Shown: positions 1 through 17,219 of the stretch, piece by piece
Position numbering within the stretch: position 1 is the first letter of the stretch
Layout of the letters: each line of letters begins with the position of its first letter
Assembly: GCA_964426185.1 (NCBI GenBank)
Contig: CAYRPF010000015.1
Coordinates: 1 to 17,219 of the forward strand
Direction of reading: 5' to 3'
From: an uncultured archaeon
GTDB taxonomy: Archaea > Asgardarchaeota > Lokiarchaeia > Sigyniarchaeales > Promethearchaeaceae
DNA length: 17,219 nt
Made by a program: the position numbers and the translations under genes
Notes under the pieces: generated by a model
What the model saw: the letters and a program-made list of their open reading frames with translations, nothing else
Told to the model about the DNA's origin: nothing
Database searches by the model: none

Positions 1-457
1 AATTATAAAGTTTAATTTTTTGGCCCTCAGATATGTTTTCAATCGATTTTTGAAAAAAGAAGAAATTTCCAATTTCTGTTCCATTTTGATAAAAGAATGT
101 ATTGCTTGAATAATTATATTGGTAGGCGTTCTCCCGCGTCAAAAATGGCTCAGAATTTTCAGAGTTGGAAAATTCAAATTTAAAAACTACTTGGTAAATT
201 GAGTCTAATGGGGTGAAATTTATTTCAAAATTGCAAAAAATATCAAAATAATCGCGGGATTCTCCGTTAATATCAAGAGTACAATCTAAGTCGCTAATTT
301 GGTATTTTAAATAACTTCCCATGTTGATATCAGCAGCTTGAACTGCAGAAACTCGAAAACTCGAATTATATAACCCAAGAAAAACCAAGGCAATTAGAAA
401 TAAAAATTGAAGTCGATAAAATTTTCTTTTTTTTCCAATTTTCATAAGTATCATCAT
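1..457 (-). CDS. Hypothetical secreted/surface protein (3' part runs off the left window edge)
   Basis: Not in the ORF track; translated by hand. GGTGA SD at 462-466 precedes ATG at 457 (alternative ATG at 445). Open to base 1: MMILMKIGKKRKFYRLQFLFLIALVFLGLYNSSFRVSAVQA-ADINMGSYLKYQIS... Basic n-region, hydrophobic h-region, VSA/VQA cleavage-like site, and several N-x-S/T sequons. Confidence 0.8.
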   Translation of the reverse strand, partial: MMILMKIGKKRKFYRLQFLFLIALVFLGLYNSSFRVSAVQAADINMGSYLKYQISDLDCTLDINGESRDYFDIFCNFEINFTPLDSIYQVVFKFEFSNSENSEPFLTRENAYQYNYSSNTFFYQNGTEIGNFFFFQKSIENISEGQKIKLYN

Positions 458-499
458 TTTTCACCAGTAAAAAAACTTAAAAAAAATTTTCCTTCGTTA

Positions 500-520
500 T
501 TACTCAAAATAGATGAGTAA
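500..520. other. Intergenic inverted repeat (possible mRNA hairpin or operator)
   Basis: TTACTCA (500-506), 7-nt spacer, TGAGTAA (514-520), lying between two co-oriented minus-strand genes. Confidence 0.4.
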
Positions 521-552
521 CACGGATTTTAACTTACTTAATTGTTCAATCA

Positions 553-1083
553 TTAACTCACATAAGTTTGTGTCATAGGGGTCCGCCACAACCCTGTTAA
601 ACCATGATTATCCCATGTATCATCGTATTCGTCTTGAACTTCAGTACCATCAATCGAATATGTATCGAATACTTTATAAAACGCATATCTTGAATGATGT
701 GCTTTTTCACGTAAGACTCCTAAAACTTCATGTTCAATTCGGATTATTTCTTCTGCGCCGTTTTTTACATATGTTATTGTATTTAACCAGCTATTATCAT
801 CCCATTCATAAACATCTTGATAAGATGAATCTGATGCATAAAAAGAATAATAGACATCTTCGAAATATACATGATTATAATCCTCAACTATGGTAAAAGT
901 TGTATACGATATTAAGGAAGCTTGAGTTTTATAACCCCAATTATATCTTTGAAGTAAACCTTGAGTTTGATAAGTTCTTGTTTCAGTACTTGTTGCAGAT
1001 ACATAACTTGCGGTAAAAATCGTTAAAAAGCAAGTCACAATTGCAATAGATATGAAAAGATCTGTAACTTTTTTATTTTTCGT
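553..1083 (-). CDS. Hypothetical secreted protein, Tyr/Thr/Asp-rich
   Basis: The track ORF 553..1038 (GTG) extends in frame to ACG at 1081-1083, downstream of a GAAGGTGA SD. This gives the full signal peptide (M)KNKKVTDLFISIAIVTCFLTIFTASYVSA. An in-frame TAA lies at 1087-1089. Confidence 0.75.
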   Translation of the reverse strand, partial: TKNKKVTDLFISIAIVTCFLTIFTASYVSATSTETRTYQTQGLLQRYNWGYKTQASLISYTTFTIVEDYNHVYFEDVYYSFYASDSSYQDVYEWDDNSWLNTITYVKNGAEEIIRIEHEVLGVLREKAHHSRYAFYKVFDTYSIDGTEVQDEYDDTWDNHGLTGLWRTPMTQTYVS

Positions 1084-1393
1084 TTTTTATTTCACCTTCT
1101 TTGCAGAATAAATTCTGCGAGAAAAAAAAAAAAATAAAATAAAAGAGAATTGGTTCGATTCTATTACAACCGATTGATAGGATAGATAGGAAGATAATTC
1201 ATATTTTTGCATATTTTTTTAAAATTGAATTAGATTTTGCCAGAATTATTCTCTTTCTTTGAAAAAATGAAAAAAATTTTTTGAAAAACACTTTTTTTCG
1301 ATTATAGTCTTGATTCCTATTGTGCTTATATATTAAATTAGTAAATTATAATAATAATTTTGATGATACTTTTGCTTATAAGATGGGGATTTC

Positions 1394-1819
1394 ATGGACG
1401 ATATTAGGTTTAAACGATATTTAGATAAAATTACCTATATTCAAGATAAACTTCAGTATTTTATCCCAAATGCTTCAAATGATCTGGAAAAGAATGGTAT
1501 ACTTTATTGTGTTCAGACTTCAATTGAAGCTAGTATCGACACTATTGCCATGATTATTAAGGATTTGGGATACGACGTAAAATCGGATAAAGAAAACATT
1601 CGTTTTTTAGTCGAAAAAGACATTATCAATCCAGAATTAGGTATTTTTTTTGAAAAGGCAAATGGATTAAGAAATCTTCTTGTTCATAGGTATAATGGGA
1701 TTGAAGAAGCCCGAATCTTTCAGGAAATTGAAATAATTAAAAAATACTTGTTAGTATGGATAGATAACTTGGAGTATCTTATTAATGAAATCAGAAATAA
1801 TCAGTCAGATTCGAAATGA
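1394..1819 (+). CDS. hepT: HEPN-domain (DUF86) RNase toxin, HepT-like
   Basis: 141 aa helical protein with the R-x4-H-x-Y motif RNLLVHRY; overlaps the downstream MNT gene by 35 nt. Confidence 0.9.
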   Translation: MDDIRFKRYLDKITYIQDKLQYFIPNASNDLEKNGILYCVQTSIEASIDTIAMIIKDLGYDVKSDKENIRFLVEKDIINPELGIFFEKANGLRNLLVHRYNGIEEARIFQEIEIIKKYLLVWIDNLEYLINEIRNNQSDSK

Positions 1820-2213
1820 TTTAAAAGATCTATCAAATTTTGATATCGTTCTTTTCGGTTCTCAGGTAGAAGGCGGCAATCGGCCGAATTCTGATTATGA
1901 TATCGCAATATTGATCTATTCCGAAAATGAACAAGAAACTAATACAATCTTTCAAAAATTTCTTCCTTACAATTTTAAGCCTTATGAAATCCATATTTTT
2001 GAAACTTTACCCATCCAAATTCAAATAAGTTTGATAAAGAATTACAAGGTGGTATTTGGGGACCCTTTAGAAATTTCCGAATATTTTTACAGTTTCCGCA
2101 AGCGCTGGGATGATTGTAAGCATCGGATTTTTGAAAATATGTTTCAATCTTCCAAAGAAAGGGAAATACTCCGTCGAAGATCGAAACCAATTTTGGAAAA
2201 AATTAAAAAATAA
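1785..2213 (+). CDS. mntA: Minimal nucleotidyltransferase antitoxin, MntA-like
   Basis: Pol-beta superfamily motif GS-x10-DxD (LFGSQVEGGNRPNSDYDIAI); adjacent to the HEPN gene. Confidence 0.88.
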   Translation: MKSEIISQIRNDLKDLSNFDIVLFGSQVEGGNRPNSDYDIAILIYSENEQETNTIFQKFLPYNFKPYEIHIFETLPIQIQISLIKNYKVVFGDPLEISEYFYSFRKRWDDCKHRIFENMFQSSKEREILRRRSKPILEKIKK

Positions 2214-2264
2214 TTGAAAAAAAAGCGAGTCAAGATGAGTTATAAAATTCAAGGATCGTGAGTA

Positions 2265-2478
2265 ATTATTTTGAATCAATTCATTATGGGCTTGTGAATG
2301 GGCTCGAAGTAAATCTTCCGTTGTTACCGCTTCTGGTTCCACAAATATTCTGGAATCGGGATAATTTACTTTTAACAGTTCTAAACTGGGTTCTAAGCGC
2401 CCAATTTCACCGGCTGGAGTAATATGAAATTCATCCGAATTAAAAAGTAAAATTAACATTGGATGCAATTACGTTCAC
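2265..2478 (-). pseudogene. Truncated N-terminal fragment of a Zn-dependent histone deacetylase / AcuC family gene
   Basis: TPAGEIGRLEPSLELL...FVEPEAVTTEDLLRAHSQAHNELIQ resembles the HDAC-family N-terminus (P..GR+E....L; EP..A..EDLLRxH...H). Similarity ends after about 65-70 aa, and the frame then runs through a T-tract and antisense into mntA. No catalytic GHH or DxH motifs. Confidence 0.7.
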
Positions 2479-2489
2479 GGATTAGGAAT

Positions 2490-2618
2490 AGACCCGGGGA
2501 GATTTATTCACCCAATGGGATGCCCATTAGTTATTGAACTCCCGAAAACTGATTCCGCAAACCAGCGCCATTCGAAATGTATTTTCTCATACTTTTATCC
2601 TGGCTAGACAACGGGTCT
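2490..2618 (-). ncRNA. Candidate structured RNA / leader or small inserted element
   Basis: 58 of 129 bases are G+C (45%) in a window whose other intergenic DNA is very AT-rich. The ends are complementary (AGACCCG/CGGGTCT), and internal stems are extended by G-U pairs on the minus strand. Confidence 0.35.
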
Positions 2619-2668
2619 TTGGTGGTAAGGAAGAAGTAATTATAATAGTAATTAATCGATAAAAAATA

Positions 2669-4033
2669 TTATGAGTCGATTGGCTCACCCGTGTGAAATG
2701 AAACGAATTCAGAATTATCTGCGAGCTTTTCTTTAGTTGTTTTTTCCAACAAATTGGGTAATAAGAATCGGACGGCTAACAAATAAAATGGAATAAGGGA
2801 AAATTCGATAATTACTGAAAGATAAAAAGGAGCTTTCATTCCTAGATTATCCCATGCATATCCTCCAATAAGAGGGCCAACGATTCCGCCCAAATTTGTA
2901 ATAGTTTCTTGGGAACCGAAAATTTTGCCACGAAAATTTAATGTGCTCCGAGAAAGGAGATTTTGAATAGCTAAAAATCCCAAGGAAACAATAGTATTAT
3001 CCAGAGTCCACAATACCGCAACCAACCATAAACTGGAGGTATTCACCAAAAAATAGGTAATCAAAGCCCCCATAACGCTCGATATAGTGATGCTTAAAGC
3101 GGGATGAAATCGGTCGGCAAGATTTCCGATTTTTGAGGCGAGCAACATCTGAATAATCCCAGCAGGAACATAAAGCAGCAAAACTGTATTGGGATCAGAA
3201 CTAAGATTTTTCAGAAAATAGACTTGAACAAAAGGGCGAGCAATGCTACTGTTAATTGACTCAAGAATTAAAACTAAAAATAAAATTATCAACCCAATTT
3301 TTAATCCGGTTGACCATTGTTCTTTTTCAACCAGTTCTAATGAATTGATAGTAGAATCAGAAGGGGTGAGAGAAGGTGGCAGAGATGATGCAGAAGAAGA
3401 AGGGGATGAATGGGGTAGGTATTTCATATTTTCATCTACCTTGTATAAAAACTGAAATCCGGCAAAGAAATTAGCAGCTGTAAATAGAATCAGAGGAGAG
3501 TAAATAATTAGTGGAGACATTCCAATATTATTAGTTTTTAAGAAAATCAAGAATCCTACAGTCGATCCTGCCATGATACCATAACCAAGAGCTGAACTAC
3601 GGCGTCCATAAGCATGACTGCGGCTGTCAGGAGAAGATTTTTCAGCGATCATGGTGTTAAATGGAACCCAGAAAAATCCTGCACCCATTCCAAGTATAAA
3701 AGTGGAAAGAGCGATCAAGAAATATGAGCGGATTATGATTGCAAGGTAAAAAATCAAATAAGAAATCCCCCGGCCAAACGAACCAATGAGAATTAATTGT
3801 GTTTTTGAACTTTTATCGGTTAAAAAACCCGCAATTAGTGAAGAAATTAAATAACCTGCGATTTGGACTGCAACGATTAATCCTAAGTAAAAACCACTTA
3901 TCAGTAAAATGGTAGTTGCAATGTATGGTACGAGAAATTCCACATAAAACATTCCTAGACCATTCCAAAATATGATTTGAAGCATTATTTTGAAATCAGA
4001 AGTAAATGCAAGATTTTTGGTGGAAGAAACCAT
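2669..4033 (-). CDS. Major facilitator superfamily transporter
   Basis: 454 aa, about 12 hydrophobic segments. Motif A appears in both halves (GFLTDKSSK, GNLADRFHP), along with RSHAYG and RGKIFG...LGGIVGPLIGG motifs and a Ser/Pro-rich central loop. Confidence 0.92.
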   Translation of the reverse strand: MVSSTKNLAFTSDFKIMLQIIFWNGLGMFYVEFLVPYIATTILLISGFYLGLIVAVQIAGYLISSLIAGFLTDKSSKTQLILIGSFGRGISYLIFYLAIIIRSYFLIALSTFILGMGAGFFWVPFNTMIAEKSSPDSRSHAYGRRSSALGYGIMAGSTVGFLIFLKTNNIGMSPLIIYSPLILFTAANFFAGFQFLYKVDENMKYLPHSSPSSSASSLPPSLTPSDSTINSLELVEKEQWSTGLKIGLIILFLVLILESINSSIARPFVQVYFLKNLSSDPNTVLLLYVPAGIIQMLLASKIGNLADRFHPALSITISSVMGALITYFLVNTSSLWLVAVLWTLDNTIVSLGFLAIQNLLSRSTLNFRGKIFGSQETITNLGGIVGPLIGGYAWDNLGMKAPFYLSVIIEFSLIPFYLLAVRFLLPNLLEKTTKEKLADNSEFVSFHTGEPIDS

Positions 4034-4211
4034 TATTAAAGAAAAAAAGAATTGATTTATGAAATTTTTGGAGAAATTAAAGTTTAAAGGTTGAAAATTC
4101 TTTTTCTAACCATAATTAACAGAGAAAGAAATTATTAATTTAGAAAGAAATAACTAACTCAGAAAAAAAATTACATTACAAAATTAAAATCGTTCAGGTC
4201 GACTATCCTCC

Positions 4212-6239
4212 ATGTCTTCATCATCATCACCCAATAAATTGAAAATGGAATGTGCATTTTGCCATTTGCCCATAAACTTCCTTGATTTATCCACTAAGGG
4301 GCCAGTATCAAAGCAAAAAATCTTAAAATGTAGTAACGGGCATTTGATTCATCGAAAATGCTTGGAAAAGCGAATTATTATTGACCCTAGTTGTCCAATT
4401 TGTGGAGCTGCTTATTCATCAGAAATTCTTCAAACTTTTTCTCAAATTTTTAAAAATTTTAATCCAACCAAAAGCACAAATAACCAAGACAATATAGATA
4501 GTATATCAAAGAAACAATATGAAAATTTACAGCAAGAAATATTAGAATTGGAAAATAAATTAATAAGCGTAAAGAAAAAAGAGAAAAAAGTCAAACAAGA
4601 ATTGCAAAATACCATTTCCCGTCGTAGAAAACTGGAACAAGAATTACAAACAGTACAAGGCAAACAAGTCACTTTGGAATCTCAAATGGACCAAATTCAA
4701 CATGAAATCAACGCGTTCCACCGCCAAATCGAAGTTTTTGAAAATTCTATTCCAGAAGGTAAAAGATTAACAGATATTACTGCCATTTCAGCGGAAGTAG
4801 AAGAAGATGTTGTGCAATCTCAAAAAAATCGAAAGGACAATGAAAACAAGATCACGAAATCTACACAACGAGCGGGGACTAAAACTATAGCGAATTTCTC
4901 AAATTCAAAAGACTCATTTAATTTCCTTTCGGCTATTTCGGAAAAGGTATCGCAGAATTCCAACATAATAGATCAATCTCAAGATAATTCATTTGATCCA
5001 GGTCTAGAAGATGACTTCGATTCATTAAACTTCACGGAATTAGTAACCCGAAGGGCAAAACGGCAACATCATGAAGAAAAAAAAGGTTCATACCTTGCTT
5101 TTCAGGAATTAACAGAAAAACGACTGAAAAATAGACCTGGAAAGATTAAACATCCTTCGTTCATCGATACCACTGATGCTGCAGCAGTGCTTCAAGATTC
5201 AACATCTCGAAAAACAGGAACTAATGGAAAAAAATCATCATCATCTTTCAATTTTCCCCAAACAAGCATTAAACAGACCCCCAAACCTAAAACCAATCCC
5301 GTTCCCAAACCAATTAACTCAGTCTCTAAAACAATAACTGCTTCTAATGCTGATATTGCTAGTTCATCTAAACATACCATACCAAGCGTAAAACCATCAT
5401 TCAGACAAATATCAGTATCAACTAAAAAAAATACTCCAATATCAATATCAAAAACGATTCCATCATCAAATTCAGCCGTTATTGATGAAGCAGCAGCTTC
5501 AAAAAAAGAAGGCCCTTTATGTGTGATCTGTCATGCTCCGATTAATCCAAAAATTCATGCTTCTCATGAAGTGGCCAACAATGTGAATTCCAACTCATCA
5601 AACGAGGGTGATTTAGTTCAATGTCCTAATGCACATCCGGTTCATCGGGGATGTTTGAAATTGTGGATAGTTCACAGCGATTTATGTCCGGTTTGTCATG
5701 AAAAATACGATCCAAGTGTAATTGCTAGTTTTAATGAATTTAAACAAGTATATGCCGATCAAAAACAAGCACTAAAAGAGCGAGAAGAAATGGAACAGGC
5801 TCAACGGGAACGGGAAGAGTTATTGAAAAAAATTGATCCTGAATTCACCAAAAAGTATAATGAAGCAGATAAATTAATGAAATCGGGTCAATACAATGAA
5901 GCGTTAAATGCCTTTTGGGATATTTTAGACAAAAAATATTTTCCAATAAAAGATCAACGGATGCTACGAACTATCTTAAACATTGGATTAATATATTATA
6001 AATTGGGAAAACAAGCTCATGCAATTAAACAGTTTATGAAAATCGTTAAAATTGATTATAATTACCCTCTTGCTTTTTACTTTTTGGGATTGTGTTATGA
6101 TCAATTGGGGGCCGCGGATAAAACCAAATGGGCTTTAGAACGTGCCTTAAGAAATACGCAACTTTTAGCTCAAGAAAATCCAAGATATGCAAAATTTATT
6201 GAAGATATCGAACAACGTCTGCAGAAACTTCCAATTTAA
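4212..6239 (+). CDS. Double RING-H2, coiled-coil and TPR protein; putative ubiquitin E3 ligase
   Basis: Two C3H2C3 fingers (aa 14-64 and 437-495), a heptad coiled coil at about aa 95-178, an S/T/K/P-rich linker, a charged helix, and C-terminal TPR-like repeats (NIGLIYYKLGKQAHAIKQFMKIVKIDYNYPLAFYFLGLCYDQLG). Confidence 0.85.
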   Translation: MSSSSSPNKLKMECAFCHLPINFLDLSTKGPVSKQKILKCSNGHLIHRKCLEKRIIIDPSCPICGAAYSSEILQTFSQIFKNFNPTKSTNNQDNIDSISKKQYENLQQEILELENKLISVKKKEKKVKQELQNTISRRRKLEQELQTVQGKQVTLESQMDQIQHEINAFHRQIEVFENSIPEGKRLTDITAISAEVEEDVVQSQKNRKDNENKITKSTQRAGTKTIANFSNSKDSFNFLSAISEKVSQNSNIIDQSQDNSFDPGLEDDFDSLNFTELVTRRAKRQHHEEKKGSYLAFQELTEKRLKNRPGKIKHPSFIDTTDAAAVLQDSTSRKTGTNGKKSSSSFNFPQTSIKQTPKPKTNPVPKPINSVSKTITASNADIASSSKHTIPSVKPSFRQISVSTKKNTPISISKTIPSSNSAVIDEAAASKKEGPLCVICHAPINPKIHASHEVANNVNSNSSNEGDLVQCPNAHPVHRGCLKLWIVHSDLCPVCHEKYDPSVIASFNEFKQVYADQKQALKEREEMEQAQREREELLKKIDPEFTKKYNEADKLMKSGQYNEALNAFWDILDKKYFPIKDQRMLRTILNIGLIYYKLGKQAHAIKQFMKIVKIDYNYPLAFYFLGLCYDQLGAADKTKWALERALRNTQLLAQENPRYAKFIEDIEQRLQKLPI

Positions 6240-7339
6240 AAAATTTTGAAATCTTTCCAAGGAATTTCCAGATAATAGAATTGATTATGCACTAATTTGG
6301 AAATTTCATTTGCAGTCCAGAGAATTTTTAAAATTTCTGTTTGTTTTGGCCAAATGCGTAAAATAATTTTATAATTTTTTGTTCCTATTTCGACTACGGC
6401 ATTAATTTTACATAAAAAGTGAAAAACACCCTCTTGAGAAATATTGGATGGGTTCATATTCTGCACTTCAGGTGGATGGTTTTGTAGGGAATATCTTTTT
6501 AACGGTAGTTCAATTCCAGTTAGGGAAAAATTCAGAGAAGAATCTTGGTGAGAAATTAACTGCCCGAGGGGCGTTTGAATAATTATCTTATCTTCGAAGA
6601 TTTTTTTTGAAATAATCGGCCAAATATTTTCCTTTCCTAAAATTTGAGCAACTTGATAGTTTTTCGGTTGTGAGTAGACTAAAGGAGTAGGTCCAAGTTG
6701 TTGGATTTTTCCTTCAACAAGAATAGCAATCCGATCAGCTAATAAACGAGCTTCTTCATGATTATGGGTAACATAAATTATAGTGGTATTCATCTCTTGT
6801 TGAATTAGACGAATCATCAGAGCCAATTCTTCTTTACCAGTAGCATCAATACTGCTCAGCGGTTCATCAAGAAGCAAGAATTCGGGAGCAATTACCAAAG
6901 CGCGAGCCAAAGCCACCCTTTGCTGCTGTCCTCCACTTAATTCGTGAGGGTGACGTTGTTCTAATTCGGTTAATTCCGTGATTTGTAAAACTCGCTGATA
7001 ACGACTTTCTAGGTCATCTTTAAATTTCTGGAGTTTTAATCCGAACATAATATTTTCTTTAACCGTCATATGGGGAAAAAGAACTTGTGCTTGAGGAACA
7101 TAACCCATATTTCGCTTTTGGGGAGGAAAATAAGTTATATCATCGGAATCTAACAGAATTTGCCCCTCTGTAGGTGTTAGAATACCAAGAAGAATTTTCA
7201 ATAAAGATGTCTTTCCACTTCCACTTTGACCTAGCAAAACCAATATTTCCCCAGCATGTACTGTCAAATTCAAGCCATTTAGAATAAAGGATTCTTGATA
7301 TTTTAAGCGAAGGTTGGATATTTTTAAGGTTTTCATCAT
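6236..7339 (-). CDS. thiQ: ABC transporter ATP-binding subunit (thiamine import)
   Basis: Walker A GQSGSGKT, signature LSGGQQQR, Walker B LLLDEP, H-loop VTH; GGAG SD; last gene of the thiB-thiP operon. Confidence 0.88.
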   Translation of the reverse strand: MMKTLKISNLRLKYQESFILNGLNLTVHAGEILVLLGQSGSGKTSLLKILLGILTPTEGQILLDSDDITYFPPQKRNMGYVPQAQVLFPHMTVKENIMFGLKLQKFKDDLESRYQRVLQITELTELEQRHPHELSGGQQQRVALARALVIAPEFLLLDEPLSSIDATGKEELALMIRLIQQEMNTTIIYVTHNHEEARLLADRIAILVEGKIQQLGPTPLVYSQPKNYQVAQILGKENIWPIISKKIFEDKIIIQTPLGQLISHQDSSLNFSLTGIELPLKRYSLQNHPPEVQNMNPSNISQEGVFHFLCKINAVVEIGTKNYKIILRIWPKQTEILKILWTANEISKLVHNQFYYLEIPWKDFKIF

Positions 7340-7371
7340 TTATTCTCCTGCTAAATGTTTTTTTTCTTTTA

Positions 7372-9159
7372 TCAATAAATATTATCTCTTTTTAATAGGT
7401 GTTTTCGCTTATTAAGAAGTGTTTTATTACCTATTTTTTGAATTAATAGAAAGGATATCAATGTTAAAAGAATTAATAAAGTGGCCATACTGGCGGGGAG
7501 TTGCATATTGCGCGTCGAAAGTAGTTTAGATATTGCAATTGAAATCGTTCCAAACTCACCCCGCGCTAGAAAATAAGTAGCGCCAAATTCACCTATGCTG
7601 ATGGCAAAACTGAATAAAGCACCCACAAAAAGACCAGGCTTAATTAGGGGAAATTCGATCTTTTTAAAAATTACCCAATTTGAAGCACCCAAAGTGGAAG
7701 CAACATGGATTAGTTCTGGGTCAATTTGTTGGTAAGCGTGAATCACCGTACGTGTGGCAAACGGAATCCCCAGTAAAATGTGAGCTCCTATAATCAAGAT
7801 CCAAGGTGATTGTAGATACAATATAGTGGATTTGTACTGTAGAAACAAGCCAAGTGCAAGTGTAATCGAAGAGGTGGCCATGGGTAAAATAATGAAAAAG
7901 GCAAAAATAGAATCTAAAGAGGAATTTTTGTATTGAGAAATGGTATGGTAGCGTCGACGATAGATCAGCAAAATTCCTAATGTAAACAATAAGGTTACCA
8001 GCATAGCAGTAAAAGCAAACAGTAAAGTGTTCCCTATCAGTCGTAAAATTGAAGCCCCTAACAAGGGATCATAATTAGAATTAAAAAGAAGGAGAAATCC
8101 CGAAAAAGGTTTGCTATTTTCATTATTGGGGGTAAATGCGGTAATAACTACTGCAATTAATGGAAGTAATTGAAAAACAACAATAATCATAAAACCAATT
8201 ACTACTAAGATAAAACCGAAAGACCTTTTTACATCATGTGCACCATACCATGGAATTTTTTTGTAAACAAATTGAGCAATGGGTCCAGAATTTTGATTTT
8301 GAGTGGATCGGTTAAGCCGCAGATATGCGAAAATTAAAAAAATATTCAAAAATAACTGCAAAAGTGCTAAAATTGCCCCTGATTGATAATCAAATGCAAC
8401 TAATATCAGTTTATAAATCCTGACTTCGAGCGTTTGAAGTTGAACGTTTCCCAAATAGAGAACAATAGCAAAACTGTTAAATGAATACAAAAAAACCAAA
8501 AGTGCTGCAGCAAGAATTGCCGATTTCATTTGAGGAAACTGAATACGCCAAAATATTCGCCAATGAGAAGCACCTAAAGAAAGAGCTACATCTTTTTGCT
8601 CTCGATTAAGTCGCTGCCAAGCGGGTATGGTGAATTGTATCACCACTGAGAGATTATAGAATACATGGGCTAAAATAATTCCAGTATAGGTTCCATATAT
8701 AGAGATAAGCCCTTGTGAGCCCCCCGAAAAATTATTCCAAAGAGTATTTATCCATCCACCATCACCATAAACGATTACAAAGCCAAGTAATACCACTATA
8801 GGAGGTAAAACAAAAGGTATTGTTAACAATTGAAGAAAGGTGGACCTACCTTTAAAATTATAATTTCCTAAAAAAATACCTATTGGAATCCCTAAAATCA
8901 AGCACAACACAGTGGTAATAATCGCTTCTAAGGCACTAAATTGAATTGCTCTTAAGTTTAAAGAATATCCAAGAACCTCTTTCCAAGAATGTGGAGTCAT
9001 TCCTGAATTATTAGCAAAAGCAAAATGAAAAACCCGACCCAAAGGTATATAAAAAAATATAATAAAAAATGCCACTAATCCCATCCCACATAGCATCGTA
9101 ATGCTAATTGGGGTTAACCACTGTCCCTTTTTGCGAGAATGGGAGTGCTTTTTATCCAT
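7372..9159 (-). CDS. thiP: ABC transporter permease with two fused TM domains (ThiP/FbpB type)
   Basis: 595 aa, about 12 TMs, two EAA-like loops (DVALSLGAS, HVASTLGAS), plus PFVLPPIV, AHVFYN, TLEVRIY and SIGEFGAT motifs. Confidence 0.9.
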   Translation of the reverse strand: MDKKHSHSRKKGQWLTPISITMLCGMGLVAFFIIFFYIPLGRVFHFAFANNSGMTPHSWKEVLGYSLNLRAIQFSALEAIITTVLCLILGIPIGIFLGNYNFKGRSTFLQLLTIPFVLPPIVVLLGFVIVYGDGGWINTLWNNFSGGSQGLISIYGTYTGIILAHVFYNLSVVIQFTIPAWQRLNREQKDVALSLGASHWRIFWRIQFPQMKSAILAAALLVFLYSFNSFAIVLYLGNVQLQTLEVRIYKLILVAFDYQSGAILALLQLFLNIFLIFAYLRLNRSTQNQNSGPIAQFVYKKIPWYGAHDVKRSFGFILVVIGFMIIVVFQLLPLIAVVITAFTPNNENSKPFSGFLLLFNSNYDPLLGASILRLIGNTLLFAFTAMLVTLLFTLGILLIYRRRYHTISQYKNSSLDSIFAFFIILPMATSSITLALGLFLQYKSTILYLQSPWILIIGAHILLGIPFATRTVIHAYQQIDPELIHVASTLGASNWVIFKKIEFPLIKPGLFVGALFSFAISIGEFGATYFLARGEFGTISIAISKLLSTRNMQLPASMATLLILLTLISFLLIQKIGNKTLLNKRKHLLKRDNIY

Positions 9160-9195
9160 GTAATAATCCTTCTGGTTACCAATTATTCTTGAAGC

Positions 9196-10440
9196 TTATT
9201 CACTGAAGAAGGTTCTTCGTCGGTGCATAAAGTAAATTAGCCCCACACTAAAACTTATGGTAATCAAAAATATCACGCCATTAGGATAACTTGAAATTAC
9301 GGGCGATTTTCCTGCCATTGTTTCTTCCCATGTTTGTTTCCAATATGCAAGATTTTCTTCAAGGAAGATGGGTGGAATTAACTCATTCAAAATATTAACA
9401 CTATTGGGATTGATACTTGCTTCAGCGAAACATGACGAGATTTGAACTTGTGTATTTGCTGGATACATCCAATTATTTTCTGGAATCTGACTTTGCAGTT
9501 CTTCTCCTAAAAACCAATCGATGAAATCTTGCCCTTGAAGTGCATGGGGTCCATTTTGAACTAAAGCAATTCCTTCAATCTGTAACCAAGCATTAGCCGA
9601 ATTATTTTCATGGGATAAAAATGCTTTCAAATCGTCTCCCCAACCTTGACACACAGTATAGGCAGGACTAGTTCCATAAGAGACCATGATTGGTCGGTTT
9701 TCATTAGCATCATAATAAATATCGAATGCTGCACCCCAACTAGGCGCAACACGGAGATCTGGTGCTGCCGCTTGCCACCAATCACGCCAATCTTCTCCAA
9801 GAATCCCGGTAAAATTTAAGCTGGGATCACCAAACACAGCAATAGTCCATAAAAGAAAGCCCAATCCAGGAGAACTTAATGTAGGATCTTCCACAACTAA
9901 ATTCTTGATTAAATCTAAACGGATCAAATCATTTAAGGTTAGATTTGTTAGAGATGGTACAGTGGAGGTGTTTATTCGAAGTGAATCGTAGTTAAAAGCA
10001 ATAATACCGTAATCATAGGGTAGTAAATAATGCTCGGGATCCAAATTGTCAATTAATGAAGCTGAAATGTTTTCTAAGACAGGTGACGAATATGGAGTTA
10101 ACAATCCGTGTTGTTTTGCTTCAAATACAAGGCTGTTATCTAATCCAATCACCACATCAGCAACAGGATTATCTTTTTCCCCAAGTAACCTGGTAATTAA
10201 ACTATTAGCATCTTCAAGAGCCACAACTTTGATGTGATCAGCTGGAATACCAGAATAATTAGAATATCCTTCCACAAAATTATAACCAGGATCAGCTAAT
10301 AACGACTCATAAGTGTAAATCATTAATTCAATATCGGTGGCAGCTGAAGCAATTATTACTTGTGTCGATGCACCAACTATGATGCTTGAAAAAACCAAAA
10401 CTGTAAGTATTGCATTTGTTCTTCGAGATATGAAACTCAT
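9196..10440 (-). CDS. thiB: Thiamine ABC transporter substrate-binding protein (TbpA/ThiB) with C-terminal membrane anchor
   Basis: ThiB motifs IYTYES, ADVVIGLDN, PYDYG, DPTLSSPGLGFLLWT, VSYGTSPAY, QIEG and NWMYP. ATG at 10440 (MSFISRR... signal peptide) is preferred over the track start at 10503. Confidence 0.92.
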   Translation of the reverse strand: MSFISRRTNAILTVLVFSSIIVGASTQVIIASAATDIELMIYTYESLLADPGYNFVEGYSNYSGIPADHIKVVALEDANSLITRLLGEKDNPVADVVIGLDNSLVFEAKQHGLLTPYSSPVLENISASLIDNLDPEHYLLPYDYGIIAFNYDSLRINTSTVPSLTNLTLNDLIRLDLIKNLVVEDPTLSSPGLGFLLWTIAVFGDPSLNFTGILGEDWRDWWQAAAPDLRVAPSWGAAFDIYYDANENRPIMVSYGTSPAYTVCQGWGDDLKAFLSHENNSANAWLQIEGIALVQNGPHALQGQDFIDWFLGEELQSQIPENNWMYPANTQVQISSCFAEASINPNSVNILNELIPPIFLEENLAYWKQTWEETMAGKSPVISSYPNGVIFLITISFSVGLIYFMHRRRTFFSE

Positions 10441-10567
10441 TTTTCTCAAGTTGATTTGAGAAAGAAAAATATAAAAACTTTTTACATTTTTTACTATTAC
10501 CATGAAAATTCAATTTGAAGAATTTTTCAACTAAGAACTTTTATTTTTGCGGGAATAACTAAAAAAT

Positions 10568-11284
10568 ATGACTCCCTCAACTTCAAAAAAAAAAATTGCC
10601 CTTCTAGTTGCAGGTAGTCCAGAATTTGATAAAAAAATCATAGAGCATTTACCCTTGTCTTTTACGAAAAAAACGTTTACTATTGCAATCGATAAAGGAT
10701 TGGAATTTCTCGATGAAAATCAGATTGTTCCCGACCTGATTTTGGGAGATTTCGATTCTGTTAATCCAGATCTCCTAAAAAAATATGAAAAAACCAATAC
10801 TCTTTCATATTCTTCCCATAAAGATCAATCCGATACAGAAATTGCTGTGAATTATGCTCTAAACCATAATTATAACCAAATCTTCATTATAAATGCGATT
10901 GGAGGGCGCTTAGATCATGATCTTTTCAATCGTTTGATTCTATTAAAAGCACCTGGAAAAATTTGGTTGGTTAGTTCCAAAGGATGCATGTCGGCATTAT
11001 TACCCCAAACTCAATACAGTTTTCCTTTAAAAACTTCTACCGTTTTTTCTCTCATCCCATTAACCAAATGTAAAGGTGTAACTATTACAGGATGTGAATA
11101 TCCGTTAATTAATCAAGAAATAAACCCTTCAACCTTAACTCTCAGCAATATTAGTGTTACTTCGCTCTCCGTTATATTCACAGAAGGTAGTCTTTTATTT
11201 TTTGTTGAAAAAACAGAAGGTAGTTTTTCATTTTTGTTGAAAAATCCCGCTAATTATCAGCCTCCACAACCTTTAAACACTTAA
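10568..11284 (+). CDS. thiN: Thiamine pyrophosphokinase (TPK; Bacillus ThiN / eukaryotic Thi80 type, not the archaeal ThiN thiamine-phosphate synthase)
   Basis: Motifs AIDKG, PDLILGDFDS, KDQSDTEIA, GGRLDH, FSLIPL, GCEYPL and LSN; divergent from thiBPQ. Confidence 0.92.
   Translation: MTPSTSKKKIALLVAGSPEFDKKIIEHLPLSFTKKTFTIAIDKGLEFLDENQIVPDLILGDFDSVNPDLLKKYEKTNTLSYSSHKDQSDTEIAVNYALNHNYNQIFIINAIGGRLDHDLFNRLILLKAPGKIWLVSSKGCMSALLPQTQYSFPLKTSTVFSLIPLTKCKGVTITGCEYPLINQEINPSTLTLSNISVTSLSVIFTEGSLLFFVEKTEGSFSFLLKNPANYQPPQPLNT
11180..11244 (+). repeat. Imperfect tandem duplication (33 + 32 bp) at the 3' end of the TPK gene
   Basis: ACAGAAGGTAGTCTTTTATTTTTTGTTGAAAAA followed directly by ACAGAAGGTAGTTTTTCATTTTTGTTGAAAAA. 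Confidence 0.9.
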
Positions 11285-11345
11285 ATTGGTTAAAGAACGT
11301 ATAGTAAATGTTTATTAAGAAACAACTCCATTTAGAGGGAAAATA

Positions 11346-11774
11346 ATGACCCTAAATCAAGAACAATCGGAAAAAAATATTGCAAAAAAAGAAATTGAAA
11401 GCGAAAATTTAGAAAAAGTGCCTGTTAAAGTATACATCAAAGCAAAAAGCAAGAAAATTAAATTGAAAGCCAAAGAAAATGCCAAAATTCTCAAGGAAAA
11501 GTCTAAGGAATTATCAAAAAATATAATAATTCAGGCAAAAATAGTTGGCCAAAAAATTCATAAAATTTCGCAAGATACTCAACGAAAAATCCATGAAAAG
11601 CAAGAAGAATGGCGGGAACAGAATCGTCAAAAGTCTCGGGAAAACGAAATAAACTCAGACCACGAAATAAATCAAAAGGATATTAGGAGTGACCCTCCGA
11701 AATTTTGTCCATTTTGCGGCCAACAAGTATCCCCTGGTGGAAAATTCTGCCCCAACTGTGGCAATTCCTACTAA
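11346..11774 (+). CDS. Lys/Glu-rich helical protein with C-terminal zinc ribbon
   Basis: C-terminal KFCPFCGQQVSPGGKFCPNCG (CxxC-x10-CxxC); GAGGG SD. Confidence 0.8.
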   Translation: MTLNQEQSEKNIAKKEIESENLEKVPVKVYIKAKSKKIKLKAKENAKILKEKSKELSKNIIIQAKIVGQKIHKISQDTQRKIHEKQEEWREQNRQKSRENEINSDHEINQKDIRSDPPKFCPFCGQQVSPGGKFCPNCGNSY

Positions 11775-11831
11775 ATAAATGAGATTTATTCGAATTTTAT
11801 TTTGAAATTTTGATTTATGCTAAATACATCA

Positions 11832-12335
11832 TTACAAATTGGCTTTTGGAAGAATATTTAAATTTTCAAATAATTTTCGCACAGTGGGTGTGAGATCATA
11901 ACCACTAAGTTCATCGATTGGAACAAATCGAGCTTCTTCTGCATCAGATTGCGGACTTAACTTCGAAAATATATCTGAATCGGAATTTTCGATTATTTTC
12001 ATCCAATAATCACATAAAACATAATGATATTCCACTTTTCCATTTTCATCTATATCAATCTTATCAATAACTGAAGCTAAGCCACCCACTTCCAATTTTA
12101 AGTTAGTTTCTTCCTCACATTCTCTTAATGCACCATCTGCAGCGCGTTCACCTAACTTCAGATGTCCCCCAGGTATTGCCCATTTTCCTTTATTTGGATT
12201 AAACTTTCTTTTTACGAGGACAATATAGTGGTTCCACCGGATAATTCCGCCAACTCCTACGTGGGGTCTAACTGGATAATGCCGTAAATCGTGCATCAGT
12301 TTCTGTTGGGGAGTAAAAGTATTTGTATTAACCAT
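11832..12335 (-). CDS. Nudix hydrolase (ADP-ribose pyrophosphatase/MutT-like)
   Basis: Nudix box GGHLKLGERAADGALRECEEETNL, with YPVRPHVGVGG and YHYVLCDY. The start at 12335 (or 12296) is more plausible than 12425, which would leave almost no room for the divergent ridA promoter. Confidence 0.88.
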   Translation of the reverse strand: MVNTNTFTPQQKLMHDLRHYPVRPHVGVGGIIRWNHYIVLVKRKFNPNKGKWAIPGGHLKLGERAADGALRECEEETNLKLEVGGLASVIDKIDIDENGKVEYHYVLCDYWMKIIENSDSDIFSKLSPQSDAEEARFVPIDELSGYDLTPTVRKLFENLNILPKANL

Positions 12336-12442
12336 AATATTAATTATATGGTAAAATAAAAATAGAATTTTGCCAAATTTTAAATCGCGTTGGAAATACA
12401 TCATATTAGATATTGAGAAATTCATTTAGAAGATGAGAAAAT

Positions 12443-12838
12443 ATGGTAAAAGAAATCATAAATGCACCCAATGCTCCCGCAGCAGTTGGTCCTTATTCGC
12501 ATGCGGTGAAAATCAATAACACACTTTTTCTTTCAGGTCAAATTCCGATAAATAAAGAAACCGGAACCATCCCTGAAGGAATTGAAGCTCAAACACGTCA
12601 AGTATTTGCCAACATTTGCGCCGTTTTAGAAGCCACGAATTTTACCTTAGCGGATGTTGTGCTGTGTGAAGTGTTTTTAAAGGATATGAATGATTTTGGA
12701 GTAATGAATGAAATATACGCAGAAAATTTCGATCCTTTCTGCAAAGATACAGGTTATCCGGCACGTGCTGCGGTTGAAGTGGCCCGATTACCAAAGAATT
12801 GTCTAATTGAAATTAAAGTTACCGCTATAAAAGAATAA
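12443..12838 (+). CDS. ridA: RidA/YjgF/UK114 reactive enamine deaminase
   Basis: [24 protein letters not shown], and [12 protein letters not shown]...IEI including the catalytic Arg. Confidence 0.95.
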
Positions 12839-12853
12839 TGTGTGATTAGTTTT

Positions 12854-13846
12854 TTAATCTACAAAAAAAAGCTGTAAAAAGAGCTTGTTGAGTTCCAAAT
12901 TTTTTAGAATATCCCATTTTCGCAATAAATATGGCATGATTTCTTTTTTAATGATAGAAAGATAAACACGTTCACCCAATTCGCGTTGAAGAACATTTTG
13001 AAAATGTCGTAAAACTAAATAAAAGAGTGGAATAAGAACGTCTTGATCCAGTCCGACGGGATTAAGCCCAAAGATATTCGTAGCCGGAGCTTCATTAAAA
13101 ATTATTTCGTCAGTAACTAAATCGATAAAGGGAATAAAAATTTCAATTACGCGATAAGTATCATCCAGATTTTGCCTTTGATACCATAAATTCAACTTAT
13201 CCTTATACCGGTTCAGTCTTTCCAACACAATGTGTCGTTTCAATCCAGAAAAATTTCCATTTATAATATTAATGAAAATGCAAAAGATTTGTTGAAATAT
13301 TCCCATTAAATCAAAAAGCATGCCAACATTCATGATTTGGTCTGCTTCTGTCCATTGACGGTAAAGTGTCTCCAAAATCTCGGAAAATTGGCGAAATTTA
13401 CTAATATCATAATCCCAATTTCTCCAGAACTCATTATTAATTTGAAATTTTTGCATAAACATATCATGGATGACTTTCAATCGCGCTTTAATCAAAGAAG
13501 CCCTGGTTAATTTTTCAGCAACCGCAACTAGCATCAAATTAGAGGATTTATTACTTAAATAAACCCATCGTAACCCACCCATTTCAATGGATTCAATCCC
13601 AGTATCCCCCAGTTCAGCTTCTGAAAAGCTGTTTAAAGCTGAAAGTAAACCTGATAAAAGCATTCCATCTAGCACTTGTTCATCAGCTCTCGCATGGAAG
13701 AAGAGAGATTTTGAGGATTCTTTCTCAATCACCCAAAGATATTTAATTTCATTCGAGATGAAATTTGGTATATGTGATGATTGTGAGGTGGAATTATGAG
13801 AATTTCTATAAATTTTGGAGGAATTCTCTGATTTACTATGGAACAT
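12854..13846 (-). CDS. Longin-like domain protein (Asgard type) with helical C-terminal region
   Basis: N-terminal beta-beta-alpha-beta-beta-beta-alpha pattern: IKYLWVIEK-SSKSLFFH...LLSGLLSALNSFS...IESIEMGGLRWVYL...LMLVAVAE...LKVIHDMFMQKF. Confidence 0.65.
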   Translation of the reverse strand: MFHSKSENSSKIYRNSHNSTSQSSHIPNFISNEIKYLWVIEKESSKSLFFHARADEQVLDGMLLSGLLSALNSFSEAELGDTGIESIEMGGLRWVYLSNKSSNLMLVAVAEKLTRASLIKARLKVIHDMFMQKFQINNEFWRNWDYDISKFRQFSEILETLYRQWTEADQIMNVGMLFDLMGIFQQIFCIFINIINGNFSGLKRHIVLERLNRYKDKLNLWYQRQNLDDTYRVIEIFIPFIDLVTDEIIFNEAPATNIFGLNPVGLDQDVLIPLFYLVLRHFQNVLQRELGERVYLSIIKKEIMPYLLRKWDILKNLELNKLFLQLFFVD

Positions 13847-13944
13847 CCTATTAATATCACCACAACCCGATTAATAAAATATACTTTTGGCAATATTTTA
13901 GAAAACTTTCTAAGTTAAAAAGGTGCGAATTTATAGAACACTAA

Positions 13945-13965
13945 AATATTCGATATTCGAATATT
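13945..13965. promoter_or_regulatory. Palindromic operator 1 (probable PadR-family site)
   Basis: Perfect 9-3-9 inverted repeat AATATTCGA-TAT-TCGAATATT. Confidence 0.7.
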
Positions 13966-13984
13966 ATTAATCGATTACAAAACA

Positions 13985-13992
13985 TTTATATA
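13985..13992 (+). promoter_or_regulatory. Archaeal TATA box for the padR-hsp20 operon
   Basis: TTTATATA preceded by an A-rich BRE-like CAAAACA; lies between the two operators. Confidence 0.6.
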
Positions 13993-14014
13993 TTTTAATA
14001 TTCTATTATCAATT

Positions 14015-14041
14015 ATGATTATTCGAAATTCGAGTAATCAT
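14015..14041. promoter_or_regulatory. Palindromic operator 2 (probable PadR-family site)
   Basis: 12-3-12 inverted repeat with one mismatch, ATGATTATTCGA-AAT-TCGAGTAATCAT. Same core as operator 1, located at the expected transcription start. Confidence 0.72.
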
Positions 14042-14054
14042 CTCTCTTCATGCT

Positions 14055-14642
14055 GTGAAAACTATGATATCCCAACCAGAAAACCACCATTTGATCATCT
14101 TGGCCTTAATCAACAACCATCCGGAAGGAATGACTGGATATTCTATCGTAAAAGAAATTAACGCAAAATTTGCTCCCGTTTGGACCCCTGGACCTGGAAC
14201 CATATATCCGAAGCTGAAACAATTACTCGACCAAGGCGCACTCGCTAAAGAAGGTTCTAAATATCGTATAACTCAAACAGGAAGAGAATTCATCGCCCAA
14301 CACATCCCAGAAGCACTCAATCTCAGCATGAATTTTTTACCAGCGTTTTTTAAGGTTCTAATACACCCAATTAATCAACAGATACCATTCGACATCCATA
14401 TTTTTAAGAACCCATGCTTTTTTGGAGTATCTCAATTCAAGCAGCTTCCTACACAATGGAACGTCGAAGAATTAGAACGCCTGCAACAAATGTTGAAACG
14501 TGAAAAACAACGAGCCACCCAATGGGTGCAAGAATATGTCAAACAAATCGATGAAGACATCCAAGTGATTGAAGAAAAAGTAAATGAAATGAAAGAAAAA
14601 GCAAAAATCATTCCAGTTAAAGTAGTATGGGAGCAAGAATAA
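14055..14642 (+). CDS. PadR-family winged-helix regulator with C-terminal coiled coil
   Basis: IILALI...MTGYSIVKEI...WTPGPGTIYPKLKQLLDQG...YRITQTGRE. The start may be ATG at 14064. Confidence 0.9.
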   Translation: MKTMISQPENHHLIILALINNHPEGMTGYSIVKEINAKFAPVWTPGPGTIYPKLKQLLDQGALAKEGSKYRITQTGREFIAQHIPEALNLSMNFLPAFFKVLIHPINQQIPFDIHIFKNPCFFGVSQFKQLPTQWNVEELERLQQMLKREKQRATQWVQEYVKQIDEDIQVIEEKVNEMKEKAKIIPVKVVWEQE

Positions 14643-14665
14643 AAAACACCAATGAGGAAAACATC

Positions 14666-15115
14666 ATGAAGCCACATGACCCCAAATTTATAGAATTTTT
14701 TAATCTGCCCCCATTTAATAACTATTTCTCACCGAAAGATAAAGATTTGCTTTTACAGAACTTTCGTGTCCTAATGAATTTCATTCCTTTAAATAAATTG
14801 GAAAATTTCATGCCATATGATCTCACGGAAACTCCGACAAAGTACATAGTGGATATTCCCCTTCCAGGATTGGCTCCAGAAGATATTAACATCGCGCTTT
14901 CTGCAGACAATCGAATACACATTGAAGCAGATCTTAGGAAAACACCAATAAGTTCCAAGAATCATAAGCAGCATTGTCAAGTAGAATGGAGTAAATTATT
15001 CTGGCAACGACCAATTCATGTGGAGATTCCCATTGAAAATCCGGTCGATCCGAATTTAGTGAAAGCTAAATTAGAGCGAGGGATTTTGCACGTAGAATTT
15101 TCCAAAATCAAATAA
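14666..15115 (+). CDS. Small heat-shock protein (Hsp20/alpha-crystallin), paralogue 1
   Basis: PYDLTETPTKYIVDIPLPGLAPEDINI...VDPNLVKAKLERGILHVEFSK. A GAGG SD favours ATG at 14666 over the track start at 14627. Confidence 0.88.
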   Translation: MKPHDPKFIEFFNLPPFNNYFSPKDKDLLLQNFRVLMNFIPLNKLENFMPYDLTETPTKYIVDIPLPGLAPEDINIALSADNRIHIEADLRKTPISSKNHKQHCQVEWSKLFWQRPIHVEIPIENPVDPNLVKAKLERGILHVEFSKIK

Positions 15116-15142
15116 TTCTTCAATCACCTTTTTTAGCTAGAA

Positions 15143-15385
15143 GTGTTGAATATGAGCCAATCTACCAGTGAACTTCAAAATTCCTTTTGGAAGCCAATAT
15201 TTTCACAAGAAATCATCCTTCCAGAGGATCAGTTAAAGACATACATTGTACATCCCAAACAATCGAATCCCATGAAGCAACAGATAGCTAGAACTGGAAA
15301 GGTAGATTCAGTTGATCTCAATTACTTCGATCCCGAACAAACAGTACTTGAATCAGTGAAAAAACGCTTTCCTTTTTTTTATTAA
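15143..15385 (+). CDS. Small hypothetical protein within the hsp20 operon
   Basis: 77-80 aa ORF that fills the gap between the two hsp20 genes on the same strand with short spacers; likely ATG at 15152. Confidence 0.65.
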   Translation: MLNMSQSTSELQNSFWKPIFSQEIILPEDQLKTYIVHPKQSNPMKQQIARTGKVDSVDLNYFDPEQTVLESVKKRFPFFY

Positions 15386-15407
15386 ATCTAAAGAGGACAA
15401 CACAACT

Positions 15408-15815
15408 ATGACACACGTACAAATGCACTGCGGCTACGGACATTCCGACTGGAACCATATATTCCAGCAATATGCCCAGCTTATGCCGTATGATTTAGAA
15501 GAAACTGCCGAAGAATATTTGATCACCATGCCTTTACCTGGCTTTCAAGCCGAAGCGGTACATATATCGCTCACCGCACACACCATATATATCGAAGCCA
15601 AACCTCCAGGGGTCGATGAAAAACCAGATGGAGAAGAAAAACCCAAAAAGATTGTATCTATGGGGAAAATGCTGTGGAATCGTCCAATCCGAGTCGAAAT
15701 TCCAGTCAGTGAAGAAATAGAAGAAGATAATGTAAAAGCAAAATTATCAAATGGGCTATTAATGGTTAAATTTAAGAAAAGACCGAAGAAAATTGTGAAA
15801 GTTGAAGAAGAGTAA
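15408..15815 (+). CDS. Small heat-shock protein (Hsp20/alpha-crystallin), paralogue 2
   Basis: PYDLEETAEEYLITMPLPGF...IEEDNVKAKLSNGLLMVKFKK, C-terminal IVKV (IxI/V-type) motif, GAGG SD. Confidence 0.9.
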   Translation: MTHVQMHCGYGHSDWNHIFQQYAQLMPYDLEETAEEYLITMPLPGFQAEAVHISLTAHTIYIEAKPPGVDEKPDGEEKPKKIVSMGKMLWNRPIRVEIPVSEEIEEDNVKAKLSNGLLMVKFKKRPKKIVKVEEE

Positions 15816-15829
15816 GCCAAATCTTACAA

Positions 15830-15842
15830 TTTTTTTTATTTT
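15830..15842 (+). terminator. Oligo-T archaeal terminator candidate
   Basis: T-tract about 15 nt after the last hsp20 stop, at a convergent gene junction. Confidence 0.45.
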
Positions 15843-16648
15843 CAAATTGGTTTTTGAGCAGAGATTTGGATATGACCTGCTTGCCCAATGAAGGAATATT
15901 TTTGACCGTATTTTATCTCCAATTCGAAAAATTCTTGATAGTGGGTGGTTAATTTCTTTTCCCGCTGTTTTCTAGGTAATGCACCCATAAAAATACCCTT
16001 TCCGAAGAGTGAAATATTAGTAAAGCCACAAGATTGAAACAAAGCAGTCAATTGTTCTGGAGTATATGTTTTAAGGGAATGTTCTTTGAAAAATTTAGTG
16101 ATACTGCTTCTTTCCAATTCTTTCAATACTGAAAATTGATTATATTTGATATGATTGAGAATATAAACAAATTTACTGTCAACTGAAGCTACGCAGAATC
16201 CACCAGGTGCTGTAATTCGATTCATTTCTTGAACAGCTATCTGATCATCCAGCGCGTATGAAATAACATCACCCAAAGCCATCACTAAATCATAGGAATC
16301 AGTGCTCCATTGAGAAAGATCTCGGATATCACCCTGTTTAAATTCGATTTGATCCATAACTTCAGCCTTTGCGGCTTTTTCTTCTGCAATGTGTAGCATA
16401 TCAGGAGATATATCAATACAATCGATAAAATATCCCATTTTTGCGAGTTTTATTGTCCATTTTCCCGTTCCACACCCAATATCCATTATACGACTCTTTT
16501 TATTTTTAGGGAGAAAGGGTTTAAGAAAATGCCAAGTTAAATCGTTATAGAGTTCCCAATACTTGTCTTCATAGTCTTTGTCATATAGTGGGGCTTTTTT
16601 TCGATAGTAATTCACAAGATGAGTGAGATCACTTTTTTTTTCTTTCAT
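15842..16648 (-). CDS. Class I SAM-dependent methyltransferase
   Basis: Motif I IMDIGCGTG, plus IDISPDML, GDIRDL, SYDLV and RITAPGG. The start overlaps the upstream gene by 20 nt. Confidence 0.92.
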   Translation of the reverse strand: MKEKKSDLTHLVNYYRKKAPLYDKDYEDKYWELYNDLTWHFLKPFLPKNKKSRIMDIGCGTGKWTIKLAKMGYFIDCIDISPDMLHIAEEKAAKAEVMDQIEFKQGDIRDLSQWSTDSYDLVMALGDVISYALDDQIAVQEMNRITAPGGFCVASVDSKFVYILNHIKYNQFSVLKELERSSITKFFKEHSLKTYTPEQLTALFQSCGFTNISLFGKGIFMGALPRKQREKKLTTHYQEFFELEIKYGQKYSFIGQAGHIQISAQKPI

Positions 16649-17219
16649 TTTTTATTTTCAGAAGATTTTTTTTAATTTTCTTGATGTTTTTATTTAGATT
16701 TTTAATATTCTTTTTAGTTCCTTTAATTAACTGCCTTAATGATCGCTTTTCTTGTTTATTTTGGGGAACTGCAGATTTTAATGTTTGTAGTTTTTGAGTT
16801 GCTTTTTCTTTTTGAAGTTGCAATCCTTTGAATTCCCTTTCTAAGGAATTTCCTTCAAGATTATCTGTGCAAGTGGTATAGTTACTTGCTTCAAGATTGA
16901 AAGAATTTGTTATGCGGGATTTTGCCATCCATTTTTGCTGATAGTTTAAACTCGCTAACTGCTCTTTGTGAAGACGACTCATTTCTGAAGCAGATTCAAT
17001 TTGCTTTTGTTTTATTAACATTATTTTTTCTCGTTCTAACTGCTCCCTTTCTAATTGCTCGTTTTCTAATCGTTCCCTTGCCAATTTATCTTTTTCTTTT
17101 CTTTCTTTTTCTTTTCGTTCTTGCTCTAATCTTTCTTGTTCCAATTGTTCTCTTTCTAAACGCTCCCGTTCTAATCTTTCTCTTTCTAAACGTTCACGTT
17201 CTAATCTCTCTCTTTCTAA
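16629..17219 (-). CDS. C-terminal part of a charged, LERER-repeat helical protein (5' end outside the window)
   Basis: The frame stays open from 17144 to the window edge (LERER x4, LEREQ...), so the track's TTG start is internal. Lys-rich coiled-coil C-terminus. Confidence 0.8.
   Translation of the reverse strand, partial: LERERLERERLERERLERERLEREQLEQERLEQERKEKERKEKDKLARERLENEQLEREQLEREKIMLIKQKQIESASEMSRLHKEQLASLNYQQKWMAKSRITNSFNLEASNYTTCTDNLEGNSLEREFKGLQLQKEKATQKLQTLKSAVPQNKQEKRSLRQLIKGTKKNIKNLNKNIKKIKKNLLKIKNERKKK
17025..17219 (-). repeat. Coding 15-bp degenerate tandem repeat, 13 visible pentapeptide units
   Basis: LERER LERER LERER LERER LEREQ LEQER LEQER KEKER KEKDK LARER LENEQ LEREQ LEREK. 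Confidence 0.9.

Follow-up and report, generated by a model that had tools for sequence, protein, structure and literature searches.

The small heat-shock protein (sHSP) operon of Ca. Harpocratesius (Lokiarchaeia) within the window, i.e., the whole stretch of 17,219 nucleotides that was analysed, encodes a PadR-family regulator whose C-terminal I/V-x-I/V tail is conserved in the regulator family far above chance. On balance, the locus as a whole is best explained as an autoregulated stress operon in which the putative repressor mimics the C-terminal extension of an sHSP. The tail probably docks in the β4/β8 groove of the α-crystallin domain (ACD) encoded by the same operon, and this docking plausibly couples the transcriptional output of the autoregulated repressor to the state or occupancy of the sHSP. 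The evidence for docking between regulator and sHSP is wholly comparative.

The regulator (14064–14642, plus strand, 192 aa) starts at the ATG at 14064, with an in-frame GTG at 14055. It belongs to the PadR family by its match to PF03551 (E value 4e-10, 40 bits, Pfam cut-off 27), and its best PDB matches, both by sequence and by fold (Foldseek), are PadR proteins. In the AlphaFold model, a winged helix-turn-helix is followed by a long helix, a flexible and poorly ordered linker, a coiled-coil helix (residues 134–181), and an unstructured tail. The second long helix stops at residue 181, and residues 182–192 form a coil with pLDDT values down to about 51; the I/V-x-I/V motif is therefore exposed in the model. 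Positions 14601–14642 (plus strand) encode the last 13 residues, AKIIPVKVVWEQE, and the stop codon, and the putative ACD-docking tail, i.e., I/V-x-I/V followed by an acid, occupies 14601–14639. The open reading frame and the model thus agree with the initial annotation, which had described an IxI/V motif after the coiled coil. Its emphasis on an IPV motif of the BAG3 kind, on the other hand, was not borne out. I-P-V (14610–14618) overlaps V-K-V (14616–14624); the aligner places I-P-V in register, an ungapped comparison with family members selects V-K-V, and V-K-V is no worse a register than I-P-V in the Harpocratesius regulator. Among 90 hsp20-linked regulators, the middle residue of the motif is Pro in only 35, being otherwise mostly Glu, Lys or Asp.

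Downstream of the regulator, hspA (14666–15115, plus strand) and hspB (15408–15815, plus strand) both score above the PF00011 cut-off of Pfam. As noted initially, the two differ at their C-termini: hspB, which has sHSP matches in the PDB and aligns as the orthologue of the conserved partner gene, carries its own IxI extension and ends KKIVKVEEE, whereas hspA stops with FSKIK, where its last strand also ends, has no IxI extension, and retains an intact ACD sandwich fold. The tail-less hspA occurs in 2 of 14 genomes of the family, namely this one and Ca. Harpocratesius repetitus, both Harpocratesius, and is a recent duplicate. The regulator tail therefore predates hspA, and the partner it had ancestrally was a tailed Hsp20; indeed, the tail is kept in operons whose sole Hsp20 is tailed. 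The proposal that the tail-less paralogue is the preferred partner is accordingly not upheld, and we can only speculate that hspA may serve as a lineage-specific extra dock for the regulator tail. Between the two sHSP genes lies an ORF of 77 aa (15152–15385, plus strand), which is conserved, in a position between the regulator gene and hsp20, across three genera of the family. Its orthologues comprise 73–79 aa and share an invariant Trp, an R-x-G element, and a C-terminal aromatic R-[FY]-P-[FY]-[FL]-Y motif; neither a match in Pfam or to an sHSP profile nor a convincing Atlas cluster was found. Orthologous operons are present in Ca. Lokiarchaeum ossiferum and Ca. Harpocratesius repetitus, and a single-protein search of the genome contigs gave no match. 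A complex prediction combining two copies of hspB (residues 20–135) with regulator residues 158–192 gave a score of 0.30 (mark 0.32; controls not folded) and is given no weight in either direction. The linked Hsp20s, i.e., hspB (N-terminus at 15408–15455) and its orthologues, have N-terminal regions rich in Cys, His, Met and Phe, and the regulator linker often contains Cys, His and Phe-Pro, which together might reflect a metal or redox link.

Homologues were gathered from the family, the class and the phylum, and the gene neighbourhoods of each set were read. Tails were scored by a loose test, which required I/V-x-I/V and an acid within the last 22 residues, and by a strict test. In this genome, the loose test is passed by 270 of 2686 ORFs (10%) and the strict test by 2.3%; since one ORF in ten has such a tail, a single case proves little. 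Across the regulator family, chance does not account for the tail: the loose test is passed by 87 of 90 hsp20-linked homologues and the strict test by 82 of 90. Of the three failures, one gene is masked by Ns, another appears to be misassembled, and the third has a degenerate P-x-I-x-W form, a tail found in one subgroup (L106, P0034, P0036, P0038 and P0039). When all ACD-linked homologues are considered, with either hsp20 or an ArsA-ACD gene directly downstream, the tail is present in 90 of 94, in contrast to 3 of 58 unlinked PadRs, and the motif occurs in 28 of 330 internal windows taken as background. The comparison of linked with unlinked homologues that had been suggested as a check, with lack of conservation as a refuting outcome, therefore speaks for conservation of the motif. 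In unlinked PadR paralogues, the C-terminus is a zinc ribbon or a plain coil, and those that share the regulator's coil do without the tail. One of the three tail-bearing unlinked PadRs is a chance match, and the other two (L150 and L156, from one family) are real exceptions, tailed regulators around which no ACD gene is present for about 2 kb. L150 and L156, together with L160, L162, L163 and L165, are related PadRs without an hsp20 neighbour, in which the next gene downstream is an ORF of 63–86 aa resembling an sHSP-type N-terminal stretch followed by a coiled coil, i.e., a different small partner.

In an alignment of 92 rows with a median identity of about 27%, occupancy of the two I/V positions reaches 96% and 100%, a conservation on par with that of the DNA-binding residues of the recognition helix; aligners pull short motifs into register and thereby inflate such column scores, whereas the regular-expression counts given above are independent of the alignment. 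As would be expected of a short linear motif, both the spacer ahead of it and the residues behind it are free to vary, and the tail persists in some members that have Pro-rich or acidic sequence in place of the coil. The linked and tailed form is present in ten Asgard families, and the groups concerned include, under the names on record, Lokiarchaeia with Helarchaeales, Atabeyarchaeia, and Baldrarchaeia; no such form was found among the bacterial PadR matches examined. These homologues are related, more than half of them belonging to a single family, and the counts therefore do not represent independent events; the evidence is one of long-term selection and of a partner switch rather than of many separate origins. 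The linked and tailed regulators probably share one origin. Deep support in the regulator tree, which was built without the tails, is too weak for gains and losses of the tail to be counted.

The regulator tails and those of the partner sHSPs conform to one common profile. Lys is found at position −2 in 63% of both, Ile at position 0 in 86% of regulators and 81% of sHSPs, and Ile at +2 in 89% and 73%, respectively, followed by an acid. Four distant hits (about 20% identical) that were chosen by the tail alone all have hsp20 directly downstream (4/4), counting only contigs that reach far enough (those of L137 and L140 are too short). Moreover, for three tail-bearing regulators without a nearby hsp20, the next gene downstream, at a distance of about 110 bp, encodes an ArsA/Get3 ATPase fused to an ACD (PF02374 and PF17886, as in Get3d), an alternative ACD partner that was found in one Asgard family. 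There, the tail is kept in three of four regulators, and in the fourth (L157) a premature stop is followed by a decayed remnant. Since the tail is kept where the partner is a Get3/ArsA-ACD fusion, it tracks the ACD and stays with this domain when the partner gene changes. In one of the genomes (L360:3089–3337, G309:C282), an 82-aa ORF directly 3′ of an ArsA-ACD ATPase has a basic I-E-I-E end and is another probable ACD ligand.

Two palindromes with the common core TTCGA-N2–4-TCGAA flank the candidate TATA box. Palindrome 1 (13945–13965; TTCGA-N3-TCGAA) is a candidate operator upstream of a candidate BRE (13978–13984, plus strand) and TATA box (13985–13992, plus strand), which form a conserved upstream block and are assigned from the archaeal promoter consensus; it is also the top-scoring intergenic site in a genome scan. 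Palindrome 2 (14015–14041), with 13-nt arms that are 92% complementary and a core conserved in relatives, covers the expected transcription start as a second candidate operator. The twin-palindrome layout around the TATA box is conserved in relatives within the Lokiarchaeia, and the palindrome was not seen in the upstream regions compared outside this class. Scans of five genomes with the operator pattern revealed no shared target beyond the operon and hence no multi-gene regulon. The layout fits a local autorepressor, and the candidate operators are placed much as reported for Phr (PMC9133787). The centre-to-centre distance of the palindromes is 73, 73, 73, 63, 63, 73 and 52 bp in L001–L004, L006, L061 and L076, respectively, corresponding to whole helical turns, and 56, 77, 36 and 48 bp in L063, L010, L040 and L060; the spacing gives a weak hint of looping. 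A reading of the palindrome as a eukaryotic heat-shock element was dropped, as its spacing differs. An RNA run at the orthologous locus of a related genome (G012) yielded one 35-kb contig over everything, which is DNA-like and uninformative on transcription. Divergent from the regulator is an ORF of 330 aa (12854–13846, minus strand) with no Pfam match, and the intergenic region with the palindromes is common to both genes. This arrangement recurs in Ca. H. repetitus, and a paralogue of the ORF is located on another contig (C59). The genome contains further sHSP-like genes, namely three in tandem on C28 (L208), a tailed one of 247 aa on C23 (L205), and a tail-less one on C51 (L209), and the operator scan found no high-scoring operator at any of them.

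From these features, a mechanism may be proposed. A PadR dimer, judging from the position of the palindromes, would bind on both sides of the TATA box and block transcription of its own gene and of the hsp20 genes. The exposed tail at the end of the long helix would then dock in the β4/β8 groove of the operon's ACD. This groove is bound by IxI/V motifs of other proteins, such as BAG3 (PMC8047445), and clients compete for it (PMC6212398); as the sHSP's own tail and clients both occupy it, the regulator would sense sHSP occupancy. Unengaged sHSP would act as a co-repressor that stabilises or scaffolds the DNA-bound repressor, unfolded clients and co-aggregation would draw the sHSP off and cause derepression, and newly made sHSP would restore repression. 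This sign of the loop, i.e., co-repression relieved by clients, is put forward tentatively. Sequence cannot decide the direction; negative feedback appears likelier than sequestration by activated sHSP because of the analogy with IbpA, with Hsp17.4-CII/HsfA2, and with the other titration loops described below.

The same docking might also operate with the opposite sign. In that case, a heat-activated sHSP would be the sensor: its freed grooves would capture the tail and pull the regulator off DNA or into co-aggregates, and re-oligomerisation after stress would release the repressor. All the comparative data fit such an anti-repressor equally well. Moreover, resting sHSP oligomers are established to hold their grooves filled with their own tails (PMC8047445), as should also be the case for the tailed Hsp20 that is the usual partner, which makes this direction arguable, and tail-less ACDs such as hspA and the ArsA fusions would offer a free groove. 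Yet a co-transcribed anti-repressor would generate positive feedback, whereas the chaperone-titration circuits compared here are negative loops, and we regard this version as rather unlikely. A further alternative, which we consider improbable, is that binding between tail and ACD serves only stability or turnover, with the sHSP chaperoning an unstable regulator or passing it to proteolysis and exerting no direct effect on DNA binding. This would explain the coupling to ACD genes and agrees with the poorly ordered middle region of the AlphaFold model, but a dedicated motif across ten families exceeds the needs of ordinary client binding, and even such an arrangement would act as feedback in the cell.

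The tail could instead bind something other than an ACD, either as a β-strand in the regulator's own dimer or as a mimic of the DnaK C-terminus directed to the receptor of that motif, e.g., a J-protein. The DnaK of this genome indeed ends V-D-V-E-W plus acids, to be compared with V-K-V-V-W plus acids in the Harpocratesius regulator. The Trp form is limited to one subgroup, however, and the profile of most tails is that of the sHSPs; the tail goes with ACD genes and is missing from unlinked paralogues that have the same coil, so there is little to recommend this reading. Least credible is a neutral relic of the 3′ end of a duplicated hsp20, or chance. Motifs of this kind do occur at 10% of the C-termini of this genome, but two positions conserved to 96–100% at about 27% overall identity, between a variable spacer and variable flanks, largely refute it.

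HSF1/Hsp70, HspR/DnaK and HrcA/GroE are negative chaperone-titration loops, in which free chaperone keeps the system in its off state and unfolded proteins titrate the chaperone. The Asgard operon would work like these loops through an interface not found in the literature searched: they employ ATP-dependent foldases, whereas the proposed loop relies on an ATP-independent ACD and on a mimic of an oligomer tail. Among sHSPs, E. coli IbpA senses aggregation and, through titration by aggregates, controls its own synthesis by negative feedback (10.1101/2020.04.20.050740; PMC10410725), although IbpA acts on mRNA translation and, unlike the proposed loop, without a partner repressor. In tomato, the sHSP Hsp17.4-CII binds and controls the heat-stress transcription factor HsfA2 (Port et al. 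2004, via PMC2803211); HsfA2 is an activator unrelated to the Asgard regulator, and no IxI docking is described for this pair in the account consulted. BAG3, whose IPV motifs bind HSPB1 and HSPB8, is likewise a non-sHSP carrier of an exposed IxI/V groove ligand (PMC8047445). It is, however, a eukaryotic co-chaperone with internal motifs, while the Asgard carrier is an archaeal DNA-binding protein with a C-terminal motif in which Pro is optional.

To date, only two archaeal heat-shock transcription regulators have been described, Phr and HSR1, and how either senses stress is unclear (PMC9133787). Phr (Pyrococcus furiosus PF1790, PDB 2P4W) and HSR1 (Archaeoglobus fulgidus) are likewise winged-helix autoregulatory hsp20 repressors; HSR1 is co-operonic with hsp20, and the operators of both are near the start site, as here (PMC9133787). 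They are, however, of the ArsR type and have different operators, whereas the Asgard regulator is a PadR protein. Moreover, Phr has a wider regulon and usually does not adjoin hsp20, while the Asgard regulator is local. The tail was found in 0 of 22 Thermococcales Phr orthologues, which were collected with a search pattern verified against 2P4W (E value 5e-73), the extreme C-terminus (final eight residues) of P. furiosus Phr lying outside this count. As 2P4W is absent both from the 51 PDB matches of the family profile and from the best 50 fold matches, the Asgard regulator is not a member of the Phr/HSR1 family.

Within the partial coverage of a literature search, no published description of a regulator with an ACD-docking tail was found, nor one of a heat-shock transcription regulator for Asgard archaea. 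The operon offers a candidate regulator, a candidate operator, and a concrete sensing interface that could be tested with three small recombinant proteins. If the proposal is true, IxI mimicry by a non-sHSP protein exists in prokaryotic relatives of eukaryotes. For Get3d-like ATPases, in which the role of the ACD is stated to be unclear in an account that mentions no IxI ligand (PMC10248533), the tail also points to a candidate ligand. More broadly, there is perhaps an even chance that the regulator represents a portable and ancient Asgard proteostasis sensor built on a transcription factor whose IxI mimic inserts directly into the ACD oligomerisation groove, whether the ACD is that of an Hsp20 or of a Get3d-type ATPase; competition for the groove among clients, sHSP tails and the regulator would then set transcription, providing a prokaryotic precedent for BAG3-style docking.

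Several other features were observed. Lokiarchaeial DnaK (L262:4866–6836, dnaK on G000:C3; L263–L292) ends K-K-V-V-D-V-[ED]-W plus acids, i.e., the usual DnaK tail with a change of Ala to Val that gives an IxI-type V-D-V. This end could dock on sHSPs, and it also resembles the tail of the Harpocratesius regulator. One Asgard family has a tail-less hsp20 within a ribosomal protein operon, between the probable L30 and L15 genes (L312–L314); Hsp20 has reportedly been mentioned in Asgard ribosomal clusters. A further hsp20, present in many Asgard families, immediately follows a conserved gene of about 250 aa (L307–L311, L317–L323 and L326) whose sequence resembles that of a PAC2-type proteasome assembly chaperone. 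Within the window, positions 4212–6239 encode a protein of 675 aa that combines two RING-like zinc fingers with a coiled coil and TPR repeats, an E3-ligase-like architecture of the eukaryotic-signature kind, and an ORF at 16629–17219 (minus strand), which runs off the end of the window, contains a short repeat rich in Glu, Arg and Leu that is coiled-coil like.
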